From contig CAVXVB010000008.1 in the NCBI GenBank assembly GCA_963765205.1, forward strand, positions 160,001 to 224,000: 64,000 nt of DNA. The letters are read 5' to 3'. The notes beneath the pieces are model-generated. The model worked only from the letters and a program-made list of their open reading frames with translations, made no database searches and was not told where the DNA came from. Position numbers and translations under genes: made by a program. The stretch is from an uncultured Verrucomicrobiae bacterium. GTDB lineage: Bacteria; Verrucomicrobiota; Verrucomicrobiia; Opitutales; JABDGR01. This document shows positions 1 to 64,000 of this stretch, in pieces. Numbering within the stretch: position 1 is the stretch's first letter; each line of letters opens with the position of its first letter.

Positions 1-175
1 CGCGGGTCAGGCCATCCATGGGAATGGCATACTCGGCCTCGATATGCGGGACGATGCGGTGCCCCTGCGTGTCGTAGTAGTCCCCGAACGCGCTGGCACA
101 GGCGCTAAAAAGCAACGTGACGCCGAGCCCAAGCATCGTCAGCGCCAACTTGAAATTGGTTGTCAATTTAATCAT
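1..175 (-). CDS. Partial putative lipoprotein (runs off the left edge)
   Basis: Read by hand from ATG at 175: MIKLTTNFKLALTMLGLGVTLLFSAC-ASAFGDYY..., a hydrophobic signal with a lipobox-like FSAC, open to position 1. Confidence 0.6.
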   Translation of the reverse strand, partial: MIKLTTNFKLALTMLGLGVTLLFSACASAFGDYYDTQGHRIVPHIEAEYAIPMDGLTR

Positions 176-338
176 TTGGCTGGGTGATCATCATTTGCCA
201 TGCCAGAGATTCATGAAAATTGCCAAGATCCTGGCCGGCAATACGTTAAAAAACGGCCGGCGTGCTGGGTGCTTTTTCTTCCGGCCTAAAATGACGGCTT
301 TGCCGTTTGCTGCGGCCATAAAATGACAGGGGCTTGCC

Positions 339-2053
339 TTATGGCCGGTGCACCACCACCACGATACGATCAGTCGCGTCCACGCATTGCACGGCCAGGC
401 CGTTGGCCCATAGCTGGCGGTCGAATTCCGTCACCACGTCCGATAAGGGAACCGCGTCCGTATGCACATTGATGCGGACATCCGGGAGGCCGGGGGCCAA
501 AAACACATAAGCGTCCAGATTGCGCGCCAGCCATCCCGCCACATTCGCCACCGTCACGTTGGGCGCGTTTAACCGTGACCAAGTTGGTTCGGAGATCCGC
601 CAAAAGCGGCTTTAACCGATCTTCGATCGCCGGGCCGGCCAATTTCGAATACGAAGCGGCCGCCGCCAGATCAACCGTGGCCATAGCCTGGGTGCCGTCC
701 GGCGAATCTTTCAGTGTCACGTCATTTAGCGCCAGCAGCACCCGCAATGCTTGCACGACTTGCGCCTTCGTCCAACCGGTTTGATCCGGATAGTGGGGCC
801 GCGGTGAAAAAAACAGGTTCCCCGTTGGCAGAGGCGCGGGCAAGGACAGGGTTTGGTGTGTGAGTTGCGCATAAGCCGCCACCGCGTCCGCCAACGATGC
901 GCCCGACTGGACCAATGAATTCAAATCCACGCTGTCGGCGCCCGAGTACGGTATGACGGAATTTACCGACGGCACGGGCGCGCTGGCCGCCGGTGAGACG
1001 GCAGGCAGGACGACGGGGCGGGTTTCGCCGGGGGGTGAAGCTTGGTCCCATGCGTCGCCGAGTGAGTGGGCTTTGGGGTCAAACGGAAGCGGCGCGGCGG
1101 TGTAAAGGCGCCGCATGCCTGATGGCGTATCCGGACCGCCGAAGCGCACGCTCGGCTCTGGCCGTTCCGCAGGGGTAAAGGACATGGCGTAGGTGTGGGG
1201 CTGGCTGTTGTCGTAGACGGGGACAAAGGCGGCATCGCCGACGCCATCATGAAGGGAAACCGCAAAGCGCTGCCCGCTCGTCAATGGTCTCGCTCCCGGC
1301 CCGCTGTAGGCGCCGTCCGGCATCTGTCGCACAACGCCATCAAGGATAAAGGAACAATAGCGCAGACGAAAATCGGTCAGCTCCGGGTCGGCAGGCGTCG
1401 GCCCAATGGCCCAAAGCACGACAAAGCCCAGAGGCGCACGCGGGTTTGGTTCGATGCCACCCAGTTCCAGCGTGGGCGCTTTCGTGGCGTCAAACGCGGG
1501 ATCAATGCGGATTTTCGCCACATTCGAGGCGCGCACGCCGTTGACGTAAACGGCCACCAGGTAGTCGCCGGAGGGATTTTGATCGAGCACCTTGGCTTGG
1601 TCATCGGGCAAGGCGGTCCTGAGCGCAGTGTAGGTTTTGGCATCACCCGTCCACTCGCCTTGCACGGGCCGCTGATCACCGGGTTTGCCCGTGAGGGGCC
1701 CTTGATAAGGCATGCGCGCCACTGGCCGGCCGGTATCGGCGCGGCGAATTATGGTTTCCGCCGCGATGATTTTGACGCCGCGATATTGGTCGGGGCCGCC
1801 CAGCCCGGTGAAATCCACCTCGACGGAATGCCGGTAATCGGCCCAGGATTTGAATACGCTGCCGGCCGGCATCAGCCAAAGCCCCCAGAGCGGGCACGGC
1901 GGTCGGCGGCGTGGGTGCATTCTCCGGCGCACGGACCTCAATCGGCGGAAGCTGAAAAGTGGGCGCAGGGGCCGGGGCATCGGCGGCGCCCAGTGCGAGT
2001 CGCGCGCCGAGCAACAAAGCCGTAAAAACGAGGCCTCGTTTGGGGATATTCAT
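339..2053 (-). CDS. Secreted protein (~570 aa when rejoined) with two C-terminal secretin-N0-like segments; two apparent +1 frameshifts
   Basis: The signal-peptide ORF 1676..2053 joins ORF 370..1980 by removing one base from ggg at ~1892-1894. That joins ORF 339..557 by removing one base from ttt at 568-570. Confidence 0.55.
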
Positions 2054-2129
2054 GGTTAGTTAGACGGCCCAGGGACAAATGTCTTAGAAGTTTTTGCAAT
2101 ACCACCTGCTCGGGCAATAATTTTTTTGG

Positions 2130-2162
2130 CTTCATCCTTCATCCCTCATCCTTCATCCTTCC
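2130..2162. repeat. 7-nt tandem repeat (CCTTCAT)n
   Basis: cttcatccttcatccctcatccttcatccttcc immediately before the glycerate kinase start. Confidence 0.85.
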
Positions 2163-2165
2163 TTC

Positions 2166-3338
2166 GTGCGCGTCCTCCTGGCCTTCGACAAGTTCAAACA
2201 TGCGCTCAGCGCGCCCGCGGCCTGCGCGGCAGCGGCAGCGGCCATCCGCGAGGCGTTCCCGCACGCGCGCACGGACGAGGCGCCGCTGGCCGACGGCGGC
2301 GAGGGTTTTTGTGAAATCCTAACCCACTCCGTCGGGGGGAAATTGCACCGGCACAAAGTCCACGGGCCGCGCTTCCATCCGGTCGAAGCGCACTGGGGCG
2401 CGGTGGATTTGGCACATGTTCCGCAAGCAGCGCGCGATTTGCTCGAGTTGCCGGACCATGGGCGCGCAGCCATCGTCGAGATGGCGCAGGCGAGCGGGCT
2501 GCAATTGCTGGCGCCAGGCGAACGGAACCCGTGGCACGCCTCCACCTTCGGCACCGGCGAAATGCTGGCGCGGGCGGCGGACAGCGGCGCGCGCGCGGCC
2601 ATCCTCGGCCTGGGCGGGGCGGCGACGAACGACCTGGGCCTCGGCGCGCTCGAAGCCATCGGCCTCGAATTCCGCGATGCGAACGGCGACCCGGTCCAAC
2701 ACGTCACCCCGGCGAAATTCGGCGAGATTGCGCGGATCGCGGGCGAGCCGTGGCCGCACATCCCGGATTTGCGCATCGCGTGCGACGTACGCAATATTCT
2801 GCTCGGCCCGAATGGCTGCACGGCCATGTATGCGCCGCAAAAGGGTTTGCCGGAGGGCGACCACGCGAAAATGGAAAAGACCCTCGGCGCGATGGCGAAA
2901 AAACTGTGCGCGCATTTCGACCAGCCGAAGACGTTGATGATGGAACCCGGCACGGGGGCCTCGGGCGGCCTCGGGTTTGGATTGCGCGTGGCCTGCGCCG
3001 CGCGGCTGGTACGGGGCTTTGATTTGATGAGCGCCTGGCTGCGGCTCGAGGAGCGCGTGCAGGCGGCAGATTTGGTGCTGACCGGCGAGGGCCGGTTTGA
3101 CAGCGGCTCGCTGTCCGGGAAGGCCGCCGGCGCGCTCGCGGAACTGGCGCTGAAGCACCACAAGAAACTCGTCGTGTTTGCCGGGCAGGTGGACGCACGC
3201 GCGGCGACGGAACTGCGCGCGCGCGCGCCCGCGGGGAAAGTCGCGCTATATGCGTTGTCGGCGGAAAATGAACCGGCGGAAGCGGCGCACCGGGCGACAG
3301 CGGCGCGGCTGGCGGCGAAGATTAGGGAAGTGCTCTAA
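2166..3338 (+). CDS. glxK: Glycerate kinase (GlxK/GarK family)
   Basis: Motifs AFDKFK, PLADGGEG, EMAQASGL, ASTFGTG, GLGGAATNDLG, TGEGRFD. Confidence 0.92.
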   Translation: MRVLLAFDKFKHALSAPAACAAAAAAIREAFPHARTDEAPLADGGEGFCEILTHSVGGKLHRHKVHGPRFHPVEAHWGAVDLAHVPQAARDLLELPDHGRAAIVEMAQASGLQLLAPGERNPWHASTFGTGEMLARAADSGARAAILGLGGAATNDLGLGALEAIGLEFRDANGDPVQHVTPAKFGEIARIAGEPWPHIPDLRIACDVRNILLGPNGCTAMYAPQKGLPEGDHAKMEKTLGAMAKKLCAHFDQPKTLMMEPGTGASGGLGFGLRVACAARLVRGFDLMSAWLRLEERVQAADLVLTGEGRFDSGSLSGKAAGALAELALKHHKKLVVFAGQVDARAATELRARAPAGKVALYALSAENEPAEAAHRATAARLAAKIREVL

Positions 3339-3470
3339 AATTTTGCCTTCAGCCTTTTCCAAATCGTTGGCCACTACGCGACCCTTTGGTTGACCCCAAT
3401 TTGAAGACATCACCTAATTTTTCACTTTCAAGTCGCGAAGCGCGCGCAGGGGGTAATGGTGCGAATTTAT

Positions 3471-3500
3471 TCTTTGCGCTCTGGGCGGCTTTGCGGTGAA
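3471..3500. repeat. 9-nt-period repeat arm (ACCGCRAAG family, right arm)
   Basis: tctttgcgctctgggcggctttgcggtgaa is close to the right arms at 31868-31898 and 36490-36520. Confidence 0.7.
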
Positions 3501-3510
3501 TTATTTGTGC

Positions 3511-3996
3511 ATGCACAAAGTCAACCTCGCGCACCTCCCCGAAGCGGAAGATAAATCGCCGAAGGGCAAATTCCATTCCTTTTACCAAGGCGTCTCCCTC
3601 GCCCTCGGCCGCGACGACCAGTCGCTCGACCTCGCCAAACGCCACCCCTTCGATCTGGAATACAACCGCCTGCCGCCCGGCGCGCTCAATTACCCCTACC
3701 ACGCCCATTCCGCGCAATGGGAACTGTATGTCGTCGTCTCCGGCCAGGGCCTTGTGCGCGACGAGGCCGGAATGACGGCCGTCGCGGCCGGCGACGCCTT
3801 TGTGTTCCCGCCCGGCCAGGCCCACCAGATCTCCAACCCCGGCCCCGGGGACTTGGTCTATTACGTCATCGCCGACAACCCGATCGGCGAATGCTGCTAT
3901 TATCCCGATAGCAAAAAATGGCTCGTCGCCCGCGACACCCCCGCCCGGAAACTCGTCCCAGACCAAAAGGCCGGCTATTACGACGGTGAGGAGTGA
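3511..3996 (+). CDS. Cupin domain protein
   Basis: Cupin motifs PYHAHSAQWELYVVVSGQG and GDAFVFPPGQAHQISN; C-terminus YYDGE. Confidence 0.88.
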   Translation: MHKVNLAHLPEAEDKSPKGKFHSFYQGVSLALGRDDQSLDLAKRHPFDLEYNRLPPGALNYPYHAHSAQWELYVVVSGQGLVRDEAGMTAVAAGDAFVFPPGQAHQISNPGPGDLVYYVIADNPIGECCYYPDSKKWLVARDTPARKLVPDQKAGYYDGEE

Positions 3997-4054
3997 GGCG
4001 GGCCAATTATGAGGATGCTCCCGAAATCTTGTCGCGTATGCTTTCAGTGCAATT

Positions 4055-4177
4055 CAGTAGTCAAGGAATCCTTAACTAATGCCGCTGACGGCAACTATCC
4101 GGAAATTCCGGATCGTTCAAACCGAAGGAGTTTGCCGTCCCTTCAGTAGTCAAGGATTCCTTGACTACTGAAGGGAC
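4055..4177. repeat. Cluster of three palindromes (4055-4081, 4093-4117, 4137-4177)
   Basis: CAGTAGTCAAGGA-A-TCCTTAACTAATG; AACTATCCGGAA-A-TTCCGGATCGTT; and a perfect 20-1-20 palindrome GTCCCTTCAGTAGTCAAGGA-T-TCCTTGACTACTGAAGGGAC. Confidence 0.9.
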
Positions 4178-5039
4178 CGCAGAATCCGCTTGGGCAAAAT
4201 CCCTGCCACGCAAGATCGTAGATTGATTTCACGAAATGACCTCGTAGATATCTAACACGGTCCTTAAACTCTGTTTGGTAAAAAGTGACGCCAACTAAAG
4301 CTGATCGTTCTATGCTTAGATGACCGTCAACCTCATGTTTGCGGATTTGCATCGCCCAAATTGGACCTCCGCTTACTCCAGCAAAACTCATGGGCAAATT
4401 GGGGGAGGTCGAGAAATCACACTTGCTCTCGATATAATCCCATCCGTCTTTTTCATGAATATCATGCGCTCCAATTGAATTTAGAAAAGCCATATGCTTG
4501 TTAATTCGATAAATGTCATTCCCGTCGATTGTCGTGCTGCAATCTAACTCTGGGTATCCAATCGATGCCAGACCAGTGCCAATAATTCCAAATTCTTGTA
4601 AAATTTGTTCGTGATTTCGGTCAAGCGACCACACCGAGCCGAAGGCCGATACCCATCCTAATGAAGCCCCAGGAATAATCTCCAAAAATGTCAAGTCGGG
4701 GCCATACTCCTCGCTTTTTGGCTTGGTTAGAGGGTGCTCAAGTAGCGCGTTTGGCGGCAACATCAAGTTACGGCCTCGCGCCAGAACCAAGAGAAGGGAG
4801 TCTTGACCATTGGGGCCAACATGAATCTCTGGTGAGCATGCATGCAAACAATGCCGAGCGGTAAGAATCCCGACGCGCCCGCACTTCTTTACCAATGTTC
4901 CAGATCCCAGTGGAACGAATGTGGATGCGTCATTCCCGATTACGCGACCAAGTGCCACAGAATACGGAACGAACTCGCTTTTGACGATTTCGAGAAACTC
5001 GTTTGGGAGGGCACCCAATGGAACGAATTCAATTCCCAT
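4143..5039 (-). CDS. Trypsin-like serine protease domain protein (AT-rich)
   Basis: GSGTLV...LTARHC (His), PDLTFL (Asp), GVSGGP (Ser); visibly lower GC than its neighbours. Confidence 0.75.
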   Translation of the reverse strand: MGIEFVPLGALPNEFLEIVKSEFVPYSVALGRVIGNDASTFVPLGSGTLVKKCGRVGILTARHCLHACSPEIHVGPNGQDSLLLVLARGRNLMLPPNALLEHPLTKPKSEEYGPDLTFLEIIPGASLGWVSAFGSVWSLDRNHEQILQEFGIIGTGLASIGYPELDCSTTIDGNDIYRINKHMAFLNSIGAHDIHEKDGWDYIESKCDFSTSPNLPMSFAGVSGGPIWAMQIRKHEVDGHLSIERSALVGVTFYQTEFKDRVRYLRGHFVKSIYDLAWQGFCPSGFCGPFSSQGILDY

Positions 5040-5061
5040 ATAGTCGATTGATGACCAGAGA

Positions 5062-6666
5062 TTATCGTTTCGAATCCCGCAGCAGTTTATAGGCATACGA
5101 GTCGCACAGCGCCTCATACGACGCCGCGATGATATTGTCCGACGCGCCGACGGTGCCCCAGTTTTCGTGGCCGTCGGTGGATTCCACCAGGACGCGGATC
5201 ACCGCTTGCGCTCCTTGCCCCGTGTCCACGATGCGGACGTTGAAGTCCGCGAGGCGCACGTCGAGGATGGCGGGGAAATGCGGGGCGAGGGCTTTGCGCA
5301 GCGCGCGGTCCAGCGCGCCGACCGGGCCGGCGTCCTCCGCGACTTCGTGGCGGACTTCGTCGCCGATTTTTACTTTCACGGTGGCCTCAGCCAGCAGCGA
5401 GCCTTCCCCTTCGCGCTCAACGGTGGCGCGGTAGCCGAGCACCTCGAAGGGTTCATGCCAGTTTTCCAAAAACCGTTTCAACAGCAGCAGAAACGACGCG
5501 TCGGCGGCTTCGTATTGGTAGCCGCGGAATTCGCGCGCCTTGACCTCGGCGAGAAAATCCTTCAGCCGCGGCGCGCGCGGGTCGAGTTCCAGGCCCAGTT
5601 CACGCGCCTTCATCATCACCGAGGCGCGGCCGGACATGTCGGAGACGAGCACGCGCGTCAGGTTGCCGACCAGCGCGGGATCAATGTGTTCGTAGGAGCG
5701 CGCGACTTTGCTCGCGGCGTCGGCGTGGATGCCGCCTTTGTGCGCGAAGGCCGTCGCGCCGACGTAGGGCGCCTTCGGGTCGGGGCGGAAATTCGCCAGC
5801 TCGTCCACAAAGTGTGAGAGGTCGCGCAACTCGGCGAGGTGCGCGGCGCAATGGAGCGGTCGGTGCATCTTGAGGGCGAGGTTCGGCAGGATGGTGGTGA
5901 GGTTGGCGTTGCCGTTGCGCTCGCCGTGGCCGTTCATCGTGCCTTGCACGAGCGTGCCGCCGGCTTCGACGCCCGTGAGTGTGACGGCGACCCCCAACCC
6001 GGCGTCGTTGTGGCAATGCAGGCCGATGCGCGCGCCGGGGAAGCGGCGCACGACCGCGGCGGTAATGTCATGCACCTCCCGCACGAGGCTGCCGCCGTTG
6101 GTGTCGCAGAGGGTGAGGCAGGGCGCGCCGGCGGTGTAGGCGGCCTCGAGCGTCTGCAGTGCATATTCGGGATGGTCCTTGTAGCCGTCGAAGAAATGCT
6201 CCGCGTCGTAGATGACCTCACGCCCGTGTTGCACCAGGTGGCGCACGGTGTCGGCGATCATGGCGAGGTTTTCCTCCGGCGTGACGCGGAGGACTTCCGT
6301 GACGTGCAGCAGCCACGATTTGCCGAAGATGGTGACGACGGGCGTGTGCGCGTCGAGCAGCAGGCGCACCTGCGCGTCCTCGGCCACCGGCGTGTGCGCG
6401 CGGCGCGTCGAGCCGAAGGCGGCGAGCTTGGCGTGGGTGAGTTTCAGTCCGCGCGCGCGCTCAAAAAACTCCTGGTCGCGCGGGTTCGAGCCGGGCCAAC
6501 CACCCTCGATGTAATCGAGGCCGAAGTGGTCGAGTTTTTCGACGAGCCGCAATTTCGCGGCGACGCTGAAGGAAACGCCCTCGCCCTGCGTGCCGTCGCG
6601 CAGGGTGGTGTCGTAGGTGAGGACGAGATGCGGGGAATCCGTGGGGGTGCGGGAAGAAGTGCTCAT
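5062..6666 (-). CDS. cimA: Citramalate synthase (LeuA/CimA family)
   Basis: YDTTLRDGTQGEG, IEGGWPGSNP, DAEHFFDG, HCHNDAG, GERNGNANL, AFAHKGGIH, plus a C-terminal regulatory domain. Confidence 0.93.
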   Translation of the reverse strand: MSTSSRTPTDSPHLVLTYDTTLRDGTQGEGVSFSVAAKLRLVEKLDHFGLDYIEGGWPGSNPRDQEFFERARGLKLTHAKLAAFGSTRRAHTPVAEDAQVRLLLDAHTPVVTIFGKSWLLHVTEVLRVTPEENLAMIADTVRHLVQHGREVIYDAEHFFDGYKDHPEYALQTLEAAYTAGAPCLTLCDTNGGSLVREVHDITAAVVRRFPGARIGLHCHNDAGLGVAVTLTGVEAGGTLVQGTMNGHGERNGNANLTTILPNLALKMHRPLHCAAHLAELRDLSHFVDELANFRPDPKAPYVGATAFAHKGGIHADAASKVARSYEHIDPALVGNLTRVLVSDMSGRASVMMKARELGLELDPRAPRLKDFLAEVKAREFRGYQYEAADASFLLLLKRFLENWHEPFEVLGYRATVEREGEGSLLAEATVKVKIGDEVRHEVAEDAGPVGALDRALRKALAPHFPAILDVRLADFNVRIVDTGQGAQAVIRVLVESTDGHENWGTVGASDNIIAASYEALCDSYAYKLLRDSKR

Positions 6667-6680
6667 GGGGCGGAAAGGGA

Positions 6681-6713
6681 ATTAAGAAGTAAGATTTAAG
6701 AATTAAGAAGTAA
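6681..6713. repeat. 7-nt tandem repeat (TAAGAAT-like)n
   Basis: attaagaagtaagatttaagaattaagaagtaa upstream of cimA; same family as the reverse-oriented copy at 46935-46964. Confidence 0.8.
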
Positions 6714-6929
6714 AATCCGTGGAAACAGCGGGCATGGCAAAGCCGCCAAATGCGCCCGCGAGGGAGCCGGGAGTAGCAAAACCGGGGAAGCCATCCGCCA
6801 TTCGCGCAGACCACACGCGCGGGCGCCGCCTCCCCTACCGAATTCGGAGGGTGCGCGAATCAAAAATAATGCACCGAAAATTCATTGACCCAACCAGCAA
6901 ATACAAAATGACGGGGCAAGTCAAACGCG

Positions 6930-7370
6930 TTATTGCGGCCATAACCACAGCCCAAGCAGCGCGCCTTGCAGGGCGCAGAGAACGACATCGTGCGCGGCGA
7001 CAATCACATAGAGCTTCAACGATTTCATCGCGAAGATGCTGTTGACGCCATGGCGCACGGCCACGAGACCCACGCCCACGAGCAGGCCCATTTTCAGCCC
7101 GCCGAACGCGCCCGTGGCGCCCAATTGTTCGTGCCAGGTGACGAGGAGCGCGAGCACGGTGGTCGAAAGAAAAGTCAACGCAAACGCGCCCACCAGCATC
7201 AACACGCCCTTCGAGCGCGGCATCTTCATATCCGCCACAGTGAAATTCATTTCCTTCATCCACGGCTTGACGAACAGCAGCGGCGAATACCAAACCCAGC
7301 CGAGCAGGAAGCCAATGACGGCAACTGCGAGCACAATCAAATAATTGAGGTGGGAGAGGACAGCGAACAT
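6930..7370 (-). CDS. DUF1761-like membrane protein
   Basis: NYLIVLAVAVIGFLLGWVWYSPLLFVKPWM motif and four hydrophobic segments. Confidence 0.8.
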   Translation of the reverse strand: MFAVLSHLNYLIVLAVAVIGFLLGWVWYSPLLFVKPWMKEMNFTVADMKMPRSKGVLMLVGAFALTFLSTTVLALLVTWHEQLGATGAFGGLKMGLLVGVGLVAVRHGVNSIFAMKSLKLYVIVAAHDVVLCALQGALLGLWLWPQ

Positions 7371-7512
7371 GGCAGTGGGGGTTGGCGTGGAACAATTCCA
7401 GATCAAGGGAACGATTCCAAGTTAAGAACGACGCCAGTAGGGGTCAAGCGGCGGAGGGAGGCGCGGCGAATTTTGCTTGCACGGCGCGGCGAAATCCGGG
7501 CAGGTTCAGGGG

Positions 7513-9111
7513 ATGCCCGCCACCCACCCGCCCGCCTCGCCCTCCCCGTTCGCCACCGCCGCGGCCACGCCCACCGCCGCACCGACGCCCGTGACCGTGC
7601 TCACCGGCTTCCTCGGCACGGGGAAGACGACCCTCCTCAACCATCTGCTCGCGCAGTTGCCGGGCAAGCGCGTCGCCGTCATCGAAAATGAATTCGGCGA
7701 AGTGAGCATTGACCACGCGATCATCGTCGGCGCGGAAGAACAGGTCTTGAGCAACGGCTGCGTCTGCTGCACGGTGCGCGGTGATTTGCTGCGCGTGCTG
7801 CGCGAGTTCGAGGAGCAGAACAAAAACTACGATTATATTCTGCTCGAAACCACCGGCCTCGCCAACCCGACACCCATCGCCCAGACCTTCCTGCTCGACC
7901 CCGCGCTCCAGGCGCGCTACCGGCTCGACGGCATCGTGACGCTGGCCGACGCCGTCAACCTGACGCGCCACCTCGACACGAAGGACGAGGCGCAAAAGCA
8001 GGTCGGCTTCGCGGATGTGATCATTTTGAACAAGGCGGATTTGGTTTCCGCGGCGGCGTTGGACGAAATCGAAGACCGGCTGCGCGGGCTGAACCGCACG
8101 GCGCGCATCGTCCGCGCCACGCGCGCGAATGTCCCGGTCGCGGCGGTCTTGGATTTGCATGCGTTTGACTTGGAGCGCGCGCTGGAACTCGACCCGGATT
8201 TCACCCGGCCCGAGCACCCGTTCACCTGGGCGGGGCTTTATACGCTCCCAGCGGGCGTCTTCCGCCTCACCGTGTCCGCCGCGGCCGCGCACCACGACGA
8301 GCATTGCCACCACGACCACGCTCACGGCGAGGAAGAACACACTCACGAACATGAGCATGAAGGAGAAGCGCATCATCACCACCCCCATGACGACGGCCAC
8401 GAATGCTGCGGACACGACCATGACCACGAACATGATGGGGCGCATGAGCATGACCATGGCCACGACCATGCTCACGATGACGAACCTGCTCCCACGCATC
8501 CGATGACCTTTGCCTGTCTGGCGCTGCCGGATGCAACGGAAAAATCCTGGCAGACCGCCGTGCTCGACGCCGACACGCTCTTCAGCACGACCGCCGAACT
8601 CGCGCATCCCGGCGCCGCGCTGCGCCCCGAGCGAAAATTACGCGAGCTGGCCCTGCCCGAGGCGCACAACGCCTTCGTGCTCGAATTGCCCAAGGCTGGC
8701 GCGTATGCGCTCTTCGCGCATCATGATTTGACGGCGCACGGCGGCGGCCTGGCGCGCGACGGCCGGGCTTTCACGCCCGCGCGCCTCGACCGCTTCAAAC
8801 ACGCCCACACCCACGACGACCGGGTCAAGTCCTTCACCATCCAAGCCAACGGCGACCTCGACCTCGACAAAGTGAACGCGTGGATCGAAGACCTCCTCGC
8901 GCGCGAAAGCGACCGGCTCTACCGCCTGAAAGGTTTTTTGGCCATCCGCGGCGTGAAGGAAAAATATCTTTTGCAAGGCGTCCACCAGCTCTTCAGCGGC
9001 GACGTGGCCGGACCGTGGGGGCCGGAACCGCGCCGCAACACGCTCGTGTTCATCGGCGAAAACCTCGACCAGCGCGCGCTGACCAAAGCCTTTCTCAAGT
9101 GCCTGGCGTGA
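7513..9111 (+). CDS. COG0523/CobW-family G3E metal-chaperone GTPase with His-rich insert
   Basis: TGFLGTGKTT, ENEFGE, GCVCC, ETTGLA, NKAD; C-terminal CobW_C-like RLKG..QGVH..LVFIG. Confidence 0.93.
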   Translation: MPATHPPASPSPFATAAATPTAAPTPVTVLTGFLGTGKTTLLNHLLAQLPGKRVAVIENEFGEVSIDHAIIVGAEEQVLSNGCVCCTVRGDLLRVLREFEEQNKNYDYILLETTGLANPTPIAQTFLLDPALQARYRLDGIVTLADAVNLTRHLDTKDEAQKQVGFADVIILNKADLVSAAALDEIEDRLRGLNRTARIVRATRANVPVAAVLDLHAFDLERALELDPDFTRPEHPFTWAGLYTLPAGVFRLTVSAAAAHHDEHCHHDHAHGEEEHTHEHEHEGEAHHHHPHDDGHECCGHDHDHEHDGAHEHDHGHDHAHDDEPAPTHPMTFACLALPDATEKSWQTAVLDADTLFSTTAELAHPGAALRPERKLRELALPEAHNAFVLELPKAGAYALFAHHDLTAHGGGLARDGRAFTPARLDRFKHAHTHDDRVKSFTIQANGDLDLDKVNAWIEDLLARESDRLYRLKGFLAIRGVKEKYLLQGVHQLFSGDVAGPWGPEPRRNTLVFIGENLDQRALTKAFLKCLA

Positions 9112-9178
9112 GGGAGGCAACTCATGAACAAATACCCTTGCTGGGCGGGAGCATAACGCCTAATCTGTTTGTCACTCT

Positions 9179-10315
9179 ATGAGCGCAAAAACCAAGCTTG
9201 CGCTGGCGGCAGTGGTGTTAGGCGTCCTCGCGCTGAACACCCACCAATTTCAGGTTAACCGCGAACTGGAGGTAGAGATTTCCGCAGTGCAAAAGGTCGC
9301 GGCCAAACCCAAGCCGCGGCCCGTCGTGGCGACGGTGCGCAAGACGGTGATCACGGAGGGCAGCGGCCGGGAGCAAATATCCCTGGCCATCCTGCAGGCG
9401 CCGGGGGTGCCCACGATGCTGCGCAAAGTCGGCGCCAAGTTCTACCCGCTCACCGTGGACGACATCCGGCAGGACCCCGGCCTGATGAAGCAACTGACGA
9501 ACCGCTTTTCCAGCATACCAAGCACACTGCAAGCCAAGCTGCAAGGTTATGGACTGTCACCCGAGGCGGTGGAGAGTTATCACAGCATCATCGCCGAGCG
9601 GGATGCGCAGACGTATCTCCTTTTTCTCGACTATTCGCAACCGGGCCTGGATGACGGGGACCTGGCGTCTTTTGACGCCGAGCGGCAGGCCCTTGATGAT
9701 GACGCCGACGCGCAGATCGGCGCGCTGATCAATAACGCGGACAATTTCGCCGACTACAAGGACTCGGCGGATCAGGATGACACCGGGCAGCAGGCCCTCC
9801 AAACTTTTACATCCAATCTGAAGCGCGCGGCCAGCACGGCGGGCGAAGACCTGACCCTCTCGCCCGAACAAAGCGACGCCCTGACCAACATCATGCAGGA
9901 AGAGCTGGCAAATTCCGGCCTGCCGGACCCCTTTGTCGCCCACCTGATGCAGGCCTCGGGCATGGCGGTGATCACCCCGAGCTTTCTCCAGTCCAAACAG
10001 ATGCAGGAGACCGGAACGGATATCACGGCCTTTGCGCCGGAGAAGGCAACGATGCTCAGCCGCATCATGGACCGCGCCGCGCAGGTTCTTACCCCCGCCC
10101 AATTCGCCGTTTTCCAGCAAAAGCCACCCGACCTGATGACAATGCAAATGAGATCCAAGACGACTCTATATTTAGAACAGCCCATCACGCCGCTGCCTTT
10201 CGGCGACACGGCGCAGACCGGCCAATTGACGATCTTTCCCGCCAACGCGGGCGGATCCTCCGGCTTCGGCGGCAACTTTAGCTACAGCATCAAAACCCTT
10301 CCCGCGGCCCCGTAA
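9179..10315 (+). CDS. Hypothetical membrane-anchored/exported protein (paralog 1)
   Basis: 378-aa ORF with an N-terminal hydrophobic anchor and LSPEQ/LTPAQ motifs; similar to the next gene. Confidence 0.75.
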   Translation: MSAKTKLALAAVVLGVLALNTHQFQVNRELEVEISAVQKVAAKPKPRPVVATVRKTVITEGSGREQISLAILQAPGVPTMLRKVGAKFYPLTVDDIRQDPGLMKQLTNRFSSIPSTLQAKLQGYGLSPEAVESYHSIIAERDAQTYLLFLDYSQPGLDDGDLASFDAERQALDDDADAQIGALINNADNFADYKDSADQDDTGQQALQTFTSNLKRAASTAGEDLTLSPEQSDALTNIMQEELANSGLPDPFVAHLMQASGMAVITPSFLQSKQMQETGTDITAFAPEKATMLSRIMDRAAQVLTPAQFAVFQQKPPDLMTMQMRSKTTLYLEQPITPLPFGDTAQTGQLTIFPANAGGSSGFGGNFSYSIKTLPAAP

Positions 10316-10320
10316 CGCCC

Positions 10321-11502
10321 ATGGCCAAGTCGTCCCCATCCACCCGGATCGTGATCTTGTTCGTGCTGGCCGCGCTGACCGTGGAGGTTTGGCAATTGCG
10401 CCAGACGGCGCTGTTGGAGGAGGAACTGGCCGCGGTTGAGCAAACTAAGCCCCCGACCGCGCATGCGGCGCCCAAGCCGCCGCCGGTGGTGGTTGATGCG
10501 CCCGCGCCCGAGTTTACGGGCGAGGCCGCCGAGCCGGGCAAACCTTTGACCCTCGCGGATGGCTCGGTGGTCACCGTGAAGGATTCGACGCCGCGCAGCG
10601 TCACGGTGCATCGCCCCGCGAATACGGGCACGTTGTTGGCCGAAATAGATGGAGAGGTGCGCCAAATCAGCGTGGACGACCTCAAGAACAATCCGGACCT
10701 GATGAACCAATTGACCGGTGCCGCGAAAACCTCGGCGCAGCGCGAATTTGCCAATTACCTCAAGCAATCGGGGTTGACGGCGGAGCAGCAGGCCCAATTC
10801 CAAGCGACCATGGCGGACCGCACGTCCCAGATTTGGCTGGCGGCGCTGCAAGTGGCCACCAAAGGAGACCTGACAGCGGACCAACTGGCGGCGCTGAACC
10901 AGCAAGTCAGCGAAATTGAACAAACGGCCCAGGCCAGTCTGCGGCCGCTTTATGCGAGCGACGACGACTTCGCCGCATTACAAACCTACCAAGCGCAAGG
11001 CGCCGCCCAAGGCGTTCTCAGCACGCTGGGCCAAATGGTGCATGACCCCCTTACCCCCGAACAATCGGACGCCATCTCCGGCATCGTCGCAGAGGAATAT
11101 GCCAAGGCCAATTTGCCCGAACCCATGGTGGTGGGCATCCTCTGGGGATTAAACTCGGACCTGCCGCCCCTGACGGGCGAGTTTCAACAAATGGAAACGA
11201 GCATCGAGGATCGCCTGGCCGCCGTGCTCACTCCGTCACAAGCTGACCAGTTAAAATCCAGCCCGGGCAGCGCCGGTCGTTTAAAGAATGGCGTGATGCG
11301 GACCACCTCGTCTTTCGAGTCGGCGATAGACCGTGGTTCCATGACGGGAGGGGGCTCCGCCGATACGCCCAAATTCAAGTTTTTCCCGGGTGAACGATCG
11401 GGCATGGGTTCCGGTGGCGGCGGATTTGGTTATACGATGTCAGGCCCTAATGGATCGTCCTACAGCAAGGATTATTTTGAAGTTGATATACACACAGATT
11501 AA
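10321..11502 (+). CDS. Hypothetical membrane-anchored/exported protein (paralog 2)
   Basis: 393-aa ORF 5 nt downstream of paralog 1; shared blocks VDDxxxxPxLMxQLT and LxPEQSDA. Confidence 0.75.
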   Translation: MAKSSPSTRIVILFVLAALTVEVWQLRQTALLEEELAAVEQTKPPTAHAAPKPPPVVVDAPAPEFTGEAAEPGKPLTLADGSVVTVKDSTPRSVTVHRPANTGTLLAEIDGEVRQISVDDLKNNPDLMNQLTGAAKTSAQREFANYLKQSGLTAEQQAQFQATMADRTSQIWLAALQVATKGDLTADQLAALNQQVSEIEQTAQASLRPLYASDDDFAALQTYQAQGAAQGVLSTLGQMVHDPLTPEQSDAISGIVAEEYAKANLPEPMVVGILWGLNSDLPPLTGEFQQMETSIEDRLAAVLTPSQADQLKSSPGSAGRLKNGVMRTTSSFESAIDRGSMTGGGSADTPKFKFFPGERSGMGSGGGGFGYTMSGPNGSSYSKDYFEVDIHTD

Positions 11503-11688
11503 GCGGTGCACCGCTGGAAAACGACACGGTCGGCCGTTTGTCATGCCATCAGAATGCAACCGTGCTGATGTTGCCTAGGGGCACGGGATTAACCGCACCC
11601 CTGACCCCGATCATGCGGCAGTAGCCGCAACCGACGACCAACGGAACCAAAAGCGAAAATTCTTAGAGCCGTTTTAGATTGAGACTTA

Positions 11689-12570
11689 GAGCTTATCCGT
11701 AAATAAAAGTTGTTCGTCTGTAAACAATAAGCGCGCTGGCGAGACAGAGCAAGGCTTCGTGGGAGGCGGCGGTTTTCTCAAACCGCACGAGGAGTTTGCG
11801 GTAGCGGTTGAGCCAGGAAGCGGTGCGTTCCACCACCCAGCGACGGGCTTGGCCGGTGGATCGGCGCGGGGCTGGTTTGGCTCCGCGGGCAGGCACATGC
11901 GGACGGTAGCCGTATTGGCGCATGGTGCGCAGGCCCGGTTTCCCCCAGTAACCCTTGTCGGCACACAAATGGGCCGTGCGCCGGTCGTGGCGCTGGCGCA
12001 ACGTGCGGCGCACCAGCGTCACGTCGTGTTCATTGGCCCCGGCGACGATGAGCGACAGCGGGACGCCACGGGCGTCCACCAGCACGCTGCGCTTGCTCCC
12101 ATTTTTTTCCCCGGTCGGTGGGGTTGGCTCCCACCGCTTCGCGCGCCAGAGGGGCCTTGACCAGGGAGCCATCGATGCTTTGCCACCGCCACGCGATGCC
12201 CTCCAATTCATCGTAGTCGGCCAGACCGGCCCGCCACAACGCCTCGAAGAATCCGGCGGCGTGCCACTGCTGAAAGTATTTGTGCACGGAACTGGCGCTG
12301 CCATACCGGGCCTTGGACAGCGCTTTCCACTGGCAACCCGTGCGCAGCACGTAAACCACCGCCTCGAAGATGCGTCGAGGCGCGAGGGCCTTGCGGCCCG
12401 CGCCTGCGGCGCGACGGTAGCGCCCGCCCGCCTTCCGGCCGGCGCGCGCGGGAACCAAAGGCTCGACTTTGGCCCAGAATTCATCAGAGATTTCCCAGGA
12501 GGATAGTCGCGGCATCCCCGCAGTTTATCCCGCCGCCTTCTCAACGCAATCCTTATTTACGGATAAGCTC
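11689..12570 (-). mobile_element. IS5-family (IS427-like) insertion sequence, 882 bp
   Basis: Perfect 18-bp TIRs GAGCTTATCCGTAAATAA (11689-11706 and 12553-12570) flanked by a TA duplication; the empty target reconstructs as CTTAAG. Confidence 0.95.
11693..12515 (-). CDS. IS5-family transposase, orfA/orfB joined by a -1 frameshift
   Basis: orfA has LRTGCQW..SIDGS..NPTDRGK; orfB has KRSVLVDARGVP, ADKGY, RWVVERT. The junction is GGGGAAAAAAAT (minus strand, ~12101-12112). Confidence 0.92.
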
Positions 12571-12598
12571 TAAGCTTCTGCTGGAGGATACTCAATTC

Positions 12599-12982
12599 AT
12601 GGGTTTGATCTACACGAGCATCACTTTAAAAAATCCAAGTGCGACCGGCTTGGAACCCGTGCGGGCGCTGGTGGACACTGGCGCCATCACGATGTGCGTG
12701 CCGCCGCACGTCGCCCTGCAACTGCAATTGCAGGAAGTGGAGCAGCGCGAAGCCACGGTGGCCGATGGCCGGCGGCAACTGGTGCCCTACGCCGGCCCCT
12801 TGCACGTCTTTTTCCAGAATCGCAGCAGTTTTGGCGGCGCGTTGATTTTCGGCGACGAAGTTGTCTTGGGCGCCATTCCGATGGAGGACATGGATTTGGT
12901 CATCAACCCCGCCCGGAAAATCGTGATGGTCAATCCGGAAAGCCCGAATTTCCCGATGGCCATCGTCAAGCGGTCAGAATGA
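12599..12982 (+). CDS. Clan AA (retropepsin-like) aspartic protease
   Basis: ALVDTGA catalytic motif; LGAIPMEDMDLVINP C-terminal motif. Confidence 0.88.
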   Translation: MGLIYTSITLKNPSATGLEPVRALVDTGAITMCVPPHVALQLQLQEVEQREATVADGRRQLVPYAGPLHVFFQNRSSFGGALIFGDEVVLGAIPMEDMDLVINPARKIVMVNPESPNFPMAIVKRSE

Positions 12983-13036
12983 GGGTCTGTTTTCGCCGTT
13001 GCCAAGTGCCCCCGGTGTGTCTAGCACTAACGTTTC

Positions 13037-13921
13037 ATGCGACGCATTTTCCTTCAGAGCATTGCCGCCGTCCTCGCCACTTTGGGCCTGGCCGCCTGCA
13101 CGGCCGTGCCCGCGCAGCAGAAAGTCACCCTCAATATTGCCGCGACGGACAATTTCAAACCGATTTTAGAGCAGCTCGCGCAATCCTACCACGCGCGCCA
13201 GACGTGGGTGGACCTGCGACTAGTGACCGCCAACACCGCGCGCCTGGAGCAGGACTTCAAGGACGGCGCAGCCTACAACGTCTACATCACCTCAAACCGC
13301 GCCAGTCTCGCGGCCCTGGCGAGCAAGGACGCCGTCAACCCGCGCAGTTTGCTGGTGCTCGCCTACAACCAGCTGGTGCTGGTGGCCCCGGCGGATACCT
13401 CCCTGCGCCTGGATTACCAGCATCCCCTCTATATTCTGGCCACGCCCGACGTGCGGCAAATCGCGGTGGCCAGCCCGGACTTGATGCTGGGGCACCTCAC
13501 GCGCGAAGCCTTGATGAATTTGCACTACCTGCCCACCCACCAGGCCCAGCCCTTGGTGCCGGATAACGGCACCCCCACGGCGCCCACCCCAGCAACGCCA
13601 TCGCTGCTTCCGGCGCTTGAACCCACCACCAACCTCGAGCCCAAGCTGCTGGTTGTGAACAGCGAGGCCGACGTCATCGCCGCCGTCGAGGACGGGCGCG
13701 CGCAAGCGGGCATCACCTATTCCAGCTACGCTTTCGCCGACAAGAAAGTGCGCATTCTGCTGCCGGTGCAGGACGACTCGGGTGCGGCGCCCTACGCGCC
13801 CATCGAATACGACGCGGGCATCCCCCGCAATGCCCCGCACAATGACGAGGCCTGGAACTTCCTGGATTATCTGCGCAGCGCCGAAGCCCACGCCATCATG
13901 CAGCGCAGCGGGTTGTTATAA
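13037..13921 (+). CDS. ModA-like ABC substrate-binding lipoprotein (divergent)
   Basis: Lipobox LAAC; NQLVLV, IAVASP, VEDGRAQAGITYSS, PIEY and FLDYLRS as in the ModA fold. Confidence 0.75.
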   Translation: MRRIFLQSIAAVLATLGLAACTAVPAQQKVTLNIAATDNFKPILEQLAQSYHARQTWVDLRLVTANTARLEQDFKDGAAYNVYITSNRASLAALASKDAVNPRSLLVLAYNQLVLVAPADTSLRLDYQHPLYILATPDVRQIAVASPDLMLGHLTREALMNLHYLPTHQAQPLVPDNGTPTAPTPATPSLLPALEPTTNLEPKLLVVNSEADVIAAVEDGRAQAGITYSSYAFADKKVRILLPVQDDSGAAPYAPIEYDAGIPRNAPHNDEAWNFLDYLRSAEAHAIMQRSGLL

Positions 13922-13958
13922 TGGTTCTCCCACCACGGCAACGTAATGGGTTTGGATT

Positions 13959-14345
13959 TTATTTGGACGCGGGTAGCGGAGCCTCGCCCAGCAATTGCCG
14001 CACCCGCTCAAGCAGCAGCGTGGGGCTGAAAGGCTTGGTGTAAACATTCCGGGCGCCGGCGGCGAGCAAATCATCTTGCGTGCTACCCCGGCCTTCGCTG
14101 GTGACAATCACCACTGGCAAGCCCGCCAACGCGGGATCCGCCCGGAAATCCCCCAACAATTCCAGCCCCGTGCGGCCGGGCAACATCACGTCGAGGATGG
14201 CCAGATCGGGTTGTTCCATCCGCGCGCAAGCGCAGACGGACGGGCCATCGCGGCAGATGGCCATGGCGTAACCCGCCCGGCGCAGGTTGAACTCGAGCAG
14301 CTTCACCATCATGGGGTCGTCATCGGCGATAAGAATTTTTTTCAT
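13959..14345 (-). CDS. Single-domain response regulator (receiver)
   Basis: ILIADDD, LDVMLPG, VT, KPF motifs. Confidence 0.92.
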   Translation of the reverse strand: MKKILIADDDPMMVKLLEFNLRRAGYAMAICRDGPSVCACARMEQPDLAILDVMLPGRTGLELLGDFRADPALAGLPVVIVTSEGRGSTQDDLLAAGARNVYTKPFSPTLLLERVRQLLGEAPLPASK

Positions 14346-14363
14346 GAATAAATCATAGTCAAA

Positions 14364-16061
14364 TCAGGCGCCGCATTCCCAGACGAGCAAGGTCTGGTCG
14401 TCGCGCGGGTCGGTTTCGTGGGGGTGGGCGGCGCGAATGCGTTGCTGGATGGCGTCCCAGAGGGCCTCGCCGCCTTCCGCGCGCCGGGCGCGCAACAAAT
14501 CCGCCAAGCGCTTCCAGGCTCCCACGGAGTCGGCTCTCGTTTCCCATTCATACAGTCCGTCCGTGACCAAAACGATTTGATCGCCCGGCGCCAGCACCTG
14601 CTCTTCGACGCGATAGTGGAGGTCGCCATACAAACCCAGCGGCGGGCCGGACGGGGCAAATTCGCGGGCCGGGCCGTGCGCACCCGGCCCCAGCCACAGC
14701 ACCGGACAATGGCCGGCATTGACGATAAGGGCCCGGTCGCGCGGCGGCGTGAGGTAAACGAGCGCGCTAGTGGCAAAGAGGGTGAGTTCGCCGGTCTGGC
14801 GGCACAAGACCCGGTTGAGGTCTTCCAGCAACTGACCGACGGGCAGGCCCATGTCGCAGTGCATGCGCAAGGCGGTGCGCACCATGCCGGCAAAGAGCGC
14901 GGCGGACATGCCTTTGCCCATCACATCCACCATCGCCAGCAACAGCCCGCCGTCGGGCATCGGGCAAATATCCACGTAATCGCCGGCCACGGTGCGGGCG
15001 TTGCGGCGGCAAACCACCGCGCGACCGCCGGGGTAGGTCGAGGAGGCGGGCAACGGCAGGAGGTCATTCTGCATGGTTGCGGCAATCTCGATTTCGCGCC
15101 AGGCCTGCTGCTCGCGTTCGCGCACCAAGGCATGGTTGGCATTGGCCAGCGCGATGCCAAACAGGTCGGCATAAGTGCGCACTGTGCTCAATTCCGAGGC
15201 CAGGAGATACGGCTGGCGCCGGCGGGCCAGAGTCAGCGCGCCGAGCGTCAGCCCGCCGGCGCGTAACGGGACGCAAAACCCGCAGTCAAAAGCGCCCCAG
15301 ACCGGATCGGGGGTGATTTCCGCGGCCTTTTGCCAGACCACCTCATGGCCGTTGCGCAAGACGCGGTCGGCCAGCGCATCCGCGGGGTTGGCTCCGGCGG
15401 CAAAGGGTAATTGGGCGAGTTCGTCGCGCAATTCGGATTGCAGATCAGGCTGGAAATGCAGGCTGAGCCGGTTATGCGGCACGACTTTGGCGATGTCGCC
15501 GACGGCTTGTTTGAAAAACTCCGGGAGCCGGGCGGCGGCAATCAACGCATCACCCAGGCGGTAAAACGCCGCCAGGCTTTCATAGCATTGCGAAATTTCC
15601 GCCAGCGCCGATTGCAACAGGTCTTCCGCGGAACCTCCGGGTATGGAAAGGCCCGCCGCCGCCCGCCACATAACCAGGCGAAAACCGCCCGGCCCCTGCC
15701 ATTGTTCCACCCGGTCGCAGGATTCCTGGATGAGAAACAGACCGCGGCCGGAAGTTTGCAACGGGTCCAGCGGCAGGCCCGCCTGCAACTGGCCAGGCTG
15801 GAGCCCCGGCCCCGAATCGGCCACTTCCAGGCCTATACGCCCGTCGCCCGCCGACCAGGCGACTTCAATTTCCCGGCGTGCATCTTGTTGGCTGCCATGG
15901 ACCACGGCGTTGGTTGCGGCTTCAGCAAAGACCAATTCCCAACGCGAAATCTCATCTATTGACACGCCGGCCTGGCGCAGGAACACGCTGAAAGCCAGGC
16001 GCAACTCCTCCAGCCGCTTTAAATCGGCGGGTATGCGGAGACGCTGGCCGAAATAGTCCAT
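14364..16061 (-). CDS. RsbW-like HATPase / GAF / SpoIIE (PP2C) phosphatase fusion
   Basis: N-terminal EAATNAVVHG, DSGPG, SGRGLFLI; central GAF-like segment; C-terminal AGDY, DVMGKG, NAGH, TDGL, DDQT. Confidence 0.9.
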   Translation of the reverse strand: MDYFGQRLRIPADLKRLEELRLAFSVFLRQAGVSIDEISRWELVFAEAATNAVVHGSQQDARREIEVAWSAGDGRIGLEVADSGPGLQPGQLQAGLPLDPLQTSGRGLFLIQESCDRVEQWQGPGGFRLVMWRAAAGLSIPGGSAEDLLQSALAEISQCYESLAAFYRLGDALIAAARLPEFFKQAVGDIAKVVPHNRLSLHFQPDLQSELRDELAQLPFAAGANPADALADRVLRNGHEVVWQKAAEITPDPVWGAFDCGFCVPLRAGGLTLGALTLARRRQPYLLASELSTVRTYADLFGIALANANHALVREREQQAWREIEIAATMQNDLLPLPASSTYPGGRAVVCRRNARTVAGDYVDICPMPDGGLLLAMVDVMGKGMSAALFAGMVRTALRMHCDMGLPVGQLLEDLNRVLCRQTGELTLFATSALVYLTPPRDRALIVNAGHCPVLWLGPGAHGPAREFAPSGPPLGLYGDLHYRVEEQVLAPGDQIVLVTDGLYEWETRADSVGAWKRLADLLRARRAEGGEALWDAIQQRIRAAHPHETDPRDDQTLLVWECGA

Positions 16062-16423
16062 GGGCAAAGTTGGGCGGGCACGCGTTGCGGTTCTGCCCAC
16101 CCGCGCAGGCAGAGATAACGTTCCCGTAATGTAATTGTCCACAATTAAGGTGGGGTAAAATGCATGAAAAAGCCAGCGCCCAATCCCTGTAACTTAAAGA
16201 TTGGCCATTATTTCGCCTTATCGTTCGAGTTTACGATTTCTTAAGCACCATGTAAACTGGTCATTACCCTCCAGCGTCATCCGCTTAGGGTGTTTCCCCC
16301 GGCTGGCCTACTGAATTGCGGGAACGAATTTCAGCAATTATTCCTGTGGCGGCTCAGGTTGTGAAAAGAAAGATTGCGGCGACGTTAGTAATTATGCCAT
16401 TAACCAAGTGCTCCTTCCATTTT

Positions 16424-16738
16424 ATGTCGCTTTTCCGCTTCGAGCACCGACCCGAACGCAAGGAATTGCTCGTCATCATTGCGACGCCGCAATTTACGGC
16501 CGCCACCGTGCCGGAATTTAAAGCGGCGTTTGAGAGTGCCTGGAAGCCGGACATTACCCGCGTGGTGCTCGACCTTTCCGCCGTCGAATTCATGGACAGT
16601 TCGGGCGTCGGCGCCCTGCTCAGCGTCCAAAAGCGTTTGTCCACCCAAGGCGAACCGGTGACCCTCAAAGGCGCGCGCGCGGCGGTTGTTGGCGTCATCG
16701 AACTGCTGCGCCTGCAACGGGTGTTTAAGATGGAGTAA
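16424..16738 (+). CDS. STAS-domain anti-sigma-factor antagonist
   Basis: VVLDLSAVEFMDSSGVGAL phospho-acceptor motif. Confidence 0.92.
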   Translation: MSLFRFEHRPERKELLVIIATPQFTAATVPEFKAAFESAWKPDITRVVLDLSAVEFMDSSGVGALLSVQKRLSTQGEPVTLKGARAAVVGVIELLRLQRVFKME

Positions 16739-16760
16739 AGATGGTTTCGCCGGCGATCTT

Positions 16761-17789
16761 TCACACCCAGGCGAGGTTGCGTGCGTAGCCGGACGTCATC
16801 CACGCTTCGCACGCGGTCAGATCCACCACGCACAATCGGTGCAGGCGCGGGAGGGTCGAAGATTGCGCCGCCGCCGCCGGGTCTATTTTCAGCATTCTCG
16901 TCAAGGGCAGCGCAAGCAACCGGCCTTCGGCATCGAGGGTGAGGGGGCGCGCGTAGTTGATCTCGGTGTAAGGGTTGCCAACGATACGCAAGAGGCGCCG
17001 CTCCGCACCGGTCGCGCAGTCAAGGTGGAAGAGGTCGGAGCTGCTTTCCGAAAACCAGCAGCCCGCGCCGTCGGGCGTCCAGCGCGGATACTGGCCGCGC
17101 TCGCGCAGGCACTGGCACGAGCCGGTTTCGAGGTTCCACAGCCAGATGCCGTCGCCACCGAGGAGGGCCAGCGGCTTGTGCGGATGCAAGTCGCCGCCCC
17201 GGCCCAACGGCCCGCCCGGTGGGAGAATCCGTTCCTGCCGCCCAGTGAAGGTCACCAATTGCGTGCCTTCGACCCCATAAAAAATTATCCAGCGCCGACG
17301 CGGGCACCAAGCGAGCGGCGCAAAGGCGTCGCGCGGCAGGGCAATCAAGTGCAATGCGCCCTGGCGCAGGTCAATCACGGCCAGATGATGGCGGATATGA
17401 ATGGCCCGCAAACGCGTGTCCGTCGCCACCAGCGCCAGGAGCGCATTGGCCTCGACCCAATGGCCCAGCAGCCAAATGGCCCATTGGTGCAGCCCGAGGC
17501 GGATGAGGCGGCGGCTCTGGCCCGTGGCGAGGTCGAATTCGCGAATCTCACTGAAATCGCGCACGCCCAGGCGAAGCTGGCAGCAATAGGCCCAGGCCAG
17601 CCCGCGCGCGGCATCCACCGCCAGCGGGCAATCCACGCCCCCCAAGTGGCCCAGCGCGCGCGGCGCGGCAAAGTCGGTCTCCGCCAGTTGGCACTCGCCG
17701 CCATCCTCCCAGAGCAGCCGTCGGCCGCAGGCGCGCGGCGCCACCTCGCGAAATCCTTGCGCCATCTGGAGCTTCAACGGCAGCGACAT
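16761..17789 (-). CDS. Hypothetical beta-propeller (TolB/WD40-like) protein
   Basis: Repeated blade-like motifs LAWCP, PRWTPDG, NLAWV, WNLETG. Confidence 0.65.
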   Translation of the reverse strand: MSLPLKLQMAQGFREVAPRACGRRLLWEDGGECQLAETDFAAPRALGHLGGVDCPLAVDAARGLAWAYCCQLRLGVRDFSEIREFDLATGQSRRLIRLGLHQWAIWLLGHWVEANALLALVATDTRLRAIHIRHHLAVIDLRQGALHLIALPRDAFAPLAWCPRRRWIIFYGVEGTQLVTFTGRQERILPPGGPLGRGGDLHPHKPLALLGGDGIWLWNLETGSCQCLRERGQYPRWTPDGAGCWFSESSSDLFHLDCATGAERRLLRIVGNPYTEINYARPLTLDAEGRLLALPLTRMLKIDPAAAAQSSTLPRLHRLCVVDLTACEAWMTSGYARNLAWV

Positions 17790-17810
17790 GGGGTTTCCGG
17801 AGGTTTTTTT

Positions 17811-17893
17811 TTTGACAGAATTAACAGAATTTACAGAATTATCCTTAATAATCATCCCAAGACTAATTTTGTTAATTCCGTTAATTCTGTCAA
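17811..17893. repeat. Inverted pair of 9-nt tandem arms (ACAGAATTW family)
   Basis: ttgacagaattaacagaatttacagaatt ... aattttgttaattccgttaattctgtcaa. Confidence 0.9.
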
Positions 17894-17909
17894 AAGCCTG
17901 GGTGCCCCT

Positions 17910-18371
17910 TTACTCCTGCAGCTCGGCCACGCACTGGATTTCCACGGCGGCGTTTTTGGGCAGGCCGGCAACCGCGACTGCCGCCCGCGCGTGCCGCCCG
18001 CGGTCGCCAAAAACTTTCACCAGCAAATCCGATGCGCCATTGAGGACGGCCGGGCTGTCCGCAAACCCCGCCACGGCGTTGACGAAGCCATTAACCAGCA
18101 CGAAGCGCTCAAGGTTCTCGAGCGAGCCGGCGGCCGCCTTGAGCGCCGCAAGGGTGTTGAGCGCGCACACTTGCGCCGCGGCATAACCGGCGGCCACGTC
18201 CAAATCACGCCCAACCTGCCCGGCGTGGGTGAGGACGCCGTCGCGCACCGGGAGCGTGCCCGCGAGGAACACCAGCCGCCCGCTGCGCACGGCCGGCAGA
18301 TAATTGCCCGCCGGGGCGGGCGCCGGCGGCAGCTTGAAACCCAGGTCTGTGAGATTTTTTTCGTAGTGCAT
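17910..18371 (-). CDS. RidA/YjgF family protein
   Basis: PAPAGNYLP, NGASDLL, GRHARAAVAVAGLPKNAAVEI. Confidence 0.92.
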   Translation of the reverse strand: MHYEKNLTDLGFKLPPAPAPAGNYLPAVRSGRLVFLAGTLPVRDGVLTHAGQVGRDLDVAAGYAAAQVCALNTLAALKAAAGSLENLERFVLVNGFVNAVAGFADSPAVLNGASDLLVKVFGDRGRHARAAVAVAGLPKNAAVEIQCVAELQE

Positions 18372-18387
18372 GGAGTTAAATCCGGTA

Positions 18388-18445
18388 TTTCAGATTCCAA
18401 ATTTCAGATTTGAGATTTGAATTCTGCGATCTTAAATTTGAAATC
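18388..18445. repeat. 7-nt tandem repeat (ATTTSAG-like)n with partial inverted arm
   Basis: tttcagattccaaatttcagatttgagatttgaaat...atcttaaatttgaaat between two co-oriented genes. Confidence 0.75.
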
Positions 18446-19406
18446 AATTGACGACGTTTTGCGGCCTGCCTGCCAGACAGGCACGAATATTAGCCAGCGT
18501 GATGCCGAGCAGCCGGCGGCGCGCCTCCTCGCTGGCCCACGCCAGGTGCGGCGTGATGACGCAGTTGGGCAGACCGAGCAGGGGGCAATCGGCGCGCATC
18601 GGCTCCTGCGCCACCACGTCCAGCGCCGCGGCGCCGGGCCGGCCCGCACGCAACGCCGCCGCCAACGCGGCCTCATCCACCAGCCCGCCGCGCGCGGTAT
18701 TGACGAAGAGTGCGCCGGGCTCCATACGCGCGAGCAGCGCCGCGTTGACGAAGCGGGTGTTCTCCGGCGTCTGCGGGCAATGGAGCGAAACAATGTCCGC
18801 CCGCTCGAAAATTTCACCGATGTCGGCCCAGGCGAACGGTTGCCAGTCCGGCGGATTATGCCGGCGGCGAGCATAGGCGAGCACCTGGGCGCCGAGCGCG
18901 TGCGAAGTCGCACCCACTTGTGCGCCAATGGCGCCAAAACCGATGAGACCGACCGTGCGCCCGGCCAGCTCGCGCAGCGGCGTCTTCCAATATGAAAACC
19001 GCGGGCTGCGCACCCAGTCGCCCGCGCGCACGGACTGGTCGTGCAGCGCAACGTGGTTGCTCCATTCGAGCATCAGCGCGACCGCGTGCTGGGCGACGGA
19101 CGCGGTGCTGTAGTCCGGCGCATTGCAAACCGTCACCCCGCGCGCGCGCGCCGCCTTTGCGTCTATGATGTTGAAGCCCGTGGCCAGCACCGCGATGAGC
19201 CGCAAGTCCGGCAGCGCGGCGAGCGTGGCCGCGTCGAGCGGCACTTTGTTCGTGAGCACAATTTGCGCGCCAACGCAATTTTGCCGGATGGCGGCCGGGT
19301 CGTTCGGCGTGAGCGGATGCAGCACCAACTCCCCCAGCGCGCGGAAGCCGGCCCAGGCGTCGTCGGGAAAATCGAGGGTGGCCGCGTCGAGGACGGCGAT
19401 TTTCAT
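18444..19406 (-). CDS. D-2-hydroxyacid dehydrogenase (glycerate dehydrogenase/HprA-like)
   Basis: LTNKV, ATGFN, GLIGFGAIG, SLHCP, NTARGGLV, LDV..EP, ITPHLAW. Confidence 0.92.
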   Translation of the reverse strand: MKIAVLDAATLDFPDDAWAGFRALGELVLHPLTPNDPAAIRQNCVGAQIVLTNKVPLDAATLAALPDLRLIAVLATGFNIIDAKAARARGVTVCNAPDYSTASVAQHAVALMLEWSNHVALHDQSVRAGDWVRSPRFSYWKTPLRELAGRTVGLIGFGAIGAQVGATSHALGAQVLAYARRRHNPPDWQPFAWADIGEIFERADIVSLHCPQTPENTRFVNAALLARMEPGALFVNTARGGLVDEAALAAALRAGRPGAAALDVVAQEPMRADCPLLGLPNCVITPHLAWASEEARRRLLGITLANIRACLAGRPQNVVN

Positions 19407-19547
19407 TCCCCAGCATCGCGCGGCGTCCGCGTGGTGGCAAGCTTTTGGCGCACGGCCGGACGTATTTTCGTAGCGCTGAGCTTCAGCCAGCGCTACGAAG
19501 CGAACCCTCGCCGCAAAATGCGCCGCGCCAAAACCCCGCCGCATTTT

Positions 19548-19581
19548 TAACTCGAAACCCACAACTCGAAACTCGAAACTA
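19548..19581. repeat. 7-nt tandem repeat (AAACTCG)n
   Basis: aactcgaaacccacaactcgaaactcgaaact just upstream of the ABC ATPase start. Confidence 0.8.
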
Positions 19582-19586
19582 ACCCC

Positions 19587-20378
19587 ATGACCGCATCCCG
19601 ACCCGCCAGCGTCGCGCTGGAAGCCGTGGGCAAACGGTTCAACGACGGGCCGGAGGTGCTGGCCAGCGTCACGCTGACGGCGCGGCCCGGGGATTTCATC
19701 GCGCTCATTGGCCCGAGCGGCTGCGGCAAAACCACCCTGCTGCGCCTGCTCGCGGGATTGACACTGCCTAGCGCGGGCGCAATCACCCTCGACGGCGTCA
19801 TCCCGACGGAGGCGCGCGGGCACCTCTCGTTTATTTTTCAAGAGCCGACGCTGCTGCCCTGGCTAACGGCGCAGCACAATGTCGAGCTGCCGCTGCGTTT
19901 GCGCGGCGAACCGGGCGCGCCGCGCCAAGAACGGGCGCTCGAACTGCTGAAGCTCGTGGGCCTGGAAGCGGCGGCGGCGCAATTTCCACGGCAGCTTTCC
20001 GGCGGGATGAAGATGCGCGTGTCGCTAGCCCGCGCACTAACGCGCCAACCGGGTTTGCTGTTGCTCGACGAGCCGTTCGGCGCACTCGACGAATTAACGC
20101 GCAACCGCCTCAACGAAGACCTGCTGCGCCTACGCGAGCGCGCGCCGTTCACGGCGTTTTTCGTCACCCATTCGGTGAGCGAGGCGGTGTTTTTGAGCAA
20201 CCGGATTTTTGTCCTCGCGGCCAATCCCGGGCGCGTGGCGGCGGAGATCGTCGCGCCGTTCCCCTACCCGCGCACGGCGGAACTGCGCGAAACGCCGGAA
20301 TACCTGCAACTCGTCGCGCGCGTCACCGCCACGTTGCGGGCAAGCGGCTCGCCAACCGCAAACAAAATTGCGCCATGA
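19587..20378 (+). CDS. NitT/TauT-type ABC transporter ATP-binding protein
   Basis: GPSGCGKT, FQEPTLLPW, LSGGMK, LLDEPFGALD, VTH. Confidence 0.92.
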   Translation: MTASRPASVALEAVGKRFNDGPEVLASVTLTARPGDFIALIGPSGCGKTTLLRLLAGLTLPSAGAITLDGVIPTEARGHLSFIFQEPTLLPWLTAQHNVELPLRLRGEPGAPRQERALELLKLVGLEAAAAQFPRQLSGGMKMRVSLARALTRQPGLLLLDEPFGALDELTRNRLNEDLLRLRERAPFTAFFVTHSVSEAVFLSNRIFVLAANPGRVAAEIVAPFPYPRTAELRETPEYLQLVARVTATLRASGSPTANKIAP

Positions 20379-21163
20379 ACTCATCCACGAAAAAAAGCCC
20401 GCTGTGGTTGCCGCCGTTGCTGGCCGGGGCGGGGCTGCTGGCGTTGTGGTATGGGGCCATCGCGGCGTTCCGCATCCCGACCTATTTGCTGCCCGCGCCC
20501 CATGAGATTCTACAGGCGCTGTGGCGTGAGCGCGCGTCGTTGTTACCGGCGGCACTGCGCACGGGCGGCTCGGCGTTGGCGGGTTTTTTGGCCGCGGTGG
20601 TGGGCGGCGCGGTGGTGGCGGTGACGCTGGCCAGCTCGCGGCAGGTCAAGGCCGCGCTGCTGCCGTGGGTATTGGTGGTGCAAATGGTGCCGGTGGTGGT
20701 GCTGGTGCCGATCTTTGTCATCTGGTGGGGCGCGGGCCTGCCGAGCATCGTGGCGATTGCCTTTGTGATTTCCTTTTTTCCCGTCGTCGCGAGCACAACT
20801 CTGGGCCTGGTTTCGACCGACCGCGGGCTGCTCGATTTGTTCACGGTGCTGCAAGCGAGCAAGGCGCAGGAAATTTTCCTGCTGCGGCTGCCTTACGCGT
20901 TGCCCTACTTTCTCTCGGGGGTGAAAATTGCCGCGACACTCGCGCCCATTGGGGCGATTTCCGGCGAATTCCTCGCCGGGACGACGCCCGACAGCCTCGG
21001 CTACCTGCTGCTGATTTACCGCAGCGATCCGGGCAAAATGCCCGAGGTGTTTGCGATTGCACTGGTCACCTGCGCGCTGGGATTTTTATTTGTCGGCGCG
21101 GTGCGGTTGCTGAGCGGGCGGCTGCTGCGCCACTGGCACGAATCGGAACGGCGCGGCGAGTAG
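20375..21163 (+). CDS. NitT/TauT-type ABC transporter permease
   Basis: LPAP N-terminal motif, TM helices, LRLPYALP, GEF; 4-nt overlap with the ATPase gene. Confidence 0.9.
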   Translation: MNSSTKKSPLWLPPLLAGAGLLALWYGAIAAFRIPTYLLPAPHEILQALWRERASLLPAALRTGGSALAGFLAAVVGGAVVAVTLASSRQVKAALLPWVLVVQMVPVVVLVPIFVIWWGAGLPSIVAIAFVISFFPVVASTTLGLVSTDRGLLDLFTVLQASKAQEIFLLRLPYALPYFLSGVKIAATLAPIGAISGEFLAGTTPDSLGYLLLIYRSDPGKMPEVFAIALVTCALGFLFVGAVRLLSGRLLRHWHESERRGE

Positions 21164-21168
21164 CGGCT

Positions 21169-22326
21169 TCACGCGTAAGGAAATTTCGCCCACTTCGCGC
21201 CGGCTTTCGCGCTTTTGACCGCAGTTTCGATGAAGGTCATCCCGATGACGCCGTCTTCGATGGTGGGATAATCGAGGTCCTTGGGCAGGGGCCGGCCTTC
21301 GACTTCTGCCTCAATGGCGCGGAAGGCTTCGAGGTAAATATTGGCGAAGGCCTCGAGGTAGCCCTCGGGGTGGCCAAAGGGGATGCGCGTGAATTTCTTC
21401 GCGGTGGCGCCGACGTAGCTGTTGCCCCGCCGCCAGATTTCGCGCGGGCGGTCGGGATATTTCATGATGAGTTCGTTGGGATGCTCCTGGTGCCATTCCA
21501 ACGCCGCCTGGTCGCCGTAAACACGGATGTTGAGGTTATTTTCCTCGCCGATGGAAATTTGCGAGGCGTGCAGCACGCCCTTCGCGCCGCCGGCGAAACG
21601 CACGAGGATGTTCGCGTCATCCTCGAGCGCGCGGCCGGGGACGAAGGTCGTGAGGTCGGCGCAGAGAGACTCGATGCGCAGGCCGGTGATGTAACGGGCG
21701 AGGTTTTCGGCGTGGGTGCCGATGTCGCCCAGGCAGCAGGCTGCGCCGGATTTCTTCGGGTCGGCGCGCCAGGCCGCCTGCTTCTGGCCGGTGGTTTCGA
21801 GACGCTGCCAGAGCCAGCCTTGCGGGTATTCGACGACGACCTTGCGAATTTTACCGAGGCGGCCCGACTGCACCAGTTCGCGCGCCTGCTTGACCATGGC
21901 GTTGCCGGTATAGTTGTGCGTGAGCACAAAGACTTTTTTGGTCCGGCGCACGATCTCGCGCAATTTTTTCGCCTCGGCGAGGTTGAGCGTCGCGGGCTTG
22001 TCGCACACGACGTTGAAGCCGGCCTCAAGCAGGAGTTTCGCCGGCGGGAAATGCTCGTGGTTGGGCGTGACGATGACGACGAAATCGAGCCGCGTGAGCG
22101 CGGGCATTTTCGACTCGGCTTTCACCATCTCGGCATAGGTGGCATAAACGCGCGCGGGGTCGAGCAGCAAATCCTGCCCGGTCAGGCGCGAATTTTCCGG
22201 GTCGGCGGAAAAGCAGCCGGCGACCAGCTCGGCCTTGCCGTCCATGACGGCCACAATGCGGTGCACCGCGCCGATAAAAGCGCCGCGCCCGCCACCAATC
22301 ATGCCAAAACGTAGTTTGCGTTTCAT
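21169..22326 (-). CDS. Gfo/Idh/MocA family oxidoreductase
   Basis: [33 protein letters not shown]. Confidence 0.93.
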
Positions 22327-22344
22327 GGGGAAGAAGAAGAAGGA

Positions 22345-22798
22345 TTAACCACGGAGAACACGGAGGACACAGAGGGGTTAAATGATAAGGCGTTTGATAC
22401 CTTGTTTGAGTAGACGAACCTTAAAGTTGACAAGCCAGCCTATGCGGTTGTTGGTGAGGCGCAGGTAGTCAGCACTTGGGCTTCATGAATCGGTAACAAC
22501 TCCTCCACCGTTTTCAACTCAACAATAATGGAATCTTCCACCAGCAGGTCGATGCGAAATCCTTCATCGAAAGTCAGGCCATCGTATTCCACCGGCACGA
22601 TTTTTTGACGCTCAGCCCGCAACCCTCGTTTGCGAATTTCGTCGGCGAGACAAGCCTCGTAAACGGATTCCAACAAGCCGGGTCCCAGCGTTGTATGCAC
22701 CTGCAATGCCGCCGCCAAAATCCGGCCTGTAAGTTTTTCTTGTTCCATAAAGACAATTTCTCCGTGTCCTCCGTGTCCTCCGTGTTCTCCGTGTTTAA
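22345..22798. mobile_element. Putative GxxExxY element: gene bracketed by inverted 9-nt tandem arms
   Basis: Left arm ttaaccacggagaacacggaggacacagagg (22345-22375); right arm ctccgtgtcctccgtgtcctccgtgttctccgtgtttaa (22760-22798). Mobility is inferred. Confidence 0.55.
22378..22748 (-). CDS. GxxExxY family protein (PD-(D/E)XK-like); one-base deletion near 22468
   Basis: LGPGLLESVYE, RIDLLVEDSIIVELK. Restoring one base after HEAQVL gives TYLRLTNNRIGWLVNFKVRLLKQGIKRLII*. Confidence 0.9.
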
Positions 22799-22804
22799 AT
22801 TTCT

Positions 22805-23848
<1,044 letters not shown>

Positions 23849-23879
23849 GGGGTAATCTTTCTGGTTTAAAATTTGCCGT

Positions 23880-24236
23880 TTACAATGACAAAAGAATTCG
23901 CAGCCGGTCTTCGACTTCAGCCATCGTGGCCGGGGCAACCATGCCCCAGCGGCGTTCCAGGCGCGCTTTGCTCACCGAACGAATCGCTTCGCACATGATG
24001 GCGGACGGAGCTTTGAGTCCACCCTCGGAAGGTTCGGCGACCACATGCCAGGGAATCGAACGCAGGTTGGTGGTAATGGGAATCGCCACCACCAGATCCG
24101 CCCCACTCTGGTTAAATTCCGCCACCGAGACGACGAGCACTGGCCGACGCCCCGCTTGCTCGCGTCCCTTGATGGGATCGAGATCAGCCAACCAAACTTC
24201 GCCTCGTTGCGGATTTATGGAAGTGGTGGGCGCCAT
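23880..24236 (-). CDS. PemK/MazF family toxin
   Basis: [40 protein letters not shown]. Confidence 0.92.
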
Positions 24237-24239
24237 GGT

Positions 24240-24489
24240 TCAGCGGCTTTTCAATCCATCAGCTAAGTGTGACCTCCCACTCACCCAACTCCGACTGGTG
24301 CTTTTTCCAGGCCCGCGGGTCGCGGCGCAACGCGTCGTAGGCTGCGCTGGCTTCTTCCAGGAATTTCTGGCGACGGTAGGTTTCCAGCGCTTGGTCAAGA
24401 ACCTCCGACATGCTGGCATCGTCTGCGGAAGCAAGACGGCGCAGCAACGCGTGGCCCTTGGACGAAATACGGACGGTGGTGGCGGACAT
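24240..24489 (-). CDS. Putative RHH antitoxin; apparent +1 frameshift near 24263
   Basis: TTVRIS N-terminal strand, directly upstream of the toxin. Removing one base gives the C-terminus EWEVTLADGLKSR*; as written it stops at 24259. Confidence 0.8.
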
Positions 24490-24494
24490 GAGCC

Positions 24495-24524
24495 TATTCA
24501 GGCCTTTGAATACATTTTTGTCAA
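24495..24524 (-). promoter_or_regulatory. Candidate TA promoter/operator
   Basis: TTGACA on the minus strand (24519-24524) and inverted repeat TATTCA-N6-TGAATA (24495-24512) just upstream of the antitoxin ATG. Confidence 0.5.
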
Positions 24525-24549
24525 CAATTTTGGCTACCAAAATGACATC

Positions 24550-25656
24550 TTACAACACCACAAGCGAATCCCGGTGCACCAGCTCAAGTTTTTTGCGGCC
24601 GGGGAATTTTTTCGCGATTTCGGTGCTGTCCTGGCCGGCGATGGCGCGGGCCTCGGCGGCGTTAAATTGGACAATGCCGCGCGCGATGGCCGCGCCGGTC
24701 GCGCCGATGATGGCGACGACGTCGCCGGCGGCGAACGCGCCTTCGATGCCCGTCACGCCTTTGGCGAGCAAACTGCCGCCTTGGTCGCGCAGGGCGCGCT
24801 CCGCGCCGGCGTCCACCAGCACCCGGCCGGCGGGCTGCTGGAACCAGGCGATCCAGCGCTTGCGGGAATCGAGCGCGATTTTTTCCGGGACGAAGAAGGT
24901 GCCCGCGCCCGCGCCAGCGAGCAGGCGCGGCAGAATCGCCGGGTCCGCGCCGCTGGCGATGATGACGCCGCAGCCGGAGCGCGCGGCGATTTTCACGGCG
25001 GCGAGTTTGCTGATCATGCCGCCGACGGCGGTGTCGCTCTCGGTGCCGCCCGCGAGCGCTTCGATTTGCGGGGTGATTTTTTCGACGACGGGGATGATGT
25101 GGCCCGTGCCCGCGCGGTCCACGAGGCCCGGCGCGGTCGAAAGCAGAATGAGCAAGTCCGCCCCTGCGAGGCTGGCGACGAGGGCGGAGAGCGTGTCATT
25201 GTCGCCGAACTTCAATTCCTCGACGCTGACGGAGTCGTTTTCGTTGATGACGGGGATGAGGCCATCGGCGAGGATTTCCTCGAGCAGTTCCTTGACGGCG
25301 AGGTGCCTGCCGCGCGGGCCGAGGTTGTCGCGCGTGTAGAGGAGCTGGGCGACGGTGAGGCCGAAGGGGTTGAAGGCGCGCTGCCAGGTTTCAATCAGGA
25401 TGCTTTGGCCGACGGCGGCGCATTTTTGCACCGAGGTGAGTTTGGCCGGACGTTTCGCCAGGCCTAGACGGCCCATGCCGAGGCCGACCGCGCCGGAACT
25501 GACAATCAAAACTTGCAAACCCGCCGAGCGCAGCGCGGCGACCTCGCGCCCGAGCGCCATGATTTTGGCCGTGTCCAACTGCCCGACGCCGGAGGTAAGG
25601 ATGCCGGTGCCAATTTTCAAGACGACGCGACGGACGCGGGTGGGTAAAGGGGACAT
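24550..25656 (-). CDS. proB: Glutamate 5-kinase
   Basis: VLKIGT, VSSGAV, INENDSV, FGDNDTLSA, GGMISK, C-terminal PUA domain ending HRD. Confidence 0.96.
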   Translation of the reverse strand: MSPLPTRVRRVVLKIGTGILTSGVGQLDTAKIMALGREVAALRSAGLQVLIVSSGAVGLGMGRLGLAKRPAKLTSVQKCAAVGQSILIETWQRAFNPFGLTVAQLLYTRDNLGPRGRHLAVKELLEEILADGLIPVINENDSVSVEELKFGDNDTLSALVASLAGADLLILLSTAPGLVDRAGTGHIIPVVEKITPQIEALAGGTESDTAVGGMISKLAAVKIAARSGCGVIIASGADPAILPRLLAGAGAGTFFVPEKIALDSRKRWIAWFQQPAGRVLVDAGAERALRDQGGSLLAKGVTGIEGAFAAGDVVAIIGATGAAIARGIVQFNAAEARAIAGQDSTEIAKKFPGRKKLELVHRDSLVVL

Positions 25657-25665
25657 GGAATTTCT

Positions 25666-26085
25666 TTACTTATGCTTATTGAAATCGTTGAACATATTCT
25701 CCATTTGATCAAGAAGTGGCAATACAGACTGAGCAGTTTTTGTAAAAACATCCGATGAAGCACCAGGTTGATCATATCTGAACCAGCAATCTGGACCGCT
25801 TCCTAATTGCGGCTTAATTCTTACTCGTTGATCTAAATCCCAAGCGGTAACTTTATTCGGAGGTATTTGCTCGCCCCAATGAGTAGTGAAGCCTGCTGGC
25901 CCACATTGAGCTAATTCGATCACAAATCCACCTCCGTGACGATCAAATTGGAAGGTAATTAGAACAATGCGCGATTCACTGAGACGACGCAAATGCGGAA
26001 AAGAACCTGTAAATCCACATTCCCGTAAAGGCGGAATAATGATCGCCTTTAGTGCATCACGCATACGATCACTTGCATCGGACAT
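25666..26085 (-). CDS. DUF4304-like protein (AT-rich)
   Basis: LRECGFTGSFPHLRR..LITFQFDRHGGGFVIE; lower GC than its flanks. Confidence 0.7.
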   Translation of the reverse strand: MSDASDRMRDALKAIIIPPLRECGFTGSFPHLRRLSESRIVLITFQFDRHGGGFVIELAQCGPAGFTTHWGEQIPPNKVTAWDLDQRVRIKPQLGSGPDCWFRYDQPGASSDVFTKTAQSVLPLLDQMENMFNDFNKHK

Positions 26086-26089
26086 TGGA

Positions 26090-26650
26090 TCACACCTTCA
26101 TCAACTCGGCTTCCTTGGTGGCGAGGTGCTTGTTGATTTCGGCGATGAATTTGTCGTGCTCAAGCTGCACGTCCTTTTCGGAGCGCTTGAGGTCGTCCTC
26201 GGTGATCACGCCGGCGGACTTGGCCTTTTTCAGGACGTCGTTGGCTTCGCGGCGGACGGTGCGCACGCGGACGCGGCCTTCCTCGGCGTGGGTGTGGGCG
26301 ACCTTGGCGAGGTCCTGCCGGCGTTCGCGCGAAAGCTCGGGCATGGGGCAGCGGATGAGGTCGCCCTGCACGAGAGGATTGAAGCCGAGGTTGGCGGACT
26401 GGATGGCCTTTTCGATGTCGCGCAGCAAGCCCTTGTCCCACGGCTGGATTTGGATGGTGCGCGCGTCGGGCGTGGTGATGGCGGCGACTTCCTTGAGGCG
26501 CAGGGCGCTGCCGTAGGCCTGGACTTGCACGGACTCGACCATGACGGGCGTGGCCTTGCCGGTGTGCAACGTGGCGAATTCGTGCAGCGTGTGCTCGACC
26601 GCCTTGGTCATGGCGGCCCGGGATTCGGGGAGGATTTTTTTAGGGTCCAT
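26090..26650 (-). CDS. frr: Ribosome recycling factor
   Basis: TGKATP, IQPWDK, IEKAI, ERRQDL, RTVRREAN; downstream of pyrH. Confidence 0.96.
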   Translation of the reverse strand: MDPKKILPESRAAMTKAVEHTLHEFATLHTGKATPVMVESVQVQAYGSALRLKEVAAITTPDARTIQIQPWDKGLLRDIEKAIQSANLGFNPLVQGDLIRCPMPELSRERRQDLAKVAHTHAEEGRVRVRTVRREANDVLKKAKSAGVITEDDLKRSEKDVQLEHDKFIAEINKHLATKEAELMKV

Positions 26651-26664
26651 AAGGGAAAGAGTAG

Positions 26665-26742
26665 GAATGGAAGATGGAAAATGGAAGATGGAATAAAAGA
26701 GGGGAGCCTGAGACGGATTTTTCCATCTTCCATTTTTCATTC
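26665..26742. repeat. Inverted pair of 7-nt tandem arms (AAGATGG)n between pyrH and frr
   Basis: gaatggaagatggaaaatggaagatggaa ... ttccatcttccatttttcattc. Confidence 0.9.
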
Positions 26743-26746
26743 TTTG

Positions 26747-27490
26747 CTACTGTACCATCGTCCCCGTGCTTTGGCCGAGGACGGCTTTGCGGATGCCGTC
26801 AGGGTCGGCGAGGTTGAAGACGAGGATGGGGATGTGGTTGTCCAGACAGAGGGAGAACGCCGCCGAGTCCATGACGTTGAGGCGCTGGCGCAGGGCGTCG
26901 AGGTAGGACAGCGTGGTGTATTTTTTGGCGTCGGGGAATTTTTTGGGGTCGCGGTCGTAAACGCCGTCCACCTGCGTGGCCTTGATGAGGATTTGTGCGC
27001 CGAGTTCGGAGGCGCGCAGCGCGGCGGTGGTGTCGGTGGAAAAATAGGGGTTGCCGGTGCCGGCCACAAAGATGACGAGGCGGCCGCGTTCGAGGTGGCG
27101 CAGGGCGCGGCGCAGGATATACGGCTCGGCGATCTTGTCCATGGGGATGGCCGTCATGACGCGGACTTCGACACCGAGTTTTTCGAGGCCGTCCATGAGC
27201 GCGAGGCCGTTGATGACGGTGGCCAACATGCCCATATAGTCGCCCGTGGCGCGGTCGGTGCCCTGGGTGGTCATGCCCTTGAGGCCGCGAAAGATGTTGC
27301 CCCCGCCGACGACGACGCCGACCTGCACGCCGAGGTCATGCACTTCCTTGAGCTGGTGGCAGATGCGCGTGAGAATCTCGCTGTCAATCGGGTCGCCGCC
27401 CGCGGAATTCTTCAACGCCTCGCCGCTGAGCTTGAGGACAATACGGCGGTATTTCGGCTTGGGCTGGGCGCGGGCGGAGGCAGGTTTCAT
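26747..27490 (-). CDS. pyrH: UMP kinase
   Basis: [35 protein letters not shown]. Confidence 0.97.
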
Positions 27491-27669
27491 GCAAAAACGG
27501 GTAATGCCGGGAAAATCGCCCGGCGTCAATCCTGTGTCGCAGATTTACAAGATAGACAAAAAACGTCACAATTGCGTAAATTCTAGCCCATCAGCGGATT
27601 CCCGCAGGTTCGGGCTTGCGTCCCGGGCGGTTTCGCGGTTTTTTGGAGGGCTGGCCGAACCGGCCACGC

Positions 27670-29457
27670 ATGCCCGACCCGACCCCCAAAGAGGAAGTCA
27701 TTTTACAAGGCGTGCCCGCTTCCCCCGGCGTGGCGCATGGCCCCGCCTTTGTCTTTTTGCAAAAGGAACTGGAAATCCCCGTGTACGAAGTCGAGGAAGC
27801 GCGCCGCCCGGTGGAAATCCGCCGCTTCGAGCAGGCGCTGACGGCGACGCGCGCGCAGATTTCGAAATTGCGCGCGGAGGTCGCCAGTTCGCTCGGCGAA
27901 AGCGAGGCGCGCATCCTGGACGCGCATTTGCTCGTCCTCGAAGATAACGCCCTGATTGAGGAAACCATCCACGAGTTGCGCACGAAGGGCTACAACGTGG
28001 ACTATTGCTTCAGCACCGTCGCCCAGCGCTACATTGACGCCTTCGGCAAAATGGAGGACGAGTATTTGCGCGAGCGCGCGGCGGACATTCGCAACGTCGC
28101 CCGGCGCGTGCTCCACCAACTGCTCGGGCATTCGGCCGCGTCGCTCTCGCGCCTGGGCGGCCAGCGTGTGATCATCGCGCAGGATATTTCACCCTCGGAC
28201 GCGGCGAGCCTGGACCGGCACAGCGTGCTGGCCATGGCCACCGACACCGGCAGCCGCACCAGCCACGCTGTCATCATGGCGCGCTCGATGCAAATTCCCG
28301 CCGTCGTGGGCCTGCACGACGCCACGCGCCGGGTCGAAAACAACGACCGCGTGCTGGTGGACGGCTACGAAGGCCTGCTCATCATCAACCCGACCAACCA
28401 GACGCTCTTCCGTTACGGCCGCATCGAGCAGCGCCAGCGCGACATCCGCCACGCCATTGAGGAAGTCATCCCGCAGCCGTGCGAATCGCGCGACGGCCAA
28501 CGCCTGGGATTGATGGCCAACATTTCCGGCCCGGAAGACATCGAGGACGTCAAGCGCTTTGGCGCGGAGGGCGTCGGCCTTTACCGCACAGAAGCGTTGT
28601 TCATCCGCCGGGACAAATTTCCGGATGAAGAAGAGCAATTCGAGGCCTACAAGGCGGTCGTCACGGCGCTCCAGCCCCGCCCGGTGGTCATCCGCACCCT
28701 CGACTTGGGCGGCGACAAGCAGACCAGCACCTCGCACCTCGCGCATCCGGAAGACAACCCCTTCATGGGTTTCCGCGCCATCCGCTTTTGCCTCGACCAC
28801 TCCGACATGTTCCGCGACCAGTTGCGCGCCATTCTGCGCGCGAGCGCCTTTGGCGCGGTCAAGATCATGTATCCCATGATCAGCGGCCTGCAGGAACTGG
28901 TGCAGGCCAACCTCCTCCTGGAACAGGCCAAGGACGAATTGCGCGCGCGCAAGGTGGCCTTCGACAAAAACATCTGCGTCGGCAGCATGATTGAAATCCC
29001 CAGTGCGGCGTGGACGGCCGACCAACTCGCGCAGCACTGCTCCTTTTTCAGCATCGGCACCAACGACCTCATCCAATACCTCCTGGCCGTGGACCGGGTG
29101 AATGACCGCGTCGCGCATCTTTACGAGCCGGCGCACCCGGCCGTGCTGCGGGCTATCCAGCACATCATCGCCACCGCGCGCCAGCACAAGCTCACCACCA
29201 GCATCTGCGGCGAAATGGGCGGCGACCCGCTCTTCACCCCCATCTTCCTCGGCATGGGCGCGGATGATTTGAGCGTGGCTCCGGCCGGCCTGCCCGATGT
29301 CAAATATCTTCTGCGCAACATCCGCCTCGACGAGGCGCAGGCCCTCGCCGCCAAGGCCTTGCAGCAAACCGACCCGAAAAACACGCTCGCCATCCTGCGC
29401 AAGTTCTACCTGGAGCACATGGGCAGCCTCGCGCGGGCGGACGTGGGGCAGGCTTGA
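27670..29457 (+). CDS. ptsI: Phosphoenolpyruvate-protein phosphotransferase (PTS enzyme I)
   Basis: GSRTSHAVIMAR (phospho-His), GVGLYRTE, RTLDLGGDK, SIGTNDL, CGEM. Confidence 0.95.
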   Translation: MPDPTPKEEVILQGVPASPGVAHGPAFVFLQKELEIPVYEVEEARRPVEIRRFEQALTATRAQISKLRAEVASSLGESEARILDAHLLVLEDNALIEETIHELRTKGYNVDYCFSTVAQRYIDAFGKMEDEYLRERAADIRNVARRVLHQLLGHSAASLSRLGGQRVIIAQDISPSDAASLDRHSVLAMATDTGSRTSHAVIMARSMQIPAVVGLHDATRRVENNDRVLVDGYEGLLIINPTNQTLFRYGRIEQRQRDIRHAIEEVIPQPCESRDGQRLGLMANISGPEDIEDVKRFGAEGVGLYRTEALFIRRDKFPDEEEQFEAYKAVVTALQPRPVVIRTLDLGGDKQTSTSHLAHPEDNPFMGFRAIRFCLDHSDMFRDQLRAILRASAFGAVKIMYPMISGLQELVQANLLLEQAKDELRARKVAFDKNICVGSMIEIPSAAWTADQLAQHCSFFSIGTNDLIQYLLAVDRVNDRVAHLYEPAHPAVLRAIQHIIATARQHKLTTSICGEMGGDPLFTPIFLGMGADDLSVAPAGLPDVKYLLRNIRLDEAQALAAKALQQTDPKNTLAILRKFYLEHMGSLARADVGQA

Positions 29458-29600
29458 GCCGCGGGCAACGTCAATTTCCTCGACGGGCCGCCCGGTTGTC
29501 ATTATTTTGAGAACTTTGGCTTCATCGGCAGGTCTTATCCTGAATATTGGCATCCCGTCCCCGCGGTGAAGCACCCCTCCATTTTTTTCGCCCGACTCGC

Positions 29601-31493
29601 ATGGCCCGCCGACGCAAAGACACCTATTACCACCGTGGTGAACCCAGCCGCTGGAGCAAAGTGTTCAAGGTGCTGGGCGTCTTGCTGGTCGTCGCCGCGG
29701 TGCTGGGCGGGACCTGGGTCTTGACCTTGTTCCAGCCGCGTAAAATCAAATACAACGACCCGGCGTTGCAGCCCATGGGCGAGATTCCCAAGGCCGTCTC
29801 CGCCCTGCTCGACCAAAGCAAGGACCTGGAAAAAAAGTTCACCGACGCGACCCAGGCGCGCGACATCACGCCGGACGACCTGGCCAGCCTGCGCCACGCA
29901 ATCCAGTTGCAATTGGATTACCTGGATCAATCGCAAAACCACAACCTCGCCGAGGGCAATGCGCGCATTGAACGCATGACCATCGCGCTCGAGACCTACG
30001 AGGCCAAACCCTTGCGCGCCCAAAGCCTGGACCTGGAAACCAAGGCCGGCGGCCTCGAAGCGCAAAGCGACCTGACCGGCGCCATCAAACTCCTCGCGCA
30101 AGCCGCCGCCTTGGAAGGGCAAATCGTGAAGGACGACCCCAAAGGAGACTCGTATACGTCCGCCCTCAGCCGTGAAATCCAGCTGCGGCACCATGTGGAT
30201 TACCTGACGGCGTTGCCGATCTATAATGAAAGCGCCGCCAGTGAAGCCGCCGCCAAAACCGCCCTGGCCGCGCAGGATTGGGCCGCCGCGCAAAAGAATT
30301 TCCAGCACGCCTACGACCTCCAGTTGAACCTGAACCGCAATTTCCCCGAGCAAAGCTTCGTCAGCGCCCAGCGTGAAAATGACCTCCACAATGAAGTCAC
30401 CGCCCTGCGCTCGCTGCCCGATTACCAGCGCGTGCAACAATCCCTGGCCGACGCCCGGGCGGCCGACGCCGCGGCCGACCAGAGTGACGACCCGGTCAAA
30501 GTCAATCAAGCCGCCGAGCAGGCCGCCCAGTTTTACCAGGAAGCCTATCGCGAACAGGACGACCTCGACAACCATTTCCCGGACTCCCGTTTTGCCGATT
30601 CCTCGCAACTGGCGAAAATCCAGGCGCTGCTCGAAACGTCCAAGAGCCGCCCGCTCGCCACCGAGATCAAGGCGCAGGCCGCCGCGCTCTTTGCCGACTT
30701 GCGGAACCGCCATCCCGACCAGGTGAGCGCGACCATCTCCGTGCTCGAGCAAAAAGCCACGCACTTCCACGAAGCTTTTTCGCAGAGCACCTTGCTCAAC
30801 GCCGATTTGCAAAAACGCCTCGACTTCCTCTATTATAAACGCGACGACCTGGCCGCGATCCAGGAACAGGTTTACGGGCAACTGGCCGCCCTGCCCGGCC
30901 AGCAAACCTTGCAACTCGCCAAGCAGGAAGTCACCCAATCCCTCTACGCCCTGGTCGAAGGGGGCAGCCCCAGCCGTAATCCCGGCGCGCAGCGGCCCGT
31001 GGAAATGGTGAATTGGAACGACGCGCAGGAATTCTGCAGCCGCCTCTCTTGGATTCTCGCCCGCCCGGTGCGCCTGCCCACCGAGGCGGAATACCGCGCC
31101 GCCCTCGGCCCGACCGACGCGCTCGACGTAGCCGCCGTCAGTTGGAACTTCGACAATTCCGCCAGCCAGACGCATGACGTGGCGACCAAGGACGCCAACG
31201 CCAACGGCTTTTACGACCTCCTGGGCAACGTGGCCGAGTGGCTCGGCCGCACCCTCGACGAGGACGACGACAAGGCCCCCGTCATCGGCGGCAACGCCCT
31301 CACGCCGGTGGACACCATCCGCCAGGTCCGCGTCACCGAGCTGGCGCGGGACAACCGCAATCCCTACACCGGCTTTCGTTTTGTGGTGGACCTGGACGAT
31401 TCGCTCCCCGTCATGCCCGCCCCACCCGCCCCCGCGAAAGCCGCGCCCGAGCCGGTCATCCCGCCCGACGACGTCAAGCCGGTGCAGAATTAA
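29601..31493 (+). CDS. Membrane-anchored protein with helical repeats and C-terminal FGE-sulfatase (SUMF1-like) domain
   Basis: N-terminal TM; EVTQ, PVEMVNWNDA..FC, RLPTEAEY, NANGFYDLLGNVAEW, GFRFV. Confidence 0.85.
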   Translation: MARRRKDTYYHRGEPSRWSKVFKVLGVLLVVAAVLGGTWVLTLFQPRKIKYNDPALQPMGEIPKAVSALLDQSKDLEKKFTDATQARDITPDDLASLRHAIQLQLDYLDQSQNHNLAEGNARIERMTIALETYEAKPLRAQSLDLETKAGGLEAQSDLTGAIKLLAQAAALEGQIVKDDPKGDSYTSALSREIQLRHHVDYLTALPIYNESAASEAAAKTALAAQDWAAAQKNFQHAYDLQLNLNRNFPEQSFVSAQRENDLHNEVTALRSLPDYQRVQQSLADARAADAAADQSDDPVKVNQAAEQAAQFYQEAYREQDDLDNHFPDSRFADSSQLAKIQALLETSKSRPLATEIKAQAAALFADLRNRHPDQVSATISVLEQKATHFHEAFSQSTLLNADLQKRLDFLYYKRDDLAAIQEQVYGQLAALPGQQTLQLAKQEVTQSLYALVEGGSPSRNPGAQRPVEMVNWNDAQEFCSRLSWILARPVRLPTEAEYRAALGPTDALDVAAVSWNFDNSASQTHDVATKDANANGFYDLLGNVAEWLGRTLDEDDDKAPVIGGNALTPVDTIRQVRVTELARDNRNPYTGFRFVVDLDDSLPVMPAPPAPAKAAPEPVIPPDDVKPVQN

Positions 31494-31519
31494 ATTGGGT
31501 TATAAAATGTTAAATCGAT

Positions 31520-31575
31520 TCACCGCGAAGGCGCGGAGAGCGCAAAGGGAAACGTTACGGAATTAACATAATTTA
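31520..31575. repeat. 9-nt-period arms (ACCGCRAAG left arm followed by an ACRGAATTA arm)
   Basis: ttcaccgcgaaggcgcggagagcgcaaagg followed by ttacggaattaacataattt. Confidence 0.7.
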
Positions 31576-31774
31576 TACTAACCTTGTGTTGTTTTGAACT
31601 TGAGGATGCCGGGTTCTTCGTCCCGGGGAGCCGCGACCACCAAAAAAATCAACCGCCAGACGGTGCATGCGGGATGAGCGCGCATGGCAGGGGCAAGGGC
31701 TGGATAACAATCATCTAACGGCGAAAGCCATAGACGGCCACGGTCAATTGGGCAAGGTAATTAGCGAGTGATTT

Positions 31775-31898
31775 TTCACCGCGAAGACGCCAAGAACGCA
31801 AGGAAGATTTTTGGGCAGAATTAACAAAATCTCTCCCGGCACTTTGTGCCTGGGTGAACAAAATTTATTCTTGGCGCTCTTCGCGCCTTTGCGGTGAA
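31775..31898. repeat. Inverted pair of 9-nt tandem arms (ACCGCRAAG family)
   Basis: ttcaccgcgaagacgccaagaacgcaag ... cttggcgctcttcgcgcctttgcggtgaa. Confidence 0.9.
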
Positions 31899-31915
31899 TA
31901 TGCGTTATTACCCGC

Positions 31916-32413
31916 CTAATTCCCATCGCCCGCATCGGGCGGGTAAAAATAATTGACCGCCACACCGAGGAGGTTGTCGCGCGTGACGGTATAGGGGTCT
32001 ATATCATCATTGTTGTCGCCTTTGATGAGCCAGTGGTCGCCGTCGAGGCGCACGAGGCGGTGGGCGACGAGCCGGCCGACGGGGGTTTTGTAAACGACGA
32101 TGTCGTCCTTTTTCAAGTCCTCCCATTTCGTCGGGACGACGACGATGATGGTGCCTTCGCCGATGATGGGCTGCATCGAGGTGCCGACGCCGCGCAGCAG
32201 GAAGCTGCCGGGCAGGCCGGACTGGCTGGCCATGGTGCCGGCGGCCAGCTCGGCGGTCGTCACCTGGCTGGGGGCGGGGATGGCGGACTCGTAGCCGTCG
32301 TAGCCCTGGTAGCCCCGGGTGATGCCTTGGCAGGCGACCAAGCACCACGCCGTTAGCAGGAAAATTCCGGCCGGGGCAATCCGCCGCCAACAAAGCTTGC
32401 ACGACTCGGGCAT
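31916..32413 (-). CDS. S24/S26 (signal peptidase I-like) peptidase, probable lipoprotein
   Basis: GTSMQP (Ser), DIVVY, VAHR (His), KGDNN..D; lipobox-like LVAC. Confidence 0.8.
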   Translation of the reverse strand: MPESCKLCWRRIAPAGIFLLTAWCLVACQGITRGYQGYDGYESAIPAPSQVTTAELAAGTMASQSGLPGSFLLRGVGTSMQPIIGEGTIIVVVPTKWEDLKKDDIVVYKTPVGRLVAHRLVRLDGDHWLIKGDNNDDIDPYTVTRDNLLGVAVNYFYPPDAGDGN

Positions 32414-32542
32414 GGTCGCGTATTTTAGCCCCGCTTGGGCAAATGCGCAACCAGAAGCCGCTTGCCATTTGCGCCAAATGATTTTTTACTGGGGTAATCC
32501 CCCCGGGCCGCCGTGCCCGCCACCACCCAACCTTTCATTCCC

Positions 32543-33433
32543 ATGAGCCGCCTTCGCCCCCTTTTGCCCTTGGTCGTGCTCGCCGGCGCCGTGCTTGCGG
32601 CGGCCTTCAAGACCGTTGATTATCTCGAAGCCGATGCGGTCATGGCGAAAGTCCATGAGACTCATGGCGCGGACGCGGAGGTGGACGTGATCCAAATGGT
32701 GTCCGTCACCAAAAACGCCAAGACCAACACGACGGAGACGACGACGCGCACGCTGCTCTCCGCCGTGCAAAGCGACGCGAAAGGCGGCTTGCTCTACCTG
32801 ATGCGGATTGTGGCACCCGAGGATGAAAAGGGCGTCTCGCTGCTGGTGCTCGAGGACACCAATGACAACGTCGAGCAATACCTGTATATCCCCGCGCTCG
32901 GCGCGCCGAAGAAAATTGACCCGGGCAACCGCTCCAGCAGCTTCCTCGGCTCGGACTTCACCTACGAGGACCTGCGCCGCGAAAAACCCGGCGAATGGAA
33001 ATACGACCGCCTGGACGACGAGAAAATTGACGGCACCGACTGCTACGCGATCATGGCCACCCCGGCCAACAAGGACCGCGAAAAAATCACCGGCTACACC
33101 TACCGCTTCCTCGACGTGGACAAGGCCACCTTTGACATCCGCCGCATCGTCTTCCTTGACAGCAAGCAAAAGGAGTTGAAAACATTTGACGCCTACGATT
33201 ACCAGCCCACCAACACTGCCATCCAGCGCCCACGCAGCGGCGTGATGACCAACCTGGTCAAGGGCACCCACACCATCATGACGCTGCTGGGCAGCCGCTT
33301 GGGCAAACCGCTGGACGACAAAATTTTCACCCTCGACACCCTCCAGCATTGGGGCCCCGAGCAGGATAAGCTTTTTGACGACTTGGTGCCCAAGGCCGGC
33401 GCGCCGGCCACGACGGCGGCAAAGACGCCGTAA
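32543..33433 (+). CDS. LolA-like outer-membrane lipoprotein-sorting family protein
   Basis: Signal peptide; P.DEKGV.LL, QYLYIPAL, SSSFLGSDFTYEDL. Confidence 0.85.
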   Translation: MSRLRPLLPLVVLAGAVLAAAFKTVDYLEADAVMAKVHETHGADAEVDVIQMVSVTKNAKTNTTETTTRTLLSAVQSDAKGGLLYLMRIVAPEDEKGVSLLVLEDTNDNVEQYLYIPALGAPKKIDPGNRSSSFLGSDFTYEDLRREKPGEWKYDRLDDEKIDGTDCYAIMATPANKDREKITGYTYRFLDVDKATFDIRRIVFLDSKQKELKTFDAYDYQPTNTAIQRPRSGVMTNLVKGTHTIMTLLGSRLGKPLDDKIFTLDTLQHWGPEQDKLFDDLVPKAGAPATTAAKTP

Positions 33434-33508
33434 AACTTTGCCGACTGCGCGCCGGAATTTCCCCCACCCGCTCCACCCCGCCGCCGCAACCTCGACCCCT
33501 CTGCCGCC

Positions 33509-36436
33509 GTGTCGCCCTTCATCGGGAAGCTCCTTGGCTTCTGTTACCGCTGGGCTTGGCTGATATGGCTGGCGGCCTTTGCCCTCGCGGGTTTGGGGGC
33601 GTGGTCGGCGCGGAATATCAAGCTCAACGTCTCGGCGGAGGGCCTGGTGCCGGAGAACAGCCCGCTGCGGGCCACCTACGAGGAAACGAAAAAGACGTTC
33701 GGCTCCGATTATGTCGTGGGCGTCTATGTCGAGGACCCGGATCTGTTCACCGCGCCGAAACTGCGTACGCTGGCGAACCTGGAGCATAAACTGGCGGATT
33801 TGCCCTCCGTCGAACGCTCGGAAAGCCTCTTCACGGTCAACAACATTGACGGCTCGAGCGGCTCGCTCATCACCGGCCCGATCCTTGACCCCCTGCCCGA
33901 GACACCGGAAGCGCTGGCGGCAGCCAAGACCCGCGCGTTGCGCAACCCGCTGCTGAAAGGCACACTGATTTCGCCCGACGGGCAGGCGACCATCCTGATG
34001 CTCTACCTCAAGCCCGAACTGGCGCAGCAGGAGAATTTCGACGCGGGCTTCCTCGACCAGCTCAACCAGGTCATCGCCGAGAATCAAAACGGCGTGGCCA
34101 AGGACGACGACGGCAACCCGATCCTCGACCAGGACAAGCATCCGGTGGCGGACACGACCGGTCAATTCGCGACGATCTTCCCGATTGGCTCGCCGGTCAT
34201 GCATGTGGCGATTTCGAAATATATTTTTCGCGACCAGATGCTGCTCCTGCCGCTGGCCTGCGTGATTTTGCTGGGCCTGCTGGGGCTGCTCATGCGCAGC
34301 ATCCACGGGGTCGTCATCCTGCTCATCAACGCGGTGCTGGCCAATTGCTGGACGCTCGGGTTGATGGCGTGGTTTGGCATCCCGCTAAACATGCTCAATT
34401 ATGTCGTGCCGGCGCTGGTGGTGATGATCGGCTCCGGCTCGGATGTGCATTTGATGATCGGCTCGGCCCAGCAGCGCGCGCGCGGCTTGAACGGATTGCA
34501 GGCGATTTCCGAAACCGGGCGCCTGATCGGCCTGAGCCTGCTGCTGAACACCTTCAGCACGGTGCTCGGCTTTGGCTCGACACTGCTGACGAACATCGGC
34601 GTGCTGCGAGAGTTCGGCGAATCGGCGGCGCTGGCCATCACCCTGCGTTTTGTCACCACCATGTTTGTCGTGCCGGCCTACCTGCATGTGATGGACCGCT
34701 GGCTGACGCCGAAGAAAAAGGTCTCGCCCGCCGCGGCCGCTGCGGCCGTCGCGCCCACTGACAGCCTGTGGGACCGTTGCCTGACCCAGCCCTACATCCG
34801 CCTGGTTTCCCGACATCTCGTGCAGCACCCGATCGGCGTCATGGCGTCCTGCGGGGTCATCACCGGCATCTCGCTTATTTTTGCCTCCCGCATCCGCACC
34901 GACAATGATTTCGCCGCCTTCCTGCGCGCGGATTCTCCGGTGATGCAGCAGATGGACACCGTCGCGAAACGCCTTTCCGGCACGGACATCATTGACATTT
35001 CTTTTCGCGGCTCGGAGGGCGATTTTCTGCAGCCCGAGCGCCTCACCCATTTGCTGCAGTTCGAGCAATACGTGCGCCAACTGCCGGACGTGGATGCCGC
35101 CATCGGCTTGCCGGACATTCTGGCGCTGTTCAACCGGGAATTCCACGATGGCGACCCGGCCGCCTACGTCATCCCGCCCGGCGTGAGCCAAGTCCTTTCC
35201 ATGTTTCAGGAATCGGATTTGGCGCCCTATGCGACGCCCGACGGCTCCAAGGTCAACATCGTGCTGCGGTGCAATTTGCACGACACGACGCGCCTGAACG
35301 CGCTGGTCGCCAAAATCACGGCCACGCTGGCCAGCGGCCGCTTCGGCGCGCAACTCTTCACCATCAGCGGCCACGCCGTGCTCGCGGCGGCGTCGGTGGA
35401 TGAGATTGCCCGCGGGCAGGTCGCCTCGCTCACCAGCATGGTTTGCATCCTCGGCGGGATTGTGGCGATCGTCTTCCTGTCCTGGCGGGCCGCGCTCTCC
35501 GCCATTGCGGCCAACCTGACCCCGGTGGCCATTGTGTTCGCCGTGATGGGCCTGTGCCATGTGCCCTTGAACCTCGGCACTTGCATGATCGCCGCCATCA
35601 GCATTGGCCTGGCCGTGGACAACACCATCAACCTGATGGTCCGCTACCACGACGATTTGCGCCGCACGCGTGACAAACGGCAGGCGTTGAACGACACCAT
35701 GGCGGCGGAATTCAAGCCCATCGTGCTCTCCGGGCTTTCGATGGCCGGCGGCTTTCTCGCGCTGTCGGTGTCCAGTTTTGTGCCGATGCAGGAGTTTGGG
35801 TTGCTCAGCGCGCTGGTGATGATTCTCGCCTGCTTCGGCGATTTGATTGTCACCGCCGCCATGCTCGGCAACAGCCGCATCATCACCGTCTGGGGCGTGC
35901 TCGACATCAAGCTGCGCCGCGCGATTGTCAAGCAGTCGCCGGTGTTCGAAGGCTTCACGAACTGGCAGGCGCGCAAACTCATCGCCGCGTCGGACATCGA
36001 GGAATTTGCCGGCGGCCACCAACTCATCCATGACGGGGAGGATGGCGACACGATGTATGTCGTGCTCGAAGGCGAACTCGAAGTCACCAAAGGCGCGGGC
36101 GCCGACCGCTTTGAAATCAACCGCGTCGGCCCCGGCCAGGTCATCGGCGAAGTCGCCCTCATGGCCCAGGTGCAGCGCACCGCCGACGTGACCGCGCTGA
36201 CCCCGATCAAAGTGCTCACGCTCAATCTAAAATCCTTGAGCGAGTTGCAGCGCTTCAGCCCCTACCTGGCCGCCAAGCTCAACCTCAACCTCGCGAAGAT
36301 CCTCGGCCTGCGCCTGGCCGACACCCTGAAAAAAGCCCGGACGAAAAACCCCTTCTCTGGTTCCGCCTCCGCGGTGACGGGCTACACCTCGACCCCCTGG
36401 GCTGGCGGCGTTAAGCCGCCGGGAGCGGGGAAATAA
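33509..36436 (+). CDS. MMPL/RND-family transporter with C-terminal cyclic-nucleotide-binding domain
   Basis: Two TM-periplasmic-5TM repeats, IGLAVDNTI; C-terminal GDTMYVVLEGELEV..GEVAL..RTADV. Confidence 0.88.
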   Translation: MSPFIGKLLGFCYRWAWLIWLAAFALAGLGAWSARNIKLNVSAEGLVPENSPLRATYEETKKTFGSDYVVGVYVEDPDLFTAPKLRTLANLEHKLADLPSVERSESLFTVNNIDGSSGSLITGPILDPLPETPEALAAAKTRALRNPLLKGTLISPDGQATILMLYLKPELAQQENFDAGFLDQLNQVIAENQNGVAKDDDGNPILDQDKHPVADTTGQFATIFPIGSPVMHVAISKYIFRDQMLLLPLACVILLGLLGLLMRSIHGVVILLINAVLANCWTLGLMAWFGIPLNMLNYVVPALVVMIGSGSDVHLMIGSAQQRARGLNGLQAISETGRLIGLSLLLNTFSTVLGFGSTLLTNIGVLREFGESAALAITLRFVTTMFVVPAYLHVMDRWLTPKKKVSPAAAAAAVAPTDSLWDRCLTQPYIRLVSRHLVQHPIGVMASCGVITGISLIFASRIRTDNDFAAFLRADSPVMQQMDTVAKRLSGTDIIDISFRGSEGDFLQPERLTHLLQFEQYVRQLPDVDAAIGLPDILALFNREFHDGDPAAYVIPPGVSQVLSMFQESDLAPYATPDGSKVNIVLRCNLHDTTRLNALVAKITATLASGRFGAQLFTISGHAVLAAASVDEIARGQVASLTSMVCILGGIVAIVFLSWRAALSAIAANLTPVAIVFAVMGLCHVPLNLGTCMIAAISIGLAVDNTINLMVRYHDDLRRTRDKRQALNDTMAAEFKPIVLSGLSMAGGFLALSVSSFVPMQEFGLLSALVMILACFGDLIVTAAMLGNSRIITVWGVLDIKLRRAIVKQSPVFEGFTNWQARKLIAASDIEEFAGGHQLIHDGEDGDTMYVVLEGELEVTKGAGADRFEINRVGPGQVIGEVALMAQVQRTADVTALTPIKVLTLNLKSLSELQRFSPYLAAKLNLNLAKILGLRLADTLKKARTKNPFSGSASAVTGYTSTPWAGGVKPPGAGK

Positions 36437-36438
36437 TT

Positions 36439-36520
36439 TTGACCGCCAAGGCGCGAAGAGCACAAAGCAAGACTGTCCGATAGCTTTCCCTCTTGGCGCT
36501 CTTCGCGCCTTGGCGGTGAA
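36439..36520. repeat. Inverted pair of 9-nt tandem arms (ACCGCCAAG family)
   Basis: ttgaccgccaaggcgcgaagagcacaaag ... cttggcgctcttcgcgccttggcggtgaa between convergent genes. Confidence 0.9.
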
Positions 36521-36546
36521 CTGTTTGGTTGCGATAGCTCCCCACC

Positions 36547-38844
36547 CTAATCCGGCTCTTTTGCCGTGAGCGCATGGTGGACGGCCTGGCCCAAGGCTTG
36601 GAGGGACTGCGGCTTGAGCAGCAAATCGCGGAGGCCCATGGCGTGGACCCGCTCGACCGTCAGGTAAGGGCTGTAGCCGGTGGTGAGGATGATCGGCAAA
36701 TCGAGCCGGATTTTGAGCAACTGCGCGGCGAAATCGGTACCCGTCATGCCGGGCATGGTTTGGTCGGTGATGACGAGGTCAAAACGCGCGGGTGCCTGGC
36801 GCACGAGCTCGAGCGCCTCCGCCACTTTTGTGCTGATCGTGACCTCATAGCCGAGTTGTTCGAGGGTCTTTTGCCCAAGATTGGCCAGCGCTGGCTCGTC
36901 GTCCACATACAGGATGCGCTGGCCTGCGCCCAGCGGCGTGGTTCTCGTCGAGGCGGGCGGCAAGGCCACCTGCTCATGGTAGGCCGGGAAATAAAGGTGG
37001 AAAATCGTGCCCTTGCCCGGATGGCTGTAAACGGTGACCACGCCGTCATGGCTTTCCATGATGCCATGCACCACCGCCAGGCCCAGGCCGGTGCCTTCAC
37101 CCGAAGGCTTGGTGGTGAAAAACGGCTCGAAGATGCGCTCAAGGGTCGCCGCATCCATGCCGCAACCCGTGTCGCCGACGGACAGCCGCACATAGGGGCC
37201 GGGCCGCAGCCGCGGATGCAATTCGGCCAAAAGTTTGTCCACTTCGAAATTCTCCAGTTTGACCTCGAGGCGGCCCGGCCGGTCGCGCATGGCGTGCCAG
37301 GCATTCGTCCCCAGGTTCATCATGATTTGGTGAATCTGCGTTGAGTCGGCGAGGATCGGCGCCACGCCCGGCTCCTTGGTCACCACAAATTCAATGGTGG
37401 TGGGGATGGAGGAACGGAGCAGTTTCAGCGCTTCATCCATGACTTCGCCAATGTGCGTGGAGCGGCGCTCCTGTTGTTCCTGTTGGCGGCTGAAAGTGAG
37501 GATCTGCCGCACGAGGGCGGTGGCGCGATGGCCGGCCTGCATGACGGACTCCATGTAACCCTGCACGAGGGGATTATCACCCAGTTTCATTTTGGCCAGC
37601 TCGGTGTAGCCGGTCATGGCCGCGAGGATGTTGTTGAAGTCATGCGCGATGCCGCCCGCCAGCGTGCCGATGGCCTCCATCTTTTGCGCCCGGCGATATT
37701 GCTCCTCCAGCTTGTGCTGCAAGCTGATGTCTTCCGCGGTGCCGACGATGCGGTAAACCTGGCCCGCCTCGTTGCGAATGGGAAAGGCCCGATCATGGAT
37801 CCAGCGCACCTCGCCGTCGGGGCGCAGGATGCGGTAAACGACGTTGTATTCGCCGCGTTCCTGCCGGTCGGCAATGTCTTTGAGCACCCGGGCGCGATCG
37901 TCGGGATGAATAGCCTCGGACCATTTGGTATTCGAATCATAAAGGCTTTGGCAACTGCGGCCCCAAATGTCCTCAAACGCCGGGCTGATATACAGGATTT
38001 CGCCTTTGGCCGGATTGGTGATCCAGAAGACTTCATTAATGTTCTCGGCCAACTGCCGGAAGCGCTCTTCGCTGTCGCGTAGGGTAACCTCCGCCTCCTT
38101 GCGCTCCGTGATGTCGCGCACAATGGCGATAATGTAGTCCCGGTCGAGCTGGACCCACTTGCTGTTGACTTCAATCGGAAATATGGTGCCATCTTTTCGG
38201 ATATGTTCTGATTCCAGGACGCGGAATCCCCGTTCTCGGATCAGCCGCGCCACCGGCGCCCACGTTGCCGCCGTCACCGTCGGGGAAATGTCGAATACCT
38301 TCAAGGCCAGCATTTCCTGCCGGGTGTAGCCCAGGTCCTGGCAGACTTTTTCGTTTACATCCAAAATCCGGCCCGACTCGGGATCCAGCACCACAAACGC
38401 ATCATTCGAGCGATCCACCAGGGTGCGGAATAATCTCAACGCCGCAACGGCTTGCCGGCTCTCGCGCCGCAGCCGGCTTTGCTCGAGTGCGTGGCTGACG
38501 GCCGGCCCGAGGCGCGCCAGGCGGTCTTTGAGCAGATAGTCCGTCGCGCCGCGCTTCATCGCCGCGACTGCCGTTTCTTCGCCGATGGTGCCGGACACAA
38601 TGATAAAAGGTATGTCCAGCCCGCTCTGCGTCAATAATTCCAGCGCGCGCAGGCCATTGAACTGCGGCATCTCAAAATCCGACAGAATCAAGTCCAGCTC
38701 GGGGCGCAGGCTCGCTAGGTACTCCGCCTCCGTGTCCACCCGCCGCCCGGCGGGGTCGAAGCCCGCGCGGCGCAACTCCCGCAGCACCAGCTCGGCGTCA
38801 TTTGGGTTGTCCTCCACCACCAAGACTTGAATGGGTTGCGGCAT
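36547..38844 (-). CDS. Hybrid histidine kinase (REC-PAS-PAS-HisKA-HATPase-REC)
   Basis: VEDNPND, two PAS/PAC segments, AGGIAHDFNN, FFTTK..GTGLGL, VDDE..DQTMP. Confidence 0.93.
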   Translation of the reverse strand: MPQPIQVLVVEDNPNDAELVLRELRRAGFDPAGRRVDTEAEYLASLRPELDLILSDFEMPQFNGLRALELLTQSGLDIPFIIVSGTIGEETAVAAMKRGATDYLLKDRLARLGPAVSHALEQSRLRRESRQAVAALRLFRTLVDRSNDAFVVLDPESGRILDVNEKVCQDLGYTRQEMLALKVFDISPTVTAATWAPVARLIRERGFRVLESEHIRKDGTIFPIEVNSKWVQLDRDYIIAIVRDITERKEAEVTLRDSEERFRQLAENINEVFWITNPAKGEILYISPAFEDIWGRSCQSLYDSNTKWSEAIHPDDRARVLKDIADRQERGEYNVVYRILRPDGEVRWIHDRAFPIRNEAGQVYRIVGTAEDISLQHKLEEQYRRAQKMEAIGTLAGGIAHDFNNILAAMTGYTELAKMKLGDNPLVQGYMESVMQAGHRATALVRQILTFSRQQEQQERRSTHIGEVMDEALKLLRSSIPTTIEFVVTKEPGVAPILADSTQIHQIMMNLGTNAWHAMRDRPGRLEVKLENFEVDKLLAELHPRLRPGPYVRLSVGDTGCGMDAATLERIFEPFFTTKPSGEGTGLGLAVVHGIMESHDGVVTVYSHPGKGTIFHLYFPAYHEQVALPPASTRTTPLGAGQRILYVDDEPALANLGQKTLEQLGYEVTISTKVAEALELVRQAPARFDLVITDQTMPGMTGTDFAAQLLKIRLDLPIILTTGYSPYLTVERVHAMGLRDLLLKPQSLQALGQAVHHALTAKEPD

Positions 38845-38845
38845 A

Positions 38846-39298
38846 TTATTTCTCCACTTTGGGGGGTTGGTTGAGTAGCAGCCAATACAGGCCCAATTCC
38901 TGCACGGCTTTGGCGAACTGCTCGAAGTTCACCGGCTTGACGATGTAGCTGTTGACGCCAAGCTGGTAGCACTCCGCCACGTCGGCTTGTTCCTTCGACG
39001 AGGTGAGCACCACCACCGGGATCGCCTTTGTGCGCGGGTCGCCTTTGATGCGCCGCAGCACTTCCAGCCCGTCCACCTTGGGCAGTTTGAGATCGAGCAG
39101 GATCACTTTCGGGCCGTTCTCAATCTGGCGGTGGGCGTGGGGCCCCTGGCAAAAGATGAAGTCCAGCGCCTCCGTGCCGTCGCGGGCGACCTGGATGTGG
39201 TTGGTGAGGTTGGCCTTGCGCAAGGCGCGCAGGGCCAGTTCGAGGTCCTGCGGGGTGTCTTCGACGATCAAAATTTCGACAATATTGGCTTCGCTCAT
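38846..39298 (-). CDS. Rcp1-like single-domain response regulator
   Basis: [30 protein letters not shown]. Confidence 0.93.
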
Positions 39299-39300
39299 GG

Positions 39301-41298
39301 TTAGGATTCTCCTTCGAGGGTGAAAAAAAAGGTCGCGCCCCGGTTCAGGGCGGCGTCCGCCCAGACGCGGCCGCCATGCCGGTGAATGATGCGCTGCACA
39401 ATGGCGAGGCCGACCCCGGTGCCTTCATACTCCTCCGCCCGGTGCAGGCGCTGAAACACGCCGAACAGCTTGTGCGCGTATTGCATGTCGAAGCCCGTCC
39501 CATTATCGCGCACATAAAAGACGTACTCGTTTTGCTCGCGCGCGCAACCGATCTCGATGACGGCCGGGTCGCGTTTACGCGTGTATTTCACGGCGTTGGA
39601 CAGCAAATTGGCCCAGGCCTGCTTCAACAAGGCCGCGTCGCCCTGGCAGGCGGGCAAGTCGCCGAGGCGGAGGTCAATTTTCCGCCCTTCAAACTGGGGT
39701 CTTAGTTCCTCCAGGACGTTGCGCACCAGCCTTCCGTTGTCCACCGGCTGCTTGTTCAACGGCTGGCGGCTCAAGCGCGAAAAAGCCAGCAGGTCGTCAA
39801 TCAACGCGCCCATGCGCTGCGCGCCGTCGCGGATGGTGCGCAAGTAACGCCGGCCCTCGTCCGGCAGCAGCGTTCCATAGTCTTCTTCGACGGCCTGCGA
39901 AAATCCGTCCACCGCGCGCAGTGGCGCGCGCAGGTCGTGCGACACGGAGTAGGAAAAGGCTTCCAGTTCCTTGTTCGCCGCTTCGAGTTGGGCCGTGCGC
40001 TCGAAGACGCGCCGTTCAAGACTGGTATTCAGCTCGCGGATTTCCTGCTCGATTTTTTTCCGCTCCGTGATGTCGCGCGCCACTTTGGACGCACCCACGA
40101 TCCGGCCCTGGTCGTCCCTGATCGGCGACACGGTGACGGAGATGTCCACCAACTGCCCGTCCTTTTTCACCCGCATGGTCTCAAAATGCCGCACGCTTTC
40201 GCCGCGCTGGATGCACCTTAAAATTTCCGTCTCCTCGGGCTGGCGTTCGGGGGGGATCAGTCGCATGATCGGCTGGCCGATCATCTCACGGGCCGGGTAG
40301 CCGAAAATCCTCTCCGCACTGGCATTCCAACTGGTGACGATGCCCTGCAAATCCTTGCCGACGATGGCGTCGTCGGAAAACTCCACAATCGCCGCCAACT
40401 GCCGGGCCTGCGCCTCCACCCGTTGGCGCCGAAGATCCACCCGGTTGAGCCACCGCGCGGTGAGCCAGACCAGAAGCGTGAAGCAAAAAACATTGAGGGT
40501 CGCATCCAGCGACAGGCCGAAGGCGGAGCCATAGAAGCCCCTTTGTTCGCCCTGCAACCGCAGCCAGCCCAGCACCAGGGGAATGACAATGGCAAACGGC
40601 AGCAAGCGGCGCACCATCGCGCCGCCCGTGCTGGCGCTGGTGAGCAGGCTCCATGGCCCCGATGCCGAGCGGGCCAGCAGCACCCCCTGGGATAACCCGA
40701 AAAACAGCAACGAGGTATGCGCCGCCATCGTCGAGAACGGCGACAGCTCATACAGCGAGGCCGCCCCATAGATATAACCCGCCATGGCAAACAGCCCGAC
40801 CAGACTCGTAATCAGGGCCAATCCTTGCGCGGGGCGATGCCCGCGGGGCGTTTCCCAGTCCAGCGTCAACAAGGCCACCCCCAGCAACAAAAAACTGCCC
40901 GACGCCGCCGGCGACATGCGGCCCGGATAGGTGATCCCCTCGACCAAGGGCTGGAGCATAAGCAATTGGTCAATGCCGAGGCTCTGGTGGAGCGCATATT
41001 CCAATAAAGTCAGCAGCGAAAACAGCAGCACAATTATGGCGGCCGCCTGCGCGCAACGGTGCCGCCATTTCCCAACCGGTTCATCCGCTTGCAGCGCCAA
41101 GGCCAAGCCCGTCAGAATAAAGCAGGTCGCCGTGTTGATCTTCATCGCCACCCAGTTGGGCGAAATGCTCTTGAGCCACGCCAAGTCGAAAATCCATCCC
41201 ACTACGACCAACCCACCCACCAAGACACCCCCGAACCCGATTGCTCGGGCCAGAGCCGCAAACTTGGTGTGGCAGGGGGCTGCCAAAGTTGGGTCCAT
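39301..41298 (-). CDS. Membrane PAS sensor histidine kinase
   Basis: Multi-TM N-terminus, PAS (SDDAI..WN..AE), [26 protein letters not shown]. Confidence 0.92.
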
Positions 41299-41526
41299 GT
41301 TTGCACGACAACCAGCACAAAGGCTCCGGAATCCGGCGAAACGTTGCCTTCGACTGAACTGCGGAGGAGTGCGGGGACTTGCGGCTCCGGCCACAGTAAA
41401 AAAAGCTCAACGGAAGCGAGTAGACTACCGTCGTGCTAACTGCCTTGCGGTAAAAACATAAGCCCCATCGAACGTTTTATCAAGTGCTTATACCTTATTT
41501 ATACAATCATAATGGGACTTATATAC

Positions 41527-41554
41527 TTGACAGTTAAAGAATCTGTGGTATATT
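41527..41554 (+). promoter_or_regulatory. Sigma70-type transposase promoter (probably leaderless mRNA)
   Basis: TTGACA-16 nt-TATATT with an extended -10 TG; only 6 nt separate the -10 box from the ATG at 41561. Confidence 0.6.
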
Positions 41555-41560
41555 GACGGT

Positions 41561-42514
41561 ATGAAGCACCAAACTCCATTCACTCCCCAGCCAAGCAGCT
41601 TTGATTTCCATGCGCTCGTTCCCAACGAGGATGCAGCACGCCAGCAATGGGCGGCGGCGCGCTGGCCTGACGGAGTGAAGTGCATCCATTGCGGGCACGA
41701 CAAGGTGTGGTCAATCAAGGGCGGTCGCGTCTATGACTGCAAAGCGTGCCGCAAGCATTTTACAGTTCGCACTGGGTCGGTTATGGAAGATAGTAAGTTG
41801 CCGATTAAAAAATGGCTCTATGCCATGTATCTGATGACGGTTTCGCGCAAAGGTATTTCTTCAATCCAGTTGGCAAAAGAGTTGGGCGTCACCCAAAAGA
41901 GCGCGTGGCATCTCGCCCATCGCATCCGTGAAGCGTGCCAATCTAAGGGGGTGATCACCGGCATTGTGGAGGCTGATGAAACTTATATCGGTGGCAAAGA
42001 AAAAAACAAGCACTCCGGCAAGCGCACTCATGCGGGCCGGGGTGGAGTGGGTAAGTCAATCGTGTTTGGCGCAAAGAGCCGTGAAAGCGGCGAAGTTCGC
42101 GCAATGGTGTTGCCCTGCAATGACAGTTACCGCTTGCACGGTGCGGTGGGTGAGACGGTTGCCAAGGGTTCTACTCTTTGCACGGATGACAACCGCGCCT
42201 ATCGTGGCATCAAGGGCTATCGTCACCGCGTGGTAAAACACAGCGCGCGGGAATATGTCAAGGGTATGGCGCACACAAACGGGATTGAAAGTTTTTGGGC
42301 CATTTTGAAACGCGCTTACATCGGAACCTTCCATAATTTCAGCGCAAAGCATCTTGCGCGTTATGCTGATGAATTTGCGTTTAAGGCCAACACAAAGGAC
42401 TTGCCCGCATTCAATGAAAGTGGTATCGGTTCTGGTATCACGGCTATCCGCCAGTATATAGCAGGCGCGGAAGGCCGTCGCCTCACCTATAAAGCCCTCA
42501 CCTCCCATGCCTGA
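41561..42514 (+). CDS. IS1595-family DDE transposase
   Basis: Zn ribbon CIHC..CKAC, KGISSIQLAKELGVTQKSAW HTH, EADETYIGG, TD, HTNGIESFW. Confidence 0.94.
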   Translation: MKHQTPFTPQPSSFDFHALVPNEDAARQQWAAARWPDGVKCIHCGHDKVWSIKGGRVYDCKACRKHFTVRTGSVMEDSKLPIKKWLYAMYLMTVSRKGISSIQLAKELGVTQKSAWHLAHRIREACQSKGVITGIVEADETYIGGKEKNKHSGKRTHAGRGGVGKSIVFGAKSRESGEVRAMVLPCNDSYRLHGAVGETVAKGSTLCTDDNRAYRGIKGYRHRVVKHSAREYVKGMAHTNGIESFWAILKRAYIGTFHNFSAKHLARYADEFAFKANTKDLPAFNESGIGSGITAIRQYIAGAEGRRLTYKALTSHA

Positions 42515-42650
42515 AAAAACACCAGCGCAACCGATAAAGAATCCGCTCTTTGGGAAATACAACCAAGTAGTGAAGGCGGTAGCTACATATCAACCCCCAA
42601 AGAACCAACCAGAAAATAAAGTATCTTCTCCATTGCCGGCAAAGAAATAA
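42507..42650 (+). CDS. Small basic ORF (47 aa) overlapping the transposase stop
   Basis: MPEKTPAQPIKNPLFGKYNQVVKAVATYQPPK...AKK*; fills the gap to the convergent passenger gene exactly. Confidence 0.4.
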   Translation: MPEKTPAQPIKNPLFGKYNQVVKAVATYQPPKNQPENKVSSPLPAKK

Positions 42651-43559
42651 TCACTCTTTAAGGTCGGTCATTTCATAACGGAATTTAGGTTCTCCATTTT
42701 TTGGAGTGAATATAATCTTGTTCAAAAAGGCCACCGCCCTTTTTGTAGTCAATTTATTCCAGTCTGCTAAAGTATCAAGTTTTATATCCTCTGCGATTTC
42801 TCCAAAAATAGCTTCTCCCGCATCTGGCCTAAAATCAAAACGCCACGAATCTACCATAGCCCCATTGAATACCCCGGGAAGTTGTATCGGTGTGCTTTCA
42901 GTGAGTGAAGAACCAACCCGCTCCCATGCTTCCTTGATTTGCGTTTGGGTTAAACTGGTTTGTTCCATTCCTTTTTCAATATCCATAGAAACATCGTTCA
43001 TTGCGAGTGTTTTGAAAAAATCACGCAAGCGCAACAATGTCCTGCCAGAAATTTTCAATGCGGCATTGGCGTATGCTTCATCATCAGTAGCGGCAGCACG
43101 AATAACGTTTCCAACTTTGCTGAATGCTCCTTCTAAATACTCATAAGTAAGAAGGTCAGTCGCGTTAGCAGGCGTAAGTTCTAGCCCTACAGAACCGCGT
43201 GGCAAATCTGTTAAGTAGAGACGCGCCTCCGTATCACTTCTGCGCGGGCCTCGTTCTCCAATCTGCCCATGAAATCCTGCGGAAAATTCAGACTTTATCA
43301 TTTCTTGATAAGGCTCCATTACGTCCAGTGCAAATTTCAATTCTATGCCGTGCGTTCCGTCAACGGGACTCCCGCTAAATGAGAGGGTTACGCTCTTTGA
43401 TTCGGGCGCATCCTTCGCTTCCTTTAATTTATTTTCCGCTTCCTTTATCCTTTGAGACCATTGATACTCCATGATAGGATGCGATTTAACACGGTCATAC
43501 ATTCCCTTAGCTTCGGCAAGCTGGGACATCCAATGCTGTCTCATAGAATGGGCGCTCAT
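42651..43559 (-). CDS. Hypothetical passenger protein (302 aa)
   Basis: Long AT-rich ORF with an ATGA overlap to the upstream gene. Confidence 0.8.
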   Translation of the reverse strand: MSAHSMRQHWMSQLAEAKGMYDRVKSHPIMEYQWSQRIKEAENKLKEAKDAPESKSVTLSFSGSPVDGTHGIELKFALDVMEPYQEMIKSEFSAGFHGQIGERGPRRSDTEARLYLTDLPRGSVGLELTPANATDLLTYEYLEGAFSKVGNVIRAAATDDEAYANAALKISGRTLLRLRDFFKTLAMNDVSMDIEKGMEQTSLTQTQIKEAWERVGSSLTESTPIQLPGVFNGAMVDSWRFDFRPDAGEAIFGEIAEDIKLDTLADWNKLTTKRAVAFLNKIIFTPKNGEPKFRYEMTDLKE

Positions 43560-44106
43560 TTTGAAGAATTAAGGAATTGTCTGGCTTCATTATCTGCCGC
43601 AAATGTGCCTAAGTCAACGCGAAGAATGCCTTTCCATACACCGTTTCTCCGATGGGTGAAGAGATTATGCCAATATCGGGACAGGTAAACAATCTCTTCT
43701 GGCTTAATTGACATATCTACAAAATAATGGTCAATATGATAACTCGACTTAACTGTATTTACATCTATTAGGGGTCTGCTGTTTGCAAAGAGGCTCGCCA
43801 CGAATGTCGGAGTGGGGGGAGTAAAAAAGGTAACAATATCCATATCGGTTGGTGGCCTCCTATCAATTTTCTCTATTTCCTTTAAAAACTTCCATCCAGC
43901 CATTGAAAGCCAGAAGTCATATTTACGTTATGAATTTGTTCACGGTAATCTAGCCATCCGTGTAATATAATCTTCCTTTCGGGCGAAAATCCAAACCTTT
44001 CGCACACTTCTTTGGGTGTAGCCATGTAGGGAGATACATCCTCCGGCTCTCTCGCATCTCCTTTATGCGGGGGCAGCACACCATTTTTGAAGTCAGGGAT
44101 TGGCAC
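43556..44106 (-). CDS. DUF6932-like / Pol-beta-type nucleotidyltransferase-like protein, split by a one-base shift at ~43884-43888
   Basis: ORFs 43882..44154 and 43556..43903 join as QWLDGSF-LKEIEKIDRRPPTDMDIV (GS...DxD). The start is uncertain; GTG at 44106 was chosen. Confidence 0.7.
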
Positions 44107-44349
44107 GGCGAGAACCATAGCCCAAAAGGCAATCCGCTCAATCGCTATTTTCATTATACGTCAGGTATATAAGTCCCATTATAATCGCCCTACCATTCCT
44201 TAACGAGCCGCAGTTGGGAATCCGGCCGATCAGGGGCTATTCGAAATGCCGCCGCATGCAGTTAGCCCGACCCACCGGCCATTGAATACATATAACATTC
44301 CCGTTTCCGCCGGCTGAGCTTCTGACCCAATTCGGCGGCGGTGAAAAAC

Positions 44350-44425
44350 TGGTGGAGCCGATGGGGCTCGAACCCACGACCTCCACAATGCCATTGTGGC
44401 GCTCTTCCAACTGAGCTACGACCCC
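44350..44425 (-). tRNA. tRNA-Ala (GGC)
   Basis: GGGGTCGTAGCTCAGTTGGAAGAGCGCCACAATGGCATTGTGGAGGTCGTGGGTTCGAGCCCCATCGGCTCCACCA; 76 nt, G3:U70, CCA encoded. Confidence 0.97.
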
Positions 44426-44530
44426 AGTTTCCCTAAGGGAGGGTGATTTAACCGCCCCCGCCTGCGTTAGTCAATGGTTTTTGCGGAGACCCGAGCAACT
44501 GCCCGGCCGTATCGAGATAAAGGCAGGGCT

Positions 44531-44592
44531 TGATTGTCGGGGTGTTCGATTGTTGAATTGCTGAATTGTCCCAACCAGCAATTTAACCATCC
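44531..44592. repeat. 8-nt-period repeat (ATTGYTGA)n with short inverted arm
   Basis: gattgttgaattgctgaattgt ... cagcaatttaaccat upstream of pyrF. Confidence 0.6.
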
Positions 44593-44605
44593 AACTCCTC
44601 CGCCC

Positions 44606-45352
44606 ATGCTGCCCCTGCCGACGCTCTCCCCGCCCCCGCCCCCGCCCGACGCCCGGAACGGCGATGTCATTCTCGCGCTCGACGTGCCCTCCCGCGCCGA
44701 GGCCGAGGCGTTTCTCGACCGCATCGGGGGCGATTTGCGCTGGGTCAAGGTGGGGCTGCAGCTTTTCGTGCACGAAGGGCCGGACTTGGTGGATGCGCTG
44801 GCCAAACGCGGTCACAAGGTCTTTCTCGACCTCAAACTCCACGACATTCCCAACACGGTCGCCTCCGCCATCCGCAGCTTGCGCGGGCGACCCTGCGATA
44901 TGCTGACCATCCATGCGGCGGGCGGCCGCGAGATGCTCCGCCAGGCCGTGGATGCCGCGCGCGAAACCAACCCCACCCTCCTCCTACTGGCCGTGACGGT
45001 GCTGACCTCGCTCGACGACTCAGGCCTGGCTGAAACGGGCGTCGTGGATGGCGCAGCCGCCCAAGTTGAGCGCCTGGCCGCGCTCGCGTTGGGCGCGGGC
45101 GTGCCAGGGCTGATTTGTTCGCCGGTCGAATTACCAGCGTTGCGCGAGAAGTTTGGGCGCGGCCCGCTGCTCGTCACGCCCGGCGTGCGCCCGGTCGGCG
45201 CCGCTGTCGGCGACCAAAAACGCACGCTCACCCCGCGCGAAGCCGCCGCCACGGGCGCGGACTTTATCGTTATCGGCCGGCCCTTGTTGCAGGCCAAAGA
45301 TCCGCGCGCCGCCCTCGCCGCCATTCGCGAAGAAATCGGCAAAAGAATTTGA
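44606..45352 (+). CDS. pyrF: Orotidine-5'-phosphate decarboxylase
   Basis: LALD, KVG, FLDLKLHDIPNTV, VTVLTS, TPGVRP, DQKR, IGR. Confidence 0.96.
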   Translation: MLPLPTLSPPPPPPDARNGDVILALDVPSRAEAEAFLDRIGGDLRWVKVGLQLFVHEGPDLVDALAKRGHKVFLDLKLHDIPNTVASAIRSLRGRPCDMLTIHAAGGREMLRQAVDAARETNPTLLLLAVTVLTSLDDSGLAETGVVDGAAAQVERLAALALGAGVPGLICSPVELPALREKFGRGPLLVTPGVRPVGAAVGDQKRTLTPREAAATGADFIVIGRPLLQAKDPRAALAAIREEIGKRI

Positions 45353-45411
45353 ACCACAAAGGTCACGGAGCACACCGAGGAAATTCAACTCCAAATCCGA
45401 AACTCGAAACT
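45349..45411. repeat. Single CACGGAG-family arm plus AAACTCG tail on the pyrF stop codon
   Basis: ttgaaccacaaaggtcacggagcacaccgaggaaattcaactccaaatccgaaactcgaaact. Confidence 0.8.
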
Positions 45412-45415
45412 ATTC

Positions 45416-46141
45416 ATGCCTAATGCCGCCATCATGCTGTGCGCGGGCCGGGCGGCGCGGATGCGCGGCGTCGTGGCCGACAAGGTGCTCGCCCTGCTCG
45501 CGGGCCGGCCCGTCTTGTCCTATTCCCTCCAGGCCTTCCTTGAGGCGGGTGTCGTAGATTATTTTATTTTTGTCGTCCGCGACGCCGCGCAAATGGCCGG
45601 CGTGACCGCGGTACTGGCCAAGACGGACACGCCCCTCGCCAAAGTGATTTTTGCGGCAGGCGGCGTTGAACGGCAAGACTCCGTGTTCCACGGATTGCAA
45701 AGCACACCTTCGCAATTTGAAAATGTCTTCATCCACGATTGCGCGCGACCGCTAATTACGCCCGCGAGTTTGCGCGCGCTCGCCGCCGCCGTTCAAGCCG
45801 ATGGTGCCGCCGTGCTCGCCCACCGCGTAACAGACACCATCAAACAAACCCCACCGCGTGCTGGAAAAAAAATGCGCCGCCTCAAATTGCGCGACCTCCA
45901 ACGCGAAACGCTCTGGGCGATGGAAACCCCGCAAGTTTTTGCGCGCGCATTAATCACGCCAGCCTACGCCAAAGTCCACGCAAAAAAATTGCGCGTGACC
46001 GACGATGTGGCCGCCGCCGCCCTCCTCGGCCACCCAACAACGATTGTCGAAAACCCCTCGCCCAACCCCAAACTCACCCACCCCGAGGATTTCGCCTGGG
46101 CGGAGTTGCTGCTGAAAAGAAACAAAATCTCACGAACGTGA
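45416..46141 (+). CDS. ispD: 2-C-methyl-D-erythritol 4-phosphate cytidylyltransferase
   Basis: AGRAARM, GGVERQDSV, IHDCARP, DTIK, ETPQVF, TDD, NPKLT. Confidence 0.93.
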   Translation: MPNAAIMLCAGRAARMRGVVADKVLALLAGRPVLSYSLQAFLEAGVVDYFIFVVRDAAQMAGVTAVLAKTDTPLAKVIFAAGGVERQDSVFHGLQSTPSQFENVFIHDCARPLITPASLRALAAAVQADGAAVLAHRVTDTIKQTPPRAGKKMRRLKLRDLQRETLWAMETPQVFARALITPAYAKVHAKKLRVTDDVAAAALLGHPTTIVENPSPNPKLTHPEDFAWAELLLKRNKISRT

Positions 46142-46822
46142 AACGCCATTCAATCTGCCATCCACCAAATGTATCAACCGGTCGGCGATGTCGAGGATGC
46201 GGGTGTCGTGGGTGACGAGGACGATGGTGCACCCGGATTCCTTGGCGAGGCGCTGGATAAGATTGACGACCTCGCGGCCGGTCGCGCCGTCGAGCGAGGC
46301 GGTTGGCTCGTCGGCGAGCAAAATCGCGGGCCGGCCAATGAGCGCGCGCGCGATGGCGACCCGCTGTTTTTGCCCGCCGGAGAGGTGGCTCGGGTGCTTT
46401 TCGCTGTGCTCCTCGATGCCGACGCGCCGCAACAATTCCAAGGCGCGCGCGCGGGAACTCGCGCCCGTTTCGCCGGGGTCAAAACTCAGGGGCAACTGGA
46501 CGTTCTGGCAGACCGTGAGGGCCTCGATCAAATGATGCGCCTGGAAAATAAAGCCGATTTTGCGCCGCAGGGCCACCAGCTCGCGCGGGCGCGCGCCGGA
46601 CAACTCCTGGCCATCCACCACGATACTCCCCTGTTGCAAGGCCCGCTGTCCGCCGATCAGCTTGAGCAGCGTGGTTTTGCCCGAGCCGGACGGCCCCATG
46701 ATCAGGCAAATTTCCCCGCACGCAAATTCCGCGCTGACGCCATGCAGCACCTCCTTGCTTGCCAGCCCTTCGACAAACGAGTGGTGCAGGTCTTTGACCT
46801 CAATGATGGGTGGGCCTGGCAT
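46130..46822 (-). CDS. DevA-type ABC exporter ATPase
   Basis: GPSGSGKTT, IFQAH, LSGGQKQR, ADEPTASLD, HDTRILDIADR. Confidence 0.9.
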   Translation of the reverse strand: MPGPPIIEVKDLHHSFVEGLASKEVLHGVSAEFACGEICLIMGPSGSGKTTLLKLIGGQRALQQGSIVVDGQELSGARPRELVALRRKIGFIFQAHHLIEALTVCQNVQLPLSFDPGETGASSRARALELLRRVGIEEHSEKHPSHLSGGQKQRVAIARALIGRPAILLADEPTASLDGATGREVVNLIQRLAKESGCTIVLVTHDTRILDIADRLIHLVDGRLNGVSRS

Positions 46823-46832
46823 GGGGGAGGAA

Positions 46833-46867
46833 GTTTCAGGTTTCGAGTTTTCGGTTTTCAGTTTTCG
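46833..46867. repeat. 7-nt tandem repeat (GTTTYSR)n
   Basis: gtttcaggtttcgagttttcggttttcagttttcgg. Confidence 0.75.
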
Positions 46868-46934
46868 GATGGCTAAAACGATTTTGAACGGGATTTGGAT
46901 TGGTCAATCTGGCCCATGAGGCTGGGGATTGGGC

Positions 46935-46964
46935 TTCTTAATTCTTAATTCATAATTCTTAATT
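46935..46964. repeat. 7-nt tandem repeat (TTCTTAA)n
   Basis: ttcttaattcttaattcataattcttaatt abutting the DevC-like stop codon. Confidence 0.85.
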
Positions 46965-48168
46965 AAACGATATCCGCCGGGTTGGCGCGGCGGAGCTTGC
47001 GGGTGGCCAGCGCGCCGGCCAGCAGGCACATGAAAAGCGACAGCCCAAACACCAGCGCGACGTTGCGGCCGGTCAGGTGGGCGGGCATATGCCCGTAAAC
47101 GCGCGTGGCCCAATACAGCCCGGCCGCCAGCCCCAACCCGGGCACAAAACCAGACACCGACAGGATGGCCGATTCCTGGAGCACCAGGCGGATGAAATAG
47201 CCGTCGGTGAAGCCGATGGCCTTGAGCGTGGCGTATTCGGGCAGGTGGTCCGTCACGTCCGTGTATAATATTTGATACACAATGACCGCGCCGACGATCA
47301 AGGAAACCAGCATCGAAGCGGTGATGACGAAGCCAATGGGCGTGCGGTCGGCCCAGTAGCGTTCCTCTTTTTCCATAAATTTGCGGTAGCTGAGCACGGC
47401 CACATCGTCGGGCAGGCGCTTGTCCAGCGCCGCGGCCACGGCGTCCGCGTCCGCCCCGGCTTTAAGCGTGAGCAGGCCGAGGCTGATCTGGTCGGTGCGC
47501 GCGCCGGGCGAGATTTGCAAATACGTGTCCCGGCCCATGAGCAAGTTGCCATCGGCCGCGAAAGTGACGCCCATCGAAAAGAGGCCCTCGATTTGCACAT
47601 GGCGGTCGGCGATTTCGGAATCCACCTCGCCGTTATTGGCGGCGAGCCGCTGCGCCACCGGGCCGTAATCAGCGCGGGAAAGACGGTCAAACAGCACCGT
47701 GCTTTCGATCTTGAGTTTGTCCTGCTGAGCGAGGATTTCCGGGTTGGTGAAGGGTTGCTCGGTGGGGTCGAAGGCCAGGATAAAGATGTCGCGCGCGCGG
47801 CCGGTGTCGGGGTTTTTGAACGGCAGGCTCCCGAGATTCAGGCTGGTGGCGCCCGCCACGGCCGAGTCGCTCTGCGCCGAATACAGGCGCTCGCGCGGGA
47901 ACTCATGGCTGCTGCCCAGAAATTCATACTGCGGGCTAAAGAGCACCACATCGGCGCGCATTTGCTTGATGGGGGCGACGACCTGCGCAAAGAGCGCCGA
48001 GTTGAGGCCGACCTGGAACAACATCATCGCCACCGCCACCGTGATCCCGGCGACCGCCACGGCAAAGCGCTTTTTCTCCGCCACGAGCTGACGCCAAGAC
48101 AGCGGGATGCCGAGCGGAAAAATCCACTCTGGGAGCGGGCGGGTGAAGCGCCGGGCGGGCCGGGTCAT
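46963..48168 (-). CDS. DevC-type ABC exporter permease
   Basis: PLSWRQL, TPIGFV, VIVYQILYTDV..HLPEYATLKAIG, PADIV. Confidence 0.92.
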   Translation of the reverse strand: MTRPARRFTRPLPEWIFPLGIPLSWRQLVAEKKRFAVAVAGITVAVAMMLFQVGLNSALFAQVVAPIKQMRADVVLFSPQYEFLGSSHEFPRERLYSAQSDSAVAGATSLNLGSLPFKNPDTGRARDIFILAFDPTEQPFTNPEILAQQDKLKIESTVLFDRLSRADYGPVAQRLAANNGEVDSEIADRHVQIEGLFSMGVTFAADGNLLMGRDTYLQISPGARTDQISLGLLTLKAGADADAVAAALDKRLPDDVAVLSYRKFMEKEERYWADRTPIGFVITASMLVSLIVGAVIVYQILYTDVTDHLPEYATLKAIGFTDGYFIRLVLQESAILSVSGFVPGLGLAAGLYWATRVYGHMPAHLTGRNVALVFGLSLFMCLLAGALATRKLRRANPADIV

Positions 48169-49529
48169 GGGGCGAATTGCACTTTCACTTGTCCGTTGAT
48201 CAAGTTGGCGGCGGGCGCGGGATTGTCGAGCCGCACGCGCACCAACACGACGGGCTGGTCGGAGAAGACGGTTGGATCGGTGTTGGGCAGCGTGTTGCCG
48301 GCCACCATCGGCGTGATCGTCACCACTTGGCCGGTCAACCCATCATCGGGCAGGGCCGACCCGGTGGTCAGTGTTTTCTGGCCGAGGTGGACGCCCGGCA
48401 GGTCGTCAATGTAAACCAGCGCGTCCACATACATATCCGTCGTGTCGCCGAGCAGGAGCAGCCCAACCGGGCCGACCGCCTCGCCGGGATGCGTGAGAAC
48501 GGAGAGAACTTTGCCCGCGGCGGGTGCGCGGACTTCGCTCAAGTCCAGTTGCGCGCGCGCGACGGCAAGGGCGGCGGCGGCGGCATCCACCCGCGCCTGC
48601 GCGGCGGCCACGTCGGCGGCGCGTGCGGCTTGGACGGATTCGAGCAGCTGGCGGGCCGCTTCGGCGCTGGCGTGGGCGGCCCGAGCCTCGGCCTGAATGG
48701 GCGCGAGCGCGGCAGCATCGGCGGGCGGAGATTCCGTGATCAGCGCAGCTTCGGCCTGGCGGGTATGGATCGCGGCGAGGTCGGCCTTGGCCTGCAAATC
48801 CGCAATCGGCGCGGCGGCTTGCGCATCGGAGTTGAGCTTGGCGGCCTTGGCTTCCGCGAGCTGGGCCGTGGCAATGGCGCGTTCCGGGACGTTATGGGTT
48901 TTCGGAATGGCGTCGAGCTGGGCCTGCGCGGTCGCGACGGTTGCAGCGGAGGCGGCTTGCGCGGTTTGCAGCAAATTTTTCGCGATGTCCAAGGAGGCGG
49001 TGGCAGCCGCTTCGGCGCTTTTGGCCTCCTCGAGGGCGAGTTGGCTGGTGGTGGCGGCGAAGCGGGCGTTGGCTTCGGCGATGGCGGCGCGGCCATCCAA
49101 GTCGGCAATCTGAACCTGAATTTCCGCCGCGGCTTGCGCTTGGGCGGCCTGGGCTTCAGCCAAGTTGGCTAGGGCGACGCTTTGGTCGCGTTGGGCGGCA
49201 TCCACCTGGGCTTGCAACAAGGCCCGCCCATGCAACAGCGCGAGCAATTGGTTCGCCTCGACCAGATCGCCCTCCTTGACCAAAAGCTGGTCCACCATGG
49301 GCTGGCCCGAAACGCCCGCCGCTGCGGCAATCCGCAGCACCCCGCCGCGCGGCACAATCCGACCCTGCGCGGCCACCCCGCCGGAAAAGGGGGTCGTCGT
49401 GTTGGGCAACGGGTGCATATGGCCCACCCCTTGCATCCAACCCGTGACCGGCAGCAACAACCCCCCCGCCAGCAAAGCGCGGCGGATGGCTCTCCCCCAA
49501 GGATTTATTCTCGAAACGTGTAAGCGCAC
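48165..49529 (-). CDS. DevB/HlyD-type membrane fusion protein
   Basis: AQGRIVP, LLVKEGD, long Ala-rich helical region, VRAPAAGKVL, PGE; start uncertain. Confidence 0.85.
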   Translation of the reverse strand: MRLHVSRINPWGRAIRRALLAGGLLLPVTGWMQGVGHMHPLPNTTTPFSGGVAAQGRIVPRGGVLRIAAAAGVSGQPMVDQLLVKEGDLVEANQLLALLHGRALLQAQVDAAQRDQSVALANLAEAQAAQAQAAAEIQVQIADLDGRAAIAEANARFAATTSQLALEEAKSAEAAATASLDIAKNLLQTAQAASAATVATAQAQLDAIPKTHNVPERAIATAQLAEAKAAKLNSDAQAAAPIADLQAKADLAAIHTRQAEAALITESPPADAAALAPIQAEARAAHASAEAARQLLESVQAARAADVAAAQARVDAAAAALAVARAQLDLSEVRAPAAGKVLSVLTHPGEAVGPVGLLLLGDTTDMYVDALVYIDDLPGVHLGQKTLTTGSALPDDGLTGQVVTITPMVAGNTLPNTDPTVFSDQPVVLVRVRLDNPAPAANLINGQVKVQFAP

Positions 49530-49705
49530 GCGTGTAAAAGATGTTGTCTAGGCGCAGGATGCGCGGCGGACAAGGTTAATTCTCGGCAGTGGGGGCGGCA
49601 GGTTAAATTGAACAGAACCCATCCATGTAAGGCTGGCGATGAAATGGACTGCAAAACGCCTGGGTATCAATTGACAACCTTCCTCCAAAACTTAAGACTC
49701 CATAA

Positions 49706-49906
49706 ATGCATTCGCCTGAAGAATTAGCCGCCAGAAAGCTCAGGGACGACGCGTTCATAGACTTCGTCCGGCGGCTGACCTTGCTGATTACCAAGAATCG
49801 GCCGCTTATAAGTAACACTCCGCCAGCAGATCCAAACAAAACTAGAGAATGCATCAAAATAGCCCTCGTCGATGATCTCATGACGATAAATCAACCCCAC
49901 GAATAA
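49706..49906 (+). CDS. Small AT-rich hypothetical protein (66 aa)
   Basis: ORF within an AT-richer patch between divergent operons; no recognisable motif. Confidence 0.35.
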   Translation: MHSPEELAARKLRDDAFIDFVRRLTLLITKNRPLISNTPPADPNKTRECIKIALVDDLMTINQPHE

Positions 49907-49977
49907 ACCCATTGCCTTCTACTGGCGGAAAAATGGCCAGGGATTAGACTGCGCTTTATGAAACTTCGACCCTCCCC

Positions 49978-50852
49978 ATGCAAACTGCGGAAGCTTATGC
50001 CCGCTGCCTGGCGCTGACCCGCGCGCATTACGAGAATTTTCCCGTGGCGCGGATGGTGCCGCGGCGGTTGCGGCGGCCGTCGCCGCCGTCTATGCCTTTG
50101 CGCGCACGGCGGATGACATCGCGGACGAGGGCGTGGACCGGCCGGGCGGGCCGGTTTTATCCACCGCCGAACGGCTGGCGCGCCTGCGTGATTTTGAGGC
50201 AGCGCTCCTGACCAGCGATCAACATAAACCTGCGCCGCCAGAATGGGACTGGATTTTCACCGCCGTGGCTGACACGCGGCGGCAGTTCCATTTGCCGCTG
50301 TCGCTTTTCCAGGATTTGCTCTCGGCCTTCACCCAGGACGTGACCGTGCGGCGTTATGCGACTTTTGCCGACGTGCGGGATTATTGCCGGCGCAGCGCCA
50401 ACCCCGTCGGGCGGCTCGTCCTGCTGCTGCATGGCTTTAGCGACGAAACCCGTTTTGCGCAATCCGACGCAATTTGCACCGCGCTGCAACTGGCCAATTT
50501 CTGGCAGGACGTGACCGTGGACTGGCAAAAAGGCCGCGTCTATGTGCCGCAGGAGGATTGGGCGCGCTTCGGCGTGGCGGACGCGGATTTCGGCGCGGCC
50601 ACCGCGGCGCCGGGCCTGCGCGAGTGCCTGCGCTTTCAAGTCGAGCGCACGCTCGGACTGTTCGACCAAGGCCGGCCCCTGCCGGGTTCGCTTTCGTTTC
50701 CGCTGAGTTTCGAGATTCGCATCACCTGGCTCGGCGGCCGCGCCATCCTCGACCACATCGCGGCCCAAGATTACGACACCCTGCGCGCCCGCCCCGCCAT
50801 CGGCGCGCTGGATAAAGTGCGTTTGCTCTTGCGCGCCTTTTTCGCCATTTAA
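49978..50852 (+). CDS. hpnC: Hydroxysqualene synthase HpnC; one-base deletion near 50072
   Basis: HYENFPV, then (after the shift) AVYAFARTADDIADEG, YCRRSANPVGRL, LQLANFWQD, GRVYVP. Confidence 0.88.
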
Positions 50853-50859
50853 CCTGGGC

Positions 50860-53040
50860 ATGCCCACCGGCCCCACCACCGCGTCCGAGGCACGGCGCCA
50901 GTCCAACCTGGCGTTCTCCTTCTTCTGGCTCAAGCCCGAGGAGCGTGCGGCCATGTCGGTGTTCTACGATTTTTGCCGGCAAGTGGACGACATCGCCGAC
51001 GACATGGCCGCGCCCGTGCCGGAGAAAACCGCCGCGCTGGACGCCTGGCGCGCGGACCTCGTCGCCATCGCCAACCGGAAAGAACCCGCCCAACCGCTCG
51101 CGCGGGCACTCGCGCCGGTGGTCGCCCGCTTCGGCGTCGAGGTCAAAAATTTGCACGATATTGTGAACGGCGTGGCGCAGGACTTGGAGCCGCGCGCCTA
51201 CGCAAACTTCGAACAATTGCGCGGCTACTGCTACGGCGTGGCGTCGGCCGTCGGCCTGGTGTCCATCCGCATTTTCGGCTGCCGCGACGCGCGCTGCCCG
51301 GCGTTCGCGGAAAATCTCGGCTACGCGCTGCAACTGACCAACATTTTGCGCGACGTGGTCGAAGACCAGCGTGTTTACGGCCGCATTTACCTGCCGTGTG
51401 ACGAGATGGCCGCGTTCGGCGTCACGCCGGAGCAGCTTGCCGAGCCAAACGCGCACCCGGACTGCGCGCGGCTGTTCCACCTGCAATATTTCCGCGCCAA
51501 GCATTATTTCAACAAGGCTCGGCGGTTGCTGCCGGCGGAGGAGCGCAAGAATTTGCGCGCCGCGCTGATCATGGCCGCGTTCTACGAGGACATTCTCGAT
51601 AAAATTGCGCGCGGCGGATTTCAACTTTCCGAACAGCGCGTGCGCATCGGCAAGCTGCGAAAATTGCGCTTGGTGGCGCAGGTTTGGCGCGGACTCAGCC
51701 GGCCGTTGCCGAAATTAGCGCCGCCGGGCCGTGTGGCGGTATTGGGCGCGGGTGTGGCCGGCTTGAGCGCGGCGCTGGCGCTGGCCGAACAGGGCTGGGC
51801 CGTAAATGTTTACGAGGCGAAAAATTTTCCCGGCGGGCGCGCGTCGAGTTTGCGCGACGCGGCCAGCGGGCTGACCCTCGACAACGGCCAGCACGTCGTC
51901 ATGGGTTGTTACCACGCTTTTCTACGGCTGCTGGACCGCCTCGGCGCGCGCGACCGCCTGGCGGAATCGCCGGCGCTGCGCGTGGACTACGTCGCGCCCG
52001 AAGGAAAGTGGTCGCGCCTGGCGGCGGCGGCTTGCCCCGCGCCGTGGCACCTGCTGGTGGGACTGGGAAAATTCAGCGAGTTGAACACCGTGGATCGTTG
52101 GGGCATCCTGCGCCTCGGCCTGGCACTGAAGTTCGGTGCAACGCCTGGCGAAAACGAAACCGTGGCGCAATGGCTGACGCGCCACCGCCAAACGCCCGGC
52201 GCGGTGCGCGCGCTGTGGGAGCCGTTTTGCCTCGCGGCGCTGAACGAGCCCATGGCGACCGCCAGCGCGCGCTTGCTGGCGGAAACGATGCGCCGGTCCC
52301 TTTTCGGCTCAAAAAAAGATTCAGCCATATTTTTTGCGCGCGTCGGCTTGAGCGATTTGTTCCAACCCAACGCCGAAATTTATTTGCGGGCGACCGGCGG
52401 CGGCCTTCATTTTCGCACGCAAGCCGTCAGTCTCAATTTTGAGAGCGAAGGCGTGTATGTGGAAACGGCAAAAGGCGAAACGGTTGCCGCCGATTACGTC
52501 ATTTCCGCGCTGCCCTGGGCGGCCCTGCGCTCGCTGCTGCCGGCCGGCGGACCGTTGCACGAGCAACTGGGAAAGTTCACCTCCGCGGGAATTCTAAACA
52601 TCCACCTGCTCTGCGACCGGAAGCTCTTCGACGCGCCGTTCGCGGGCCTGCTCGACTCGCCATTCCACTGGATTTTCGACCGTTCCGACCATCTGCCGCC
52701 GGAACGCCAGGAACGCGAGTTCCTCTACGCCGTCACGATGAGCGCGGCGGGCGAAGCCTGGCTCGAACGCAAAAGCGAATTGATTCTGGCCGCGGTGCGC
52801 ACGGAACTCGCGCGCTTTTTCCCCGCCGCGCGCGAAGCGAAATTTCTGCGCGAACTGGTCATCAAGACCAAGGATGCAACCTTTGCCGCGCGCCCGGAAG
52901 TTGAGCCGGCGCGCCCCGGCCCGCGCACCGCGTGGAAGAATTTCCTCCTCGCCGGCGACTGGACGGCGACCAATCTGCCCGCCACCCTCGAAAGCGCGGC
53001 CCTCAGCGGCGAAACCGCCGCCCGCGCGGTGGATGAATAA
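50860..53040 (+). CDS. HpnD-HpnE fusion (presqualene diphosphate synthase + hydroxysqualene dehydroxylase)
   Basis: N-terminal FCRQVDDIAD, YCYGVASAVG, QLTNILRDV; C-terminal GAGVAGL, GGRA.S, DNGQH, LAGDWT..LPATLESA. Confidence 0.9.
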   Translation: MPTGPTTASEARRQSNLAFSFFWLKPEERAAMSVFYDFCRQVDDIADDMAAPVPEKTAALDAWRADLVAIANRKEPAQPLARALAPVVARFGVEVKNLHDIVNGVAQDLEPRAYANFEQLRGYCYGVASAVGLVSIRIFGCRDARCPAFAENLGYALQLTNILRDVVEDQRVYGRIYLPCDEMAAFGVTPEQLAEPNAHPDCARLFHLQYFRAKHYFNKARRLLPAEERKNLRAALIMAAFYEDILDKIARGGFQLSEQRVRIGKLRKLRLVAQVWRGLSRPLPKLAPPGRVAVLGAGVAGLSAALALAEQGWAVNVYEAKNFPGGRASSLRDAASGLTLDNGQHVVMGCYHAFLRLLDRLGARDRLAESPALRVDYVAPEGKWSRLAAAACPAPWHLLVGLGKFSELNTVDRWGILRLGLALKFGATPGENETVAQWLTRHRQTPGAVRALWEPFCLAALNEPMATASARLLAETMRRSLFGSKKDSAIFFARVGLSDLFQPNAEIYLRATGGGLHFRTQAVSLNFESEGVYVETAKGETVAADYVISALPWAALRSLLPAGGPLHEQLGKFTSAGILNIHLLCDRKLFDAPFAGLLDSPFHWIFDRSDHLPPERQEREFLYAVTMSAAGEAWLERKSELILAAVRTELARFFPAAREAKFLRELVIKTKDATFAARPEVEPARPGPRTAWKNFLLAGDWTATNLPATLESAALSGETAARAVDE

Positions 53041-53045
53041 GAAAT

Positions 53046-53143
53046 TTAACCACAGAGGACACGGAGAGCACGGAGAAGATCGTTTCAAGTTTCGGGTTTC
53101 GAGTTGAATTTTCTCCGTGTCCTCTGTGTTCTCCGTGGTTCAA
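53046..53143. repeat. Gene-less inverted pair of CACGGAG-family 9-nt arms
   Basis: ttaaccacagaggacacggagagcacggagaa ... ttctccgtgtcctctgtgttctccgtggttcaa; contains the gltX stop codon. Confidence 0.92.
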
Positions 53144-54513
53144 TTCTTTAGAAATTTATCCAGCCGCGTCAGCACGCGCTCCTTGCCCAGCACGCGCAGA
53201 AGACCGTAAAGGCTCGGGCCGACGCTCATGCCGGAAACGGCGAGGCGCGCGGCGTGGATGTAGTCGGCGGTCTTGACGCCATGTTGCGCGGCCAGTTCCT
53301 GCACGGTTTTTTCGAGCGCGGCGTCGGCAAAATCGGCCTGGGCAATTAGCGCGGCCTGCAATTCCCGCAGGCGCGCCAGCGGGTCGCCGGATTTCAGGAG
53401 TTTCTCGCGCGCGGCGGCATCCATCGCAAAATCCTCGCGGAAGAAATACGCGCAAAAGTGCGGCAGCTCGTCCAGCGCGCGGATTTTTTCCTGGCAGAGT
53501 GTCAGCACGGCCTGCACATAGTCCTCGGGGGTGTCGTCGCGGACGAGGCCGGCTTCGGCGAGAATGGGGCGACCGAGCCACGCGAGGTTGCCCGCCGGAA
53601 GGGCGCGGACGTAGTGCGTGTTGATGAACGCCATCTTTTTCTCGTCGAAGCGCGCGTTGTGCTGGACGATGCCCGGCAGGTCGAACAGGCGAATGACTTC
53701 CTCGATGGGCAAAACCTCGCGGTCGTCCTTCGGCGACCAGCCGAGTAGGCAGAGGTAATTCCGCACGGCCTCGGGCAGGTAATTCTTTTTTTGGTATTCC
53801 TCGATGAGCGCGCCCTGGTCGCGCTTGCTCATTTTGCCGGCGCCATGCGTCTTGAGGATGAGCGGAATGTGCGCGTAGTGCGGCACCGGCGCGCCCAAAG
53901 CCTCGAACAGCACGACGTGCTTGGGCGTGTTCGAGAGGTGCTCCTCGCCGCGGATGACGTGCGTGATGTGCATCGTGATGTCGTCCACCACATTGACGAA
54001 ATGGAACACCGGATCGCCGTTGGCGCGGATGATGACGAAATCCTCGTCCACCTCGCGCTCGACCCGCCCGCGCACATAGTCGTTGATCACCGGCACGACG
54101 CCGCGGACTTTCTCGACGTGCCTCTGCTTGTGGTCGTCCCACGCCTGGTAGCGCTCGCCGAGCAGTTTGAAATAAACCGCGCCGTCTTTCTCATACGCGC
54201 GCCCGGCGGCAAAAAGTTTGGCGAGATATTCCTTATACAGCGCGCCGCGCATGCTCTGGAAATAGGGGCCGTATTTATCGTCCGCCTCGGGGCCTTCGTC
54301 CCAATTCAAACCCAGCCAGCGCATCCCGTCGAACAGGACGCGCAGGGCCTCGGTCGTGTTGCGCTCCTTGTCGGTGTCCTCGATGCGCAGGATGAACGTG
54401 CCGCCGGTGTGGCGGGCGTAGAGCCAGTTGAACAGGGCGGTGCGCGCGCTGCCGATGTGGAAAAATCCAGTCGGGCTGGGCGCGAAACGGACGCGGACGG
54501 GGGAGTCGGGCAT
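53140..54513 (-). CDS. gltX: Glutamate--tRNA ligase
   Basis: [30 protein letters not shown]. Confidence 0.96.
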
Positions 54514-55563
54514 GGTAAAAAACGGCCAGTCTGACGGGATTAATGAAAAATGCAAAATGCAAAATGGGCCGGCCACGGACCGGCCGCGCCCGGCCTATGG
54601 TCAATCCACACGACCATGGCATATTTCGCAAGTCGCTGCTATTTAGTTTCTTGAAGAAAATTGGCGGCCAATTAATAGAACACGGCTGATTTTTGTTCGT
54701 TTTGCCGATTGCTGGGTGTCCCTTCTATATCTCGCCCTTTTCGAACGTAACGGATCCATCATGACCGACACCCCACCCATCATTTGTTCAGAATGCGGAA
54801 AGCCGTTTAACGAAAGTGGCATGATTCGCCACGGTAACGTCTTCATTTGCGCCAGTTGCAAGCCGATATTCATGCAGAAATTGTCCGAAGGAGCGCGAAT
54901 TGACACTGGAGAAATTCATTATGCCTGCTTCTGGATACGGTTCACTGCCATGTTCTTGGACGAACTGCTGATCGGCATTCCGGAACTGATCGCTGCGGCA
55001 ATTTACATTCATGTCCGAGGGATTACGGTATCGTTCGCGACCCATGAGGCGGTGGCAAACTGGTTGGGGCAACTGCAACCCATAATCACAGGCAGCATAA
55101 TCCTGAAGTTGCTTTACGAAACCATCCTGGTGGGCAAATTTGGCGCCACCGTCGGGAAGATGGTCTGCAAAATTAAAATTGGCACCGCGGATCGTGAACC
55201 GGTTTCCTATCTGCGGGCTCTATGCCGGGCAGTTTGCAAAAGGATTTGCGCACTGAATTTTTTATTAATTGTCGTTTATCTCATCGCCGCTTTTGACAAA
55301 CAGAAGCGCGCGGGCTATGACTTCCTGTGCAAAACCCGGGTGATCTACAGTTATGAACCATGACCTGTGGCTCTTGCACCGCAATAAGAGGCAAACAAGC
55401 GGCGGTGTTATTTTTGACCCTTGTGGATCAACGTTTTTCAAATTAAGACACCACCCACGGTCGGGCAGCCGCGAAACGAACTTGGACGGGGGAGTTGGGC
55501 ATGGTAAAAAACGGGCGGTCTGACGGGATTAAGGCAAAATGCAAAATTGAGACAGGCGGCCAC
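54482..55563. repeat. ~95-bp imperfect direct repeat (54482-54576 / 55471-55563) flanking the RDD gene
   Basis: Both copies carry the first ~10 gltX codons plus upstream DNA (gggcatggtaaaaaacgg..gtctgacgggattaa..aaaatgcaaaat..ggccac). Confidence 0.9.
54761..55363 (+). CDS. RDD family membrane protein with N-terminal Zn-ribbon (AT-rich)
   Basis: CSECG..CASCK; YACFWIRFTAMFLD, GATVGKM, KRAGYD...TRV. Confidence 0.85.
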   Translation: MTDTPPIICSECGKPFNESGMIRHGNVFICASCKPIFMQKLSEGARIDTGEIHYACFWIRFTAMFLDELLIGIPELIAAAIYIHVRGITVSFATHEAVANWLGQLQPIITGSIILKLLYETILVGKFGATVGKMVCKIKIGTADREPVSYLRALCRAVCKRICALNFLLIVVYLIAAFDKQKRAGYDFLCKTRVIYSYEP

Positions 55564-55601
55564 TCTGGCTTTGCGTTTTGCATTTCGCATTTTACATTTT
55601 G
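55534..55601. repeat. Inverted pair of 7-nt arms (GCAAAAT)n
   Basis: gcaaaatgcaaaat ... tttgcgttttgcatttcgcattttacatttt. Confidence 0.8.
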
Positions 55602-55610
55602 TGTTTCCGC

Positions 55611-56387
55611 ATGCCCTACCTTGGCCCCGCCCTCGACGTGCCGCGCTATTTCGCCGATCTGCCGCCCGCGGCGACAACGGCGGGCTTCGCCATTGAAAAA
55701 TTTGGTGAGGAGGCCGGCTGGCCCCTGCTGGCCTTGCGGCGCGCGGCAGCGCGGGCCGACGCGCCGATCGTTTATCTTTCCGCCGGCATCCATGGCGATG
55801 AACCGGCGGGGCCGCTGGCACTGCTGAGCTTCTTGACGGAGAAGTATTTCACCGACGATTGTCATTGGCTGGTTTGCCCGGCCCTGAACCCCGTCGGCCT
55901 GGCGGCCAAGACGCGGGAAAACCGCGCAGGGGTGGACCTGAACCGCGATTACCGCGCGCCGCAAACCGCCGAGGCCAGGCAGCACCGGGCCTTTTTAGAG
56001 GGCGAGCTGGCGGCGGGCCGCGGGCGTTTCGCGCTGTCCATCCTGCTGCACGAAGACTGGGAATCGAAGGGTTTCTATATGTATGAATTGAACCGCACGC
56101 CGGGGCCGCTGCTCGGGCCCAGCGTCCTCGCGGCCGTCGAACCGATTTGTGGGGTGGACCGCTCGCCGGTTATCGAAGGCATGGAGGCGAACGGCGGCCT
56201 CATCACGCGCCCCGTGACCAATTTTCAGGAGCGCCCGCTCTGGCCCGAAGCCCTCTGGCTCGTGCTGCACCACACCGACCGCAATATGACCGTGGAAGCC
56301 CCTTCAGCCCAGGCACTGGAAAAGCGCGTTGCGGCCTTGTGCGCCGCCGTGCGCGCGGCGTTGGACGCTTGGAAAAAGAAAGATTGA
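55611..56387 (+). CDS. M14-family metallocarboxypeptidase / succinylglutamate desuccinylase-like
   Basis: AGIHGDEPAG, NPVG, RENRAGVDLNRD, LHED, VEAPS. Confidence 0.9.
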   Translation: MPYLGPALDVPRYFADLPPAATTAGFAIEKFGEEAGWPLLALRRAAARADAPIVYLSAGIHGDEPAGPLALLSFLTEKYFTDDCHWLVCPALNPVGLAAKTRENRAGVDLNRDYRAPQTAEARQHRAFLEGELAAGRGRFALSILLHEDWESKGFYMYELNRTPGPLLGPSVLAAVEPICGVDRSPVIEGMEANGGLITRPVTNFQERPLWPEALWLVLHHTDRNMTVEAPSAQALEKRVAALCAAVRAALDAWKKKD

Positions 56388-56460
56388 ACCACGGAGAACA
56401 CGGAGGTCACGGAGGAAATTCAACTCGAAACCCGCCCCCCTCCGTGTCCTCCGTGGTTAA
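56384..56460. repeat. Gene-less inverted pair of CACGGAG-family 9-nt arms
   Basis: ttgaaccacggagaacacggaggtcacggagg ... cctccgtgtcctccgtggttaa; contains the M14 peptidase stop codon. Confidence 0.92.
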
Positions 56461-56465
56461 ATTTC

Positions 56466-57398
56466 TTATTTTTTCACCCCGCTCGCCAGCAGCGTTTCGA
56501 AAAACGGCTCCTTCTCCTCGCGGGCGACAGTTTCGACTTCGACATTGGCAAAGCCGGCCTTGCGCAGCCATTGGTAAAGCGAGTTCTCGGGAAAGCCGAG
56601 CCAGCGGTCGGCATAGAGTTCACGGGCTTGCTCGAAAGTGTGTTCCTTGAGGTCAAGGATGAGCACGCGCCCGCCGGGCTTCAAGATGCGATAGGCCTCG
56701 GCCAGCGCCTGCGGTGGGTGCTCGGCGTGATGCAGCGCCTGGCTCAGCAACGCCAGCTGCACGCTGGCAGTGGGCAGCGGCACGGCCTCAATATCGCCCA
56801 GTTTGTATTCGAGATTTGCGATGTTGTGCTTGCGCGCCAGTTCGCCGCCGAACTCGACCATCTTCGGCGAGTTGTCAATGCAGTGGACAAATTCCGCCTG
56901 GCGCGCGAGCAGCTGCGACAGCACCCCTTCGCCCGCGCCGAGGTCGGCGATGCGCAGCGGCGGCGCGAGGCGCAGCAGGAGATGGCCGATGGCCTCCCAC
57001 GAACGGCCCGGGCAATAATTTTTGCCCAGGCGGCCGGCCACCGCGTTAAAATACTCCTCGGCCCGGCGGCGGCGCTTGTCGAGCGCGCGCTGGAGGTTGG
57101 CGCGGTCGTCGCGCGCCGCCGGGCGGTCGGCCACCGCTTGGATGGCCGCCTCGACCAGCTTGCGCTGGGCGTCCGGCAACTCGGCGTTGAAGGAATAAAA
57201 AGTTTTCTTGCCCTCCTTGCGGTCGGCGACCAAGCCGCCCTGGCGCAGCAACGCGAGGTGCGACGAGATACGCGACTGGCCCATGCCGAGGACTTCCTGC
57301 AATTCGGCCACAGACAATTCCTCGCGCGCCAACAGACAGACCAGGCGCAGGCGCGTGGGGTCGGCAACAAGCTTGAGCAATTCCCAAGGGTCGGTCAT
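56466..57398 (-). CDS. ArsR HTH + SAM-methyltransferase-fold regulator (SahR-like)
   Basis: ADPTRLRL, ELSVAEL, QSRISSHL; DLGAGEG, QALHH, LKPGG. Confidence 0.9.
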   Translation of the reverse strand: MTDPWELLKLVADPTRLRLVCLLAREELSVAELQEVLGMGQSRISSHLALLRQGGLVADRKEGKKTFYSFNAELPDAQRKLVEAAIQAVADRPAARDDRANLQRALDKRRRRAEEYFNAVAGRLGKNYCPGRSWEAIGHLLLRLAPPLRIADLGAGEGVLSQLLARQAEFVHCIDNSPKMVEFGGELARKHNIANLEYKLGDIEAVPLPTASVQLALLSQALHHAEHPPQALAEAYRILKPGGRVLILDLKEHTFEQARELYADRWLGFPENSLYQWLRKAGFANVEVETVAREEKEPFFETLLASGVKK

Positions 57399-57426
57399 GG
57401 GCGCGGCAATAAACGCAACGCGCCGC

Positions 57427-59418
57427 TTAGGACGCGCCGGCCGGCGGTTCGGCGGGCGGCGCAGCCGATTCCGCCGCGGGTTCGACCTGGGTCGGCGCTT
57501 CGACTTCGAGCGGCGGAGCGAGAACGTCGGCGAATTCAGCCGCGTCTGCCTCATCCCCCAAGGCGGCGGATTCTTCTTCGGACGCGGGCGAAAACGGCGA
57601 TGCGGTGGCCTCCTCAATGATTTCCTCCTCGGACGAGGCGGCAGGCGCTTCGGCCTCGGCGGGAACCACCCCTTCATTGGCCGCCTTGGCCTTGGGCGCG
57701 GGCAATGGCGGCGGCGCGAACAGCCGCCCGTCTCCGTATTCAATCACATACCCCTCGGTGACGAGCCAGCGCAGGTTGATGACCAAGTCACGGATTTGCT
57801 GCGTCTGTTCGGGAGTGAAATGAGTTTCGGGTTTCGAGTTTCGAGTTTCGAGTTCGGGGGCCGGAGCTGTTTTCGCGGCATCTTCCGTTTTGCCTGTGGC
57901 ATTTTCCATTACGGGCGCTTCCGGCTCCGCGCTTGCAGCCGATTTCCCCCCACTCCCCGCTCCCGGCTCCGTGCCCACGGGTTCCACGCTCTTCTTTTCC
58001 GCCGGCAACGGCAGCCCCAAAAATTCGTGCGGGAGCCGCGAGGCCGGCGTCAGAGGGTGCTGCTCGATAAAACTGATGAGTTTCTGCACATGGTCAGCCA
58101 GCACCGTCTGCGGATCGCGGAACCGGCGCTTGACTGCGCAAATATAAGAGACGCCCTTCGAGCCTTTTTTATACAAGTTGAATTTCATGCGGCGCAACCG
58201 GCCGCGCAAATTGTTCGCCGTGTCGAGCGGGAAGCGCCGTTGCAGCGCGAGCAGCGCCTCGACTGAGTGGCGAATGTTCCCGGGCGGGAATTGCTCCAGG
58301 CTGCGGCCGGAGTAACGCCCGGTGTCGAGCGCCCGCACAATCGCATCCTTGTTTTTACCCAGCAAAAACTGCCGCGCCGCGTCGAGGGTCTCGAAAAATT
58401 CCGGCGCGCCTTCCACCGGCGTCTTCAGCTTGTAGCGCGTGGTCTTCTTCATTTTCTCCAGCCACGCGGCGAGGTGCTCCGGCTCCTTGACCAATTCCAC
58501 GCGCGCGGTAAATTTGTCGAACGGCATCCGCGCCAGCCGGCGGGCGTGGTGCTCGCGCAGCAATTGCTGGTAGCGGTGGTAATTGGGCGGCCCCAGCAGC
58601 TCGCCGGTGAAGCCGCAGCGGCTCACCCCGATGAAATTGCCCTTCGGCGGCTCGACCTCGATTTCCTCCACATCCAAAAATTTGTCGAGGTGCTTCTCGA
58701 AAACGTGGTTGACCGCCTCCTCCTCCGTCTCGAAGGGCAGCAGGTCCGGCTGGCTGATGTAAATGAGCGGGGCCGGCGCGCCCTCCTCGCGCGACAACGG
58801 CTTGATCACGACGACGAAGCGCTCCGGCTTTTGCAAAATCAGGCGGGCCACCTCGAACAATTCGTAAGTCCGGCCCGAACTGCGGATGGCCTTCAACAAT
58901 GCGCGAAACGCCGCGTCATCCGGATAAAACAAAACCTCGTGCGTCGGGTGAAACGGCGGCGGGGAATGTCGGCGGTCATCCCGGCCATAACCCTCCCGCC
59001 CAAATCCCTCGCGGCGCGGCGGGCGCATCCCGTCCGGGCCGCGGAACGGCGCGCGCGAGGCTTCCCCCATCTGCGGCGGCGCGCCCAAGGGCGCATTCCC
59101 GCCATTGCCCGCCGCCGGGGCATGGGCCGGCGCAAACGCCGCCGGCGTCGCCGGGCGCGCGGGGCGGCGGTCACGGCGCGGCGGCCCGCCGCTATTAAAA
59201 CCGCCAAAGTCGCGCCTGCGGTCGCCGCCGGAGCGCCCTTCGCCCCGGCCGCCCATCTTGCGCGCCAAAGTGGCCGCGCTCGGCGTGGAACTCCAGTCCG
59301 GCCCGAACGAGATGCTTTTCAGCACGCTCAAATCCACAGCCTCTCCCGCTGCGTTGCGCGCGGCGGGTGGGCTGGTTTCCGGGGCCGATGAAGGCTCTGC
59401 AGTTTCGTTATCCGTCAT
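57427..59418 (-). CDS. Hypothetical protein (663 aa) with disordered termini
   Basis: Long ORF with host-like codon usage; structured core (LGPPNYHRY, LRWLVTEGYVIEYGDGRL). Confidence 0.8.
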   Translation of the reverse strand: MTDNETAEPSSAPETSPPAARNAAGEAVDLSVLKSISFGPDWSSTPSAATLARKMGGRGEGRSGGDRRRDFGGFNSGGPPRRDRRPARPATPAAFAPAHAPAAGNGGNAPLGAPPQMGEASRAPFRGPDGMRPPRREGFGREGYGRDDRRHSPPPFHPTHEVLFYPDDAAFRALLKAIRSSGRTYELFEVARLILQKPERFVVVIKPLSREEGAPAPLIYISQPDLLPFETEEEAVNHVFEKHLDKFLDVEEIEVEPPKGNFIGVSRCGFTGELLGPPNYHRYQQLLREHHARRLARMPFDKFTARVELVKEPEHLAAWLEKMKKTTRYKLKTPVEGAPEFFETLDAARQFLLGKNKDAIVRALDTGRYSGRSLEQFPPGNIRHSVEALLALQRRFPLDTANNLRGRLRRMKFNLYKKGSKGVSYICAVKRRFRDPQTVLADHVQKLISFIEQHPLTPASRLPHEFLGLPLPAEKKSVEPVGTEPGAGSGGKSAASAEPEAPVMENATGKTEDAAKTAPAPELETRNSKPETHFTPEQTQQIRDLVINLRWLVTEGYVIEYGDGRLFAPPPLPAPKAKAANEGVVPAEAEAPAASSEEEIIEEATASPFSPASEEESAALGDEADAAEFADVLAPPLEVEAPTQVEPAAESAAPPAEPPAGAS

Positions 59419-59592
59419 CTTGACGCTATCGCTTTGGTCGCACAGTGGGGCAAAACCTCCCCCGCAGCAAGCGCGGAATTAGCAAAATAAATAGCGCCCA
59501 AAAACCAGGCTTCCGGCCGGCGGCCGGCCTCGCCTTGGCCCACCCATCGCAAACTTGCCGCCGCCGCCCCGAACTGTCACCATCACGGGGAT

Positions 59593-60723
59593 ATGCGCCG
59601 GAACTCAATCTGGAAATGGCTGCTCCTCATCACTCCCTTATGGGCGGTGGCCTGGGCGGCGGGCGACCTGCCGACTTTGCCCGTGCCGCCCCTGCCGGAT
59701 AATTCCCCGCCGGCTCCCAATGCGCCCTCCTCCGCCCCCGCGCCCTTCACTATGGACGACTGGGAGGCGCACATGCCTTCGCCCATCACCCCCACCCGCA
59801 ACGCCAGCACCCACAGTGATGACCGCGACTCGGCCCTCTTGCACTCCAACTTGCCGCCGATGGATGCGTCCGTCACCTCCTCGTCCCTGCCCGACCTCCC
59901 GCCCCCCGGCCAAATTCCCAAAGGCGACAGCGACAACGTCCGCCTCGCCGCCATCGCCCAGGCCGACCGCGACTTTTTCCAGACCCTCGCCAAAAACCCC
60001 CAAACCTGGCCCGACGCCGAACGCGACCGCCGCGCGCAGGCCATCCACGACCAGTATTATTTCTACATCGTCAACTATCCCCAGGACGTCAACGCCATCG
60101 TGCTCTATGGCAAGCTGCTCAACCGCACCGGCCTCAACGACCTCGCCTACGAAGCCTTCCGCCACGCCGACGAACTCGACCCCAACCTCGCCGTCGTCAA
60201 ACAACAACTCGCCAACCACCTCGCCGAAACCGGAAAATACGCGCCCGCCCTCGAACTCCTGCGCCAGGCCGTGGCCCTCGCCCCCACCGAACCGCTCTAC
60301 CATTACCAAATCGGCGAGCTGCTCAACATCTACTACACGCACTTTGTCGCCGACAAAATTTTCGACCAGCCGGGCCTCAACCAAACCATGGAGGCGGAAT
60401 TTGCGCGCGCTGCCGACCTCGCCCCGCAGGAACCCGGCTTCGCCTGGCGTCACGCGGAATGTTTTTACGACATGATCGCCCCCGATTGGAACGCCGCCCT
60501 CGCCGCCTGGACGGGCCTCGGCCGGCACACCACCAACCCCACCCTCCTCGAAATGATCCGCCTGCACCGCGCCCGCGCGCTGCTCGAATTAGGCCGCCTC
60601 GCCGAAGCCCGCGCACTCATCGTCCAGCCTGTCGTGGCGGCGCTCGAAGCCAGCCGCGCCGAACTCGCCCGCCGTCTGGCCGTGCCCGCCCCACCCCCGG
60701 CGGCCACCACCACCGCTTCCTGA
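59593..60723 (+). CDS. Exported TPR-repeat protein
   Basis: Signal peptide, Pro-rich linker, TPR-like units (A.ELDP, A.ALAP, AADLAP). Confidence 0.8.
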   Translation: MRRNSIWKWLLLITPLWAVAWAAGDLPTLPVPPLPDNSPPAPNAPSSAPAPFTMDDWEAHMPSPITPTRNASTHSDDRDSALLHSNLPPMDASVTSSSLPDLPPPGQIPKGDSDNVRLAAIAQADRDFFQTLAKNPQTWPDAERDRRAQAIHDQYYFYIVNYPQDVNAIVLYGKLLNRTGLNDLAYEAFRHADELDPNLAVVKQQLANHLAETGKYAPALELLRQAVALAPTEPLYHYQIGELLNIYYTHFVADKIFDQPGLNQTMEAEFARAADLAPQEPGFAWRHAECFYDMIAPDWNAALAAWTGLGRHTTNPTLLEMIRLHRARALLELGRLAEARALIVQPVVAALEASRAELARRLAVPAPPPAATTTAS

Positions 60724-60763
60724 TTGCGGACTGTTTCGATTTCCCACTCTTTATTGCCTCCCC

Positions 60764-61441
60764 ATGAACCCAGACACCCTCAACGCCCTGCGCGAAGGCC
60801 TGATTCTCTACCTCATCCTCGCCTTAAGCATCGCGCTGCACGAATTCGGCCACGCCAAAGTCGCCGACCTCCTGGGTGACCCCCTCCCCCGCGCGCAAGG
60901 CCGCGTCACCCTCAATCCCCTCAACCACCTCGACCCCATCGGCACCGGCCTCATTCCCCTGCTCACCATTTTCCTGCCCATTCTCTCCCACTCGCGCCTC
61001 CCGCTCAATTTAATCGGCTGGGGCCGCCCTGTGCAAATTTCCCTGATTCATCCCCGCACCCGCGTGCGCGACGAAATTTTGATCACCCTGGCCGGGCCGG
61101 GCATGAATGTCCTGATTGCGCTCGCCGCCGCGCTCGCGGGCGGGTTGACGATGCGGTTTCAGCACGCCGACACCACCGTCTGGGCCGAGGAAATTATCTA
61201 CATCAACGCCATCCAAATCGCCTTCAACCTCATCCCCCTCCCGCCCCTGGACGGCTCCCGCATCCTCCGCCACGTCATCGGCCTCAGCGAAGAAATGTTC
61301 GTGAAGCTGACCATGATCACCCCCATCGTGCTGCTGATCCTGATCAACACCCAAGGCTTCCAAAACTTCATCGCCACCACCACCAACCACGTCGCCGCGC
61401 CATTTTATGCCTGCATGGATGCCCTCCGCGGCGGTGGTTGA
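60764..61441 (+). CDS. Site-2 protease (M50 family)
   Basis: HEFGH, LAGP, FNLIPLPPLDG. Confidence 0.93.
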   Translation: MNPDTLNALREGLILYLILALSIALHEFGHAKVADLLGDPLPRAQGRVTLNPLNHLDPIGTGLIPLLTIFLPILSHSRLPLNLIGWGRPVQISLIHPRTRVRDEILITLAGPGMNVLIALAAALAGGLTMRFQHADTTVWAEEIIYINAIQIAFNLIPLPPLDGSRILRHVIGLSEEMFVKLTMITPIVLLILINTQGFQNFIATTTNHVAAPFYACMDALRGGG

Positions 61442-61456
61442 GCGCGCCGGTTGCCA

Positions 61457-61484
61457 AGGGTCGTCGGCACTTGCCGACGACCCT
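61457..61484. terminator. Perfect 13-bp hairpin after the M50 gene (terminator- or REP-like)
   Basis: AGGGTCGTCGGCA-CT-TGCCGACGACCCT; no strong U-tract. Confidence 0.4.
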
Positions 61485-61559
61485 CCGGTGCTTTCTCCAA
61501 GGCAAAAATAAATCCTAACTCAAAAAATATTATTGGCGCGGGGTGCGGGATGGGACTGA

Positions 61560-63314
61560 ATGGCGGGCATCATGCCGGATGTTTCCCCGCAACCGGAATT
61601 GCCCGCCCCGCCGGTCATCGCGCGCCGCGCGCCGGTGTTGTGGGTGGCGGCGGCGATTCTCCTGGGCTATCTCGGCGCAGCGGCGTGGCCGAACGTTCCG
61701 ATGAAAATGCTCGCGGGGCTGGCGGTGGTATTCGCGGCGGGCGCGCTGGCGCTCTCCATCGCCGCGCCGGAGCCGGAATTGCGCGGGCGGAAATTCGCCG
61801 GCGGCTGGGGCGTGTGCTTTTTAATCGCGGGGGCTTTGCTCGCCTGGGCCTGGCACGCGGCGCGCGTGCGCACCCCCGCCGCCGAGTGGGCGACGTTGCC
61901 GCCGCGCGAGGCAACCCTGACTTTGCGAATCGAGCGCAACTTTGCCATGCGCGCCGACTCCGATTACGCCGGCGGCCTGGCGGAGGTGGTGGACCCGCCC
62001 GAGGTATTCAACGAGCTGCGCGGCGTGAACATTTTGTTTCGCGTGCGCGTGCGCGCCGGGGAAACTCCGCCGCCGCGCGGCGCGACCATTGTGGAGACGG
62101 GCGTGCTGGATTATTTGCCCGTGCTCGCGCCCGACCCGGCGGACCCGGCGTCCGCCGACGCCGCGCGCTTCCGCGCGTATTTGCACGCGCAAGGGGCGTG
62201 GTTCGAACTGGGGCGCGGGCTGTGGGAGCGCACCGTGGCGCCGCCCAGCGGCTGGGCGCGGTGGCTCGCGGCGCAACACGCGCGCATCGAGGCGATCTTG
62301 CGCCAAGGGCCGGCGGGCTGGGAGGCCAAATACGGGAACCTTTATACGGCGCTGTTACTCGGCGAGCCGGGGTTGCTCGACCCGGCGCAGCGCACGGCGT
62401 TCACGGTGTCGGGCGGGATTTATCTTTTCTCGATCAGCGGGCTGCACGTCGGCGTGCTGGCGGCGGCGATCTGGTGGGTGCTGCGGCGGATTCCCGGCGT
62501 GCCGCACGCGGTGGGCGAGGCGGTGACGCTCGGGATGGCGTGGCTCTATGTCGAAATCGCTGGGGACACGACTTCGGGGCGGCGCGTGGCGTTGATGCTG
62601 ACGTTCTACCTCGTGGGCAAATGGCTGGGCCGCGCGCGCAGCCCGCTGCCGGCCGTGCTGGCGGCGGGCGTGGCGACGCTGGTCGTAAATCCGCTGGCGC
62701 TCGACAATTCGGGCTTCGAGCTTTCCTACGCCGTCGTGCTAGGTTTGATTTTATATGCGCCATTGTTGTATGGAGTTGTGGCGGCGCGCTGGCTACCCTG
62801 GCGCGACGTGCCGGCGGAAAGCCTCGCGCCGTGGCAGAAGTGCGGGGTGTGGCTGTGGGAGCGCTTGGTGGGAATGGCGGTGACTTCGTGGACGGCGGTG
62901 CTGGGCAGCGCGCCGCTCACCGCGGAATTTTTCGGCGTGTTTTCCGCGCACATCCTGTTTCTGAACCTGATTTTGTTTCCGCTGACGTGCGGGGCGCTGT
63001 GGGCAGGCGCGCTGGCGGTGGCGGCGGGATTGGGCGGCTTCGCGCCGCTGACCTGGCTGGCGTGGTTGGCCAACGGCGCGGGGCTGGCGCTGGTCGGGCT
63101 GATGCAGAAAATTGCGGGCGTCGCGCCGCCGCTGCCGGGGTTGTTTGCCCAGGTGGAGATCATTCCGCTGCGGGCCGGTTCGCTGGCGGCGCTGGCGGTC
63201 GTGGCGGCGATGCTGCTGGCGCAGCCGAAAGGGCGCGCGCCGCGCTGGTGGTATTTCGCGCTGCCGGTGGCCATCCTCGCGGCGGCGGCGGCCTTCACGG
63301 TGCGGCTGGTGTGA
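61560..63314 (+). CDS. comEC: ComEC/Rec2 competence channel protein (no C-terminal MBL domain)
   Basis: ALLLG, FSISGLHV, GFELSY, many TM helices. Confidence 0.88.
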   Translation: MAGIMPDVSPQPELPAPPVIARRAPVLWVAAAILLGYLGAAAWPNVPMKMLAGLAVVFAAGALALSIAAPEPELRGRKFAGGWGVCFLIAGALLAWAWHAARVRTPAAEWATLPPREATLTLRIERNFAMRADSDYAGGLAEVVDPPEVFNELRGVNILFRVRVRAGETPPPRGATIVETGVLDYLPVLAPDPADPASADAARFRAYLHAQGAWFELGRGLWERTVAPPSGWARWLAAQHARIEAILRQGPAGWEAKYGNLYTALLLGEPGLLDPAQRTAFTVSGGIYLFSISGLHVGVLAAAIWWVLRRIPGVPHAVGEAVTLGMAWLYVEIAGDTTSGRRVALMLTFYLVGKWLGRARSPLPAVLAAGVATLVVNPLALDNSGFELSYAVVLGLILYAPLLYGVVAARWLPWRDVPAESLAPWQKCGVWLWERLVGMAVTSWTAVLGSAPLTAEFFGVFSAHILFLNLILFPLTCGALWAGALAVAAGLGGFAPLTWLAWLANGAGLALVGLMQKIAGVAPPLPGLFAQVEIIPLRAGSLAALAVVAAMLLAQPKGRAPRWWYFALPVAILAAAAAFTVRLV

Positions 63315-63322
63315 AATATAGT

Positions 63323-63424
63323 TTCACCGCAAAGGCCGCAAAGGGAATTTTTTACCACGGATTTCACGGATGCCACGGATTGGTCGGGTGCTTTTTATCC
63401 GTGCTATCCGAATAATCCGTGGTT
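63323..63424. repeat. Composite 9-nt element: ACCGCAAAG arm plus inverted CACGGAT arms
   Basis: ttcaccgcaaaggccgcaaagg; accacggatttcacggatgccacggatt ... atccgtgctatccgaataatccgtggt. Confidence 0.85.
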
Positions 63425-63493
63425 TCCGCTCCGGCATTTAGGATTATCGCCCGCAGGCTTGCGTTGGAGCCGACCAGGCGTTTGTATATCCCG

Positions 63494-63778
63494 ATGAAAA
63501 GCGCCTACGAACTGGCGATGGAGCGGCTCAACAAGGCCGACCCGGAAGCCGCGAAAGAACTCACCCCCGCGCAGAAACAGCAACTGGCGGACATTGACCA
63601 GCGCTACAAGGCCAAGCGGGCCGAGCGCGAGATTTTCCTGAACCAGCAAATCGCCGCCGCGCGCGCCGCCGGACAGGCCGAGGAACTGGCCAAATTGATC
63701 GAGCAACTCAGCCGCGAGCGCACCCGCATTGACGAGGAGCGCGAGGACGAGAAAAACAAAGTGCGCCGGGGCAAATAA
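63494..63778 (+). CDS. Small helical hypothetical protein
   Basis: MKSAYELAMERL..., charged coiled-coil-like, host-like codon usage. Confidence 0.75.
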   Translation: MKSAYELAMERLNKADPEAAKELTPAQKQQLADIDQRYKAKRAEREIFLNQQIAAARAAGQAEELAKLIEQLSRERTRIDEEREDEKNKVRRGK

Positions 63779-63789
63779 AACTCAGCCAC

Positions 63790-64000
63790 TTAATTAGGGG
63801 CTGGGTTGGCCGCCGCCATCGGCTGGGCCGTCGGCGCGGGCGGCGCGGTCTCGATTTCCGTGGCGTAATACTGCCGGTCAATTTTGAGAATCGGCCATTG
63901 GGCGACCTGCGCGGGATCGTGCTCGGATTCCAGCATGGCCTCGAATTTGGTGAGCGCGGCTTGCATCTGCTCTGGCGTCACGGGGTGGTAGCGGCGGGTC
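63790..64000 (-). CDS. Partial CDS (3' end; runs off the right edge)
   Basis: Open frame ending ...MAAANPAPN* with host-like codons. Confidence 0.55.
   Translation of the reverse strand, partial: TRRYHPVTPEQMQAALTKFEAMLESEHDPAQVAQWPILKIDRQYYATEIETAPPAPTAQPMAAANPAPN

Follow-up and report, generated by a model that had tools for sequence, protein, structure and literature searches.

A GxxExxY nuclease-fold gene between inverted arms of 7-base words: a dead copy from a widespread cassette family that appears to be undescribed

Background

The window analyzed here, a 64,000-nt stretch of one contig from an uncultured Verrucomicrobiae bacterium (genome G000), contains a small gene of the GxxExxY family enclosed by inverted arms of short tandem repeats, which raises the question of whether gene and arms belong together and what such a unit might do. 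In the portions of the literature available to us, the family is named (PMC12085832, PMC9756366), a GxxExxY gene is placed beside a CRISPR-type reverse transcriptase (10.1101/2021.01.26.428298), the QxxxY motif is described (PMC2475608), and PDDEXK_3 is given as a family of unknown function with multiple transfers (PMC3424549). A literature search that reached few subscription papers and no supplements found no published link between GxxExxY proteins and repeats, and no function in print. The cassette family is widespread and apparently undescribed, and the copy in the window is dead.

The cassette and its junction

The 478-nt spacer between a sugar phosphate isomerase/epimerase-like gene (22805-23848, minus strand; IolE/IolO matches weak and below cut-off) and a Gfo/Idh/MocA-type oxidoreductase gene (21169-22326, minus strand; matches below cut-off) holds both arms and the GxxExxY gene, a cassette of roughly 450 bases. 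The arrangement described in the initial annotation is thereby largely confirmed, with three words in one arm and four in the other. The arm downstream of the gene (22345-22377, plus strand) is comprised of TTAAC followed by CACGGAG, CACGGAG and CACAGAG at a 9-nt period; in the sequence the three CACRGAG words span 22350-22374, and TTAAC plus words span 22345-22374. The arm upstream of the gene (22760-22798, minus strand) carries TTAAA and four CACGGAG words at a 9-nt period, the words at 22760-22793 and TTAA beyond them at 22795-22798, and both arms face inward. The stop codon of the epimerase-like gene lies 4 nt outside the A-rich pad of the upstream arm. The GxxExxY / PDDEXK_3 gene itself (22378-22748, minus strand) begins with a start codon (22748-22746) that is separated from the right arm by 11 nt, as originally stated, and its far stop (22380-22378) lies 3 nt, not 2 nt, from the last left-arm word. 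The window contains 27 copies of the word CACGGAG, whereas 8.8 +/- 2.9 are expected by chance, and 0 of 100 shuffles contained as many as 27. Directly upstream of the epimerase-like gene, at 23880-24540, is a two-gene module that we take to be a PemK/MazF-like toxin and a short partner.

A frameshift near 22467 splits the gene's match to TIGR04256 between two frames, with E 1e-32 over profile positions 2-90 and E 2.6e-4 over positions 91-116 (window-frame score 112.9 bits, cut-off 35). The open frame at 22748-22440 encodes 102 aa, and the last 26 positions of the family are found in another frame; Thr7, D67, E77, K79 and Q91 are retained while Y95 onward is lost. Assembly error as the source of the frameshift is unsupported, since a separate assembly of run X1 is identical over 22281-23027 with no gap. 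The frameshift is thus not an artefact of one assembler, although run X1 is probably the source sample of the window and hence not independent biology. Joints in run X1 that skip the gene were rejected as excision products, as they carry the interiors of gene-less elements located elsewhere in the genome. The gene is the sole family member in the G000 assembly (92% complete). Frameshifted and the only copy in that assembly, it is not autonomous now, and the autonomous element that had been proposed for this locus was not borne out.

Examination of the same junction in relatives revealed the presence/absence variation expected of a mobile unit by the initial annotation. An intact cassette with the same word is found in the congener G003 (85% identical over 94 residues, 476-nt spacer), while the junction is empty in G006 (18-nt spacer). 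G004 has a 38-nt spacer with what looks like one worn arm, G008 has a 172-nt spacer with gene-less arms, and G105 and G143 hold gene-less pairs of related words. The gene is present at just two of the 30 epimerase loci examined, those of G000 and G003. Over codons 1-93, the G000 and G003 cassette genes differ by 38 synonymous and 14 amino-acid-changing codons, and the neighbor gene differs by 142 and 42, respectively, of 385 codons, giving synonymous change per codon of 0.41 for the cassette versus 0.37 for the neighbor. By these counts, the cassette was vertically inherited here since the split from G003, under purifying selection, and broke recently, so that movement is slow.

The GxxExxY protein

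The intact G003 orthologue matches, besides TIGR04256, only PF13366 among profile families (E 2.6e-42; 144.3 versus a cut-off of 22). In 91 proteins G24, E27, Y30, D67, K79 and F109 are invariant, and E77, Q91 and Y95 are conserved in at least 90%. The structure predicted for the intact protein (pLDDT 95.9) has a PD-(D/E)XK fold. The PD-(D/E)XK-type motif initially read from the window is upheld by D67/E77/K79 conservation and by the modelled fold, and nuclease activity is predicted from the conserved catalytic residues. Nearly all top structural matches were PD-(D/E)XK enzymes. The nearest fold, Cas4 SSO0001 (Foldseek E 3.4e-3; Z 8.0, rmsd 3.7, 99 aligned), was tied with the restriction-type folds BpuSI, AF1548 and SwaI, so that superfamily membership alone is shown. 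Foldseek yielded no match at E<=0.001, and no sequence relative was found in the PDB (best E 0.23).

A homodimer prediction scored 0.00 and yielded no verdict from the model. Two full domains are present in 10 of 120 listed longer homologues; in nine of these only the first domain carries the catalytic motif, a hint of a dimer with a single active site. Proteins of ~265 aa with two GxxExxY domains, the second without the catalytic D and ExK, are P0002-P0006, P0008, P0011, P0034 and P0051. In the remaining long forms the domain is fused to one of many unrelated host enzymes, and two of those examined have arm-like translated linkers. RNase H-GxxExxY fusions account for nine of the 120 listed (P0009, P0010, P0012, P0013, P0016, P0020, P0022, P0024 and P0031) and fusions to HAD phosphatases are also many; both types may result from read-through where the junction is fixed. 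The gene matches no transposase family, and no transposase fusion occurs among the 120 longer homologues listed.

Arms across phyla

Bracketing of GxxExxY genes by inverted arms holds in many phyla. An inverted-repeat score of at least 24 between flanks was observed in 89 of 105 full-flank loci (including the window locus and two duplicated pairs) versus 3 of 475 shifted controls, and in 1581 of 10920 cross-locus flank pairings. With metagenome and viral loci added to the first 105, arms were found in 149 of 181 loci, derived from 194 examined by removal of three labelled human-gut loci and duplicates. In held-out loci from three phyla the values were 85 of 106 versus 3 of 411 controls. The enrichment of GxxExxY genes between such arms, which the initial annotation had offered as a test, is consequently found in both sets. 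The typical arm contains three units of a 7-base word, C(A/G)CN(A/G)A(G/T/A), at a spacing of 8, 9 or 10 and usually preceded by AC. The gene is present in 58 of 121 Verrucomicrobiota genomes and in 36/61 and 21/61 genomes of two other phyla, and its orientation is that of the upstream neighbor at 125 of 162 loci. Plasmids seldom carry the family (7 of 72,556 records), none of 50,697 phage records does, and viral contigs contributed only 1 and 3 loci.

Residue-to-base covariation

To relate protein to arm, residues were scanned against word bases in the 105 of 181 loci that passed a word filter, which presupposes a CRCNRAN word; base 5 was clear in 101. In this discovery scan, Thr7 was accompanied by G at base 5 in 32 of 32 cases and other residues in 9 of 69. 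The prediction was then fixed and the same pipeline applied to the held-out set (52 of 106 loci passing the filter, 48 with a clear base 5), yielding 25/25 for Thr7 and 6/23 for other residues. In the downstream arm alone, which lies 350 nt from codon 7, counts with and without G5 were 30/0 for Thr7 versus 9/57 for others, and 24/0 versus 6/15 in the held-out set. The rule holds in the upstream and downstream arms separately and is therefore not a product of coding overlap. Most exceptions to it carry Ser7, and the window protein conforms, having Thr7 and arms with G5.

On a tree built without residues 1-12, the Thr7 and G5 traits each change 23-24 times. Considering all branches, 23 independent pairs were obtained, 15 changing the same way and 0 against, the top result among 282 residue states. 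Restricting the count to well-supported branches leaves just 4 independent pairs, with 3.7 the same way and 0 against (p = 0.125). A weaker link joins Asn4 to A at base 4 (12/1 versus 21/29; held-out 12/0 versus 8/12) and is less independent, since it was found after pooling. A code for base 7 is unsupported, as it follows one deep split (L25 versus F25 clade) with 1 independent pair, and base 2 shows a weak link to Arg102 only. Direct read-out of base 5 by residue 7 is likely, as the simplest cause of these sequence associations. The initial annotation held that the protein recognizes the arms: the covariation of protein and arm speaks for this, and direct binding is what we infer from it. 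The same data bear on the idea that the arms are neutral slippage repeats gathering in A+T-rich spacers, with the gene a hitch-hiker. Arrays of 7, 8 and 9 bases do abound in the genome, but the fixed number of units, their inward orientation, gene-linked abundance and above all the held-out covariation leave this explanation effectively refuted.

Arm pairing

The arms fold into long stems in prediction, and a predicted RNA stem closes the whole cassette. If pairing were selected, the two arms of an element should match each other. At variable positions, paired arms matched at 0.571 versus 0.585 between elements (n 18, p 0.65), and in a second comparison paired arms matched at 0.699 versus 0.666 for unrelated arms (n 19, p 0.15); only base 8 matched slightly better in register (0.53 versus 0.48). 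Furthermore, G-U-compatible differences were not enriched on the sense strand of gene-bearing loci (152 versus 127, p 0.15). Without compensatory pairing or wobble bias, independent binding words are favored over a selected RNA or DNA stem, and the cruciform or hairpin substrate considered at the outset is disfavored.

These results weigh upon two other explanations. In the first, the arms form a stem in the operon mRNA, like that of a REP, a terminator or a 23S rRNA-type intervening sequence, and the protein binds this RNA or processes it. Such a role would suit the co-orientation of the gene (125/162), the closing stem, the fold shared with tRNA splicing endonucleases, and the location of gene-less CACGGAG pairs, a median of ~15 nt after a stop codon and at divergent junctions in 0 of 29 cases versus 19.5% (p 0.004; junction classes rest on a crude gene-calling model). 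Pairs of the sister word CACGGAT are without this bias, 5 of 24 being at divergent junctions. Together with the missing compensation and sense-strand G-U bias, an Rfam search with no match near threshold at the arms (one chance hit, E 0.99), and a promoter and terminator scan with nothing at the arms, this makes an RNA element very unlikely.

In the second, the protein is an Ssn-like nuclease that acts on single-stranded DNA as it is taken up or replicated, reading the word or the paired arms and cutting alongside, thereby tuning the recombination of incoming DNA, with the spread of arms as a by-product. The layout is the same as that of NTS-ssnA-NTS in the available part of PMC11893778, the protein has the QxxxY motif, its nearest folds include Cas4, MGME1 and nucleases of the lambda and RecB types, and the predicted stems are long. 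The failure of paired arms to match better and the absence of wobble bias argue against a hairpin, though not against unpaired strands, and 25 of the 87 CACGGAG arms in G000 are single. An Ssn-like role is a serious candidate that we nevertheless consider unlikely.

Gene-less copies and arm abundance

The arms had been reported to occur without the gene three more times in the window. Two of these are full CACGGAG pairs, at 53051-53137 (3+3 words) and 56390-56455 (3+2 words), which share an interior belonging to a 10-member cluster; the other is not a pair but a single degenerate arm (45355-45379, plus strand) followed by the same interior type. Gene-less pairs of the sister words CACGGAT (63356-63421) and ACAGAAT(T) (17815-17890) are also present, and GxxExxY genes with an ACAGAAT(T) arm exist in the congeners G002 and G003. 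Neither CACGGAG pair is found at the orthologous junction in any of the congeners compared, five for each. At the junction orthologous to window 53040-53139, G002 has an 878-nt insert with two short open frames (L366) in place of the gene-less pair.

In total, G000 holds 31 CACGGAG pairs, together with 25 CACGGAT pairs, 6 ACAGAAT pairs and 45 AAG-ending arms that are without a matching gene in the assembly. Interiors cluster across unrelated sites, with clusters of 10 and 4 among 29 CACGGAG interiors and of 6 and 5 among 25 CACGGAT interiors (nulls 1/2030 and 0/1500). The CACGGAG clusters are partly 7-base runs, 14 of the 29 gene-less interiors containing a 7-mer run, while the six interiors of the larger CACGGAT cluster consist of 79 nt that are not repeats, which implies that units were copied. 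The proposed spread of gene-less derivatives to intergenic sites is thus corroborated as copying. Gene-less interiors as remnants of the resident gene were rejected (best score 18 versus 19 for shuffled sequence).

Arm abundance tracks the gene. Among 121 Verrucomicrobiota genomes, an excess of at least five arms over two per gene is seen in 44 of the 58 that have the gene and in 3 of the 63 that do not (gene presence at E<=1e-25; kin not independent). Within genus g95, 12 arms occur in one gene-bearing genome and 0-1 in ten others, and within genus g110, 24 arms occur in the gene-bearing genome versus 0 in six. Up to 349 arms were counted in one genome. The word families of G000 that lack a matching gene in the assembly speak against a strict link.

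Other repeat systems share this genome. A general detector returned 81 7-base and 8 8-base pairs in G000, some around four-helix-bundle genes; about 80 gene-less 7-base pairs are present, and 7-base runs are often nested inside 9-period pairs. Five of the seven TIGR02436 (four-helix-bundle) genes are paired between inverted 7- or 8-base arms by this detector, and TIGR02436 genes lie between such arms at C2:247597, C8:327255, C9:523300, C9:1011290, C9:1138940 and C7:226172. Pairs with one word inside another word's arms (C7:317435, C9:1338027, C8:241366 and C9:529261) suggest that existing elements are insertion hot spots. A CACGGAT pair at C7:154253-155381 encloses a gene that is presumably an IS630-like transposase, judging from its translation. 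Three Y1 transposase genes have full-length matches that score above the cut-off; the inverted repeats around them, where there are any, are different ones of their own. Y1/RAYT-like genes with their own long inverted repeats lie at C5:148180 and C5:557983, and a hairpin related to these repeats is nested in an ACAGAAT pair at C9:1432405.

Cassette replacement and ends

No clean empty/filled pair with a footprint was found among close species; Azospirillum yielded replaced and decayed cassettes instead. Azospirillum G383 and G384 are sisters by their flanks, which are 92-99% identical up to the edges, but their cassettes are 62% alike and differ in word and residue 7 (Ser/A5 and Thr/G5, respectively). 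The cassettes of G421 and G395, also with sister flanks, are 64% alike at the same junction. The sister flanks are supported at 100/99 and 100/100. The exchange covers the entire spacer, including ~45 nt beyond the arm, and could be the work of ordinary homologous recombination alone. At the same junction, five genomes keep one arm and distant species retain worn remnants. Different protein clades also occupy shared junctions in the Opitutales, and two host junctions carry cassettes of different words or clades across families of the order (L002, L003, L006, L012, L167; L018, L030, L164).

The only recent multi-copy case is G029, with two identical intact copies and eight copies sharing one internal deletion at unrelated sites. 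These copies begin with GTT and end in stems resembling, by eye, the attC consensus, and the genome has a split integron-integrase-like gene. The integron-like loci are L150-L156, L158, L160 and L161, the deleted derivative being at no fewer than eight sites. As proof of self-mobility the G029 copies were set aside because of this integron-cassette context. At the window locus the next start codon lies 18 nt past the arm, and neither an attC-type end nor a GTT start was seen.

The TTAA at both outer ends is real in the window, but it is rare more generally, being present in 5 of the 31 CACGGAG pairs in G000 and at 5 of 157 loci with the gene, and is absent from the orthologous intact G003 cassette. 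It belongs to an arm-end consensus, W-T-K-A-A-C, and on these grounds a piggyBac-like target duplication was rejected; the TTAA is not a target-site duplication. Direct repeats of at least 6 nt accompany 8 of 31 CACGGAG pairs versus 12% between elements, with no excess for CACGGAT, and the copies may be too old.

Whole-spacer exchange and integron context lend themselves to an explanation in which the protein merely binds the arms as operators or protective sites, for autoregulation, addiction or blocking of replacement, and the movers are homologous recombination, integrons, RAYTs or the four-helix-bundle system. Entire intergenic regions were swapped in Azospirillum, the G029 copies sit in attC-like cassettes, and G000 has 3 Y1 genes, 7 four-helix-bundle genes and a 7-mer run in 14 of 29 gene-less interiors. 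On the other side, the Y1 genes have different inverted repeats of their own or none, surplus arms follow the GxxExxY gene across genomes and also within genera g95 and g110, and the catalytic residues are conserved. A protein that only binds is, in our estimation, quite unlikely.

Proposed mechanism

The reading that we consider somewhat probable, based on sequence comparisons and the modelled fold, is a selfish cassette whose nuclease likely binds the arms and cuts close to them, after which the unit would be moved by host repair. The intact protein would bind 7-base words through its first helix, in double-stranded DNA rather than a hairpin, with several subunits per arm at the 8-10 base spacing, and would nick or cut outside the words. 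Repair of the cut by the host might then copy or exchange the whole unit bounded by the arms, as well as its gene-less derivatives, so that cutting would drive both copying to new junctions and cassette-for-cassette replacement. We know of no strand-transfer chemistry for the PD-(D/E)XK fold, and host recombination or end-joining must therefore complete any movement. Of the original proposal that the protein spreads itself and gene-less derivatives, the copying of gene-less units and their co-occurrence with the gene across genomes stand, while movement of the gene by its own product is still a conjecture. A broader claim is put forward tentatively, as possible but doubtful: that GxxExxY genes, which are common in both bacteria and archaea, represent an undescribed class of minimal selfish element, in which a 120-residue PD-(D/E)XK nuclease with a helix-1 code would assemble on the tandem words flanking its gene on either side and, needing no transposase or recombinase, mobilize its cassette together with gene-less derivatives by the hundreds. 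The proteins would then constitute a natural family of tiny re-targetable nicking enzymes.

Comparison with known systems

Insertion sequences with MITEs have inverted ends and gene-less derivatives, and homing endonuclease genes replace alleles at fixed sites. Unlike the former, the GxxExxY cassette has no DDE, HUH, serine or tyrosine recombinase and no clear target duplication, and its gene-less CACGGAG interiors do not resemble the resident cassette; unlike the latter, its nuclease matches its own arms and not the empty site. The TIGR02436 cassettes have the same layout in the same genome, with inverted 7-/8-base arms, but their protein is without a nuclease motif and their words and period differ. 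Cas4/RecB-type nucleases (SSO0001, 4ic1; Pcal_0546, 4r5q) and Pfam PDDEXK_3 share the core fold, D...ExK and QxxxY; relative to the Cas4/RecB type, the GxxExxY protein is small (123 aa), has no Fe-S cysteines and is not in CRISPR loci here.

In the available parts of PMC3116915 and PMC3733652, REPIN/RAYT, REPtrons and TIRtrons likewise comprise a gene bracketed by cognate repeats, with enzyme type matched, and REPIN/RAYT includes gene-less inverted intergenic doublets that are seemingly non-autonomous. RAYT, according to the same material, is an HUH Y1 transposase, whereas the gene between the arms here is GxxExxY and the Y1 genes of G000 are without these arms. REPs are palindromes with a GTAG/CGTC tag, the GxxExxY arm units being non-palindromic 7-base words, and unlike in REPIN/RAYT as described there, the GxxExxY gene itself comes, goes and is replaced at many junctions. 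Convergent intergenic heptamer arrays near stop codons of Xanthomonas and Nostoc, in the accessible text of PMC4692102, are linked to no gene.

A similarly close likeness of layout is to NTS-ssnA-NTS (Chenal et al. 2025, PMC11893778). As far as the available portion of that paper extends, in both systems a gene for a small single-domain nuclease has its own repeat on either side, the repeat is also dispersed in the genome, there is no transposase, and many enzyme-repeat pairs of different specificity exist. The enzyme there is GIY-YIG and here PD-(D/E)XK (only PF13366/TIGR04256 match); the repeat is a single 20-50 nt hairpin there, whereas here each of the inverted arms is a tandem run of 7-base words spaced at 8-10 nt; flanking on both sides occurs in 42% and about 80%, respectively; and hairpin pairing matters in Ssn/NTS but is without a selection signal in the GxxExxY arms. 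The layout is thus that of NTS-ssnA-NTS and REPIN/RAYT, in so far as these sources describe them, and the cassette lies outside both by enzyme fold and repeat structure.

The arms give the GxxExxY family a named candidate substrate, and Thr7/G5 provides a one-residue test of specificity. If the protein drives the spread, a large class of 8-10-base intergenic arrays would be explained and a mode of mobility without a transposase added; a 123-residue sequence-reading nuclease with many natural specificities would, if true, be a useful tool family. The system would be categorically new if transposase-free mobility were shown, and otherwise is kin to the known theme of a nuclease flanked by its own dispersed repeat.
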